Part shown: in pieces, positions 1 through 49,036 of the stretch
How the letters are laid out: each line of letters begins with the position of its first letter
Position numbering within the stretch: the first letter of the stretch is position 1
Assembly (NCBI GenBank): GCA_029260875.1
Contig: JAJDCL010000001.1
Coordinates: forward strand, 1-49,036
From: Candidatus Saccharimonadota bacterium
Lineage (GTDB): Bacteria > Patescibacteriota > Saccharimonadia > Saccharimonadales > OFTM59
DNA: 49,036 nt
Reading direction: 5' to 3'
The notes under the pieces: model-generated
The model's input: only the letters and a program-made list of their open reading frames with translations
Told to the model about the DNA's origin: nothing
Databases searched by the model: none
Program-made: the position numbers and the translations under genes

Positions 1-2
1 CC

Positions 3-131
3 GAGGATTGTTTGGATTACAACTTCTACCGGCCACACAGTAGCCTAAACATGATGACCCCGATTGAATACTTACAAAGCCTAACCGGCTTTGAGCATGC
101 TACAGTAAATACAAGTGTCCTATATGTTTAG
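3..131 (+). mobile_element. 3' end of an IS3/IS481-family transposase (integrase core), truncated by the window edge
   Basis: Frame 3 reads EDCLDYNFYRPHSSLNMMTPIEYLQSL...* (TAG 129-131). YNxxRPHSSLxxxTPxE is the typical C-terminal motif of the rve integrase core. Confidence 0.75.
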
Positions 132-178
132 TGGGTCGACCTCCGTAATCTTTCACACCTTTGCAACATAGTGGCAAG

Positions 179-220
179 GTTCTAGAGGGGGTTCTAGAGG
201 TTCTAGAGGACTGTCCTCTA
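179..220. repeat. Three GTTCTAGAGG repeats ending in a 17-bp palindrome
   Basis: GTTCTAGAGG at 179, 191 and 200; TAGAGGAC-T-GTCCTCTA at 204-220. Confidence 0.8.
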
Positions 221-255
221 ACAGATGGCTGAAACGTGTATTATGGAAATTAGCT

Positions 256-271
256 GCGGGGGCAGGACTCG
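256..271 (-). repeat. 16-bp direct duplicate of the tRNA-fMet 3' end (att-like)
   Basis: GCGGGGGCAGGACTCG at 256-271 is identical to 444-459 (T-loop to acceptor stem). Confidence 0.75.
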
Positions 272-400
272 GTCACGTGCCGCGACCCCGAAACTTGCGC
301 GTATGAAAACAAGTTTTCATTGGAAGGTTTCCTTGCGAACTGCCACTGGCAGTTCTCACCTCCGACCTCGCGAGGTCGCAGAACCGAATCAGTCTCCGAC

Positions 401-440
401 CAAGAAAAATACCCGTCCGGAAGGACGGGCACTTTTCTTG
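401..440 (-). terminator. Intrinsic terminator of tRNA-fMet
   Basis: CAAGAAAA-ATA-CCCGTCC-GGAA-GGACGGG-CAC-TTTTCTTG hairpin directly after the CCA. Confidence 0.75.
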
Positions 441-513
441 GTAGCGGGGGCAGGACTCGAACCTGCGACCTCGTGGTTATGAGCCACGCGAGCTGCCGCT
501 GCTCTACCCCGCG
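439..513 (-). tRNA. tRNA-fMet (initiator, CAT)
   Basis: Reverse complement CGCGGGGTAGAGCAGCGGCAGCTCGCGTGG-CTCATAA-CCACGAGGTCGCAGGTTCGAGTCCTGCCCCCGCTACCA folds as a cloverleaf; C1:U72 mismatch; encoded CCA. Confidence 0.95.
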
Positions 514-520
514 TCGGTGG

Positions 521-600
521 TAATGGAGACAAGCCTACGGTTTTTCTCATCACTCCGGCAAAATGGAATACATTTTGTCGGGCTGCTCTTTTCCCTTAGG
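521..600 (+). repeat. Dispersed two-hairpin element, copy A
   Basis: ATG(G)AG[hairpin]CTCATC-N3-CCGG[hairpin, GAAT loop]TCGG-GCTGCTC, matching the copies at 7.9, 29.4 and 39.1 kb. Confidence 0.65.
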
Positions 601-648
601 AAAATTAGCTAAGAGAAATGAGAATGTACTCAAATCTATAACCTGAAC

Positions 649-677
649 ATGTTACCAAACAGAGGTGCGGTTGTCAA
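649..677 (-). promoter_or_regulatory. Sigma70 promoter for tRNA-fMet
   Basis: Minus strand TTGACA-17 nt-TAACAT with extended TG. Confidence 0.65.
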
Positions 678-685
678 TCTTTGTA

Positions 686-2059
686 CTAGAGACCGTATTT
701 GTTAGCTAGGCTTACTAGCTCGGTTTGGGTTGGCCATGGGTTGAAGCTACAGCCCTGCAGGCTAATTGATTGTTGCTGCATCACCGGCGCGGGCGTGCCA
801 GCACCGGGGCAGTTACTATGGCCAAACCCTAGCCAGTGCCCAACCTCGTGATTAATAACCATACTTCGGTAGTCACTTAGGCTGCCACCGGCGGCATTCC
901 ATGGGTCAGTCGCGCCTACCCACCTGTCGTAATTAATAATGACATTATTGCCGACTCTACAACTGTAATAGTTATCGCAAACCGTCGGCGAAAACGCCGC
1001 TACATCATTAGGCGCGCTTAACCACGCTATAAACTGGCAGCCAGAATCTACAGCCGCAAACCTGACCTTGCCTCCTAGGCTCCAGCCCCTGCTATCTGCC
1101 AATACCTGAGCCACTTTGGATTTAAAACCTGCTAGCTCGCCAGTGTTTACATTCTTTAGCTGCACACAATACGTAATAGTTTTTAGGGCCGTCGGCAGCG
1201 CATCGGTCACAGTAACCGTGCTGTCCTTGTTTGCGCCTAGGTCCTTAGCAATTTGTGTAGCAGCCGCGTTGATATTGGACCATTTGGCACTTTTTACGAA
1301 CTGCACTTGCCTAAGGGTAATTAAAATTTTTGCTGCATCAAAGCTAAATGCCAGACCATCAAAAGCCACCCAAGAAACTTTGTCGGCCTTCGTAGCTACA
1401 TAATTACCTTTGCTGGACTTGATGGTAACGGCTTTTTCAAGCTTGGCATTGACGGATTCTGCGGTAGCATTTAGGTCGGGGTTAGCCTGGGGTTCAATTG
1501 GCTTTACGGGCACATCAACCAGCTCTCCAGACACACTAGCTGATTTTATTTTTGACAATAGCTCGTCCGTGTCTACTACGCGACCTGGGGCCCCTTGCTT
1601 GACCTGTGCCACCCCATCTTCAAAACTCAGCGCAGGGTCGGTCGGGGCAAGACTGATTTCAAAAAGCTTATCAAGTTCCTCCTTGAGCACATCATGGTCT
1701 GCGTCCAGCTCTAGCGCATACGTGTGTTTGCCCAAAAATAAAGCTATGGACCGTATGTATTCATGTGAGCCAGCGATTTCATCTGCTATAGCCTTAGAGT
1801 TTGTAGAAATTTTCAGAGATTTTAGGTTAGTTTTTTGGGATTGGTCATTGTATCGTAGCTCGATTGTTTTAGAGTCAATTCCATATATATGATCTATGCT
1901 GCCATTTACAGCTATGCCATTGACACTCGTGTTTGGAAGGACCTTGCCCTTATTAACCACATACGCAAAGTGGTTTAAAAGCAAAAGCAGCCCAATCACA
2001 AACCCCGCAACGACAGATACTAGCCTTTTCTTATTTAGTTTTCTTATTTGTTGAATCAC
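686..2059 (-). CDS. Membrane-anchored DUF3152-type zinc metallopeptidase with N-terminal VanW/PG-binding-4-like region
   Basis: N-terminal TM; C-terminal INHEVGHWLGFGH (HExxHxxGxxH) followed by CPGAGTPAPVMQQQ, typical of DUF3152. Confidence 0.8.
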   Translation of the reverse strand: MIQQIRKLNKKRLVSVVAGFVIGLLLLLNHFAYVVNKGKVLPNTSVNGIAVNGSIDHIYGIDSKTIELRYNDQSQKTNLKSLKISTNSKAIADEIAGSHEYIRSIALFLGKHTYALELDADHDVLKEELDKLFEISLAPTDPALSFEDGVAQVKQGAPGRVVDTDELLSKIKSASVSGELVDVPVKPIEPQANPDLNATAESVNAKLEKAVTIKSSKGNYVATKADKVSWVAFDGLAFSFDAAKILITLRQVQFVKSAKWSNINAAATQIAKDLGANKDSTVTVTDALPTALKTITYCVQLKNVNTGELAGFKSKVAQVLADSRGWSLGGKVRFAAVDSGCQFIAWLSAPNDVAAFSPTVCDNYYSCRVGNNVIINYDRWVGATDPWNAAGGSLSDYRSMVINHEVGHWLGFGHSNCPGAGTPAPVMQQQSISLQGCSFNPWPTQTELVSLANKYGL

Positions 2060-2118
2060 TTTAGTTATTTATATCATAACCCCAGACAGACTGTAACGGC
2101 ACTATCTCTATAATGCTA

Positions 2119-2146
2119 TTGACTTTTAAGCAATTATATGTATAAT
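2119..2146 (+). promoter_or_regulatory. Sigma70 promoter upstream of the 27-aa ORF
   Basis: TTGACT-16 nt-TATAAT. Confidence 0.6.
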
Positions 2147-2202
2147 CAATGTTGTTGATGCATTAACAGAAAAACTTTAAAACAAAAAATGAAAGGATAT
2201 CT

Positions 2203-2286
2203 ATGCCACTCAACCTGGCTTACGAGTTTGCTCCAACTGAAAATACGAGCATACTAGAAGTTGATAACATAATAAGTCAACTATAA
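2203..2286 (+). CDS. Small protein, 27 aa (MPLNLAYEFAPTENTSILEVDNIISQL)
   Basis: RBS GAAAGGA at 2191, ATG 2203, TAA 2284-2286; promoter upstream and terminator downstream. Confidence 0.6.
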   Translation: MPLNLAYEFAPTENTSILEVDNIISQL

Positions 2287-2293
2287 AACACTC

Positions 2294-2316
2294 AAGCCCG
2301 GGGCAACCCGGGTTTT
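2294..2316 (+). terminator. Intrinsic terminator
   Basis: AAGCCCGGG-GCAA-CCCGGGTTTT. Confidence 0.8.
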
Positions 2317-2527
2317 AGTTATGCTAAATCATAATATTATCAAGCTACTATGAACTTCCTTCATGTTAACAGGTGTGGTATATTGACCTCTGTTGCGTTT
2401 GCAGCTGTAGCAATTGGCTAAACGAAGGTTTTGTCTGTTTAGACAATTGCAACGAGTGTGTCGCTGAAGGGTGGTGTAAAACCTGCTCAAACCAGGTTTT
2501 ATGCAAGGCACTCTCCGGTTCCGCCAA

Positions 2528-2604
2528 GGCAGGGTAGCTCAGATGGTTAGAGCGCAGGACTCATAAGCCTGAGGTCGCGAGTTCAATTCTCGCCCCTGCT
2601 ACCA
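2528..2604 (+). tRNA. tRNA-Met (elongator, CAT)
   Basis: GGCAGGGTAGCTCAGATGGTTAGAGCGCAGGA-CTCATAA-GCCTGAGGTCGCGAGTTCAATTCTCGCCCCTGCTACCA cloverleaf. Met versus Ile2 assignment is inferred from the acceptor stem. Confidence 0.92.
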
Positions 2605-2776
2605 AGTAAAAGTTTTATCTTCCGGAGTAGTCACTATAAGTAGGCTCTCGCATACCGGTGGCATCTAGCGCGACACTCACCGCCACAACCCTTGTTTCTT
2701 GATTACAATTTATGAGAATTCTTATAGCTACAATTCAAATGTAGGCCTAGACTTAGTTACGTTAAGGAGGGCAGCT

Positions 2777-2857
2777 GTGAGTAAATCAAGACGTGAAAGC
2801 ACTCGTGGCCAACACAATCGTAAGCGCGAGCCCTGGCAGCAGTTTATTATTTACTAG
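2777..2857 (+). CDS. Small basic protein, 26 aa (MSKSRRESTRGQHNRKREPWQQFIIY)
   Basis: Perfect RBS TAAGGAGG 6 nt before GTG 2777; TAG 2855-2857; terminator follows. Confidence 0.6.
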   Translation: MSKSRRESTRGQHNRKREPWQQFIIY

Positions 2858-2870
2858 ATTTGTCGGGTTG

Positions 2871-2904
2871 GGCCTGTAATTATTTTATAAGTTACAGGCC
2901 TTTT
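2871..2904 (+). terminator. Intrinsic terminator (may also serve the convergent gene)
   Basis: GGCCTGTAAT-TATTTTATAA-GTTACAGGCC-TTTT. Confidence 0.7.
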
Positions 2905-2947
2905 AAATTGCCAATATTAGTTGACATCTTAAACATAGAGGCCAAGC

Positions 2948-4462
2948 TTAACCTTCTGCACCTTCAGGGCTTATGCAAAGATATTGATAATTGGGCTCAA
3001 AGTGGTGACAAGCGCGCATATGCTGTGACGCGTCGCTGAATATGTCCTTCATTCTATAAGCCAAGTCTCTATAGCAAGGTTCTTTGTTCGCTTCGCGGAC
3101 CAATACACACAGTTCGGCTGCTTCGTTTTTCAGATTCTCCCCCCAGAAATCTATGATAACGTTCAGCCCCCCGCTGATGCACTGGTCGTAATAATTCTGG
3201 GTCATCGGTACGTCCTTGCAGCCACGCGCAATCGCCACGACGTCACGCAGATATATGCTCGCCAGGTCCCGACCCCAACTTCTAAAACAAACCGGAACGT
3301 GTTCGGCCGGAGCCTTTAGGCATTGCTCGATTATTTTTGCACCATTATCGTTATACAGCGTGCGCATCCAGCTGGTCTGCATTTGGTAGCATTCATACTG
3401 CGTAAAAGCATCCTGCGAAATCTTATTGCATGGGTAGTGCGGGTCTTCGCTAATCCACTCTGTCTTGTGCCCCGGTATTGCTCCTAGCCCCTGCGCTACC
3501 ATGATGTTCTCCATGAACACACCTCCATAACATCCGCTGCGGCCGTATAGTTCTTCTATCTGGTTACACAGTTCAAGTCCGGCAGGTAAGTCATAGCTCT
3601 CGTAGGCTAATACGCCGTGACCGACACCGTGATAGCATTGGAAATTTCCGAAGTCAGTATCAAAAGAGCTGCATAATTCTGAAATGTCAGATGCTAAATT
3701 TGCTACTCCGTTTAATTTTATAAAGCCTTCCATAGCGCCATGATATAAGCCCGAATGACAGTTTGGGCTGCCGTCTTTAAACACCTCGGCATTATAAAGC
3801 TCAAAACCGAGCCTCCCTACTGTGTGTGCTGGCTGGTGGCAGTCATATATAGCCCCATCCCCTGAGTCTACGAGTAGATCATCCATAATAGCCTTAGGCC
3901 CAAAAACCGCCAGTTTATAGCGTAGTTCCTTTTCGCCTTTTGGATTATCGCGGTTGGTGAGTTCAATAACACTCATTTCATCCATAACCCGCTCAGCCTC
4001 ACCAGAAAATATGCTGAAATATAACTTTGCTATCTTGATTTTTATGCGGGTAAAGAAGCCGAATTCGTGCGCTTTTTCTACCTGCTCCACTGCATGGTCA
4101 TCTTTATTGACCTTAATATCACCGATGAATTCTGGCTTGATATGGTCGTGGAATTTCCACTGGCCGCTTTTAGTAAATCTAAAGCTCCAACTCTGACCAG
4201 GGTCTATCGGCCCCCTAGGGTCAAAATCAGAATAAATCTCGTGAGTTGGGTGGATGTTAGAGGCAGGCCAGCGTGGCCCAGTATCATCGTTGCGGAATGT
4301 TATGCTGTCGCCCTGGGTAATTTCTATAACGCTTGGCTCAAAACCGCCAGGCACCATATTAATTGTGTGCTGCTGCTCTTCATGCGCAGCAACCGGAAAG
4401 AACTGAATCAGCGAAAGCACCAACAAAAATGGTAATAAAAACAGTAGGGTTTTAGTCTTCAT
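2948..4462 (-). CDS. Secreted cupredoxin-domain protein fused to a Cys/His-rich repeat domain
   Basis: Signal peptide; plastocyanin-like FEPSVIEITQGDSITFRN...HPTH...FHDH; then CHQPAH, CHSGLYHG, CYHGVGHG, CYGGVFMEN motifs. Confidence 0.75.
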   Translation of the reverse strand: MKTKTLLFLLPFLLVLSLIQFFPVAAHEEQQHTINMVPGGFEPSVIEITQGDSITFRNDDTGPRWPASNIHPTHEIYSDFDPRGPIDPGQSWSFRFTKSGQWKFHDHIKPEFIGDIKVNKDDHAVEQVEKAHEFGFFTRIKIKIAKLYFSIFSGEAERVMDEMSVIELTNRDNPKGEKELRYKLAVFGPKAIMDDLLVDSGDGAIYDCHQPAHTVGRLGFELYNAEVFKDGSPNCHSGLYHGAMEGFIKLNGVANLASDISELCSSFDTDFGNFQCYHGVGHGVLAYESYDLPAGLELCNQIEELYGRSGCYGGVFMENIMVAQGLGAIPGHKTEWISEDPHYPCNKISQDAFTQYECYQMQTSWMRTLYNDNGAKIIEQCLKAPAEHVPVCFRSWGRDLASIYLRDVVAIARGCKDVPMTQNYYDQCISGGLNVIIDFWGENLKNEAAELCVLVREANKEPCYRDLAYRMKDIFSDASQHMRACHHFEPNYQYLCISPEGAEG

Positions 4463-4485
4463 TTTAGCCGTATTATAGCATTCAG

Positions 4486-4908
4486 CTAGAGCTTGGCCTT
4501 TAGTGCCGCAGGGCTAAGTGGCAGATCAATCACATCAACCACGCCAGCTTTTAGCGTTGCCGCATTAAAATATGCCAGCTCATGCCCCGGTGAATGAGCC
4601 AGAACAACTTGCTTGTTTAGTGCTACTGCAGCACCTACTTCTGTCTGTACGCCAACCGACGGTTTGTCGCTTAGAAGCGCGATCAGTGCATCACTTTCCT
4701 TGATACGCTGCAAGTCTAGTCTAAACGCGGCGGCCGGATCAGTGTTGTTTATCTTGTACTGGTCTTCTCTAAGCGCGCAAAAAACCGTATGGCCTAGCGA
4801 TTCGATGGTGGCCAGTGTAGCCTCCAGCCAAGTTTTGTAATCCGTAAAGACCTCTCCTGTGTCGTAGTTAACCTGTGTAGAATAAGATGCGGCAACAAAT
4901 ATCTTCAT
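4486..4908 (-). CDS. Nucleoside 2-deoxyribosyltransferase-family protein
   Basis: KIFVAAS...FRLDLQRIKESDALIA...SVGVQTEVGAAVALNKQV motif pattern. Confidence 0.8.
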   Translation of the reverse strand: MKIFVAASYSTQVNYDTGEVFTDYKTWLEATLATIESLGHTVFCALREDQYKINNTDPAAAFRLDLQRIKESDALIALLSDKPSVGVQTEVGAAVALNKQVVLAHSPGHELAYFNAATLKAGVVDVIDLPLSPAALKAKL

Positions 4909-4947
4909 TGTTTTAAGTTTAACAGACGTGTTTGTTATGATTATGTA

Positions 4948-5523
4948 ATGAAACAGCTCGTACTTGCTTCCAGTTCTGCGCCACGAAAGGCTCTGCTCGA
5001 CAAACTGCAGATCCCTTACGTGATAGACCCTAGTAATTACGAAGAGGACATGACTCTTGATTTGCCGCCAAAAGAATTGGCGATAGAATTATCCCGCGGC
5101 AAAGCGCGCGATGTAGCCCAGAGGCACAAAAATGCAGTCATACTTGGCGCTGATAGTTTCGCGGTATGTGATGGCCAGCTGCTCGGAAAGCCGCATACCT
5201 TAAAGCGTGCCAAGGAGATGCTTCGCCTGTTGAGCGACCGCAGCCACACCTTTATCACTGGTTATACAATTATAGATACCGATAGAGGACAAGAATTTTC
5301 GGAAGCAATTGAAACCATGGTGTACTTCCGTGAGATCAGCGACAATGAGATAGACCAATACCTAGAAAAGGAAGATGTGCTAAAAAATGCTGGCGCATAT
5401 CGTTTGCAAGATGTCGGTGCAATCTTTGCAGTCAGAGTGGAGGGAGAGGTTAATAATATTATCGGGTTACCGCTCGCTCAAGTCAGCGAACAGCTAAAAA
5501 CTTTTGGTATATCGCTACTTTAA
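4948..5523 (+). CDS. maf: Maf-family nucleoside triphosphate pyrophosphatase
   Basis: LVLASSSAPRK, ILGADS, LLGKP, AGAYRLQ, NIIGLP. Confidence 0.92.
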   Translation: MKQLVLASSSAPRKALLDKLQIPYVIDPSNYEEDMTLDLPPKELAIELSRGKARDVAQRHKNAVILGADSFAVCDGQLLGKPHTLKRAKEMLRLLSDRSHTFITGYTIIDTDRGQEFSEAIETMVYFREISDNEIDQYLEKEDVLKNAGAYRLQDVGAIFAVRVEGEVNNIIGLPLAQVSEQLKTFGISLL

Positions 5524-5951
5524 TTAGATTAGCCCGTCAAGATTATTGTGTAATACGATTGGCTGGAGAGCTTTAATTTCTTCGGCAAAAGTCGAATCTT
5601 CGGGGATCTCATTGAGTATAAAAATCTTCTTATTCAGATAAAATGCTACGCCCATTTCCATTAGCACAGCGCCGCCTATGTAATTTTGCTTACTGTTTTT
5701 TCATAATTTAAAACTAAAATCGCGTCACCTTCGGCAACCTTTTTGAAGTGACCGCGGGTAAGCTCAGTCTTTTTACTGTAATCACCGTTTTTAAACCATG
5801 GTTTGTAGCGGCTGACTCCATAGTCCCCGTTCTGCTTCATGATTTCAGCAGTCACCGGCAAAGTAACTTTAAGCCCGGCTTTTTCAAGCTCAGCCTGTAC
5901 CTCTACCGCCTGCTTATAAAAGTTGGCGCTCGAACAAATAGTCATAGTCAT
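5524..5951 (-). pseudogene. Nucleoside 2-deoxyribosyltransferase-like protein, frameshifted
   Basis: ORF 5676-5951 ends ...ILVLNYEK; the -1 frame at the A6 run (5696-5701) continues NSKQNYIGGAVLMEMGVAFYLNKKIFILNEIPEDSTFAEEIKALQPIVLHNNLDGLI* to 5524. Confidence 0.8.
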
Positions 5952-5972
5952 TGACTCAGGTATAGCACAACG

Positions 5973-6434
5973 CTAAGATCTGCGGAACAGAAACTGCATC
6001 CAGGCTTCAAAGTTTTGCTGATACTTAGGTTTCTGAGGCTTGGTTTTTTCATCTGTATTTTGGGCCTTGGGCAATTCTACACTGTTAGCCAAGGCCACAC
6101 TTTCTGGTACCAGAAGCAATTTTTCTCCTGGCGCAGCGAGCCCGAATTGACGGCGAGCAGTTAGTTCCAAGTACTGATCGGTCTCAAAATATTGATTACG
6201 AAGTCGCAGGGTGTCGTTTTCTAGGTTTTGCAGCTCCGTTTCCTGGCGCAAACGTGATATTTTCTTTTGCAGCTGATAATTATCCTGGATAACTCCTACA
6301 CCGCTCCACGTAACTAATAAAGCGACAACCACAAATACATGCACACCTAGTACGCGCACATCATGAAGCTCTTTGATGTAGGCGACTATTTTGGCAAAGC
6401 TTGTGCGCAAAAATTGCGGGCTAACTAGTTTCAT
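5973..6434 (-). CDS. Septum formation initiator (FtsB/DivIC-like); true start may be downstream
   Basis: Single TM, coiled coil, YLELTARRQFGLAAPGE motif. Confidence 0.8.
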   Translation of the reverse strand: MKLVSPQFLRTSFAKIVAYIKELHDVRVLGVHVFVVVALLVTWSGVGVIQDNYQLQKKISRLRQETELQNLENDTLRLRNQYFETDQYLELTARRQFGLAAPGEKLLLVPESVALANSVELPKAQNTDEKTKPQKPKYQQNFEAWMQFLFRRS

Positions 6435-6768
6435 CCGTTTTATTTGGGTTTTTTGGTTGATCTTTTTGTTTGGCAGACATCATAGTAAATGCTAAAACAA
6501 AACTAGCCACGAATCCGACCGAAAGCACAACGGTGCTTACGCCCGGGTTGTGCTCCATAAACACAATAGCAATCAGTATAAGTAGCGGCACAATGCCAAT
6601 AATACGGTTAAGCGGCTTAACACCTAGTTTTTCAAGCAAGGCATAGATACCAAACAGCACAAACGCAATAATAAGCAGGGCCGCCCAAACCGGCTGATGC
6701 GTAACGGCATCTAAAAGCCCGGTGCCTTGTGTTACTTCTTCTTCCGCATGCGCCAAATAAATATTCAT
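6421..6768 (-). CDS. Hypothetical membrane protein (3 TM)
   Basis: Hydrophobic ORF packed in operon-like spacing. Confidence 0.7.
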   Translation of the reverse strand: MNIYLAHAEEEVTQGTGLLDAVTHQPVWAALLIIAFVLFGIYALLEKLGVKPLNRIIGIVPLLILIAIVFMEHNPGVSTVVLSVGFVASFVLAFTMMSAKQKDQPKNPNKTDETS

Positions 6769-6772
6769 GTCA

Positions 6773-7813
6773 CTAGTATGTCACGAAAATCCTGTGATTT
6801 GAACTGTCCACCTTAGCCAACTGTCCACTAGGTAGAAGAAATTGTGGATCGGTATGGCCAAAGTCTAAATTTTGTATAATTGGAATTGTTGAGTTGTATT
6901 CTCGGACTGTACTTAATATGACTTCTTGCTGTTCTTTACGGTACTCTGCTTTCTCTTCAGCTGTATTCCTCTTATCAAATTCCCAAGCTTTTGCTCGGCC
7001 GACAAGTATGGCCTTGAATTTATCCAGCCAGCCCCGTTCACCCATACCGGTTAAGACGTATTGTACTAGCCACGGTTCCGGCAGATCTTCAGCAGTCTCT
7101 AAGTAAAGGATAGCTCCAGACAAATCTGCATCTTTTGGCAGATATTTGCCTACCGCAAACTGCGCGACCAGAGATTCCACACAACCACCCCACAAAATAC
7201 CTTCAGCGTCGGATGTACCATCCCAAAACCATGGCTGGTTTGGCTCCTGCTTACGTTGCCTTTCCAGATTTGTTTTATCACTCCAGTCAAGACCTTCATC
7301 GTTGTACATCTCTGAGTGTCGTAACTCTATTTCTCCTTTTTCAAATAAAGCCTTTTTCAGATACTCCACGGTAAAATCATCCATTGTCGACTGCATAGCG
7401 AACTGTGTCATAATTGCACCACCATAAAAAGCTGGTATACCCAAGTTCCATAAATAATTAATTATATGGGTAATATCGCTGTAGCCAAAAAATGGTTTTG
7501 GATTATCTATAAAAACTTTTGGATCTAAGTATTTCAAAAGCTTTATGGAACCTTCTCCGCCAATAGAACTGATAATTGCCTTATTTATGGGATCAGCAAA
7601 TGCATCCATAAGATCACGAGCACGATCCTCCAGGCTGCTATCCATCTGTCGCGTAGTAGGATACTCTTTCCATTTAAGCCCAAATACCGCTTCCAGCCTC
7701 TCAAGCCCAACATCCTGAACCCAGGGGAATAGCCCTGGCAACCCAGCCGACGGAGAAACCACAGCTACCTGATCTCCGACCGATGGTCTTTGAAGCTGAA
7801 CAAACTCTTTCAT
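6773..7813 (-). CDS. LD-carboxypeptidase / MccF family (peptidase S66)
   Basis: VSPSAG, FFGYSDIT, LWGGC, YLETAE, DFGHTDP. Confidence 0.92.
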   Translation of the reverse strand: MKEFVQLQRPSVGDQVAVVSPSAGLPGLFPWVQDVGLERLEAVFGLKWKEYPTTRQMDSSLEDRARDLMDAFADPINKAIISSIGGEGSIKLLKYLDPKVFIDNPKPFFGYSDITHIINYLWNLGIPAFYGGAIMTQFAMQSTMDDFTVEYLKKALFEKGEIELRHSEMYNDEGLDWSDKTNLERQRKQEPNQPWFWDGTSDAEGILWGGCVESLVAQFAVGKYLPKDADLSGAILYLETAEDLPEPWLVQYVLTGMGERGWLDKFKAILVGRAKAWEFDKRNTAEEKAEYRKEQQEVILSTVREYNSTIPIIQNLDFGHTDPQFLLPSGQLAKVDSSNHRIFVTY

Positions 7814-7830
7814 GCACCTATTCTATCAAC

Positions 7831-7947
7831 AAAAATAATCTGAATTTACTTCAGGTTATTTTTATCCGCTTTCAGGAAGGAGCAGCCGGAGTTCCGATTC
7901 ACCCGGAACACCGCGCGATGAGGGAACCTATCCCGGTTCCCTCATTA
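7831..7947 (-). repeat. Dispersed two-hairpin element, copy B, followed by an AT-rich terminator-like palindrome
   Basis: ATGAGGGAACC-GGGATA-GGTTCCCTCATC-GCG-CGGTGTTCCG-GGTGAAT-CGGAACTCCG-GCTGCTC; palindrome AAAAATAATCTGAATTTACTTCAGGTTATTTTT at 7831-7863. Confidence 0.7.
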
Positions 7948-7948
7948 T

Positions 7949-8098
7949 CTAGCAGAAGGGGCAGTCGCCTGCGTCCTTTTTGGCCTCCATCTTAGCTAAG
8001 ATTGCTTTTGCTTCATCGGCCTGACTGGTGTCAGCCACCTGATTGTCCTGCTTCTTATCTTCAGTGTTTTTAACTTTTGTTTCTTTTTTGCTCAGCAT
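7949..8098 (-). CDS. Small protein, 49 aa, with C-terminal CPFC motif
   Basis: MLSKKETKVKNTEDKKQDNQVADTSQADEAKAILAKMEAKKDAGDCPFC*; RBS AAAGGA; consensus promoter upstream. Confidence 0.8.
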   Translation of the reverse strand: MLSKKETKVKNTEDKKQDNQVADTSQADEAKAILAKMEAKKDAGDCPFC

Positions 8099-8151
8099 TG
8101 ATATTCCTTTTGTTTTTATTTGTTACTGTTTATTTTACTGTAACCTATTGC

Positions 8152-8180
8152 ATTATATACCGCTTTTGCTTATTTGTCAA
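8152..8180 (-). promoter_or_regulatory. Perfect-consensus sigma70 promoter
   Basis: Minus strand TTGACA (8175-8180)-17 nt-TATAAT (8152-8157). Confidence 0.85.
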
Positions 8181-8191
8181 TACTGGTATAT

Positions 8192-10909
8192 CTAGCCGTT
8201 CAACGCTTCGGGTGTGGCTTCTAATGAGTGTTCTTTATATATGAGTTTGTCTAGGATTGGGTTCATAATCTTCATAAACACAAACAACACCACGCTGCCA
8301 GTTATCATAATTGACCAGTCATGGGCATTGAGCGGGCCGACTTCGAAATAGCCTGCTAGCCCTGGGGTGTAGAGTACTGCTAGCTGTAGGGCTAATGACG
8401 AAACAATCGCCACTGACAGCCATGGGTTGGCAAACCAGCGGATTTTATAGTCGGTTCTTATGTCTACCAACCGCACTATTTCGTATACAACCATAGCTGT
8501 AAATGCTGCTGAGACTGCTGCTATGCGAGACTCGTGCGTGTGGTTGTACCAATATTGGCCTGTCAAAAACACGCTCATGATAGTCCCGAAAATAAATATT
8601 TCTGCCCAAACCCGCGACGAGACAATGGCTTCTTGAAACCGCTTTGGCTTAGACGATAATATATTAGCCTGAGCTGGGTCAGAGCCCAGTGCCACGGCTG
8701 GTAATCCGTCTGTGACAATGTTAATAAATAGCAACTGTGCGGCCGTTAAAATAAGATCATTAAAGAAAATAATACCCAGCACAACCGTAATAACCTCAGC
8801 TATGTTGCAACTAATAAGGAAGTTAACAAATTTGCGGACATTATCAAAGATACCCCGACCTTCTTCAATCGCATTAATAATGGTTAAGAACTGATCGTCC
8901 AGCAAGATAAGATCGGCAGCTTCTTTGGATACGTCTGTGCCAGTAATCCCCATAGCTATACCAATATCAGCAGCTTTAATGGCTGGAGCATCATTAACAC
9001 CATCCCCAGTCATAGCTACCTGGTGCCCGTGCTTTTTAAGCGCCTGGACTATCCGTATCTTGTGTTCGGGGTCTACGCGCGCATATACGCCAATGGTTTC
9101 TGCACGCTTCTCAAATTCCTCCTGGCTAAGCTTGCCCAGTTCCGTGCCAGAGATCGCGTCCCCTGTAATGCCAATCTCTTTGGCAACTGCTTTTGCCGTC
9201 TCTATATAGTCGCCAGTTATCATGATCACCTTCATGCCGGCCTCGGACTGGACGCGGTGGATTACTTCTATAACTTCTTCGCGCGGGGGATCCATCATGG
9301 CCTGTAACCCGATAAATGTTAGACCCTTTTCGGCATCGGGCTCATTCTTAGGCTGTAGTTTTGTCTGCTTGCTGGCAAATGCAAGTACGCGCAAAGCTTG
9401 TGCAGAAAAGCGTTCGTTCATGTTCCATATTTCTTGCTTAACAGCCTCTGTTAAGGGTTTGGCGTGGCCGTTTTTATCATAATATTCGCTGCAACGCTCA
9501 AGCACCATCTCTAGAGCGCCTTTTGCTGCCACAATATATTCCCCTTTGGGGGCTTTGTGGACCGTGCTCATGCGCTTTCGCTCTGAGGAAAATGGGAATT
9601 CTTGAATTCTGGGGTAGTTTGTTGTCAGAGCGGCCGCGTCAATGCGTCCTTTGCCTGCTGAGACAATTAGTGAGCCCTCGGTTGGATCTCCGAGCACCAC
9701 ACCTTCTCGTACGGTGGAGTTGTTACACAACACCCCAACTTCTAATAAATGCTGCAATCCAGGCGCTTGGCTTTTAAAAGAGAATTCCCCCTTCATTTCG
9801 TAACCACTACCGCTAACTGAGCCTTCCTGAGAGTTTACATAAAGAGCCCTCACCGTCATTTCGCCTTTTGTCAGTGTCCCGGTTTTATCTGAACAAATGA
9901 TATCTGTGCTGCCTAACGCTTCAACAGCCGACAGCTTCCTTACAAGTGCGTTTTTGCCTGCCATGCGCCTTGCTCCAAGCGCCAAGCTAATACGGACCAC
10001 AAAGGCCAACCCCTCAGGAATCGCCGCCACGGCCAGCGCAACCGCTGCTGTAAATGCAAATATGAGGTGATGGATTAGCCCCTTATCATTGCCCTCACGT
10101 ACAAAGAACAACACAATGAAAAAAACTACGGCACAGATTATTGCAATAAAATAGCCAAGTTTTCTGCCTAGGTCATCAAGTTTTTTCTGCATTGGAGTGT
10201 CTTCGTTTTCAACGCCACTTACAAGATCAGCTATCTTGCCAATTTCGGTATGCTGCCCCGTGCCAGCAACCACACCCAGCCCGCTTCCAGATGTCAGAAA
10301 CGTACCAGCAAAAACCATACATTTTTGATCTCCGAGTGGAACATCTTGGTCAAGCCTATCGGTATTTTTATTGACTGGGAGGGATTCGCCTGTCAGGCTT
10401 GCTTCGTTACACGCCAGGCCACTTACCTCTATAAGTCGGATGTCGGCCGGCACCTTTTGCCCAGCCTCAAGAATGACAATATCGCCTGGTACTAGTTCGG
10501 CTGCATCAATTTCTTTGACCTCGCCACTGCGACGTACGCGAGCCTTAAAGCCAACTAATTTACTAAGCGCTTCAACGGTTTTCTCGGCCTTATACTCGTT
10601 AAAAAAGCCAACCAACGCAATCGCAACCACGATAGCAATTATCAGCAACGACTCTTTGACGCTGCCGCCCTCTTCTACAAATGCCAGCCCAAAAGATACT
10701 GTGGCAGCAATGATTAACACAACTATCAAGGCGTCTTTAAACTGGTTTAAGAATAATTTAAAAGGGTTCAGCTTGCTGCCACGATGAAGCTCGTTGCGCC
10801 CAGACTGTTTAGCACGAGCCGACGCTTCTTCCTCGGACAGGCCTTGATCTTTTGCTACGGAAAGTTGCTTAAGCAACTCATCCGAAGATAGTTGATACCA
10901 CCGTTTCAT
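8192..10909 (-). CDS. Cation-transporting P-type ATPase (type II, Ca2+-like)
   Basis: TGES, IPEGL, DKTGTLT, TGD, GDGVNDAPA; 10-TM layout. Confidence 0.95.
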   Translation of the reverse strand: MKRWYQLSSDELLKQLSVAKDQGLSEEEASARAKQSGRNELHRGSKLNPFKLFLNQFKDALIVVLIIAATVSFGLAFVEEGGSVKESLLIIAIVVAIALVGFFNEYKAEKTVEALSKLVGFKARVRRSGEVKEIDAAELVPGDIVILEAGQKVPADIRLIEVSGLACNEASLTGESLPVNKNTDRLDQDVPLGDQKCMVFAGTFLTSGSGLGVVAGTGQHTEIGKIADLVSGVENEDTPMQKKLDDLGRKLGYFIAIICAVVFFIVLFFVREGNDKGLIHHLIFAFTAAVALAVAAIPEGLAFVVRISLALGARRMAGKNALVRKLSAVEALGSTDIICSDKTGTLTKGEMTVRALYVNSQEGSVSGSGYEMKGEFSFKSQAPGLQHLLEVGVLCNNSTVREGVVLGDPTEGSLIVSAGKGRIDAAALTTNYPRIQEFPFSSERKRMSTVHKAPKGEYIVAAKGALEMVLERCSEYYDKNGHAKPLTEAVKQEIWNMNERFSAQALRVLAFASKQTKLQPKNEPDAEKGLTFIGLQAMMDPPREEVIEVIHRVQSEAGMKVIMITGDYIETAKAVAKEIGITGDAISGTELGKLSQEEFEKRAETIGVYARVDPEHKIRIVQALKKHGHQVAMTGDGVNDAPAIKAADIGIAMGITGTDVSKEAADLILLDDQFLTIINAIEEGRGIFDNVRKFVNFLISCNIAEVITVVLGIIFFNDLILTAAQLLFINIVTDGLPAVALGSDPAQANILSSKPKRFQEAIVSSRVWAEIFIFGTIMSVFLTGQYWYNHTHESRIAAVSAAFTAMVVYEIVRLVDIRTDYKIRWFANPWLSVAIVSSLALQLAVLYTPGLAGYFEVGPLNAHDWSIMITGSVVLFVFMKIMNPILDKLIYKEHSLEATPEALNG

Positions 10910-10997
10910 GTGTTCGCCTGTATGTCCTAATTTCTGTTGAGATAACCTCTTTACATGGTATAGTGTTTACAATACATAAGCAAAATGAATATAAAGA

Positions 10998-11924
10998 GTG
11001 GGCCTGATGTTATTTGCACAAGCAGACCTTGAACAACAGATTATAGAGCTAGCTATCAGAACTGTGGTCACGGCTTCTATCGCGCTGATCGTGTTAGTTG
11101 TAGTTGCAGCAGGCACTAAAGATAAGTTGCCAGCACTAAAACTGCCGCTCTTTGTGCTGATCGCATTCACCATGATAGGGACGACGGTGATTTTATTTGG
11201 GAGCACTATCTATCTGAATATGAAATCTGAATCTGGAGGTCCGGTACACTGGCATTCAGAAATAGAATTCTGGTCATGTGGTGCAGAGTTAAACTTGAGA
11301 GATCCAGTGGGCTTTTTGTCTAATAAAATCGGGACTGCTACTTATCATGAGCACAACGACAAGCACATTCACCTTGAAGGGGTCGTAGTCCAGAAAAGTC
11401 ACGATGCTTCACTTGGCAAGTTTATGGAAGTTACGGGCGGATATATCAACCAAGGCGCCCTAGCGATTCCGCTAAATAAAGATCAAGGTACTTGGTTTGC
11501 GGCTGGCAGTCAGATTGATGGCGACAAGCAACGCTCGGAAAACTTCGGCCTAGCTACCAATGAAAACCAATGGATAACACATGATGACAAGGGCGCGGTT
11601 CTAGCATTGCGTGACGGACAATACTGTAGCGGGAGCCACTCAGCGCCTGCCGAGGTACAAGTATTCGTATATAGTTATGATAAACCTTCAAAAACATACG
11701 CCCAGCGCAAACTAGATAACCCAGCACAGTATGTGTTAAGGGAGGAGTCCGCTCTTGGCCCGCCTGCTGACTGCGTTATTGTTGAATATGACGCACCAAA
11801 AGCGCGAACAGACAAACTATGCCAACAGTATGGCGTAAAAGATGCAGACCGCTGCACCGAATTTGGCGTCAAAGAATATGACGGTGAACTTTGCAACATC
11901 CGTGAAGTAAGGAGTAGTGAATAA
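10998..11924 (+). CDS. Hypothetical membrane-anchored His/Cys-motif protein
   Basis: 2 TM followed by VHWH..CG and YHEHNDKHIHLEG motifs; Cys-rich C-terminus. Confidence 0.75.
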   Translation: MGLMLFAQADLEQQIIELAIRTVVTASIALIVLVVVAAGTKDKLPALKLPLFVLIAFTMIGTTVILFGSTIYLNMKSESGGPVHWHSEIEFWSCGAELNLRDPVGFLSNKIGTATYHEHNDKHIHLEGVVVQKSHDASLGKFMEVTGGYINQGALAIPLNKDQGTWFAAGSQIDGDKQRSENFGLATNENQWITHDDKGAVLALRDGQYCSGSHSAPAEVQVFVYSYDKPSKTYAQRKLDNPAQYVLREESALGPPADCVIVEYDAPKARTDKLCQQYGVKDADRCTEFGVKEYDGELCNIREVRSSE

Positions 11925-12628
11925 TGCTTGATTTACCTACTCTTGGGCTAGTAATAACCTCCGCCGCGATTGATTCAATCAACCCCTGCGCTATCGGCGT
12001 TCTGATACTAATGGTGTCGGTGATTATGGGCCAAGGTGGTGGTACTAAAAAACTAATCCAAAATGGGCTAGCCTACATTGGTGCGATCTTTTTGACTTAT
12101 CTTATAGCCGGGCTTGGTTTAATCGTGGCGTTTGCATCTATCCCGATACTGGTAGCTGAGTATCTGTCATTATTTGTTGGAGCTCTTGTGGTTGTTGCTG
12201 GGCTAATTGAGATAAAGGATTACTTTTGGTATGGCAAAGGATTCTCGCTGCAAATTCCCAAATACTTCGCCAATAAAATTCATGAATATTCTACAACCAA
12301 GACCAGTACCTGGGGCGTTATGCTCCTGGGGGCATTCGTTGCTGCTGTCGAGCTACCCTGCACCGGCGCCCCGTATCTAGCGATCATTACTATCCTTAGG
12401 ATAGATTTTAACCTTATAGCTTTCGGATTGATGATCCTATATAACCTTATCTTCGTTGCGCCGTTGCTTATTATTTTGTTTATGGTAGCTGGCGGTGCCA
12501 AAATTAGTGATGTGTCTAAGTGGAAAGAGGAAAGTAAAGGCACTATGCGACTGTTTATGGGTCTACTGTTAGCCGCTCTTGGCTGGATATTAATATTAAT
12601 AGCAAACGGCACAATAAACTTTGGATAA
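11924..12628 (+). CDS. CcdA/DsbD-like cytochrome c biogenesis transmembrane protein
   Basis: 6 TM with the DSINPCAI and ELPCTGAPYL Cys pair. Confidence 0.85.
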   Translation: MLDLPTLGLVITSAAIDSINPCAIGVLILMVSVIMGQGGGTKKLIQNGLAYIGAIFLTYLIAGLGLIVAFASIPILVAEYLSLFVGALVVVAGLIEIKDYFWYGKGFSLQIPKYFANKIHEYSTTKTSTWGVMLLGAFVAAVELPCTGAPYLAIITILRIDFNLIAFGLMILYNLIFVAPLLIILFMVAGGAKISDVSKWKEESKGTMRLFMGLLLAALGWILILIANGTINFG

Positions 12629-12631
12629 ACA

Positions 12632-12904
12632 ATGAAACATATCGTTAAACGAGCCGGGCACAGCGAAAATTACGATGAGCGTAAGCTTTATGCAAGTATT
12701 TACGCGGCATGTTTGAGCGTCCGTGAGCACCCTGGTTCAGCCGAGCTAGTCGCTCAAGAAGTTGTTGAGCAATTTGCGAGGTGGCTAGAAAGCAAGCACG
12801 AGATTTCATCAAATGATATACGTCGTGTCGCTGGAAGTTACCTAAAACAACTTAATCCCGATGCAGGGCATATGTATCTGCTCCACCGGAGCCATCATGT
12901 GTAA
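12632..12904 (+). CDS. Stand-alone ATP-cone domain protein
   Basis: IVKRAGHSENYDERKLYASIYAA...ISSNDIRR pattern. Confidence 0.8.
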   Translation: MKHIVKRAGHSENYDERKLYASIYAACLSVREHPGSAELVAQEVVEQFARWLESKHEISSNDIRRVAGSYLKQLNPDAGHMYLLHRSHHV

Positions 12905-13033
12905 GAACAATTCTTCATTTCACTTTTGCCAATTATCAGAGATTTCCCGCTGAGGTATATTAAGTGTTAAATGCTAAATTAATGACAAATGAAAAATGTG
13001 AACTGCTAAATGCTTTGACGCGAAGGCAAAGCA

Positions 13034-14422
13034 ATGTATAAGGTAAAACACAAACGACCGGCTTATTACGATTATGACTTAATAGTTATAGGTACTGGCG
13101 CAGGTGGTGGCGTAGCTGCCCATATTGCTGCCAAAGCTGGCAAAAAAGTTGCTGTTGTGGAGATGGAAAAGATAGGTGGCGAATGCCCTAACTTTGGCTG
13201 CGTACCCACCAAGGCGCTGTTAATGGCCGCAGAAACTTATCAGACAGCCCTAAATGGTGAGCGCTTTGGCTTGCGTACAGAGAAGGTCGCGTACGATTAC
13301 AACGCCGTGAAGGCCTGGAAGGACCGAGCTGTCTTACACACAGGCACCGAAGAAGGTGCAGCGTTTTATGCTCAAGAAGGCATCAAAGTCATTACCGGTC
13401 ATGCGCATTTTATTAGCCCGTGGAGTATTTCTGTTAATGGTCGGCGCTATGTTGCCCATAAGTTTCTTATAGCCACAGGCACTAAATCTGTCGTACCGCC
13501 CATCCCTGGCCTTGTAGAGGCTGGTTATATGACCTACAGGGACGCCATAGAGCTGACCGAACCGCCTAAATCGCTTTTTGTGATTGGTGGTGGTGCTATT
13601 GGCTGTGAATTTACCGAACTATTCAGCTCCTTTGGCACGAAAGTGCATATTGCCGATATGGCGCCCAGACTTATTGGGCTGGAAGATCCAGAAGTAGGCG
13701 AGCTTGTTGGGGCTTTGTTTAAAAACCGTGGCGTAGTCGTCTACACAGGAGCCAAAATCACACGGGTCAGCAAAGACGGCGCTCGTAAGGTAGTACATTT
13801 TGAAACCGCTGGAACCACGCATAAAGTTACCGTAGATGAAATACTGCTTTCTTCTGGCAAAACGCCAAACACAGACCTAGGGCTAGAAAATGCCGATGTT
13901 GTATATGATAGAGGTGGGATCAAGGTTAATGACCACATGCAGACTTCGTCAAAGCACATTTACGCTGCCGGAGACATCGTTGGGCCATACCGCTTTACCC
14001 ACACAGCGTCATACCAAAGCCGGGTCGCTGCGCACAATATGTTTCACCGAGAAAACCAAGTTGTCGCTAAATACCATGCAGTACCGCGTTGCGTTTTTAC
14101 CGATCCAGAGATCGCTTGCGTAGGCTACACCGAACAACAATTGAAAGAAAAGGGTTTTGCATATCAGGCAGGGATTGTTCCTATTACAGTTATTGGTCGG
14201 GCTAATACTAGCGGTGTTGATAGTGGGTTTGTGAAAGTTATTGCCAGCAAAAAAGGCACATTGCTAGGTGCAAGCATAGTCAGCCCAAGGGCAGGAGAAA
14301 TGATCCACGAGCTTACACTGGCAATTCAGCACGGCATGAAAGCCCGTCAGGTTGCCGAGACAATCCATGCCTTCCCTACTTGGTCAGAAGCAGTCCGCGC
14401 CGCCTGCAACAAAATCAAATAA
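13034..14422 (+). CDS. Class-I pyridine nucleotide-disulfide oxidoreductase (LpdA/MerA-like)
   Basis: GTGAGG, GGECPNFGCVPTK, GGGAIGCE, IYAAGD, HAFPTWSE. Confidence 0.92.
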   Translation: MYKVKHKRPAYYDYDLIVIGTGAGGGVAAHIAAKAGKKVAVVEMEKIGGECPNFGCVPTKALLMAAETYQTALNGERFGLRTEKVAYDYNAVKAWKDRAVLHTGTEEGAAFYAQEGIKVITGHAHFISPWSISVNGRRYVAHKFLIATGTKSVVPPIPGLVEAGYMTYRDAIELTEPPKSLFVIGGGAIGCEFTELFSSFGTKVHIADMAPRLIGLEDPEVGELVGALFKNRGVVVYTGAKITRVSKDGARKVVHFETAGTTHKVTVDEILLSSGKTPNTDLGLENADVVYDRGGIKVNDHMQTSSKHIYAAGDIVGPYRFTHTASYQSRVAAHNMFHRENQVVAKYHAVPRCVFTDPEIACVGYTEQQLKEKGFAYQAGIVPITVIGRANTSGVDSGFVKVIASKKGTLLGASIVSPRAGEMIHELTLAIQHGMKARQVAETIHAFPTWSEAVRAACNKIK

Positions 14423-14517
14423 CAAACCTATGGCTGCAGTGTATGGGATAAGCTTTTGCTTATTGTCCTCAAACCATGCAGAAAATAAAAATCACTCTAG
14501 CGAGTGACAGTTATTTT

Positions 14518-14593
14518 TGGTGGGGGTGGATGGAATCGAACCATCTACCAAGCGGTTATGAGCCGCCTGCTCTAACCGATGAGCTACACCCCC
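14518..14593 (-). tRNA. tRNA-Ile2 (CAT, lysidine type)
   Basis: GGGGGTGTAGCTCATCGGTTAGAGCAGGCGG-CTCATAA-CCGCTTGGTAGATGGTTCGATTCCATCCACCCCCACCA cloverleaf. Ile2 is inferred from the GGG acceptor stem and the presence of the other two CAT tRNAs. Confidence 0.9.
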
Positions 14594-14806
14594 TCGGCCT
14601 GCCTTATTCTAACAGAGAGATTATAGATTAAAAATCCTTAGGTTGGTATGTGTTTTATTTAAAACACCAGAATTGCTCTGTGGAGCGATACTTTCAATAC
14701 CTTTATGTTTCTGCGGCGATATAGGTGCCCCACCTATTAATGTAGAGAGTAGCTCCTAGTACCACTGCTCCGCACTCATCTCCGGCTAATAGATAATAGT
14801 AACGGC

Positions 14807-14959
14807 TCAGTACAGGCTGCTGTCACCGCGCATAAACACGTAGTAGACCAGACCATACACAATTGACGCAACCACCAGATATATAACTACCCATTGCCAC
14901 ATTGGCCGCTTGCCATAGCTTTTTGGTTGTTGGTTTGACGATTGTAGTTCCGGATCCAT
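14807..14959 (-). CDS. Small single-TM protein, 50 aa
   Basis: MDPELQSSNQQPKSYGKRPMWQWVVIYLVVASIVYGLVYYVFMRGDSSLY*; RBS AAAGGGG; TATAAT upstream. Confidence 0.75.
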   Translation of the reverse strand: MDPELQSSNQQPKSYGKRPMWQWVVIYLVVASIVYGLVYYVFMRGDSSLY

Positions 14960-15040
14960 CTTAAGCACCCCTTTAATTAACACCTCTAATTATACTCCGC
15001 TTGTACAAGATGCCTCGGTTGAAGAAGTAATCTCTAGAGT

Positions 15041-15469
15041 TTAAACTGCGCGGTTGCGGCGATTTATGGTAAGTAGCCTTACGATACCGTAGCCCAGCAA
15101 AGCGTATACAGCCATGGCAACCAGTGTTTCTACCTCAAATCGGGCAACCCCATAACGTACCTGATATCCGAACAGGCCAAAGAATGGCGCCGCAAACGGA
15201 TAAGTAATACTGTAGATCAAATCGGCAAAGGCATTGGCACGATTGGCGCCGAGCATAGATAATGCAAATCTGAACGCCAAGAGTACAGTGACTACCCCTG
15301 TTATAAACCAAGCGACTCGGGCTGCGGTATTGGGCGTGTCGTCACGTACTACCGTTCTCTGAGCAACAACCGGTTCATCAGACGTGCTAGTGGTAACCCT
15401 GCGTACTACTTGCTCGGAGTCGCCCTTGCCAACAACTTTCTCTCGTGTTTCTTGAATTTGTTCGGCCAT
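15041..15469 (-). CDS. YggT-like membrane protein
   Basis: LLAFRFALSMLGAN...FADLIYSITYPFAAPFFGLF...LVAMAVYALL. Confidence 0.75.
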   Translation of the reverse strand: MAEQIQETREKVVGKGDSEQVVRRVTTSTSDEPVVAQRTVVRDDTPNTAARVAWFITGVVTVLLAFRFALSMLGANRANAFADLIYSITYPFAAPFFGLFGYQVRYGVARFEVETLVAMAVYALLGYGIVRLLTINRRNRAV

Positions 15470-15544
15470 TTGGTAGATCTCCTTTAAATTACAGACCCCT
15501 TAACTATGCCTTTGATTTAATAATCGGACTGTTAGAATTCTCTT

Positions 15545-16093
15545 TTACAAGATTAGCATCAACAGTGCCATAGCAGACATACCAAAATCTTCTACAAAAC
15601 TTACCTTAGACAAAGGCAGCTTAATGAATGTGCCTAGGCAAGCACACATAATGTTAGACTTGTTGCGCAGCTCCTGCCAGACACCAACGGCTCCGGTGCT
15701 CGTGATCAGTAAGGTTATAAGGTTAAGGGTGTTGGAGTTATCAAAAAGCAAGTAGGCTACCCCCAGCACGCCCTCAACAAAAGGGTAGGCATAAGCCCAC
15801 AGTTTGAAACGTTTGGCAATTATGTCATAGCCCATATACGCGCCAACGAAGTTTTCCATATTAATGAACTTGAATGTTGCAAAAGTAATAAAGAAAACTG
15901 CCATGAAGTCACTAAAAAACCGTTCCAGCCCCCAACCACGAGCCCAGCCAAGCAGCAAGCTAACAGCTAATATCCCGCCGATTACACCCGCAAACTTCTT
16001 ATATTCCTTGGGAGATTCATCCACCCCTTCGTCCAGATGGATATGATGAACTTCGTTATCGTCATGCATAGTCGTAAACATTCTATCATGCAC
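15545..16093 (-). CDS. MauE/DoxX-family membrane protein with His-rich N-terminus
   Basis: FMAVFFITFATFK, YDIIAK, YPFVE, CACLGT..KLPLSKVSFVED. Confidence 0.8.
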   Translation of the reverse strand: MHDRMFTTMHDDNEVHHIHLDEGVDESPKEYKKFAGVIGGILAVSLLLGWARGWGLERFFSDFMAVFFITFATFKFINMENFVGAYMGYDIIAKRFKLWAYAYPFVEGVLGVAYLLFDNSNTLNLITLLITSTGAVGVWQELRNKSNIMCACLGTFIKLPLSKVSFVEDFGMSAMALLMLIL

Positions 16094-16149
16094 CTATTGC
16101 TGGTATGTTGAGCTAGCGCTGGACACATTTTAGGGCTTAATACCGCCAC

Positions 16150-17107
16150 TTAGGCGCTGCGAACATTCTGCAAGGTTACTAAGAGCTCGTTCGCAGTGTT
16201 ACACCCCACTAGCTCTTCACGTAGCTCTTTGGCGCTATCAAAGCCATTGATATAAACTTTACAAAAATATATTAAGAGTATGGAGTTTGCGCTCGCCGTT
16301 TGGCCAGGTCTTCATAAAGAGTTTAATATGGCTTTTGTATAAATCCAGTCGTTGTTGCTTTGTGTAGCTATGCCATGGGCTGGCCTTAGCGAAAACAAAA
16401 GGATCATGGAAAACACCACGGCCAATCATGATGCCGTCTAGCTTGTGCTTTTTGGCTAGTTCTATTCCTGCCTGTCTCGTCATGACATCGCCATTGCCGA
16501 TAATTGTCGTAGCAGGAAAGAGCTGGTCGCGCAGTTCACGCACCGCACCGATCATTTCCCAGTTCGGCGGCGCTTCACTTAGCTGCTTGGCGGTCCGACC
16601 ATGGACAGTTAACGCGTTAAGTTTTTGGTTAAGAAGCAGTTCGTGCCAGGTTAAGTCAATTTTATTAAACCCAAGGCGAGTTTTGACGCTAATAGGCAAA
16701 CCGCCGGCGCCCTCTTGTGTCGCCTTAATTATTTCAATGGCCCGTTCCCTGTTGTTGATCAGCGCCACGCAGCAGCCGTTTTTGATCACGGTCTTTACCG
16801 GGCAGCCCATATTCAGGTCAACCCCCGCGTATCCCATAACCTTAAGCTCCTTGGCTGTTTTATAAAAATTTTCCGGCGTCTTACCCCACAACTGCGCGAT
16901 AACCGGCCGGTCGGTCTTAGCCAGCTTCAGCTTTGGTATTAGCTTTTCGCGCCCAGGACTTTGCAGCCCGTCTACATTAACAAACTCAGTAAAGTACAAA
17001 TCTGGCGGAGCTGTGTTGGCAATAATCTGACGAAAAACCGTGTCGGTCACATCGTCCATTGGTGCCAATATAAAAAATGGCTTAGGCAATTCATCCCAAA
17101 TAGTCAT
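16150..17107 (-). pseudogene. dus: tRNA-dihydrouridine synthase, frameshifted near the C-terminus
   Basis: LAPMDDVTD, DLNMGCP, VHGRT, GNGD, MIGRG. ORF stops at 16259; removing one base of the T5 run (16263-16267) restores FCKVYINGFDSAKELREEL...SA* ending at 16150. Confidence 0.85.
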
Positions 17108-17118
17108 GACCTATTATT

Positions 17119-17511
17119 CTAACCGACACATTGCTCTTGGTCACTAATTATCGGGGGCTGGCTCATATCCATCATTTGAACCGGTTCAATTTGTACCTGT
17201 CGCCTTGTGCTTGAGACGCCCAGGGCAGCCCGCCACAGAGGCCCTACAACCCTAAGCTGCGCCTTTCTTTCTTCAGGTGTAGGTGTAGGATTATTAGAGT
17301 TACTAGCTGGAACGTCCAGCATCTCGTCTCGCACACGCCTTAAATAATCGGCCTCGTTGCTATTTTGTTCATTGCTTGTTAACCGCCTGGCATTTGGCTG
17401 TGCAGCCTGAGGCGATCTAAGATATGGCAATAGACTGTCTGGGTCGCTTCTTGGATCGCCAGAATCAGAAGGTTCAAATTCAGATATATCTATTGGTTTT
17501 GAACTATCCAT
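17119..17511 (-). CDS. Hypothetical protein (low complexity)
   Basis: ORF with probable start at MDSSKP (17511); no recognisable motif. Confidence 0.5.
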   Translation of the reverse strand: MDSSKPIDISEFEPSDSGDPRSDPDSLLPYLRSPQAAQPNARRLTSNEQNSNEADYLRRVRDEMLDVPASNSNNPTPTPEERKAQLRVVGPLWRAALGVSSTRRQVQIEPVQMMDMSQPPIISDQEQCVG

Positions 17512-17595
17512 GTCTATATTATAACATACTTGTAAATATATTCCACTAGCTGGTCGGGGTAACAATGCTCATGTTCCTATGCGATAATTATAGCG

Positions 17596-18273
17596 ATGGA
17601 TAGTGTAATGAATATTGTTGCTCTTATTGCTCCGGTAATTATTATTGCCATTTTTGTCTTGCCCTTTACGGTTTCTTTGCTACGCAACCGAGGTCTTATG
17701 GGGCTAGCGATTATCTTCGTACTTACAAACTACACTTTGGCGGTTATGGCGCTTGCGGCTAAGACCGGCCTACCGTACGGTCGGTTTTTTTATGATAGCG
17801 CGCTTGGTTATAAATTGTTCGGCGTTGTCCCGTGGCTAGTAGTCATTACTTATCCCTCGCTTTTAATGGCTATATTCTGGCTGGCGAGCAAGTTTACGTT
17901 TGGTGCTGGTCGCATCGTCTTAGCGACATTGTTTGGCACGTTGGCTGGGCTTATGCTGGACCCTGTAATGGTAAAGCTGGAGCTATGGCAGTGGGAAAGC
18001 CCGGGGACTTTTTACGGTGTGCCATTTATAAGTTTTGCTGGCTGGGCTGTTACATCGCTGGTTGGAGCTACTTTGCTGCACATGCTATGGGGCAAGGAAA
18101 CTCCGGTTACAAGGGGGGCTGCCTATAGTGGTTTGTTATTTGTACTGTTTTGGACTGGAGCGAATGTAGGCGTAAGGCAATGGGTTCCAGCAGCGATAGG
18201 CGGTGTTGTTGGCGGGTTGATGCTGATGTTGGCTGGAATTGAAAGCTGGGCCAACAGGCGCGAAGTAAGCTAA
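17596..18273 (+). CDS. Carotenoid biosynthesis protein family (CruF/DUF422-like)
   Basis: TGLPYGRFFY..LGYKLFGVVP, LDPVMV..WQW, GVPFISFAGW. Confidence 0.75.
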   Translation: MDSVMNIVALIAPVIIIAIFVLPFTVSLLRNRGLMGLAIIFVLTNYTLAVMALAAKTGLPYGRFFYDSALGYKLFGVVPWLVVITYPSLLMAIFWLASKFTFGAGRIVLATLFGTLAGLMLDPVMVKLELWQWESPGTFYGVPFISFAGWAVTSLVGATLLHMLWGKETPVTRGAAYSGLLFVLFWTGANVGVRQWVPAAIGGVVGGLMLMLAGIESWANRREVS

Positions 18274-18325
18274 CCGTACGACACCACCAATATTATCGTC
18301 TGCTTATATACTGCGCGTAGAAGAC

Positions 18326-19423
18326 CTACTCCCAGCGGAACACCCTAAAAGCAATAAAGTAGATTACTAAGGTCCAAACACCGATAACAGCCAATTGAGG
18401 GCCTAGGTCAAGTAGTGTTTTGCCTTCTGTCAGGATCATTCTGAGCCCATCCACAATAGGGGTCAACGGGACAAACTGCGTTATATTCTGCAGCCAGCCT
18501 GGCATCAAAAATGTTGGGAAGAAAATACCTGACAAAAACATCATTGGCAAAGTCAATATCTGCGTCAGTGGAGCTGCTTGGTTAGCGTCTTTGGCCCATC
18601 CCGCAATCGCCATACCAAAGCCAAAGATACAAACGGTGCCGATGATAGTAAATAGAGTAAAGTTGAAATAATCGCCCCGCATATTGAAATCAAATATCAG
18701 TAGAGCGGCAATGAACAGAAACGCTACGGATATCATGCCAACAAAAATACGGTTGAGCGCGGTCGCCATAATTAGCTGCCAAGCACGTATCGGAGCGACC
18801 CTCATACGCCTGAGAGCGCCTGTTTTCTTATCAACAGTAAAGCCTTCACTCATACTGAATATGCCAAGCCCCAAGATTGAAAACCCGAGCAAGCCAGCTA
18901 ATGTGTAATCAAAACGCGTAAGATTAGCGGTTTGAATCGGTTTAGACTCTTGCGTAAGTGGTTTTTCTACCCGAACAAACTCAGCATTAATTCTGTCCAA
19001 AACTCCTTGCAGTACGGCGTTAAAGCTTGCCGATAATTGCTCATCGCCAGGGTCATAATAGGTTATCAGCTTACCGCTAGGATGTTGGTTTTCGTTTAGG
19101 ATTCCGAAGCTTTCTGGCAGCTCTAATATGGCATCAAACTCACCGCGTCCTAACTTTTCTTTGGCAGAGTCAAAATCAGTTTCTGTAAACTTGAAGACTT
19201 CCCCTTTTTTGGTTTCTTCAATAAATGTTTTTGAGAACTCTGTATCTGATTTATTAATCAGCGCGACCTTGAAGCTAGGCGAATCGTTACCGCCAAAAAT
19301 AAAGCCAAATATGACAAGGAATATCAGCGGGAAAACAAGCGTAAAAAACAGTGCAATTTTGTCACGGAAAAAGCGTAGCGTGAACAGTTTAGTCATAATC
19401 CAGACTGCTTTTAGGTCTTTCAT
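18326..19423 (-). CDS. ABC-2 type transporter permease
   Basis: FFRDK..FFTLVFPL, LPMMFLSGIFFP..MPGWLQ..PLT. Confidence 0.9.
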   Translation of the reverse strand: MKDLKAVWIMTKLFTLRFFRDKIALFFTLVFPLIFLVIFGFIFGGNDSPSFKVALINKSDTEFSKTFIEETKKGEVFKFTETDFDSAKEKLGRGEFDAILELPESFGILNENQHPSGKLITYYDPGDEQLSASFNAVLQGVLDRINAEFVRVEKPLTQESKPIQTANLTRFDYTLAGLLGFSILGLGIFSMSEGFTVDKKTGALRRMRVAPIRAWQLIMATALNRIFVGMISVAFLFIAALLIFDFNMRGDYFNFTLFTIIGTVCIFGFGMAIAGWAKDANQAAPLTQILTLPMMFLSGIFFPTFLMPGWLQNITQFVPLTPIVDGLRMILTEGKTLLDLGPQLAVIGVWTLVIYFIAFRVFRWE

Positions 19424-19425
19424 AA

Positions 19426-20184
19426 TTACTCCCTTAGGTCCTTTCCGGTCAGGTCAATAAATACGTCTTCAAGGTCAGCTTGCTGGACTTCGGCCTTTTT
19501 CTTAAAGCCCTTTTTGAGTAAAGCTTTGATAAGGTTGTTTGGCGTATCAAGAGCGATGATCTTGCCGTTATCCATGATTGCCACACGGTCGCACAGCAGT
19601 TGAGCCTCTTCCATATAATGTGTGGTCAGAACAATAGTTATACCTGTTTTTTGAATAGTCTGTACCAGCTCCCACAGGTTACGGCGGGCTTGGGGGTCTA
19701 GCCCAGTTGTCGGCTCGTCCAAGAACAAAACTTTTGGCTTATTGACCAAGGCCGATGCCACGCTGAATCGCTGGCGCTGGCCACCAGACAATGTGTCCAC
19801 GGTGCTCTTAGCTTTGTCTTTTAAATTGACCATCTCGAGTAGTTTATAAGGATGAACTGTTCGGTGATACATACCACCGAACATCGTCAGCAATTCCACT
19901 AGGGTTAATTGATTAAAGAAGTTGGTACTTTGTAGCTGCACGCCGATTATTTCTTTGATGTGATGAGGATTCTGGCTTACGTCTATACCGTCTAGTGTGG
20001 CGGTGCCGCCATCAATCGGTCTCAGCGCTTCAATCATCTCTAGCGTAGTAGTTTTGCCTGCACCATTTGGACCAAGGATGCCAAAGACCTCACCCTTTTG
20101 GACATCAAAATCAATACCCTTAACGGTCGTTTTTTTGCCGTACTTCTTAGTCAACCCCCGGACCTCTAGGATAGCCTCTGTCAT
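19426..20184 (-). CDS. ABC transporter ATP-binding protein
   Basis: GPNGAGKTT, LSGGQ, FLDEPTTGLD, TTH. Confidence 0.95.
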   Translation of the reverse strand: MTEAILEVRGLTKKYGKKTTVKGIDFDVQKGEVFGILGPNGAGKTTTLEMIEALRPIDGGTATLDGIDVSQNPHHIKEIIGVQLQSTNFFNQLTLVELLTMFGGMYHRTVHPYKLLEMVNLKDKAKSTVDTLSGGQRQRFSVASALVNKPKVLFLDEPTTGLDPQARRNLWELVQTIQKTGITIVLTTHYMEEAQLLCDRVAIMDNGKIIALDTPNNLIKALLKKGFKKKAEVQQADLEDVFIDLTGKDLRE

Positions 20185-20220
20185 ATAGAGACATATTATA
20201 ACTCAGACCCTGGAATGGAC

Positions 20221-20254
20221 AAAAATAAAACCGCCCCGATTGCTCGGAGCGGTT
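20221..20254 (-). terminator. Intrinsic terminator
   Basis: Minus strand AACCGCTCCGA-GCAA-TCGGGGCGGTT-TTATTTTT. Confidence 0.8.
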
Positions 20255-20275
20255 ACTTTGCTTTTTAGCTTTTAA

Positions 20276-20470
20276 CTACTTACGCTTGACTGTCAAGAAA
20301 CCGTTACGTGGGTTTTCGTTAACTGTCATGCCTGCTGGCAAGTCAGAAGCCTCTGGGCGCTGGTCCTTGCTGAAGTAGTAAATAGTTTGTTCTTTGCCGC
20401 CACGAAGCGTAACAGCTTTTGAATTTAGGTAATATGTTACCCCTTTGGAATTTGTGTGCTTGTATGCCAT
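20276..20470 (-). CDS. Small basic hypothetical protein, 64 aa
   Basis: MAYKHTNSKGVTYYLNSKAVTLRGGKEQTIYYFSKD...NPRNGFLTVKRK; RBS GAGGGAG puts the start at 20470. Confidence 0.8.
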   Translation of the reverse strand: MAYKHTNSKGVTYYLNSKAVTLRGGKEQTIYYFSKDQRPEASDLPAGMTVNENPRNGFLTVKRK

Positions 20471-20709
20471 TGCTGAAATCTCCCTCTCTCTTGAATTTGT
20501 AATGGTACCCCTAACATACTCTCGGATATTTCCCCTTGTCAACAACTTTTAATCTGCAGGGTCACACTAATATGGTGACTACCCCTGTTAATGATCGTAG
20601 TGAAAAATGTTGTGGAGAAGAATCATCAACGAGATGTTGCAAGATAACACGCTTATGTATTACACTGGTCAGAGTAAAGAAATCTAAATATAAAGGTGGA
20701 GTTCACACT

Positions 20710-21321
20710 ATGGAATTCATGAATCGCAGTAATCAACAGGTGCAACAAACACACGCACCGGCACCAACAGGGGTACCTTCTGGCCCGCGTGGCCGCGGAA
20801 GAGGCTTGAATGCTTTTAAGGGTTTGCGCATTGCTTCAGTCGTGCTTCTTTTTGCAACAACCATATTAATAGTGGCGCTTGTATGGCTAGTAATGAGAGG
20901 AAACGTCGGCAACAATAGAGAAGCGCAGTACATCCAAAATGACCGCTTGCAAGCCGTTTTCTTAAATGGTGGGCAGGTCTATTTTGGCAAAATACAAGAC
21001 CTTAACAGTAAGTATCTTAGAATGACTGATATTTTCTATCTGCGAGTTAATCAAGTTGTACAGCCAGACCAACAAAGCACTCAGCAAGCCCAGCAGAATG
21101 ACATATCCCTCGTAAAGCTAGGTTGTGAATTACATCGTCCGTCTAATGACATGCTTATAAACCGCGAACATGTCATCTTCTGGGAGAACCTAAAAGAAGA
21201 GGATGGTGAAAACACTGTTCCAGGTGCAGTTAAAAAATACATGGCACAGTACCCCGAAGGTCAAGAGTGTCAGGAGCCAACGCAACAAGGCGACAACAAC
21301 CAAACCAACACCGATAACTAG
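20710..21321 (+). CDS. Conserved CPR-type single-TM hypothetical protein
   Basis: QAVFLNGGQVYFGK...DIFYL...LVKLGCELHRP...FWENLK; RBS before ATG 20710. Confidence 0.8.
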   Translation: MEFMNRSNQQVQQTHAPAPTGVPSGPRGRGRGLNAFKGLRIASVVLLFATTILIVALVWLVMRGNVGNNREAQYIQNDRLQAVFLNGGQVYFGKIQDLNSKYLRMTDIFYLRVNQVVQPDQQSTQQAQQNDISLVKLGCELHRPSNDMLINREHVIFWENLKEEDGENTVPGAVKKYMAQYPEGQECQEPTQQGDNNQTNTDN

Positions 21322-21342
21322 AGATAGCTATTGTGTATAGGG

Positions 21343-21382
21343 TAAACACCCGTAGCCAAAAAGGTTGCGGGTGTTTAGTTTT
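21343..21382 (+). terminator. Intrinsic terminator, likely bidirectional
   Basis: TAAACACCCGTAGCC-AAAAA-GGTTGCGGGTGTTTA-GTTTT between convergent genes. Confidence 0.75.
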
Positions 21383-21409
21383 GCCCGTAGATACTATACG
21401 GACTAATCG

Positions 21410-22015
21410 TTAGTCTAGTTGGGTTTTGAGCCAACGCTCCAGGCTAAACCGAAGAATAAACAACATGAAGAATACCGCGCTTACCAATATGCTCCACCCG
21501 GCCAGATCTGGCGACCAAAATGGCGAAACAAAATCATATTGGTAAAGCTCTTTTGGGACTACTTGGCGTTCCGTAGCGCTGTTTTGGGTTATATATTCTT
21601 GTACGCATTGGGCGCGAGCCTGTATCTGGCCGGCTGGAAAACGTGCCTCACAGATGCGAACAGCATCCGCTGAGACTTTTTCGTTAGTCGTAGCTACTCG
21701 TGCGCGCTCCCCAGCCACTAATCGCTCATATGTTTTGGCCAGTTGAATCGGAGGGTGAATTGCGTTATCGCCACTAGTTAAATCGGTGTTCATGTGACTA
21801 TAGACGTGCTTACGCAGAGTCTGCAGAGCCTCTTCAACCCCCTCGCCGGACTCGTCCGCTGTATGTACTGCCTCTCGCAAACGCACCATTTCTAGGTTAT
21901 TCTGACGCAGTGCCGAGATCGCTATTAACCCAGCAACAATAAAAACTATCAAAAAGTACCAGTAACTTACTGGTCTGAGTTTGACCCAGAGATGGTGCAG
22001 TTTTCGTTTATTCAT
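21410..22015 (-). CDS. Hypothetical membrane protein (2 TM)
   Basis: TM, periplasmic domain with a Cys pair, TM (FVSPFWSPDLAGW). Confidence 0.75.
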   Translation of the reverse strand: MNKRKLHHLWVKLRPVSYWYFLIVFIVAGLIAISALRQNNLEMVRLREAVHTADESGEGVEEALQTLRKHVYSHMNTDLTSGDNAIHPPIQLAKTYERLVAGERARVATTNEKVSADAVRICEARFPAGQIQARAQCVQEYITQNSATERQVVPKELYQYDFVSPFWSPDLAGWSILVSAVFFMLFILRFSLERWLKTQLD

Positions 22016-22056
22016 CTTGCTTACGATTATGCCACATCTGGTGCTAGACTGATACT

Positions 22057-23361
22057 ATGCACATCTTTTTCAGCGGGATAGGAGGCACAGCCATCGGACC
22101 TTTGGCGCTAATCGCTAAACAAGCCGGTCATGCAATTTCCGGTTCTGACAGCCAGCCTTCGCAGTATATTAACTACTTGCGCTCTAAGGGGCTACTAGAC
22201 ATACACATCGGCCAGAGCAAAGATCAAATTGCCCATATCCATGAAGAAAGCCCTATTGATTGGTTTGTGCGGTCATCTGCTGTACCAAACGACTCCCCTG
22301 AGCTTTTGTATTGTAAAGAGCAAGGCATCAAGACAAGCAAGCGCGACGAACTGCTAAACCAGATAATTGATGACAAGAAATTAAAGTTATTAGCCATAGC
22401 TGGCACGCATGGTAAAACTACTACAACCGCCATGGTTATCTGGCTGTTCCAGCAGCTCGGCATACCTATAAGCTACTCTGTAGGAGCAAAAATCAGTTTT
22501 GGAGATATGGGGCAGTATGTTGCCGGCTCAAAGTATTTCGTGTACGAGTGCGACGAGTTTGATCGTAACTTTTTGGCTTTTAGACCATATATTAGCATGA
22601 TCGCCGGTGTGTCCTGGGACCATCACGAAATATTTCCTACGCGAGAAGATTATCAGCTTGCGTTCCGGGAGTTCATTGAGCAGAGTGGCCACACCATCTT
22701 ATGGCGCGAAGATTTTGACTATCTCGGCATGAAGCGGGCAGACCACTTGACCGTCTTAGAAGGTGGTGCCGATGAGCAAGAATTGACTGGAATCGCCGGG
22801 TTTTATAATCGTCTGGACGCTTGGCTGGCTTCTAGTGCGCTTTCTCGGATAACCGGTAAGCCCACAGGCGAAATCGCTAAGCTGATGGCCGATTTTCCTG
22901 GGCTGCAACGGCGCATGGAGCTTATTATTCCTAACCTATACAGTGACTATGCCCATACGCCAGATAAAATCCGTGGTGCTATGAGCACCGCGCTAGAAAT
23001 GGCCACAAAGAACAACCAAGACCTAGTGGTGGTCTACGAGCCCCTGACCAACCGTAGGCAGCACTACCTAATGAAAGATTACAAAGACTGTTTTGCTGGC
23101 GCTAAGAGGGTTTATTGGCTACCTAGCTACCTGGCGCGTGAAGACCCTTCAGAGCGCCTTATAACGCCTGAAGAACTTATAGGTTATTTGGATGATCCGT
23201 CTATAGCTGAAGCCCATGAGCGTAACGATGATCTAAAGCAAACAATTCAACGTCATCTAGACCAAGGCGACATGGTAGTAGCCATGGCCGGAGGCGGCGG
23301 CAACTCCCTAGACGAATGGCTCAGAGAAAACTTCTCTGCCCGTCTAATTCACCCCGAGTAA
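22057..23361 (+). CDS. murC: Mur ligase, UDP-N-acetylmuramate--L-alanine ligase-like
   Basis: GIGGTAI, AGTHGKTTTT, ECDEFD, WDH, GLQRRME, SDYAHTP. Confidence 0.85.
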   Translation: MHIFFSGIGGTAIGPLALIAKQAGHAISGSDSQPSQYINYLRSKGLLDIHIGQSKDQIAHIHEESPIDWFVRSSAVPNDSPELLYCKEQGIKTSKRDELLNQIIDDKKLKLLAIAGTHGKTTTTAMVIWLFQQLGIPISYSVGAKISFGDMGQYVAGSKYFVYECDEFDRNFLAFRPYISMIAGVSWDHHEIFPTREDYQLAFREFIEQSGHTILWREDFDYLGMKRADHLTVLEGGADEQELTGIAGFYNRLDAWLASSALSRITGKPTGEIAKLMADFPGLQRRMELIIPNLYSDYAHTPDKIRGAMSTALEMATKNNQDLVVVYEPLTNRRQHYLMKDYKDCFAGAKRVYWLPSYLAREDPSERLITPEELIGYLDDPSIAEAHERNDDLKQTIQRHLDQGDMVVAMAGGGGNSLDEWLRENFSARLIHPE

Positions 23362-23694
23362 TGCTCCATAAAAATCTCACGTGTTTCAGGCTTGAGCTAT
23401 TTTTGGCGCACTCACGCGCAGCACAAGCTAACCGTATTGTTTGTATCTCCAGCCTCTGGAAGCTCCTGATGAGTGAGTGCCAAAAGCACAATTTATAGTG
23501 AGGGGGTGTTTAAGCCATTCCACCCCAAGTATTTAAGGAGGTGGTGAGTTACCCGAGCATTGTGGGTTTTGACAATGAACTCATAAAGAGCTGGAAGCGG
23601 CTGTCAGTTTTGATGCAATCTTTTGCTGGTACAAAAGAGTGCTCGTGTTGCGGCACGAAAGCTGCATTTTAAGAGTTATAACTATGGACAAAAA

Positions 23695-24789
23695 CTAATT
23701 CTTTTGGGCGTATTTGGTGATATATTCTTCAACCAGCTCACGCGCCCTACGGTCTTCAATCTGCTTAGGCGGATGCTTCTTAAAGAATGCTGCTGGCTCA
23801 ACAATAGCGCCCTTCAGCCCGTTGTCTAGCGCTAGCTGCATGCAGCGGATTGAATCAATCGCAACACCAGCAGAATTAGGCGAATCCTCCACAGAAAGAC
23901 GTAGCTCAAGGTTCATAGGCACGTCACCAAAATGCTTGCTCTGCATGCGAATGTAACAGACTTTGTTGTCCTTTAGCCAAGGCACGAAATCACTTGGGCC
24001 TACGTGCACATTCTCGTCTATTACTTCGTGCCCACGCGCAGTCATCATAGATGTGACAGCCTCTGTCTTAGAAATCTTCTTACTTACCAAACGCTCGCGT
24101 TCTAGCATGTTCAAAAAGTCTGTATTGCCACCTACATTGAGCTGATAGGTGTGTTCGATCTTCATGCCACGGTCCAGGAAAAGGTTAGTGAGCGCCCTAT
24201 GAACAATAGTAGCGCCAACTTGCGCTTTGATGTCGTCACCAATCACTGGCAGTCCTGCATCTTCAAACCTCTTTGCCCATACCGGATCAGATGCAATGAA
24301 TACCGGTATGCAGTTAACAAAACCACAGCGCGCGTCAATTGCTGCTTGAGCGTAGAGCTCAGTAGCTTCCTGAGAGCCAACCGGCAAATAGTTGATAACT
24401 ATCTGTGCGCCAGAGTCCTTTAGTACCTGCACAACATCTACCTCTGGAGCATCGGATATAGGGACTACTGGCTCGGTGTATTTGTTAACACCGTCCAGTC
24501 TTGGCCCACGAGAAACCTTAACCCCCATATTTGGCACCTGTGCGAATACAGCAGTGTTGTTCGGCGCGGCATAGATAGCCTCTGACACATCCTTGCCCAC
24601 TTTGTCTGCGTTTACGTCAAATGCAGCCACAACTTCTACGTCGCGCAAATGGTACCCACCGAAGTTAACATGCATGACACCCGGAACAAACTCGTCGTCT
24701 GTGGCATCCTTATAGTAATGAATCCCTTGTATAAGGGATGAGGCGCAGTTGCCAACGCCTACAATAGCGACCCTAATTTTCTTAGACAT
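23695..24789 (-). CDS. ino1: Inositol-3-phosphate synthase
   Basis: [44 protein letters not shown]. Confidence 0.95.
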
Positions 24790-24875
24790 GATTAAATTGC
24801 CTCTTTATTAAATGCCGTTATTGGCATTTTTACTCGTACTAATTATACACCAAATCGGATTGAGTCAAATATCAC

Positions 24876-25328
24876 CTAGGGCACGGGTTTCGCGTCAGAC
24901 CACCCAAACTCACTGTAAGTATTGCCTGCATTAATCTGTTCAATTGCAAATCTTATATAGTCTACGGTGTTTTTGGGTAAATTATTAATGTTCAGCCAGA
25001 CAATTTCAGAATGCTTGTTCGGTTCAGCATTGATTGGCTCCCCCACCCACTTATCGCTCTCAAAGAATGCGTCAACTCTTACATGATCCCCGCAATTGCG
25101 GTGCATGGTATGAACCTGCCTTAATGTATCAGGGCTAATCTGTAGCCCAGTTTCTTCAAAAACTTCACGCGCACCAGCCACCGAAAAACTTTCCATATCT
25201 TCAACATGACCAGACGGCAACCCATACAAGCCATCCATATAACCTGTGTGGCTGCGCTTTAAAAATAATACTAAACTTCCCTTTCTAAATATAATGTAAG
25301 ACGATGGTACGTTGCATCTGCCGCTCAT
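24876..25328 (-). CDS. NUDIX hydrolase
   Basis: GHVEDMESFSVAGAREVFEETG Nudix box. Confidence 0.9.
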   Translation of the reverse strand: MSGRCNVPSSYIIFRKGSLVLFLKRSHTGYMDGLYGLPSGHVEDMESFSVAGAREVFEETGLQISPDTLRQVHTMHRNCGDHVRVDAFFESDKWVGEPINAEPNKHSEIVWLNINNLPKNTVDYIRFAIEQINAGNTYSEFGWSDAKPVP

Positions 25329-25657
25329 CGGTTGTCCCCGCCGCCTTTTAAAACGCCCCGTCTTTGTCTGTCAGCCAACTTATCAACATTTAGCTGCATT
25401 ACTTCGTCAAACGACAGCCCTAAGCTATCAGCTAGTACGGCAATATACCAGACGACGTCGCCCAGCTCTTTTTTAAGCTCTCCAAGGTCTTCGTCACTAA
25501 TTTTGCCATCCTTGTAGGCTACGATCTTCTTCCATTTTTCTACGACTTCACCGGCTTCACCGGCAACTCCCATGACCCAGACTGTTTTATTCATAAGCGC
25601 GTCAGGGTGCGGTACGCGAGTTGTTAGAGCCAGTTTCTGATATTCATCAAATGTCAC
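25325..25657 (-). CDS. MazG-like NTP pyrophosphohydrolase
   Basis: GEAGEV...ELGDVVWY...NVDKL. Confidence 0.9.
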   Translation of the reverse strand: MTFDEYQKLALTTRVPHPDALMNKTVWVMGVAGEAGEVVEKWKKIVAYKDGKISDEDLGELKKELGDVVWYIAVLADSLGLSFDEVMQLNVDKLADRQRRGVLKGGGDNR

Positions 25658-25717
25658 ACCATAAGTTTCGCACCGTAGCAGCCGGCTGTCTAGCTAAGCC
25701 AGCCATTCCACTGCTCC

Positions 25718-25817
25718 TTTTGGCGTGTTACTGTGTCAATAATTCCAGTGCTCGTTCACCGTACTGCTCTGTACGGCTCACTCCGCGATTCATTATTTCC
25801 TTGTCCCGCACTCAAAA
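25718..25817. repeat. About 100-bp imperfect palindrome (REP/MITE-like)
   Basis: Nested symmetric arms TTTTG...CAAAA, AATAAT...ATTATT, CCGTAC-TGCTCT-GTACGG. Confidence 0.6.
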
Positions 25818-25825
25818 TGCAAATC

Positions 25826-26413
25826 TTATGTGATAACAATGCCTGTTTCACTGATTTTAACAGCGCCTTCGCGCAAGACCTCAATAGCGTCATCTACGAC
25901 CCGAATGAGGGTAGAGGATTGACGACCACCTAAATCACCGCCGTCCACATAAAAATCAACCCTATCACCGAAGTATCCCTGGGCTTCGGTTAAAGTTTCT
26001 GCCGGAGCTTGCCCTGGATGATTAGCGCTTGTGGTCAAAAGCGGACCGGTTTGACTCAGTAAGTTTGTCACTTCCTTTTCGTCCGGGATTCTAGTCGCAA
26101 TACTGCCTTTACCTAAGTGAATATATTCCAGCCCATGCGACGGAATGATAATGCTAATAGGCCCTGGCCAGAACTGCTCAACAGCCTTTAGGTACCGTGC
26201 CTTAATGCCAAGCGACACCAGTTGAGCTGTATTGGCCGCGATCACTGTGCCTGGCTTATGCTCGCGGCTTTTTAAGCCATAAAGTCGTTTAACCGCTGGT
26301 TCATCTGCAGCTCGGCAAACTAGCCCGTAGACAGTATCTGTTGGCAACACACCAACATCACCTTTCATGAGTAGGTCAGCAACTTTTTGGTTGTCTAGTG
26401 AGTCAAAAATCAT
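25826..26413 (-). CDS. tsaC: L-threonylcarbamoyladenylate synthase (Sua5/YrdC)
   Basis: PTDTVYGL, KSR..KP, FWPGP, TTSAN. Confidence 0.92.
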   Translation of the reverse strand: MIFDSLDNQKVADLLMKGDVGVLPTDTVYGLVCRAADEPAVKRLYGLKSREHKPGTVIAANTAQLVSLGIKARYLKAVEQFWPGPISIIIPSHGLEYIHLGKGSIATRIPDEKEVTNLLSQTGPLLTTSANHPGQAPAETLTEAQGYFGDRVDFYVDGGDLGGRQSSTLIRVVDDAIEVLREGAVKISETGIVIT

Positions 26414-26490
26414 TCAGTCGTCAACTATTTTGTTCCCTGTTTATTCTACACAGTAGTTACTCTGGTGCAAATTTGTACTAGAATAAGTCA

Positions 26491-27186
26491 ATGGCAAGTT
26501 TAGTTTCTCCTATGGAGGCGCCACCCCAATTAGCAGTACCCGATGCTTTGAGCCGACAAAATAACTGCCTATTGCCTAGTTTAACGCCGGAAGTAATTAA
26601 TGAGTTAAGGGCACAGGGTTGGTACAGAATAGGTATAATGGCAGCCTTTGTTGACAGTTCCGGGAGAGTTATGATGCTAGAACATCGCGGGCGAGACAAA
26701 AATCCAGATGGAGTGCTAGGCCCTTTAGGGGAAACAACACGGAGCAGTGGAGCTATTATAGAACAACCCCTGGAAACACTTTTCCGAGGGATAACTGAAG
26801 AGCTCGGCGTCCAATCACCAGGCAGTCTTGATATTCATTTACATCCAAAGGATGGATGGGTAATTAACTCGTGGCCAGCCGGCGATAACTCCCCAGGACA
26901 ATTATCGTGCGCAATTTCTTTCCCTGTTCTTTTACCTGATCGGGTAAAAACAAGCCTTCTAACCCCCTTATGCAACACCGCAGAAGTACGCCGAGTACGC
27001 TTCATGACCCCTGAAGAAATTTTTAATACTCCGGATGGGGGTCTTCGGCCGGGTGTAAAGCCATGGCTTCAACAGCTAGACACTGCTAGACTACTTAATC
27101 CAGCCGAGTTCGGCACGTTAATTAAGCTATGCCCTGTCGGCGATTATAGCCCCTCATGGGGCGAAGACCTATGTGTTAACTCATGA
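26491..27186 (+). CDS. Divergent NUDIX-like protein
   Basis: GPLGET...ETLFRGITEELGV resembles a degenerate Nudix box. Confidence 0.55.
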   Translation: MASLVSPMEAPPQLAVPDALSRQNNCLLPSLTPEVINELRAQGWYRIGIMAAFVDSSGRVMMLEHRGRDKNPDGVLGPLGETTRSSGAIIEQPLETLFRGITEELGVQSPGSLDIHLHPKDGWVINSWPAGDNSPGQLSCAISFPVLLPDRVKTSLLTPLCNTAEVRRVRFMTPEEIFNTPDGGLRPGVKPWLQQLDTARLLNPAEFGTLIKLCPVGDYSPSWGEDLCVNS

Positions 27187-27758
27187 GTACCGTCTTAATG
27201 ATTACTGGTCCTTCGGGAATTGGTAAAACATACCTGACAGAACAACTGGTAAATCAATACCCGAGCCACTTTGAACCCCTCCGCTTATATACTACCCGTC
27301 CTGCTCGTGATAATGAGTATTTCACCGACAGGATTCATGTAACAAAATCCGAGTTCACTATGCGCTTTCAGAATGGTGATTTCTTTGTTGCCGATCAGTT
27401 TCATGGCAACTGGTATGGGTACTCAAAAAGGGCGCTTCGCAACAATCATAAAATTGTCGTGGGGAATACCTGGCCTGCTTTAATACCGAAGTTCATCCAT
27501 ATTCCTGGCCTATATTTAATAGGAATGACTCTTAACAATAACGGCGTAGAAATCCTAAAAAAGCGCATGATTGATAGGGGCGATTCACACAAAACTGTTC
27601 ATGAGCGCACCAAACTTATCAGCAAGGATGTGCAAGACCTAGAATCAGTAAGGCCTCTCATTGAAAAGTTCGGCAAAATCTTCAAGATTCTGGACAATAG
27701 TACCATACATGAGGATGTGATACCTTGGATAAAATCAAGTCTACTGAATGATGCTTAG
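27183..27758 (+). CDS. Guanylate kinase-like P-loop kinase
   Basis: GPSGIGKT, YTTRPAR, HGNWYG, RMIDRGD. Confidence 0.75.
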   Translation: MSTVLMITGPSGIGKTYLTEQLVNQYPSHFEPLRLYTTRPARDNEYFTDRIHVTKSEFTMRFQNGDFFVADQFHGNWYGYSKRALRNNHKIVVGNTWPALIPKFIHIPGLYLIGMTLNNNGVEILKKRMIDRGDSHKTVHERTKLISKDVQDLESVRPLIEKFGKIFKILDNSTIHEDVIPWIKSSLLNDA

Positions 27759-28249
27759 AGACCTAGAGTTTGGTCGCTTAATTCGTCTTCAGGGAAATCT
27801 GAAGATTCATCTACCCCGTCCAGGGTCTGGTCAATTTCGGTAGAGGTAGCATCGATTGATTCTGGGGTAACAGCTGATTCTACTTGGGTAGACGTTTGAG
27901 TGTTTTCTGATGACTCAGGCGCACTAGTGTTTTTAAATGTTATCACTGTGACTACCGCTAATATCGCTGCAACAACCAAGGCAATGATTATGGGCGTGAT
28001 CGGCGCGCTATGCTTAGGAGTCGCAGCGGGCTTGTGCTGGTCTACTGGAGCTCTCGCTGCTCCTTCGCCAGGAAGACTAGGACTGCTTGGCTGATCAACA
28101 GGTAGTGGAGCTACAACAGATGGACTGGGTGCGCCTGGCGCATCTTCAGCCACGGGGGGTTCAGGGGATTCAGGCATGTGCATATCTATAACCGGAGCGG
28201 TGCGCGACTCATCAGGTGTTTGCGGACGGTTGGGGTTGTTTTCTTCCAT
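27755..28249 (-). CDS. Hypothetical single-TM protein, Pro-rich N-terminus and acidic C-terminus
   Basis: ORF composition and one TM segment. Confidence 0.7.
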   Translation of the reverse strand: MEENNPNRPQTPDESRTAPVIDMHMPESPEPPVAEDAPGAPSPSVVAPLPVDQPSSPSLPGEGAARAPVDQHKPAATPKHSAPITPIIIALVVAAILAVVTVITFKNTSAPESSENTQTSTQVESAVTPESIDATSTEIDQTLDGVDESSDFPEDELSDQTLGL

Positions 28250-28251
28250 AG

Positions 28252-28929
28252 CTAGTCAGTCTCCTCGCCGCTAGAGTTTGCTTCGCGCTGTGCAGCTAGT
28301 TCGGCGCGGATTACGGCTAGTGCTGGCTTGATAGTTTCTAGAATAAGCTTGCGGATGTTTTGGCCGGTTTCATGGAGTGTTTTACGATAACTTCTAGATT
28401 CTTCTAGCGCGGCCTTAAAAGCTTCTGGGTCTGAGGCGCAATCCATTGCGGTAAGATCTGCTACAGCTTGCTTGTACTCTGCAAGGCCTGCTTTAAATGC
28501 GCCGATTGACTCCTCTAGCAAACTAATCTGAGCGTCAAGCTGGTTTGTGTCTACATTCTTGGTTTTGAGTTTGCCAGAAAGATCAGTCAGATGGCTTAAA
28601 AGATTGGCATAAACGCGGTCGCGACTAGTCTCTATGCCCTTAATGCGACCTTCTACTGAACGGATCTTGCCTTGTGCATTCTCGCATCGAGCTTGCAGGC
28701 GCGTTTTTTGAGCATTGCTCAGACGTAAGTTCAGTGTGTCTTTGCGCTTTTGCAGGCGCGCCTTTAGCTCAGCTGGGTCAGGATGTGAGCTATTGCTGTC
28801 AGCGGGTTGCCATTGTGTAGTATTTGAAGAAGAGTGGTCCTCATCTTCATGGGCTGCAACCGGTCCGCCTACGACTAAAACAAAGGCTAATAGTCCAAAA
28901 ACAACAGAAGTCATGATCTTTTTATGCAT
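28252..28929 (-). CDS. Hypothetical secreted coiled-coil protein
   Basis: RBS GGAGG before ATG 28929; signal peptide; helical body with a Cys pair. Confidence 0.75.
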   Translation of the reverse strand: MHKKIMTSVVFGLLAFVLVVGGPVAAHEDEDHSSSNTTQWQPADSNSSHPDPAELKARLQKRKDTLNLRLSNAQKTRLQARCENAQGKIRSVEGRIKGIETSRDRVYANLLSHLTDLSGKLKTKNVDTNQLDAQISLLEESIGAFKAGLAEYKQAVADLTAMDCASDPEAFKAALEESRSYRKTLHETGQNIRKLILETIKPALAVIRAELAAQREANSSGEETD

Positions 28930-28998
28930 TATTATCCTCCCTTGTGATGGATATTTTAGCATAAACACAGCCCGTTTTGCCCTGTTATAATTAGATGC

Positions 28999-29331
28999 AT
29001 GGCGACTTATGAAGATTTTCAGAAACTTGACGTGCGTGTAGGCAAAATTATCGGCGTAGAGGATTTCCCAGAAGCAAAAAAGCCAAGCTATAAATTGCAG
29101 ATAGATTTTGGTTCAAAAATCGGTATCAAAAAATCCTGCGCCCAACTAACCCAAAATTATTCCGAAGAAGATCTCCAGGGTAAGCTAATTTTAGGTGTCG
29201 TAAACTTTCCGTCCAGACAAATTGGCCCAGCCGTTTCAGAAGTTCTAACACTCGGCGTCCCAGATGAACGCGGCGAGTGCATCCTAATCACCCCCGAACA
29301 AACTGCCCCCTTAGGCTCTCGCCTCTATTAA
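28999..29331 (+). CDS. csaA: tRNA-binding / export chaperone CsaA (Trbp111 OB-fold)
   Basis: DFQKLDVRVGKI..FPEAKKPSYKL..SCAQLT..VNFP.RQIG..SEVLTLG. Confidence 0.88.
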   Translation: MATYEDFQKLDVRVGKIIGVEDFPEAKKPSYKLQIDFGSKIGIKKSCAQLTQNYSEEDLQGKLILGVVNFPSRQIGPAVSEVLTLGVPDERGECILITPEQTAPLGSRLY

Positions 29332-29339
29332 TAAAAATC

Positions 29340-29510
29340 AAAATAATCTGGGTTATTTTTGCCTAATCTCAGGAGGGAGCAGCCGGACCTAACTAGAACT
29401 ATATGCTTGAGTGGTCTGCTAGCGTGGGCCAATGCTATTCAAGGGAGAGTAGCCCGATTAGGCGATTCATTCGCCTCCCGGCACGACGAGAAGGGGCACC
29501 CCCCTCTCAT
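29340..29510 (-). repeat. Dispersed two-hairpin element, copy C, with duplicated tail and shortened AT palindrome
   Basis: ATGAGAGGGG-GGTG-CCCCTTCTCGTC-GTG-CCGGGAGGCGA-ATGAA-TCGCCTAATCGG-GCTACTC; second tail CCGGCTGCTCCCTCCTGA; AAAATAATCTGGGTTATTTTT at 29340-29360. Confidence 0.7.
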
Positions 29511-29522
29511 AAGGCGAAGCCG

Positions 29523-31583
29523 TTAGTAATAGTACCAACCGTTAATGTCAGCAGTCGCGGTAACGTCCCTAATCTTTTTTGGGTCACCGCCATTTAGACT
29601 AACCGCGTAGTCGGCCGTTTCTTGTTCGGTCCCAATCCTAAAAACCAAGCTGTTATTATTAAGCCATCTGATCGGTCCTTTGAGCCCGCTTTGATTTTGG
29701 ATCTCTTGATCACTATTATCCTTAATATCGTAGGCCAAAATAACACCTTTGCCATCGCGCTGGTCCAACCAGAGACTATACTCGCCGTTTGGACTATCAG
29801 TATATAATCGCGAGCGCAAGTTGGCTGGTTCACCCGGTAATTTATTTGAGCTATTGCCTGTCAAACCATATTCATACCAGTCCTGACCAACTGAAAGAGT
29901 CAAACTGTTATAGCTTGTCCTGTACATATTCCATATCTCATCAGCAAAAGCAATCTGGCTAGCACTACCGTCTGCCCTGACCTTATAAAGCGATACTTTA
30001 TCTGTCTGATACACGCTGGATGGTGCAAAAAACACATAACCACGCGCAACCATGACGTCATTAAAGAAATTACTGCTAGAAAGCTCTGTGCTTTCGTCCG
30101 TGTCTTGATCATAACTTATAAGACGATGACGCTTAGGGTCCGCTGCGCTGGTACCATCTGCAATCTGCACATAGACCAATCTGTTTCCAGCCCAGTCTAT
30201 AAGTTGGACCCTTTCTGACTGCGCTACTTCAACCGTACTGTTGTCTGACAAATCAATGATCGTAAGCTTACTCAGTAGGTACCGATCACGGTTACGAACA
30301 TTCCCGCGGGTTGAAACAAGCGCCACAAGCTCTTTGGTCGGGTGAGGTAGCAATATCATGTCGTCCCGCTCACTCCCAGTACCAGCAAGCACAAGTTCTT
30401 CGTTCTTGCCGTCGACATCAATCTTGTAGACATCGTATTTACCAGAGCGCTTACTAATAAATACGTGTTTACGATTTGGCACCATTGCTAACGTGTGCTC
30501 TGATTTATCATTGGCGTCAATTGTTAGAGTCTCTTCGCGCAAATCCTGGCCAGTAATTTTTACTTCCACTGGGGTGTCATCTGTTTTATCAATTGTTAAT
30601 TTAATCTTACCGTTTTCATCTGAGAATGCATCAGCGTCACCACTTGTAGCTTCAATTTTATTGAGAGGTTTACCCGATAAATAGTCACTAACCGAAAAAG
30701 CATACTGACTACCGACTGGTGTAAGGTCTCTGTCGCCAAGGGGGTTACTACCCCAACCCAATACGACCTTCTGCTTAACAGGCGCGAAAGCTCGCTTCTC
30801 AATCACAAGTTCAGTCGCGCCTAGCTTAATCTTATTAAACCTGGCAATACCGTCGTTATCAGTTAAGACCCTCTCGCCTCTTAAACCAACCTGGACGTTT
30901 TTTAGTGGCTGGCGCGTACTCTGATCTAGAACCTTGATAGATGCACTACTACGCACACCAAAACTATTCAGCAAAAAGTAGCGGCTTGTCGGCACGGTTA
31001 TGCTTGCAGCCAAGCCGATAATCAATAAAGCTACCGTTAATCGTCTAGCTAGGGGGTTATGCCACCAGCGGCTAAAAAAGCTTTTTATCCTCCCAATGAG
31101 TGTTGGTTGCTTATTGTCAAAGGCCTTCGCTATTTCGCTATCTTCGGCAGCCAGTAACGCGTCGCTCTCCTGACGAGCAATCTCGCTAACTGCCTGCTCG
31201 GTTGCGGGGTCTTCTGTCTCAGATTCATCTACGCTCTTTGCAGCTTGCGCTAGACTCTCGTTTTCTCCCGTGTTTTTTGGTTCTGCTGAGATAGGTTCAC
31301 CCTTGGTCTGTTTTGTGTCCACTGGCTCGCTCTTTGTGATTTCTGCTGGCTGCTCATCTGAGTTCTGCGCGCCAGTGTTGCTGGATTTATTATTTGTCTT
31401 CAGCTCGGGCGCGGTTATCGTTTGAGGCTCGCTAATCTTGATTTCTGACGGCAGCCCACTTGGTATTCCTGGTTCTGGATCGGGTTCAGATGGGTCAAGC
31501 ATGCGCCTAACCTTGTCTTCAACTTTTTGCAGGTCTTGATCTGCGTCAGGAGCAACATCTTCAGTTGGTTTTTTAGATTTCAT
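29523..31583 (-). CDS. Membrane-anchored protein with Ig/carboxypeptidase-regulatory-like domains and TolB-like beta-propeller
   Basis: Acidic disordered N-terminus, TM, VLTDNDGIARF, FISKRSGKYDVYKIDVDG repeats. Confidence 0.7.
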   Translation of the reverse strand: MKSKKPTEDVAPDADQDLQKVEDKVRRMLDPSEPDPEPGIPSGLPSEIKISEPQTITAPELKTNNKSSNTGAQNSDEQPAEITKSEPVDTKQTKGEPISAEPKNTGENESLAQAAKSVDESETEDPATEQAVSEIARQESDALLAAEDSEIAKAFDNKQPTLIGRIKSFFSRWWHNPLARRLTVALLIIGLAASITVPTSRYFLLNSFGVRSSASIKVLDQSTRQPLKNVQVGLRGERVLTDNDGIARFNKIKLGATELVIEKRAFAPVKQKVVLGWGSNPLGDRDLTPVGSQYAFSVSDYLSGKPLNKIEATSGDADAFSDENGKIKLTIDKTDDTPVEVKITGQDLREETLTIDANDKSEHTLAMVPNRKHVFISKRSGKYDVYKIDVDGKNEELVLAGTGSERDDMILLPHPTKELVALVSTRGNVRNRDRYLLSKLTIIDLSDNSTVEVAQSERVQLIDWAGNRLVYVQIADGTSAADPKRHRLISYDQDTDESTELSSSNFFNDVMVARGYVFFAPSSVYQTDKVSLYKVRADGSASQIAFADEIWNMYRTSYNSLTLSVGQDWYEYGLTGNSSNKLPGEPANLRSRLYTDSPNGEYSLWLDQRDGKGVILAYDIKDNSDQEIQNQSGLKGPIRWLNNNSLVFRIGTEQETADYAVSLNGGDPKKIRDVTATADINGWYYY

Positions 31584-31654
31584 TATGCTATATCAAGAAT
31601 CCTTATGCTTAAAGTTTACCAGATGTCGCTGGGGATGGCATATAATGCAGGTCT

Positions 31655-31837
31655 ATGACTAGGCGTTTATGTTTTATTTGGATCGTATTAGTGGTGTTGA
31701 TTCTTGTCCTAGTTGGCACTATTCTGATCCTAAAATCCAAGGCCAAGAACAATTTACCACAAAACACGATAATACTAGACCAGCTTAATATTAAGACCAA
31801 AAACCCACAGCCAGCAGGCAAGAACATAACAAACTAG
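31655..31837 (+). CDS. Possible small single-TM protein
   Basis: 60-aa ORF with a strong N-terminal hydrophobic helix, filling a gap between two genes. Confidence 0.45.
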   Translation: MTRRLCFIWIVLVVLILVLVGTILILKSKAKNNLPQNTIILDQLNIKTKNPQPAGKNITN

Positions 31838-32340
31838 TGCTTTTTGCGCGGTTTGCCTTTGTGCTTTTTCTTCTTTGAACTCTTGTGTTGTTTGACCGAT
31901 TTATTAGCCTGAGGTGCTGTCTGGCTAGCCACGAGGGTTGCGCCTGTAAAATCGTTGGCGGGAATATGAGTGGTCTGCCTTTGTGCCCGCCTTAACAAAA
32001 CTACCGAACCAGCTACTGCTAGTGCGCCAAGAGCTAGTAAAAATACTTGCTTACCCCTGCCTCGCGTCGGCGTTAATACGCGCTCGTTGCTCTTGATAGG
32101 AACACCCTTAGGAATCTCAATTTTAAATGATTGGTTAAGCAGCTGTTGGGGGCTTGTCGGTTGCACGTCAGTTTGTTGCTGAAAAAGTTGCGGAGCGTTA
32201 TTTTGTGGGTTACGTGTCTCAGGTACTGCCTGTCCGGTCTGCTGCTGGGCGTAGAGCTGACTAGGGACAAGAGCTATCAGCAAAGCAAGAAAGACAGTAG
32301 CGCTACCCTGTTTTTTGCTAATAAATTTTGCAAAACTCAT
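31834..32340 (-). CDS. Hypothetical membrane protein with Lys-rich tail
   Basis: Signal-like segment, TM, KKKKHKGKPRKKH C-terminus. Confidence 0.6.
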   Translation of the reverse strand: MSFAKFISKKQGSATVFLALLIALVPSQLYAQQQTGQAVPETRNPQNNAPQLFQQQTDVQPTSPQQLLNQSFKIEIPKGVPIKSNERVLTPTRGRGKQVFLLALGALAVAGSVVLLRRAQRQTTHIPANDFTGATLVASQTAPQANKSVKQHKSSKKKKHKGKPRKKH

Positions 32341-32547
32341 GACCTATTACTATAACATGCCCCTTAAAACCGGTGTTACTTAAACATAAGCTTGACAACA
32401 TAAAAACATGAGCGTAGCGTGGAGTGTATGGTAAATGCGCCTTTAGGTTGAGGAGTTTTGGCACTCCATTGTGCTGCATTTTTTTGGCCACAGCGTGCAT
32501 GCGCCAACAAAAGTAAAACCCTTAAAAGCAATACTAAAACCACAAAC

Positions 32548-32586
32548 AATCAGACCTCCTTAGATCGCAAAGGGAGGTCTGATTTT
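32548..32586. terminator. Strong bidirectional hairpin terminator
   Basis: AATCAGACCTCCTT-AGATCGCA-AAGGGAGGTCTGATT-TT right after the helicase stop. Confidence 0.8.
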
Positions 32587-32589
32587 AAT

Positions 32590-34143
32590 TTATGGCTTTA
32601 CAATATTAATTGGTTTAGGGCCTGAAACGTGCTCTGAGATAATCTTCATAACATCAGTTCCATACTTTTCAAGCTTGTGACTACCGAACCCTTTAATACC
32701 TAATAGAGCCTGCGAAGATGCAGGGGGCTTAGCTGCGATAGCCGCCAGTACGCTGTCGTGGGCAACTATATAGGCTGGCATGCCCTCTGCACGGGCGCGC
32801 CTCAATCGCCACAATTTTAGGTCAGACAATAATAATTCGTTCACAATTGGCGAAGTCTCTTGCGACAAAGCTGATTCTTCGGCCACCTCAGATGTATTAA
32901 CGGCCAATTCTGCAGAAGCAGCCCGTAGACCTCGGTCCAGGTCATAGATCTGTTCGTGCATGCGTAGTGCCATGTTATTGATTCCGCTCAAAAACAGGCC
33001 GTCTAAGCTTCGTACCCTAGACAGCGCGACATAACCCATGCCGGGTGTAAATGATTTACTTAGGTCAATTTCAGCTGCGTCCAAGCTCATCCCCTGACTT
33101 TTATGAATAGTGATTGCCCATGCTAGCCTGAGCGGTAATTGTGCCACTTCAGCCCGCACCCGGCCGTCTTCCTCTAGCTTCCAGCTATGAGGAACAACTT
33201 TTACTTTTCGCTTACTGCCTGATAGCTGCACAACCGGCTCGTTATCAAGAAATTCAATAACACGGCCGCGAGTACCGTTATAAAAGCCGGCCGTCGGATT
33301 ATTAGCTACGAACATAACCTCCGCGCCAGCTTTAAGCTCTAACAACTCTGGCGCCAGTACGCTGCGCCGGAGTTGTTCGACTTTTGCAGCCGAACCTTTG
33401 GTTTCCATCTCATACTCATAAGATTCGTTTGTAATTGCGGCTAAGTGCCGCTGGTTTACCGTATCAATATCTACATTGTGCGCATAAAGCCGTGTTACCG
33501 GCTGACTTTCTAACGGTTTAGTTCCCGTGCGTTTTTGCAACAACTCCTCGTGAACGCTGTCCAGCTCGCCACGGCGCATAGCTTCTAGCAGGTCCAACAG
33601 GCCGTCTTCTTGTTGGCGATGCTGCTCCGCCAAGTAACAAATCTTTGGGTCTAGCTCTTGCCAGGCTTCAGAAAGATGAACGAAGTCCATGGCGCTGTTA
33701 TCACGGTTTACCGGCGGCAGCTGGAATAAGTCCCCAACCAAGATAACCTGTAAACCACCGAATGGCCGTTCGCTTTTGCGTAGTAACTTGCATGTGTCGT
33801 TGACCATGTCCAGCCGCCGCCCATGCAGCATTGATACTTCATCAATCACCAATACGTCGGTTGTGTTGTAGCGCTTTACAAGCCTGGAGTTGCCGACCAG
33901 CTGCTGGCGGTCACGTGGGCCTAATTCTTCGCGTATGCCAAGGCCGGACCAGGAATGAATCGTAGTGCCGCCAATGTGCGTCGCCGCAATTCCCGTACTA
34001 GCCGTAACAGCCACTGTATTGCCCGTCTTAACAGCACGCTTGACGAACTGGTTTAGCACATATGTTTTCCCAGAGCCGGGAGGCCCAGTTAAAAAAACTG
34101 AGTCACCACCGAGCATAACCCCCAAAGCCTGCGCCTGTTTCAT
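32590..34143 (-). CDS. PIF1-family helicase with C-terminal HRDC domain
   Basis: GPPGSGKT, IDEVSM, GDLFQLPP, QLPLRLAWAITIHKSQGMSL, YVALSR; HRDC WRLRRARAEGMPAYIV...GIKGFG. Confidence 0.92.
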   Translation of the reverse strand: MKQAQALGVMLGGDSVFLTGPPGSGKTYVLNQFVKRAVKTGNTVAVTASTGIAATHIGGTTIHSWSGLGIREELGPRDRQQLVGNSRLVKRYNTTDVLVIDEVSMLHGRRLDMVNDTCKLLRKSERPFGGLQVILVGDLFQLPPVNRDNSAMDFVHLSEAWQELDPKICYLAEQHRQQEDGLLDLLEAMRRGELDSVHEELLQKRTGTKPLESQPVTRLYAHNVDIDTVNQRHLAAITNESYEYEMETKGSAAKVEQLRRSVLAPELLELKAGAEVMFVANNPTAGFYNGTRGRVIEFLDNEPVVQLSGSKRKVKVVPHSWKLEEDGRVRAEVAQLPLRLAWAITIHKSQGMSLDAAEIDLSKSFTPGMGYVALSRVRSLDGLFLSGINNMALRMHEQIYDLDRGLRAASAELAVNTSEVAEESALSQETSPIVNELLLSDLKLWRLRRARAEGMPAYIVAHDSVLAAIAAKPPASSQALLGIKGFGSHKLEKYGTDVMKIISEHVSGPKPINIVKP

Positions 34144-34180
34144 GTGTGACCTATTGTAGCAGTTACCGTATGAACAAAGC

Positions 34181-35218
34181 CTAGTGCGATATTAAAAATG
34201 ACCAAACAACATCACTTGCAATGATATCTTGGCTTGTTTTGCCGATTATTCTTACTGGGAGGTATTGTCTACCGCTTGGCCAAGTGTGACCCCCGCCAAT
34301 AATCCGATAAAGAACCGCCTCGTGCCCGCTATTTTCTACGCTCCAGCGCTGAACACGAGTATCGTCATTTGTATCAGTGTCTGGTAGGTCTCGCTGAATT
34401 AACTTATCTGGACCCGCACCAATGGCATGCGCCCAGTGCATTAATGCTGTTTCGGCCGGTACAACCCTGCCACCGTTTTTAATATTCCCAATAAGTGTAA
34501 TATCACCACCTTGGTATGGGACGATCGGATCATCCGTACCGCTCATCATCAATGTAGAAACAGGACGAGACGGGTGGCATTTATCATAAATAGGCTCCGG
34601 TATGGAGCCGGCAACCATGACAGCGGCCGTGATCGTATCGGCCTTTTCGCACAATATTCGACTAACCATCATTGCGCCATTTGAGACGCCAACAAAATAC
34701 ACTTTGGTTGGATTGACTTGATATTCTTGGGTCATCTTGTCCACCAGAGCCGACAGAAAACCCACATCATCGATGTTGGCCCTAGATCTAGACCCAACAG
34801 TATTCCCATCATGCCATTGCCGGCCATAACCATCCGGGTAGATAAGAATCGCGTGAGTCTGGTCGGCCAGTGGTAATAACGTGTTTTTTGTTAGCGAATC
34901 AACCGCGGAACTCGTCTCCCCGCCACCGTGCAGAAACACTACAAGTGGATATTTACTGCCATCAGCTTTGTATTCTTTGGGCAAGCGCAGCAGATATGTC
35001 CGGTTCAGATCGCCATGACGCATTGTCTGTTGTACTTGCATACCAACCTGCGCTGGGCCAGTCTGGTAGCCTGTTGGTGGCTGCACCTTCCAGTGCCGAA
35101 ACCATAACCCACCGCATAAAATCACCAAGGCAAGTACAGCCAGTATATATTTAGTCCTGAGAGGTGTGAGTCTTAATTTCTTCTTGTGATCTGACATATT
35201 TGTAAGCCTGTGACTCAT
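34181..35218 (-). CDS. PHB-depolymerase/LpqC-family alpha/beta hydrolase, membrane anchored
   Basis: FLHGGG, DDVGF, GVSNGAMM nucleophile, GTDDPIVP, GGGHTWP. Confidence 0.85.
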   Translation of the reverse strand: MSHRLTNMSDHKKKLRLTPLRTKYILAVLALVILCGGLWFRHWKVQPPTGYQTGPAQVGMQVQQTMRHGDLNRTYLLRLPKEYKADGSKYPLVVFLHGGGETSSAVDSLTKNTLLPLADQTHAILIYPDGYGRQWHDGNTVGSRSRANIDDVGFLSALVDKMTQEYQVNPTKVYFVGVSNGAMMVSRILCEKADTITAAVMVAGSIPEPIYDKCHPSRPVSTLMMSGTDDPIVPYQGGDITLIGNIKNGGRVVPAETALMHWAHAIGAGPDKLIQRDLPDTDTNDDTRVQRWSVENSGHEAVLYRIIGGGHTWPSGRQYLPVRIIGKTSQDIIASDVVWSFLISH

Positions 35219-35230
35219 TCAAGTTTGCGC

Positions 35231-35869
35231 TTATTGTGATAGTCGTTCAAGTTCGGGCTGCGTCCAAGAGGCAATCAGTTCGTGACCTTCATCATTTGGG
35301 TGTAGTCCATCAGCCAATAGATTTCGACCCTGGTTCAGCATCCTCAAAAACTTGTCATGAATCGGGACAAAAACAACTTCCTTGCGCTGTGCAGATTGCT
35401 TGATTGTGTCTTCAAATAAGTTAATCCTATTGTTCAGCCATTGGGTGTCTTTGCCTCGGGCATATTTCCAAGGGTTGGTCAGGCTTTCATCTACAGCTGT
35501 CAGTCCGTCGCAAATAATCTTGCTAGTAAAATTTTTTGCTTTATCAATAATTCGTTCGTAGGTTTCCTGGAAGTCATAAACTTCACTAGCCACAGCCGTA
35601 CCTTTAAGGGCCGCATCGTTAGTTCCGGTTGCCAGTACAATAATCAGCGGCTCTATATCGTTAAGACGGGCTTTGACCTCGTTTTCAAAACGATCACACA
35701 AAGACTGCACCGAGTCACCGCTAACACCTAGATTAAAGACCGTTGTCCGTTCACCGTCTATATTTTCTAGCGTTTTTTGGTGATAGTCATTAGCAATTCG
35801 CGCAACCCAGCCGCCCTGGCTGTCAAAAAAACCTTGAGTAATACTCCCTCCAAAAATCAAAATTCTCAT
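35231..35869 (-). CDS. SGNH/GDSL hydrolase
   Basis: FGGSITQG, NLGVSG, GTND, DGLHPN. Confidence 0.9.
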   Translation of the reverse strand: MRILIFGGSITQGFFDSQGGWVARIANDYHQKTLENIDGERTTVFNLGVSGDSVQSLCDRFENEVKARLNDIEPLIIVLATGTNDAALKGTAVASEVYDFQETYERIIDKAKNFTSKIICDGLTAVDESLTNPWKYARGKDTQWLNNRINLFEDTIKQSAQRKEVVFVPIHDKFLRMLNQGRNLLADGLHPNDEGHELIASWTQPELERLSQ

Positions 35870-37173
35870 GGCGCCAACCTGTTCATGTCGCGGGGGAAGA
35901 TGATAGCTTCTTTTACTGAATTTAGGCCAATTGTTTTCTGCACCAGGCGGTCAACACCAAACCCACAGCCACCATGCGGAGGTAGGCCAGCCTTAAAAGC
36001 TTGTAGATAGTATTTATAGCCAGGATGGTTTGGGTTAATCCCTGCGGCTTCCATTTGCTTCACAAGCTTTTCATAATTATGCTCGCGCTGGGGGCAAGTC
36101 GCTAGTTCAAGCCCTCGAAACAATAGGTCTGCCCACATGACGGTCCTGCCGTTAGGGCTTACCATGTGATAAAACTTCATAGCTTCAATGGGGAATTCGG
36201 TAACGAAGACGGCCTCGCACCCCGATTCTTTTTTGGCATACTCGCAGATCCAGCGCTCTTCAGCCGGGATCAAATCTTTTTCATCTCGCGTATCATCGTT
36301 GTTGGCTTTACTGTAAAGCTCATGCACCTCGGCTACCGTAAAACGCGGAAACTCAGATTTAAGCACAAGCTCAGGAGCATTCAGGCTTTTTAGTGATTCG
36401 CCGTGTTCTTTATAGACTCTTGTCAGCACGCTATAAACCATATCTTGAACCATATTGAGCACATCGTTATGAGATTCAATAAATCCCATCTCAATGTCTA
36501 GCATAGTAACTTCACTGGTATGTCTGGTAGTCATACTAGGTTCAGCACGAAACGCTGGGGCAATCTCATATACCCGCTCAAACGCTCCGACCATGATCTG
36601 CTTATAAAACTGTGGGCTTTGGGCGAGAGTTCCTTCCTGGCCAAAATAATCCAGCTTGAACACCTCCGCACCACCCTCGGTGGCACCAGCCAGAATTTTT
36701 GGTGTCTGAATCTCAACAAATTCTTTCTCGTTTAAGAATTCCCTAATGTAGCGGTTGAGTTTAGCCCTAATCTTAAAGATTTTTTGTTCCTGAAGGTTTC
36801 TGATATTTAGCACCCTGTTATCAAATAACGTATCTTGGTTGTCTGGCTTATGGTCAATCGGCTTGTCAATTTCAATCGCAGGTTCTTCGGTGACCGGCAC
36901 CATAACTTCTATTGTAGCGTCGTGTAGCTCTGCGCCACCAGGAGCACGAGGCTCTTCTATTACCTTCCCTGTAACAGCCAGGACAGTACCAATCTGCATG
37001 CCCCTAAGTTTTTCAATTTCGTCTTTGTCCTGGATAACTATCTGGGTTAGTCCGCTACGGTCTCGAATATTAATGAAGCTCAGTCCGCCAAGCAGGCGTT
37101 TCTTATGGATCCATCCTTGCACAAGTACCGTACCATCAATATGGTCTTGTAGTTCTCTAGCTAATATTCTCAT
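35866..37173 (-). CDS. aspS: Aspartate--tRNA(Asn) ligase, short archaeal-type (non-discriminating)
   Basis: 435 aa without GAD insert; TEGGAEVF, LAQSPQFYKQ, FRAE, PPHGG.G.G.DR, FPRD. Confidence 0.9.
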   Translation of the reverse strand: MRILARELQDHIDGTVLVQGWIHKKRLLGGLSFINIRDRSGLTQIVIQDKDEIEKLRGMQIGTVLAVTGKVIEEPRAPGGAELHDATIEVMVPVTEEPAIEIDKPIDHKPDNQDTLFDNRVLNIRNLQEQKIFKIRAKLNRYIREFLNEKEFVEIQTPKILAGATEGGAEVFKLDYFGQEGTLAQSPQFYKQIMVGAFERVYEIAPAFRAEPSMTTRHTSEVTMLDIEMGFIESHNDVLNMVQDMVYSVLTRVYKEHGESLKSLNAPELVLKSEFPRFTVAEVHELYSKANNDDTRDEKDLIPAEERWICEYAKKESGCEAVFVTEFPIEAMKFYHMVSPNGRTVMWADLLFRGLELATCPQREHNYEKLVKQMEAAGINPNHPGYKYYLQAFKAGLPPHGGCGFGVDRLVQKTIGLNSVKEAIIFPRDMNRLAP

Positions 37174-37206
37174 CAGGGGAAGTATAGCCTATCACCTCTG
37201 TTCGGT

Positions 37207-38319
37207 CTAGACCTCTATGATTTCGTCTGGCTCTTGTTGTGGGCGCGAAGCGTGGTCCTGCTCTTTGCTTTCAGATGTTTTTGGTCCTGACGAAACGATT
37301 TTTTCATCTTCTATGTGTTGCTCGTGTTCTTTTTGTGCAATTACTACCGCTACAGCTCGCATGTCTTCGTACTGGTCAAATTCATCAACGATAGGCTTGC
37401 CGACGATTTGCTCTAGCACGTCTTCAATCGTGATAATCCCAACATATTCCTCAAAGCTATTCACCACAACAAACAGGTGGTGATGGGTCTTGAGAATTGC
37501 CTGCAACGCGTCGTGCAAGGACTGTTCCTCGTGAAGGTATAAAGCTTGCTTTTTCATGACGGTTTTGACTTTGCCGCCTGCCCGTCTCCTCAACAGGTCG
37601 CGCAAGAATAAGGTGCCCGCGATGTTGTCTTCATTACCCTCATACACCGGAAAGCGCGAATGTCCGCTGGCATGAAGCTCGTCCATTACAATTGGCCCCA
37701 GGTCATCCTCTGACGACACCATCTTCACAACCCGCCTCGGCGTCATGACATCACGGATTAATTTGTCGCCGAACACCAGTGTGCTACGCATGATTTCTAA
37801 CTCAGTTTGCTCAATTCTGTTATCGGTTTGCGTCTGTTGTTGGTCGAGTAAATCCAGCAGATCTGCCTTCTCGTACAAACGAGTATGAACTGGTATGTCC
37901 CTAAAACGCCTAATCAAACTGTGCGCCCAATCAATGGGTGTATGCGTCACTGCTAATACCTTGGCCAACAACGGCGCCATCCCCCGAGCAACATTACGCC
38001 CGATTGCCGTAGCTTCTCCAGCAGACAGCCAGACAAAACCTAGCCATACAAGCAGGCCACTAGCCAAAAGCGCTAGCCAAGTTGGTAAAATGTGCGAAAC
38101 GTAGACAAAGAAACCGCCAGCGCTCAGGCCAGTGACCAACCACAGAATTGCCCGCAAACTATGCCCATAAGCTACAGCTTTATAAAGCGTGGCTGCCACA
38201 TTATCACCCTGCCTAGCACGCCGTTTGAGTTCCTTGGCAGGCACTTGGCTGTATGTACGTTGCAAACTAATGGCAATAAGCGTCAAGCCTGCAAGCATTA
38301 GAGCGGTCAAAAATCGCAT
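37207..38319 (-). CDS. CNNM/hemolysin-family CBS-domain protein
   Basis: TMs, DVMTPR, GHSRFPV, GIITIEDVLEQIVG. Confidence 0.85.
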   Translation of the reverse strand: MRFLTALMLAGLTLIAISLQRTYSQVPAKELKRRARQGDNVAATLYKAVAYGHSLRAILWLVTGLSAGGFFVYVSHILPTWLALLASGLLVWLGFVWLSAGEATAIGRNVARGMAPLLAKVLAVTHTPIDWAHSLIRRFRDIPVHTRLYEKADLLDLLDQQQTQTDNRIEQTELEIMRSTLVFGDKLIRDVMTPRRVVKMVSSEDDLGPIVMDELHASGHSRFPVYEGNEDNIAGTLFLRDLLRRRAGGKVKTVMKKQALYLHEEQSLHDALQAILKTHHHLFVVVNSFEEYVGIITIEDVLEQIVGKPIVDEFDQYEDMRAVAVVIAQKEHEQHIEDEKIVSSGPKTSESKEQDHASRPQQEPDEIIEV

Positions 38320-38393
38320 AGTTACATCTTACGGCCCCGCTTGTGTTTTGGAAAGGCGTGATAAACTATAGGATGAATATAAGGAAGGGTTAA

Positions 38394-39029
38394 ATGAGTA
38401 AAAGATTTTTATTAGTGTTCGGTGCCATGGTGGCTATCTTTGCAGGATTGTTGCTTTTCAAAAACGATGCCCAAGCCCCTACGGTGGACGGCCAAGTGAC
38501 CAATCACACCTACGGCGAAGGCCAATCAGGTGTTACTGTCGTTGAGTATGGTGATTTTCAATGTCCGGCATGTTTTTCCTACTTTCCTCTTGTGGCTCAG
38601 GTGAAAGAAAAATATAAAGATCAAATAAAATTTCAGTTTCGGCACTTTCCGATAGTTTCGGCACACCGTAACGCCAAGGCAGCCCATAGGGCAGCCGAAG
38701 CAGCTTCCCAGCAGAGCAAGTTCTGGGAGATGCACGACCTGTTATACGCCAACCAAAAATCTTGGCAAGATAGCAACAATGCTGCTCAAGTATTTGAGGG
38801 TTACGCTAACCAGATAGGCCTTGATATAGAGAAGTACAAGCAAGACGTAGTTGACGCTTCAACCGCGGCTAATATAGATGCCGACTTCAAGCAGGGTGAG
38901 AAAGATGGGGTACAAGGTACCCCGACATTTTTCATAGAAGGCAAAAAGCACGAAACAGAGGATATCAGATCTGTGGAAGACTTTGAAAGGCTAATTGACG
39001 AAGCTATTAAGCAAAAATCTACCAGTTAG
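38394..39029 (+). CDS. DsbA/BdbD-family thiol-disulfide oxidoreductase
   Basis: EYGDFQCPAC, RHFP, GVQGTPTF. Confidence 0.92.
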   Translation: MSKRFLLVFGAMVAIFAGLLLFKNDAQAPTVDGQVTNHTYGEGQSGVTVVEYGDFQCPACFSYFPLVAQVKEKYKDQIKFQFRHFPIVSAHRNAKAAHRAAEAASQQSKFWEMHDLLYANQKSWQDSNNAAQVFEGYANQIGLDIEKYKQDVVDASTAANIDADFKQGEKDGVQGTPTFFIEGKKHETEDIRSVEDFERLIDEAIKQKSTS

Positions 39030-39070
39030 TACTTGCAGGCCCTTTCAGGTACCGAATGCTCACTATATAT

Positions 39071-39161
39071 AAAATAGTCTGAAATAAATTCAGACTATTT
39101 TGTTCGTTGCCAAAGAGCAGACAAGCTTTTTGGGCGACGAGACCCTGTCCGAGCGTCTCAT
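39071..39161 (-). repeat. Dispersed two-hairpin element, degenerate copy D, with AT palindrome
   Basis: ATGAGAC-N11-GTCTCGTCG...CTGCTC; AAAATAGTCTGAAATAAATTCAGACTATTTT at 39071-39101. Confidence 0.6.
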
Positions 39162-39165
39162 TGCT

Positions 39166-39261
39166 CTAATATTGCAAGTACTGTTGCCACTTTGGGCGGC
39201 GTATCTTCACTTCCACGCTTTTGCCCCTTTGTTTGATTTTTATTATTTTAATACCCTGCAC
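39166..39261 (-). CDS. Small basic protein, 16-40 aa depending on start (…KQRGKSVEVKIRRPKWQQYLQY)
   Basis: GTG 39261 after AGGGAG, or GTG 39216 after AAAGGGG; TAG 39166-39168; C-terminus resembles the 2777 ORF. Confidence 0.45.
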   Translation of the reverse strand: MQGIKIIKIKQRGKSVEVKIRRPKWQQYLQY

Positions 39262-39408
39262 CGCAGCACACTCCCTGTTCGAAGCCAAAAGAATAATTCT
39301 CCTTCAGCAGCAAACTTTTTGAATATTTTTGTCTTCGGCGTAATTGGTTCTCACTGCCAACTACTAGAAGTGATCTAAGTATCGCATAAGCGTATTATGC
39401 TCGCAAGT

Positions 39409-39903
39409 TTATTTTTTATCTCTATTTCCAATATTTCCAAGGGGGGTTAACAACGTATTAAAGACTTGACCGGCGCCAGCTCTAATACGCTCTCGGCGAG
39501 AATGTTCGGCCTTGATTTTCGTGTGTAATTTATGCAGAGCCGGGTTAGGAGCTTGGGATTCATGCATCGTCTTAAACTGCTCGTCAATTACCGCCAGCTC
39601 TTCGTCTGTCAAATCTTCTAGGTCAACGAAAGAATCTCGTGCTTTAGTGGCGCGTATTAGTTCATCAAGCTTAAGCTGCATGGCCTTACCGTCACGATTC
39701 TGTGTATTTTGAATCAAAAACACCATCAAGAATGTGACAATAGTGGTGCCGGTATTGATAACGAGTTGCCAGGTGTCTGAAAAGCCAAACATCGGCCCGC
39801 TAACCCCCCAAACAACAACAATACTGACGGCTATTAAAAATGTGTAGGCACTGCCAGCCCAAGCTGAAACTTTGTTAGAAACAAAACGAAAAAAATTCTT
39901 CAT
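39409..39903 (-). CDS. Low-affinity iron permease family protein
   Basis: FSDTWQLVINTGTTIVTFLMVFLIQNTQNRD..AMQLKLDELI. Confidence 0.9.
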   Translation of the reverse strand: MKNFFRFVSNKVSAWAGSAYTFLIAVSIVVVWGVSGPMFGFSDTWQLVINTGTTIVTFLMVFLIQNTQNRDGKAMQLKLDELIRATKARDSFVDLEDLTDEELAVIDEQFKTMHESQAPNPALHKLHTKIKAEHSRRERIRAGAGQVFNTLLTPLGNIGNRDKK

Positions 39904-39960
39904 AGTTTTTGAATGCGCTTATCCTCTTGATATACTATACAGCAAGGTTTTAAAACAAAG

Positions 39961-41655
39961 ATGGACGGACATATTTTTACCGAGATAACTCTGCTGATTT
40001 GTCTGGCAGCTGCCGTGGCGCTTATTATGCGCGCCTTAAAACAACCGCTTATTATTGGCCATATTATTACTGGGCTTATAGTCGGGCCTTCGGTTTTAGG
40101 TTGGGTGCGATCACCTGAAACCGTTTCGCTTATGGGTGAGTTCGGCATCGCGCTGCTTCTGTTTATTGTTGGTTTGGGGCTAAACCCTAAGATTATCCGA
40201 GAGGTTGGCAAGGTGTCACTATTGACCGGTTTAGGCCAAGTCCTATTTACTGTCTTTTTTGCACTGATACTGACTCGCGCCCTTGGGTACAGCACAGTTG
40301 AGTCGGTGTATATATCTGTCGCTTTAGCCTTTAGTAGTACTATCATAATCCTTAAACTTCTGAGCGATAAAAAAGAACAGCACAAACTTTACGGCAAGAT
40401 ATCCATAGGTTTCTTGTTGGTACAAGACGTCATAGCAACCTTCGCACTAGTTATGGCTTCGGCCATGGGACGAGGCGGGCTAAGCTACCATGAACTTGGC
40501 GCGCTAGCACTAAAGGGTGTCGTAGTGGGAGCTGTTATTTTTGCCATTTCCCATCTAGTTCTCAAACCTATGACTAGCTTTTTGTCTCGTTCTCAAGAAA
40601 TGCTGTTTTTATTCGCAATTGCCTGGGGATTCGGTATTGGCACACTTTTTTACGAGCTAGGGTTTTCGCTTGAGGTCGGTGCTTTGCTGGCTGGAGTCGC
40701 TCTTGCAAACCTGGCCTATGCGCAGGAGGTGGCCTCGCGGCTCAAGCCGCTTAGGGACTTTTTCTTGGTAGTGTTCTTCATAGCCCTTGGCTCCAGGCTG
40801 AATCTAGATAACTTTACGTCCTACGTAAACCCAGCACTTATGCTGTCAGTACTTGTACTTGTCGGTAACCCCATTATTGTCATGTCCATAATGGGCACAC
40901 TCGGTTATACCAAAAAAAATAGTTTTAAGGCCGGTCTAGCCGTGGCTCAGATTAGTGAGTTTTCGCTTATATTCCTGCTATTGGGTCAAAGAGGCGGCCA
41001 AATCAGCGAATCAATTGTCACGCTGGTGACGCTCGTGGCTATCATTACAATCGCTGTTTCCGCCTACATGATTACCTATTCCGACAACCTCTATAAGTTT
41101 CTTGAAAAACATCTGTCACTATTTGAAAGGCGCAAGCGACTCAGCGAGCATGAAACGCCACGCTCTTTTGACGCCATACTCTTTGGCTACAAGAAAGGTG
41201 GCAGCGAGTTCGTAAGAGTCTTCAAAAGCATCGCTAAACGCTATGTGGTTATTGATTATGATCCGGATATCACAGAAGAGCTTGAACGCAAGCAGATACC
41301 TTTCCTGTACGGTGACGCTACCGATTTGGAGATGCTAGAGGAAGTGGACCTTAGCAAAACCAGGCTGATAGTTTCACTTCTTTCCGATCATACAAGCAAT
41401 ATATCCATCCTAAAACACGTCGAGCAGGTTAATCAGCAAGCAGTGGTAGTATGTCACGCCAATACCGCCCAAGAGGCTGCAGAGCTTTATGGCTTGGGCG
41501 CTAGTTACGTAATGATGCCCGTTTACATTGGCAGCGAAAAAATCAGCTCATTCATAAAGAAAAACGGCTTTAGTAAAACCGAGTTCAAACACCACCGCGA
41601 CAAACATATTGAATATCTTCGCGCGCACTACGAAACAACCTCTGTGGGCGAATAA
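39961..41655 (+). CDS. CPA2 cation:proton antiporter with TrkA-N domain (KefB/KefC-like)
   Basis: SSTIIILK, LLVQD, PLRDFF, AQISEFS, YGDATD. Confidence 0.9.
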   Translation: MDGHIFTEITLLICLAAAVALIMRALKQPLIIGHIITGLIVGPSVLGWVRSPETVSLMGEFGIALLLFIVGLGLNPKIIREVGKVSLLTGLGQVLFTVFFALILTRALGYSTVESVYISVALAFSSTIIILKLLSDKKEQHKLYGKISIGFLLVQDVIATFALVMASAMGRGGLSYHELGALALKGVVVGAVIFAISHLVLKPMTSFLSRSQEMLFLFAIAWGFGIGTLFYELGFSLEVGALLAGVALANLAYAQEVASRLKPLRDFFLVVFFIALGSRLNLDNFTSYVNPALMLSVLVLVGNPIIVMSIMGTLGYTKKNSFKAGLAVAQISEFSLIFLLLGQRGGQISESIVTLVTLVAIITIAVSAYMITYSDNLYKFLEKHLSLFERRKRLSEHETPRSFDAILFGYKKGGSEFVRVFKSIAKRYVVIDYDPDITEELERKQIPFLYGDATDLEMLEEVDLSKTRLIVSLLSDHTSNISILKHVEQVNQQAVVVCHANTAQEAAELYGLGASYVMMPVYIGSEKISSFIKKNGFSKTEFKHHRDKHIEYLRAHYETTSVGE

Positions 41656-42230
41656 AGCCCGTGCCGTTTTATATACGCCTGGACCTCTAACGGGATCTTG
41701 TTGCTTTTATTCTTTTTGCGTAAGACCGACTTGATTCTGCTGGAACTAACACTAGGCAGTGTGCTTTGAAAAATCTGATACCGCATGTCTACACCGCGCG
41801 TTTTTTCAATTGCTTGCAAAAGGCCGATAGCTTTGTTCTGGTCGCTACGCACTCCTATGATGAAATGTACCGCCCCGATCACCTGTTCTACATGTGGCCA
41901 ATCGCCCAAATGCTTCAGCATGTCATCGCCCATCAACATATGAAGGCTAGCACCCTGAAACCTTGCTTTTAACACAGGTAGTGTTTCTTGCGGAGTAAAA
42001 CGGTCTTGCCCAAGCACGATGACACCAAACTGCGGTTCTTCCATAACGGCCAGATGGACCATATTCAGACGGTGTTCAATGGCTTTGACGCCCTGCTTGC
42101 GCCGCGGCCTAGCCTCAGGCAAGAAAAAAACTTTATCAAGCCCAGCCTGTTCAAGTGCGTCATGGGCAAATTGCAGATGCCCGTTATGGATTGGGTCAAA
42201 CGTACCAGAAAGAATTCCAACTTTGACCAT
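41628..42230 (-). CDS. nadD: Nicotinate-nucleotide adenylyltransferase-like
   Basis: GTFDPIHNGH, LMGDD, SSSRIK, YIKRHGLY. Confidence 0.8.
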   Translation of the reverse strand: MVKVGILSGTFDPIHNGHLQFAHDALEQAGLDKVFFLPEARPRRKQGVKAIEHRLNMVHLAVMEEPQFGVIVLGQDRFTPQETLPVLKARFQGASLHMLMGDDMLKHLGDWPHVEQVIGAVHFIIGVRSDQNKAIGLLQAIEKTRGVDMRYQIFQSTLPSVSSSRIKSVLRKKNKSNKIPLEVQAYIKRHGLYSPTEVVS

Positions 42231-42236
42231 ATAGGC

Positions 42237-42971
42237 CTACTTTTTAGCACCCAGCTCCTGCCAGGCAGCTTTTATCTTCCGCGAATTATGTACATTTAGA
42301 TGATTGAGGACTACGTAAAGGATTATGATGCCGCCGAGCATCTCTAGCCCTTCTTCAATACCCGTAACTATACCTTGGTACATAAACGTATTGTGCGGGA
42401 TGTCGTTCCCGTGCAGCTCCAAGCCAACCGCACCTATCAGAAATATAAGCCAACCAAACATCATAATCAGCCATTGTCTTTTGTGTAGTACTTTTAATAA
42501 TTTACTCATAAACCAAACACCAAAAACCAATACCACGGGCATGACCAGCCACCATGCATTCAGAGTGCTTGATGACCGCTCCAGGCCGAAGAATAACAAG
42601 TGCAGGCTCTGTAGTGATAGTTCATGGATACCCGACACCTCATCAATCGAGAACAAGACACCAATAAGCGCCATGCTCAGCCAAAGCTTGCGTACAGATT
42701 TCTGACTCGCCAGCTTGGCGGCCACAATACTTGCCCCAGCAACACACAGCCAAATCGCCTGAGAAAACCAGGTAGGCAGACTAGCTTCATCATCAACATC
42801 AAAACGATTAGATATCTCAAATATCTGTCCGTGTTTTTCGTTGTAGGCTAGGTTCAGATGCTGAAAAGCTAAGTGTAGAGTGAGTAATATAATAGTCACA
42901 CCGGCCAGTGCAAGAGCGATCCTTAATGGTAGTTTAATGGAATTCATCCGCCTAAGTATACACGTCAGCAC
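42237..42971 (-). CDS. Hypothetical multi-TM protein (start probably 42947)
   Basis: EASLPTWFS, SIDE..IHE, IEEGLEMLG membrane motifs. Confidence 0.7.
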   Translation of the reverse strand: MLTCILRRMNSIKLPLRIALALAGVTIILLTLHLAFQHLNLAYNEKHGQIFEISNRFDVDDEASLPTWFSQAIWLCVAGASIVAAKLASQKSVRKLWLSMALIGVLFSIDEVSGIHELSLQSLHLLFFGLERSSSTLNAWWLVMPVVLVFGVWFMSKLLKVLHKRQWLIMMFGWLIFLIGAVGLELHGNDIPHNTFMYQGIVTGIEEGLEMLGGIIILYVVLNHLNVHNSRKIKAAWQELGAKK

Positions 42972-42990
42972 TAGGTCTCGCAGCCAGGCC

Positions 42991-43779
42991 CTACAAAAGC
43001 AGTAAGATCAAAGCGCCTATTACCAGCCTATAATATGCAAAAACCGATAAACTATGTTTGGCCAGATAAGCCAGCAAAAAACGTATAGCAATCAGGCCGC
43101 TCAGGAAAGCGGCCGTAATACCGGCTATAAAGATTCCTGATTGGTTATCAAACTGTGTCAGTGCCACGTCATCTAAAAGCACTTTTAAGATCGCACCAAG
43201 TGTAATAGGAATCGCCAGCAGAAACGAAAATCTCGTGGCAGACACCCTGTCAAGACCAGCAAAAAGGCCGCTTGTAATCGTACTGCCAGAGCGTGAAACC
43301 CCTGGGATAATCGCAAAGGCCTGCGCCATTCCCATCAACAAAGCCTGCTGGGGAGTAACCTGTTCTACCGCAGTTTTTCTCTTGAATTTTACCGCATAAC
43401 GCTCTGCCAATATCATAACAACCCCAAACACCATTAAATTAACCGCTACAATACGCGATGAGCGGAAGCTTGTTTCAGCGGCTGATTGTAGAAAAAACCC
43501 CGCCACTCCAGCCGGTATGGTAGCCAGCAATAACATCTTTACCAGCCAGGTTTCTCGGGTCTTGGCAAATAGGCCAAGCGTTAATAGGCGGATGTCTTTA
43601 AAGAAGTACAAAATTAGCGCCAATAGCGTCCCCACGTGCAACGCGACATCAAACGTAAGCCCAGTCTGAGACACCCCCAGGGCGTCATGCAAAACGACTA
43701 AATGACCGGAGGACGAGACTGGAATAAATTCGGTCAATCCTTGCACAATGCCCAATAAAATCGCCTGAAAAATATTCAT
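42991..43779 (-). CDS. uppP: Undecaprenyl-diphosphate phosphatase
   Basis: QGLTEFIPVSSSGH, PGVSRSG, FSFLL, FAYYR. Confidence 0.95.
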   Translation of the reverse strand: MNIFQAILLGIVQGLTEFIPVSSSGHLVVLHDALGVSQTGLTFDVALHVGTLLALILYFFKDIRLLTLGLFAKTRETWLVKMLLLATIPAGVAGFFLQSAAETSFRSSRIVAVNLMVFGVVMILAERYAVKFKRKTAVEQVTPQQALLMGMAQAFAIIPGVSRSGSTITSGLFAGLDRVSATRFSFLLAIPITLGAILKVLLDDVALTQFDNQSGIFIAGITAAFLSGLIAIRFLLAYLAKHSLSVFAYYRLVIGALILLLL

Positions 43780-44567
43780 CTTTGGTAAATATCCCGACGT
43801 ACAAATATTATGTAACCAAAGATAACCAATGTCACATTTATGATCACAAGAACCACCATATCGCCCACCTCCAGGCCGGATCGCAACACGCTAGGATTGT
43901 TAAAATAATTGAACGGCGAAAGGTAGTTGGCTGTTTTAAGAGCGCTGACGCTCGGTGCCATTGAGGTAATCATAAAAGATACGAAAGCCAGTGCCCCAGC
44001 CACCGCACCCGAAACACCACGTCGCCCTGTGGCCGCGCCAAGACTATAGCCCAGCAGACTAAACACAAGTGTCACCAGCCACAACATAGTGACAGCAAGA
44101 AGGGTCCTGGTAACCGCCAGAGGTTCGTGTACCAATAGGGCGCCTACAAGCATGGCTACCAATATCGCCCCACACACCACGCCTATGATTGCTGCTATTG
44201 CTAAAAGTTTTTCAAAATATACACGACCCCTAGCAACCGGATGTGCGAGTAGTGTTTGTAGCGTACCGTCACTTTCGTCTCCTGCCACTAAGCCTGTCGC
44301 CAGAATCACCCCCATAATAATCGTCATAAACACCATCTGCGCTATGACCTGTAAATCCATAAATCCTTCTATGGTCTGATATGCCGTAGCGTCGCCAAGG
44401 AACGCTCTCAGAGATTCCGGCACATCACTCAACGATTGGCCAAAAGTTTCCTTAAAAGTCGGGAAAAATGCGGCAGTAGCGAGGACAAGCGCAAATAGCC
44501 CAACTCCCCAAACCACCATCAACCAGCGCTTTTCGTACAGCGTCTTTAAAAAAATATTCTTAAGCAT
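43776..44567 (-). CDS. ABC transporter permease
   Basis: AGDESDGTLQTLLAHPVAR; 6 TM; start overlaps the ATPase stop. Confidence 0.85.
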   Translation of the reverse strand: MLKNIFLKTLYEKRWLMVVWGVGLFALVLATAAFFPTFKETFGQSLSDVPESLRAFLGDATAYQTIEGFMDLQVIAQMVFMTIIMGVILATGLVAGDESDGTLQTLLAHPVARGRVYFEKLLAIAAIIGVVCGAILVAMLVGALLVHEPLAVTRTLLAVTMLWLVTLVFSLLGYSLGAATGRRGVSGAVAGALAFVSFMITSMAPSVSALKTANYLSPFNYFNNPSVLRSGLEVGDMVVLVIINVTLVIFGYIIFVRRDIYQR

Positions 44568-45444
44568 GGTAATACTCCATAAATACTGTCTCAAGGTCTG
44601 TCGGCTGGATTGATATATCGGTGATTTTATACCGCGATAAGACTTTTAACAGCAGGTCGGCGTGGCCAGCGTATGTACAGCTGATCACGCCGCCAACTAT
44701 CTTGACCTCGCTTACGCCTTTCTGGCTCTTTAGTTTTGCGTGAAGCGTTTTGTCATTGCTTGTAATACGGATCTGACGTGGCAGGTTGCTGGTTATCTCC
44801 ATCAAGGGCCTGCTGGTGATAATTCTGCCCGCTCGGATAAAGGCCACGTGGTCGCAGATTTCCTGAACCTCACTTAAGATGTGCGAAGAAATAAAAACCG
44901 TTCCACCATGAGCTTTGTGTTCTAGAATAATTTTATTAAATTCTGATTGAATAAGCGGGTCTAGCCCAGATGTTGGCTCATCTAGAACAAGCAATTCCGG
45001 CTTATGCATTAGCGCCGCTATCAAGCCTACTTTTTGCTTGTTGCCACGAGACAGTGTTTTAAACTTTTTATTCAGTTTGCATTCCAGTCGATCAGCTAGA
45101 TCATGCACATATTTTTTATCAAACCTGCCACGTAAATTGCCAAAGTATTCTAGTTGTTGCCAGCCCGTTAGCCCCTTATCAAGCGCCATGTCACCTGCCA
45201 AATAGCCAATTCGCGAGCGTGTATGAAGGCCGCTGGTCTGGGTATCAAGCCCAAATAGTTTTATCGTACCCGTCGTAGGCTTGATAAGATTCATCATCAT
45301 ACTAATAGTTGTTGTCTTGCCAGCCCCATTTGGCCCCAAAAAGCCAAATATTGAGCCTTTTTGTACCTCAAGCGAGACATTCTTTGTGCCAACATTATTA
45401 CCGTATAGCTTCGTAACTTTATTCAGCGAAATAATTGGGTCCAT
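44560..45444 (-). CDS. ABC transporter ATP-binding protein
   Basis: GPNGAGKTT, LSRGN, LDEPTSGLD, SSH. Confidence 0.95.
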   Translation of the reverse strand: MDPIISLNKVTKLYGNNVGTKNVSLEVQKGSIFGFLGPNGAGKTTTISMMMNLIKPTTGTIKLFGLDTQTSGLHTRSRIGYLAGDMALDKGLTGWQQLEYFGNLRGRFDKKYVHDLADRLECKLNKKFKTLSRGNKQKVGLIAALMHKPELLVLDEPTSGLDPLIQSEFNKIILEHKAHGGTVFISSHILSEVQEICDHVAFIRAGRIITSRPLMEITSNLPRQIRITSNDKTLHAKLKSQKGVSEVKIVGGVISCTYAGHADLLLKVLSRYKITDISIQPTDLETVFMEYYHA

Positions 45445-45453
45445 CGCTTTAGT

Positions 45454-45915
45454 TTACTTGATGCGACTTTTAAGTGCACTAAGTCTTGGGATAAAAGATT
45501 GCGCAGCGCCATCCAGGCCAAGGACTTTCAATGCACCGATTAAAACATATAATTCATCCAGCTCTTTTGGCTCTATAACGGCAGATTGTTCTAAGTTTTC
45601 AAAGAAATACTCAACTTTTTCTACCAGCCATTTTTCTTCGCCAGGCTTGATCTCGTTACTCTTCAGCTTTGTGGCCTGATCATTATTAACAACCTCTAGT
45701 GAACGAGCAGAGCGATCACGCTTTCTGAGGTGCCCGCGTTTGATAAGATTGTTAACATGTAGCGCCACAGTAGCGACCGACGTATAGCCAGTGCCTGCCA
45801 TTATTTCACGGTAACTTGGGCTATAACCGTGCTCGCCAATAAAGCTCTCAATAAAAGTCAGGAGCTCCTTCTGCTTCTTAGTTGGCAGCATCTTCTCGCT
45901 CATCATTTGTTCCAT
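45454..45915 (-). CDS. LexA-type DNA-binding-domain protein lacking the S24 peptidase domain
   Basis: PTKKQKELLTFI...GYSPSYREI...SVATVALHVNNL..RGHL....RSLEV; the C-terminus is short and not a protease. Confidence 0.8.
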   Translation of the reverse strand: MEQMMSEKMLPTKKQKELLTFIESFIGEHGYSPSYREIMAGTGYTSVATVALHVNNLIKRGHLRKRDRSARSLEVVNNDQATKLKSNEIKPGEEKWLVEKVEYFFENLEQSAVIEPKELDELYVLIGALKVLGLDGAAQSFIPRLSALKSRIK

Positions 45916-45929
45916 TTCACATTTATTAT

Positions 45930-45953
45930 TTTACATTTTTCAGCAATTTATCA
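45930..45953. repeat. Inverted arm at the 3' end of four-helix-bundle gene 1
   Basis: TTTACATTTTTCAGCAATTTATCA pairs with 46329-46352 (19/24 Watson-Crick). Confidence 0.7.
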
Positions 45954-46328
45954 CTTACCATTTTTCAACGTCGAAACAATTTTCTGAAAGATAAACAGAA
46001 ATTGTGAAACTTCGTCTAACAGCTCATCAATCATCTGCTCCTCTATTAACTCAGCTCTTAGTAACTGCAGCCAGTAGCGAGTTTCAGCAGCCTCTTTTTT
46101 CGCTATGAAAACTTTATTGCGAAAGTCTAGTCTAGAACTAGCGTTGTTGGCTTCCGTATAATTTGCACCGATACTGGTCGCACTGCGTACAAGTTGCGTA
46201 AGAATGGGTCTCAACACAGTATCTTGATTATATTTTCTGGCTACTTGGACGGTCTTTATACTGAGAGCTAGCATACGATCTTCAAGTTCTTTGGATATTT
46301 GTTGCGAACTGCGTTGTGGGTTGTTCAT
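45951..46328 (-). CDS. Four-helix-bundle protein (23S rRNA IVP / TIGR02436 family)
   Basis: QLVRSATSIGANYTEA..SSRLDF..K..IAKKEAAETRYWL. Confidence 0.92.
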   Translation of the reverse strand: MNNPQRSSQQISKELEDRMLALSIKTVQVARKYNQDTVLRPILTQLVRSATSIGANYTEANNASSRLDFRNKVFIAKKEAAETRYWLQLLRAELIEEQMIDELLDEVSQFLFIFQKIVSTLKNGK

Positions 46329-46352
46329 TGTTAAATTACTGTGAAATGTGAA
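46329..46352. repeat. Inverted arm at the 5' end of four-helix-bundle gene 1
   Basis: TGTTAAATTACTGTGAAATGTGAA, abutting the ATG. Confidence 0.7.
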
Positions 46353-46385
46353 TTGTTACTTATAAATTTCTCAGCTTCTATCATT

Positions 46386-46808
46386 CTATACCCTAACTAC
46401 CCGGCGACGCTTATGAAAGACCCATAGTTTGAAAAATACGTAGTTCCATACAGTGAAAAACCCAGCACTGATAAATTGGCCTATATACGGTGATATACCT
46501 ATCTCTCTAAGCCCTCCGACAATTGCCAGATCAATCAGGAAATTCACAAACATCAATGAATAAAATCGTGATGCAGTGGTCTCAATTTGCTTTTTAGAAA
46601 TCTTCTTTTGGCCGAATACCCAGAACCGCTCCAAAAAGAAATTTACACTGACCCCCAAAAAGTAAGATATAGACTTAGCCCACCAGAAAGTTATCCCAAA
46701 TATTTGGTCAAACAACGCAAAGGCAGCGTAGCCACTCCAGAACTGCGCACCACCGGCGGCCATATACTCACTAAATCTTATTAGTTCTTTTTTTTGCTTC
46801 TTCTTCAT
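46386..46808 (-). CDS. GtrA-family membrane protein
   Basis: 4 TM; VNFFLERFWVF and WNYVFFKLWVF. Confidence 0.85.
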   Translation of the reverse strand: MKKKQKKELIRFSEYMAAGGAQFWSGYAAFALFDQIFGITFWWAKSISYFLGVSVNFFLERFWVFGQKKISKKQIETTASRFYSLMFVNFLIDLAIVGGLREIGISPYIGQFISAGFFTVWNYVFFKLWVFHKRRRVVRV

Positions 46809-46876
46809 GTCTGTTTGTGGTCTTATATTGAGTATATCACGCAGCTATCCCATAGGTGTTACAATTAACCTAAGTT

Positions 46877-48301
46877 ATGAAGAATAATGCTTCTTTGGTC
46901 TTCGCGCTCTTTCTGGTTCTGGGTGATTTTGCCGCGCTGCTTTCCGCCTTCTTGTCGGCTTATGTGCTCCGGTTTAAGATCTTAGACCCAGAAGTAATCG
47001 CCACAGTGCCAGCCAGACATTACGCATACGCAATTTTAGGTACGATGCCGCTTTGGATAGTTGTTCATTCGCTGATCGGGCTTTACAGCTACTCCGTGTA
47101 CACCAAGCGTTTTGCAGAACTCGGTAGGTTATTCATTGGCTCACTGCTAGGGATACTTACTGTCATCGGCTACGATTTCTTCACTGCAACCCGACTTTTC
47201 CCGGGCCGGTTGGTGCCCATTTACGGTCTCTTGATCGGTTTTGGATTTTTGATTATTTTCCGGACGTTCGCCCGAATGTTAAGGCGCAACCTATTCCGTG
47301 TGGGATTTGGTGTTAGTAACGTTTTAGTTATTGGCAACACAACCGCGACCGAGGGTATCGTAGATTTTATCCGCGACACTAAAACCAGCGGTCAACTAGT
47401 GCTTGGCGTAGTTGGTAAAAACATCCCGGGTTTTAACCACTACAACTCTTTTACAGAGGCGCTTGAAAGTCTCAGGCGCCCAATTCACAGTATTATACAG
47501 ACAGAACTATACGGCGATCAGGCCAAAAATAACGAGATTTTAAAATACGCTCAAGAAAACCATATAGCCTACCGTTTTATTCCAGGCAATACCGATTTGT
47601 TTGTGGGTAACATCGCAGTTGAACTATTTGCGGGCGGCTTGCCTGTTATCGTGGTGCACCAAACAGCTCTCGTGGGTTGGGGACGGATAGTCAAGCGTAT
47701 ATTTGACCTAATTACTACTTCAATACTGCTATTTTTTATTTGGCCTATTTTGCTGCTCATAGCGCTCATACTGAAGCTGTCTGATCCACGCTCGCCGGTG
47801 TTTTTGCGCCAAGTCAGACTTACTAGGTTTAATCGAGAATTCCGTGTTTTTAAGTTCCGCACGCACATTTCTAAATACAATGGCCTTTCACCCGAGGAAG
47901 CATTTAAAAAGATGGGAAAGCCCAAGCTAATAACTGCCTACCGCGCCAATGGTGATTATTTGCCTAACGATCCGCGAGTGTCTCGGATTGGCAGATTTCT
48001 ACGCCGAACCAGCTTAGACGAGCTTCCGCAACTGTTCAATGTACTGGCAGGAGACCTAAGTCTAGTGGGCCCGCGGGCGCTTGTCCCATACGAGCTAAAT
48101 GCCTATGCCAAGCGCCATGCAATCCTAAGTGTCAAATCCGGCCTAACTGGCCTTGCACAGATTTCCGGGCGCAAAGACATCAGCTTTGAAGAACGCCGCA
48201 AGCTAGATATTTATTACGTACAAAACTGGAGCTTCTGGTCGGATATAGTAATCCTCCTCAAAACCATCCGCGTAGTCCTACTTGGCCAAGGAGCCAAGTA
48301 A
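46877..48301 (+). CDS. Priming polyprenyl-phosphate sugar transferase (WcaJ/WbaP family)
   Basis: [52 protein letters not shown]. Confidence 0.95.
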
Positions 48302-48303
48302 TA

Positions 48304-48337
48304 TGGTAGGCGGTAGATAGTAGATGGTAGATGGCAA
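48304..48337 (+). repeat. Heptamer tandem repeat (YRGTAGR x4-5), 5' arm of four-helix-bundle gene 2
   Basis: TGGTAGG CGGTAGA TAGTAGA TGGTAGA TGGCAA; contains the ATG at 48324. Confidence 0.85.
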
Positions 48338-48698
48338 GATTAATTCATTTGAAGACCTGAATTCTTGGCAAGAAGCTCAAACCCTTGGCGTGCAGGTATA
48401 TGCAATTTCTAAATCTTTTCCAAAGGAAGAAATTTTTGGGTTAACAAGCCAGGTGAAGCGTGCCGTTGCTTCTGTTTCAGCAAATATTGCAGAAGGCTTT
48501 GGCAGAAGAACGCTCAAAGATAAGCTTCAATTCTATACGATAGCTTACGGTTCATTACTTGAGACAAAAAACTTCCTATATTTAGCTAACAAGCTGACTT
48601 TTCTTGATAAGCAAAACTTAGATAAACTCTTAGCACAAGCTACCAGTTGTCAAAAGTTACTAAACGCACTTATGCGCTCATTAAGGAATCATGCCTAA
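48324..48698 (+). CDS. Four-helix-bundle protein (23S rRNA IVP family)
   Basis: SFEDL.SWQ...FPKEE.FGLTSQ.KRA..SVSANIAEGFGR...AYGSLLE. Confidence 0.95.
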   Translation: MVDGKINSFEDLNSWQEAQTLGVQVYAISKSFPKEEIFGLTSQVKRAVASVSANIAEGFGRRTLKDKLQFYTIAYGSLLETKNFLYLANKLTFLDKQNLDKLLAQATSCQKLLNALMRSLRNHA

Positions 48699-49036
48699 CA
48701 CCCCACCTACCACCTACCACCTACCACCTACAAACAATAGCAACCTGAAGGTTGCTATTGTTTGCGACTGGCTAACCGGCACAGGCGGCGCCGAGCGAGT
48801 GGTCCTAGAACTGCACCATATGTTTCCAAAGGCGCCCATTTATACCTCTCAGTATGACCCAGACCCATCCATATGGTACGGCGGCAATTGGTTTAAAGAT
48901 GCAGACATTAGAACCGGTTGGCTACAAAAACTACCTAAAGGGCTGAAGAAGTTTTTGCCAGTCCTTCGCGCCATGTGGTTCTCGCATCTTGATCTATCAG
49001 ATTATGACCTGGTTATATCAGCCAGCGGCGCCGAAG
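48691..49036 (+). CDS. Glycosyltransferase family 4, 5' part (runs off the window)
   Basis: ATG 48691: MPNTPPTTYHLPPTNNSNLKVAIVCDWLTGTGGAERVVLELHHMFPKAPIYT...DLSDYDLVISASGAE. Confidence 0.85.
   Translation, partial: MPNTPPTTYHLPPTNNSNLKVAIVCDWLTGTGGAERVVLELHHMFPKAPIYTSQYDPDPSIWYGGNWFKDADIRTGWLQKLPKGLKKFLPVLRAMWFSHLDLSDYDLVISASGAE
48704..48731 (+). repeat. Heptamer tandem repeat (CACCTAC x4), 3' arm of four-helix-bundle gene 2
   Basis: Four perfect units, reverse-complementary to the 48304 arm. Confidence 0.9.

Follow-up and report, generated by a model that had tools for sequence, protein, structure and literature searches.

Near the 3' end of the 49,036-nt stretch of DNA analyzed here (the window), an intervening sequence (IVS)-type cassette encoding a PF05635 protein, with complementary ends of about four heptamers each, is lodged at the stop/start junction of a priming sugar transferase gene and a GT4 glycosyltransferase gene in a Saccharibacteria polysaccharide operon, where it is probably translated by relay. 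Two features of this arrangement are new: a start for the downstream gene at the cassette stop, found in nine of nine filled junctions, and a cassette-specific hairpin over the first conserved codons of GT4.

The upstream gene (46877..48301, plus strand) encodes a Bac_transf polyprenyl-phosphate sugar transferase (Pfam PF02397, E = 2.5e-56), and its stop codon, TAA 48299-48301, lies 1 nt ahead of the first ATG of the array that follows. The cassette ORF (48324..48698, plus strand) encodes 124 amino acids with a pI of 9.4 and matched both PF05635, 23S_rRNA_IVP (E = 3.1e-34; 117.8 bits, cut-off 33.8), and TIGR02436 (E = 1.6e-32; 111.9 bits, cut-off 24). Residues 9-122 also matched PDB entry 2GSC (XCC0516, five chains) with E = 4.6e-16, and by these matches the product is a member of the four-helix-bundle family, which was originally encountered within rRNA IVSs. 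The PADLOC defence libraries gave no match to the cassette protein; gene 1 showed a weak PDC-S19 match in defence-system libraries. Downstream, the 5' part of a GT4-type glycosyltransferase gene (48691..49036, plus strand) runs past the contig end. This 115-amino acid fragment has no Pfam match of its own; its alignment to relatives places it at the N-terminus of GT4, and it is continued by contig C28, which is 93% identical over 242 nt and whose product is a Glycos_transf_1 protein (E = 2.1e-25). No Rfam family was found over 48200-48850, the sole hit, to the hairpin described below, being under the threshold and attributable to chance, and a scan of the plus strand from 46700 to 49036 found no promoter- or terminator-like sites, which is weak evidence. 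A 559-nt contig from metagenome run X1 matched 48172-48730 with 0 differences, although X1 may be the source sample and is then not independent. The genome referred to below as G000 was assembled from a metagenome and shows mixing of strains.

Tandem Repeats Finder placed a period-7 array on either side of the cassette ORF. The 5' arm (48303..48334, plus strand) consists of 4.6 copies of C-poor, ATGGTAG-type heptamers with 76% matches, and the 3' arm (48703..48731, plus strand) of 4.1 copies of the G-free unit CCACCTA with 100% matches. These arrays are two of the three period-7 rows among 15 rows for the whole window; a period-7 array at 42510-42530 was judged unrelated, sitting as it does within a minus-strand ORF. 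By inverted-repeat search, 48306-48334 and 48703-48731 formed arms of 29 nt that are 83% complementary at a spacing of 368 nt. The arm score of 16.5 compares with a maximum of 10.0 among 346 controls of the same spacing at random positions. The cassette ATG at 48324 falls in the fourth heptamer unit, and the 3' array begins 5 nt past the end of the ORF stop at 48698. The first-pass annotation had described one array over the start codon and another just past the stop, complementary to each other and enclosing the ORF in a stem of roughly 28 bp; the placement and the complementarity were both borne out.

The two arms differ in coding content. TAG triplets at 48307, 48314, 48318, 48321, and 48328 cover all three frames of the 5' arm, which also contains ATGs at 48303, 48324, and 48331. 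Read in frame, it gives a five-codon mini-ORF (48303-48320), then a second TAG, and then the cassette ATG, and the mini-ORF may act as a translation relay. The 3' arm is free of start and stop codons in every frame and reads PPTTYHLPPT in the GT4 frame. Minimum free energy folds of 48290-48775 contained the long-range stem on both strands, with energies of −137.5 kcal/mol (z −4.4) for the plus strand and −160.4 kcal/mol (z −6.3) for the minus strand; in each case 0 of 100 shuffles were as good. In plus-strand RNA, the helix is interrupted, with 24 of 29 Watson-Crick pairs and all five mismatches being A·C.

The start of GT4 lies inside the cassette. An ATG at 48691..48693 (plus strand, ORF list) overlaps the cassette stop (ATGCCTAA) and begins the reading frame of GT4; it is the sole start codon (ATG, GTG, or TTG) in that open frame upstream of the conserved KVAIVCDW. 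The predicted N-terminus is MPNTPPTTYHLPP, with an extension of ~17 amino acids whose coding sequence is the 3' arm plus the 5' half of an adjoining hairpin. Spacer length differs among the nine filled junctions, yet each has a start codon at the cassette stop, or overlapping it, that is in frame with GT4. Judged from the reading frame, GT4 in the window has no start of its own and is predicted to be read in frame from the cassette stop through the G-free 3' arm. The hairpin (48731..48764, plus strand) was found by inverted-repeat search and is a perfect 16-bp structure (−22 kcal/mol, z −8.1) whose 3' half comprises the first conserved GT4 codons (KVAIVC). Median hairpin energy was −14.6 kcal/mol in eight filled junctions versus −4.5 kcal/mol in 19 empty or remnant ones (Mann-Whitney p = 5e-4); filled junctions have such hairpins and empty ones do not. 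Both the ATG at 48691 and the 16-bp hairpin had been missed by the earlier reading of the sequence. For annotation, arm remnants can account for short Pro/Thr-rich inserts at N-termini or within proteins, PPTTYNLPPT in the GT4 of C28 being one such insert. The 60-nt in-frame insertion in C28 GT4 was also considered as a complete mini-hairpin, which was rejected (z 0.19); it is a solo C-type array.

Sugar-transferase/GT4 junctions were compared in related genomes, which are not independent samples; of 29 surveyed, 4 were filled, 18 empty, 1 held a remnant, and 6 had a different downstream gene; filled junctions number nine overall. The remnant, in G002, consists of the 5' array and some nine codons of the ORF, which run in frame into GT4. 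On a single-gene tree of the sugar transferase, the seven filled rows require seven changes. A ~90% relative present in runs X1 and X3 leaves the window sequence at 48297 and rejoins it at 48757, and a strain-variant junction was sought in the G000 assembly and was not present there. L061 and L062, sister cassettes at two different sites, can be aligned solely from GCTATTGG to CCAATAGCC, their flanks being unrelated; within this segment, the arms are ~90% conserved, compared with ~70% nucleotide identity for the ORF. One cassette clade was found at three junction types, and the borders of L061/L062 and G000 showed no target-site duplication. Identity of the cassette protein was weakly correlated with that of the flanking gene (rho 0.30, p = 0.12), and the pair L005-L008 combined 85% flank identity with 50% cassette identity; with congruence this weak, neither strict vertical descent nor replacement is established. 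These comparisons indicate that arm-ORF-arm behaves as a unit of gain and loss. The existence of orthologous junctions without the cassette is thus confirmed, and the occurrence of filled, empty, and remnant states, together with the arm-bounded sister cassette, lends weight to the suggestion of a mobile unit.

The same design recurs widely. Among 27 order-level cassettes, arm complementarity exceeded the 95th percentile of 346 position controls in 20 and the control maximum in 13. Among 104 homologous cassettes from many phyla, 69 exceeded the 95th and 42 the 99th percentile of a mismatched-pair control, the median stem length was 28 bp, and 7 was the best period for 77 of the 104 upstream flanks and for 82 of the 104 downstream ones; at some loci the period is instead 6, 8, or 14. 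Periodicity and complementarity of the flanks, which the first-pass annotation had proposed as a check, were therefore both far above controls, with 69 of 104 complementary and about three-quarters of period 7. The heptamer sequence varies from locus to locus and covaries between paired arms. G exceeds C in the 5' arm of 65 of the 69 cassettes with complementary arms, the downstream neighbor is codirectional in 90 of 95 cassettes, and the protein is basic (median pI 9.4; above 8 in 86 of 100). Among 101 proteins, those of the nine junction cassettes belong to a single clade with 11 members (support 0.66). For junction cassettes, the mean own-arm score was 15.1 versus 7.6 for cross pairs, the own arm being best in seven of eight rows.

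Across the 69 good stems, 262 mismatches included 51 G·U and 73 A·C; by locus, 15 stems had more G·U, 28 more A·C, and 26 were tied. This wobble test thus gave no sense-strand G·U excess in the 69 stems and lends no support to selection on a sense-RNA helix, a result confounded by the need of the 5' arm for A in its ATG and stop codons. Absence of stops from 3' arms was rejected as a general rule (mean 1.64 stops/35 nt versus 1.31 in random 35-mers): 28 of 104 lack any stop, and the window arm and the GT4 frame at the sugar-transferase/GT4 junction are stop-free. Cassettes of the same design in relatives precede efp, dnaK, dnaJ, recF, miaA, pheT, uppS, and atp genes. Because the same design, with its own arms, occurs at unrelated junctions, the cassette is not a locus-specific regulator, and the proposal that it is dedicated to control of the surface polysaccharide operon is not supported.

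Leptospira provides another example of a 23S rRNA IVS. The closest parallel is the 23S IVS of Coxiella burnetii (Warrier et al. 2016, PMC4990558), where the accessible part of the paper describes an S23p ORF, a 28-bp stem that RNase III cuts mid-stem in vitro, and three tandem GACAGAT heptamers before the ATG that vary in number between strains. As far as that part goes, the window cassette shares the S23p/PF05635 family, a terminal stem of ~28 bp, 5' heptamers at the ATG, and a size of ~430 nt. Unlike the Coxiella IVS, it lies in a protein-coding operon junction rather than in 23S helix 25 or 45 and is wired to translation through start/stop overlaps, a 3' arm read in frame, and an extra hairpin. 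The earlier description of an IVS-like cassette in an mRNA operon agrees with this anatomy on ORF, stem, and heptamers at the ATG (PMC4990558, within the same part). Insertions in rRNA genes of CPR bacteria carry 23S_rRNA_IVP ORFs with a domain described as functionally uncharacterized, and those of Saccharibacteria are mostly short and ORF-less, according to the accessible text of Tsurumaki et al. 2024 (PMC11270868). The phylum-level group and protein family are shared with the window, whereas that text covers rRNA genes only; the terms "four-helix" and "inverted repeat" each have 0 occurrences in it. A second parallel is found in the accessible text of Rehm et al. 2015 (PMC4692102), which reports overrepresented heptamers, namely Xanthomonas GGGAATC pairs, Nostoc GGGGA(C/T)T, and Calothrix heptanucleotides. 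Like the arms, these are intergenic in operons, often form two close convergent arrays, and vary between relatives. That text discusses G-quadruplexes and polymerase slippage and draws no link to PF05635; in it, "S23," "intervening," and "four helix" each have 0 occurrences. Searching the literature, supplements excluded, found no paper describing PF05635 genes with flanking heptamer arrays outside rRNA.

For the reading that we consider probable, that of an IVS-type cassette relay-translated at the junction, the following course can be proposed. The cassette would be cotranscribed with the polysaccharide operon. A ribosome stopping at the TAA of the sugar transferase gene would meet the all-frame TAGs of the C-poor 5' arm and restart at an arm ATG; a second stop at TAA 48696-48698 would be followed by a restart at ATG 48691 for GT4. 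The hairpin over the first GT4 codons would replace the native ribosome-binding region, so that translation of GT4 would depend on ribosomes arriving from the cassette, and the only deletions then tolerated would be in frame and with the cassette start kept, as in G002. In plus-strand RNA, the arms would close a stem of ~28 bp resembling the RNase III substrate of rRNA IVSs, and G000 encodes RNase III (C11, 24154-24537). Since the GT4 start falls within the loop, ahead of the 3' arm, complete excision by RNase III would sever it, which places the RNase III step and start capture in tension; cleavage at the window locus would be at most partial, or would act as a brake on GT4. Complementarity of the arms may be upheld chiefly through events in the DNA, namely slippage inside each array and conversion between arms.

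An alternative account looks to the DNA itself, with the inverted heptamer arrays as structure-defined terminal repeats that the basic PF05635 protein moves or maintains and with ORF-less hairpins as MITE- or REPIN-like derivatives. It concerns the spread of the cassette and is compatible with the relay-translated IVS-type cassette favored above. REPIN/RAYT systems and MITEs show a gene between inverted repeats, gene-less hairpin doublets at operon junctions, and patchy presence. The cassette is arm-bounded at two sites with arms better conserved than the ORF, one clade occupies three junction types, and the protein is basic. ORF-less paired arrays, of GGTAG/CTACC or other types, were also found at operon junctions in G000, namely before atpG (C31), between rplB and rpsS (C29), and between der and pth (C21), as well as beside 5S rRNA (C2:9846-9917), and period-7 arrays are enriched in that genome (15, versus 0-8 for periods 4-6 and 8-12). 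Unlike the elements just named, however, the cassette has no HUH or transposase domain, conserved ends, or target duplication, and copies per genome are few; near-identical copies are absent from G000, where the two PF05635 genes share 19% identity. Close cassettes differ in their end sequences, unlike transposase-recognized ends, the PF05635 family is not known to have a nuclease or recombinase motif, and the ORF-less arrays may equally be decay products, with C31 retaining ATGGGAGAG, an ORF start. As an explanation of the locus, we regard this account as rather unlikely. It is possible, and we advance it tentatively, that PF05635 cassettes and ORF-less array hairpins form one very widespread, cross-phylum mobile class with ends set by periodicity and self-complementarity, inserting at operon stop/start junctions and retained by capturing the start of translation from the following gene, which is often essential. 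If so, ORF-bearing rRNA IVSs would represent the particular case of an insertion into rRNA, and the heptanucleotide excess of Xanthomonas (GGGAATC pairs) and of cyanobacteria would be footprints of such elements.

Two further possibilities, in which the arrays serve control, are not favored. The first is binding of the kind seen with TRAP or HutP, in which a PF05635 pentamer would bind the UAG-bearing 7-nt units of its own mRNA, one per subunit, and so control translation of cassette and GT4. The DGR protein Avd binds nucleic acid. Four to five array units compare with the five chains of 2GSC, the window 5' arm presents UAG at 7-nt spacing, the protein is basic, and its family is related to Avd in the accessible part of PMC10053308. 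Within one protein clade, however, at 54-68% protein identity, the heptamers are unrelated (GGTAGAT, ATAGGTG, ATACTTG, and CTATTGG/AATTTGG), so that sequence-specific recognition would need to re-evolve each time. Loci with periods of 6, 8, or 14, and ORF-less arrays that persist in G000 whereas its two family proteins belong to other heptamers, likewise speak against such binding. Unit-by-unit binding by the protein's own oligomer, as the first-pass annotation had offered, is therefore unlikely.

The second is a phase-variation switch, in which gain or loss of one CCACCTA unit would shift the GT4 frame and toggle a surface-glycan transferase. The repeat is perfect over 4.1 units, has a unit length that is not a multiple of 3, and lies within the 5' end of the GT4 ORF; 3' arms at the sugar-transferase/GT4 junction are often perfect (L006, L008, and L060), and the accessible part of PMC4990558 reports strain differences in heptamer number in Coxiella. 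There are only four units, however, and the frame was ON in nine of nine junctions. Housekeeping genes, for which switching would do harm, lie downstream of cassettes with the identical architecture. Array indels were not found in contigs of four metagenome runs, including a 93% relative spanning 48053-48732, although contigs drop rare variants. Such a switch is quite improbable.

Participation as a DGR accessory protein acting with a reverse transcriptase has next to nothing in its favor beyond the small, basic, homologous four-helix-bundle Avd (PMC10053308, accessible part) and RVT_1 matches on contig C24 of G000, and it was rejected: those matches are confined to C24 rather than the cassette contig, the cassette, unlike Avd, has no adjacent reverse transcriptase, no TR/VR pair was noticed near it, and most cassette-bearing relatives (15 of 21 genomes, including G057, 98% complete in 4 contigs with 5 places listed) gave no RVT_1 match.

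The PF05635/TIGR02436 family is very large, and its function is known only within DGRs. Both rRNA IVSs and the bacterial heptamer excess have gone for decades without explanation, and the window locus joins the two with this family. The IVS design of ORF, 28-bp stem, and heptamers is present in ordinary operons across phyla. The junction described here suggests a testable route by which such a unit may coexist with, and keep its hold on, a host operon, with three elements, namely a 5' arm carrying stops in every frame, a cassette stop at which a start codon lies, and a hairpin that replaces the start region of the next gene.

Genome G000, of which the window is contig C1, comprises 1.0 Mb at 46% G+C and is 96% complete; among the relatives listed, Candidatus Saccharibacteria MAGs are the closest named ones. 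The cassette in the window is a real feature, an IVS-type cassette (IVS, intervening sequence of 23S rRNA) in an mRNA operon. The sugar transferase gene (46877–48301, + strand; Bac_transf, E 2.5e-56) ends in TAA, directly after which the sequence reads T ATGGTAG GCGGTAG ATAGTAG ATGGTAG ATGGC. Tandem Repeats Finder returned a period-7 array here, the 5′ arm (48303–48334; 4.6 copies, 76%), and a perfect (CCACCTA)x4.1 array, the 3′ arm (48703–48731). Between them lies an ORF of 124 amino acids (48324–48698, + strand) that matches PF05635 (E 3.1e-34) and TIGR02436 (E 1.6e-32) and resembles the solved Xanthomonas protein XCC0516 (2GSC; E 4.6e-16); the protein is basic (pI 9.4, also the median of 100 cassettes). 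The first-pass annotation had described an ORF enclosed by complementary heptamer arrays, and this was borne out: the arrays are inverted copies over 29 nt, 83% complementary and separated by 368 nt, and the long-range stem was recovered in folds of both strands (z −4.4, +; z −6.3, −), all five mismatches of the sense-RNA stem being A·C.

Three features go beyond the first-pass annotation. TAG occurs in all three frames of the 5′ arm and ATG at 48303, 48324 and 48331, the in-frame order being a 5-codon mini-ORF, two stops and the cassette ATG. The 3′ arm is G-free and devoid of start and stop codons in all three frames. A further ATG at 48691 overlaps the cassette stop (ATGCCTAA), and its frame crosses the 3′ arm into KVAIVCDW, the conserved N terminus of the GT4 glycosyltransferase. 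Directly after the 3′ arm lies a perfect 16-bp hairpin (48731–48764; −22 kcal/mol, z −8.1), the 3′ half of which is the first conserved GT4 codons. The GT4 fragment in the window had no Pfam match of its own; its continuation on contig C28, 93% identical to the fragment, is Glycos_transf_1.

For comparison of arms in other cassettes, a protein search of 61 same-order genomes gave relatives in 21; the 27 of 30 fetched loci with a callable start codon (L009, L016 and L026 were left out) were set against 346 random positions with the same spacing. In arm complementarity, 20 of the 27 lay above the 95th percentile and 13 above the highest control, and 7-nt periodicity exceeded the 95th percentile in 21 upstream and 20 downstream flanks. 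A one-genome-per-species scan yielded 593 relatives among 600 candidate stretches, and the best 80 of the 593, which are not a random sample, were used; they came from Saccharibacteria, other CPR groups, Gammaproteobacteria, Bacteroidota, Chloroflexota, Planctomycetota, Nitrospirota, Acidobacteriota, Verrucomicrobiota and others. In the pooled set of 107 cassettes, both flanks were present in 104, and 69 of these had own 5′/3′ complementarity beyond the 95th percentile of a mismatched-pair control, 42 of them beyond the 99th, although such counts overstate significance because related genomes are non-independent samples. The proposed check for periodicity and flank complementarity came out far above controls. 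The best period was 7 in 77/104 upstream and 82/104 downstream flanks, followed by 6 and 8. Heptamer sequence varies between loci, stem length has a median of 28 bp (range 12–41), and G exceeds C in the 5′ arm of 65 of 69 cassettes. Mismatches in the 69 stems, read as sense RNA, were 51 G·U versus 73 A·C, with no wobble preference.

Some cassettes have a unit other than a heptamer, namely a hexamer (AACCTC, AAGGTT), an octamer or a 14-mer (L087, L124, L132 and L118, which are Bacteroidota, Myxococcales and other loci; L021; L061/L062), and the arrays are direct rather than inverted in L014, L070, L087, L120 and L135. Short GC-rich hairpins, such as TGAGGC-GAA-GCCTCA and GCAAGC-GAA-GCTTGC, were seen ahead of the 5′ arm, after the stop codon of the upstream gene, in L003/L038, L080, L066 and L064.

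The sugar transferase was located in 29 of 31 genomes, and the region after its stop was compared. Orthologous junctions lacking the cassette, which had been suggested as a check, were found: GT4 follows directly in 18, a PF05635 cassette in four, another gene in six and a remnant in one. At empty junctions GT4 begins 0–60 nt after the stop, typically with MK..KVAIVHDW. The remnant, in G002 of the same family as the window genome, is the 5′ array followed by about nine codons of the cassette, which continue in frame into GT4 (MVTGKIQSLRVAIICDW); G030 has the same remnant type ahead of a LexA-like gene. With G057, G040, G031 and loci L060 and L061 added, the known filled junctions number nine. 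A sugar-transferase tree (32 sequences) requires seven changes to account for the seven filled rows, and in a tree built from 101 family proteins all nine junction cassettes share one 11-member clade (support 0.66) with L004 and L062, each adjoining a LexA-like gene. L061 lies at the junction and L062 follows the LexA-like gene; their likeness is confined to the stretch from the outer 5′-arm end to the outer 3′-arm end (arms ~90% identical, ORF ~70%), and the flanks are unrelated. The arm-ORF-arm is a self-contained unit, gained and lost at operon junctions, with arms that evolve in concert: within the junction lineage the own 3′ arm was the best partner in 7/8 rows (mean score 15.1 own versus 7.6 cross). 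Cassette protein and flank divergence correlated weakly (rho 0.30, p 0.12), and the L005–L008 pair is 85% identical in the flank and 50% in the cassette.

Metagenome contigs contain an exact copy across 48172–48730 and a ~90% relative that parts from the window sequence at 48297 and matches it again from 48757. They hold at least two strain versions of the locus, the other strain differing between sugar transferase and GT4, and window 48795–49036 overlaps C28:1–242 at 93% identity; close-strain mixing in the MAG at this locus follows from these two observations.

At filled junctions, the 3′ end of the cassette has captured the GT4 start. In all nine, the GT4 frame is open through the entire 3′ arm back to a start codon at or over the cassette stop (ATGCCTAA, ATGA, TAATG or TTGA), and it is kept despite spacers of 64–109 nt; P, T, S, N and Q abound in the N-terminal extensions so encoded. 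Directly upstream of the conserved DW codon, a 42-nt segment folded with a median of −14.6 kcal/mol in eight filled versus −4.5 kcal/mol in 19 empty or remnant junctions (p 5e-4). In the strong-stem filled junctions (G000, L003, L006, L008, L060 and L061) the printed helix is perfect Watson–Crick, pointing to correction at the DNA level. In L013 the cassette is followed by a similar hairpin over the first miaA codons. Over all cassettes, the neighbour is co-directional downstream in 90/95 and upstream in 74/98, the median distance from upstream stop to cassette ATG is 33 nt, and 29/107 cassettes have a start codon overlapping their stop. Stops number 3.3 per 35 nt in the 5′ arms versus 1.3 in random pieces, and 79/104 arms have them in two frames or more; a general stop depletion in the 3′ arms of all cassettes was not found.

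G000 holds further arrays and a second family gene. A second PF05635/TIGR02436 gene (45951–46328, − strand; E 2.5e-15 and 2.3e-20), 19% identical to the cassette ORF, immediately precedes a LexA-like gene (45454–45915, −); its flanks bear weak degenerate heptamers (TTCACAT x2, 5′; AAATGTx x4, 3′) pairing over ~8 bp. At C2:9846–9917 (L141), an ORF-less hairpin of two complementary GGTAG/CTACC-type heptamer arrays (−46 kcal/mol; T·T mismatch at unit position 6 in 3/4 units) sits in the 23S–5S spacer, ~20 nt from the 5S rRNA gene (RF00001, C2:9712–9826, −). ORF-less paired arrays also occur at operon junctions, at C31:4883–4978 (before atpG), C29:29029–29148 (rplB/rpsS) and C21:25951–26039 (der/pth). 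The C31 pair retains ATGGGAGAG and ~25 nt between its arms, as if an ORF had been deleted, and an intact cassette, similar at its start, sits in the atp operon of G047 (L025). Two coding genes contain solo CCACCTA-type arrays in frame, at C28:293–323 and C28:6341–6375 (L140): that of the GT4 continuation is within a 20-amino acid insertion (NGKRQRSAASPPTTYNLPPT) missing from 17 relatives, and that of rmlD encodes TTTYNLPPT; a hairpin is absent at both. A TGGTAAA-type array (C28:6690–6745) occupies the spacer between rmlD and the next downstream gene. Two RVT_1 (reverse-transcriptase) matches were found at C24:8462–9109 and C24:19547–19864, on a contig with no PF05635 match.

We propose that cassette and operon would be co-transcribed as one transcript; a scan of the + strand found no promoter- or terminator-like site between the genes. 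Translation could pass by a termination–reinitiation relay from sugar transferase to cassette ORF to GT4, the hairpin having probably replaced the native initiation region of GT4. Surviving deletions would be only those that retain the cassette's start, the pattern of G002 and G030, and complementarity may be kept up mainly by DNA-level slippage and conversion. A rival reading compatible with the data is a DNA mobile element with structure-defined ends, the basic PF05635 protein being its trans factor. The arm-bounded unit, its filled, empty and remnant states and the ORF-less hairpins of G000 speak for the mobile unit that had been suggested; alignment of L061 and L062 showed no target duplication at their borders, however, and the element lacks conserved ends and its protein a known catalytic motif. 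By analogy, the ~28-bp stem would be the same object as that cut mid-stem by RNase III in the Coxiella IVS, where tandem heptamers of variable number precede the ATG (PMC4990558), and an RNase III gene is present in G000. We nevertheless regard RNase III processing of the cassette stem as possible but slightly doubtful, because excision would sever the GT4 start and the 69 stems have no sense-RNA wobble preference. TRAP/HutP-like, unit-by-unit binding of the heptamers by the cassette's own oligomer, an earlier proposal, is disfavoured, since the one junction clade includes unrelated heptamers (its units are GGTAGAT, GGTAGTT, GGAAGAT, ATAGGTG, ATACTTG, GGTATTT and CTATTGG/AATTTGG). Phase variation through heptamer number is likewise disfavoured by cassettes in housekeeping contexts, by there being four units only and, weakly, by the lack of indel variants among metagenome contigs, including a 93% relative across both arrays. 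An Avd role for the protein is disfavoured by the lack of an RVT_1 match in 15 of 21 cassette-bearing genomes.

The nearest known system is the ORF-bearing 23S rRNA IVS, all tested anatomical features of which are shared by the cassette except the defining rRNA location. In the available sections of a CPR rRNA-insertion survey, 23S_rRNA_IVP ORFs are reported in rRNA insertions only and the domain is called uncharacterized (PMC11270868). Rehm et al. described an unexplained excess of heptamers, with 70–75 convergent GGGAATC pairs in Xanthomonas, and the available sections do not mention the PF05635 family (PMC4692102). Heptamer-flanked PF05635 cassettes outside rRNA were undescribed in the full texts searched. 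Three features set the GT4 junction apart: capture of the GT4 start in frame, the hairpin that comes with the cassette, and the remnant left by an in-frame deletion. Taken as a set, they are a testable account of cassette persistence.
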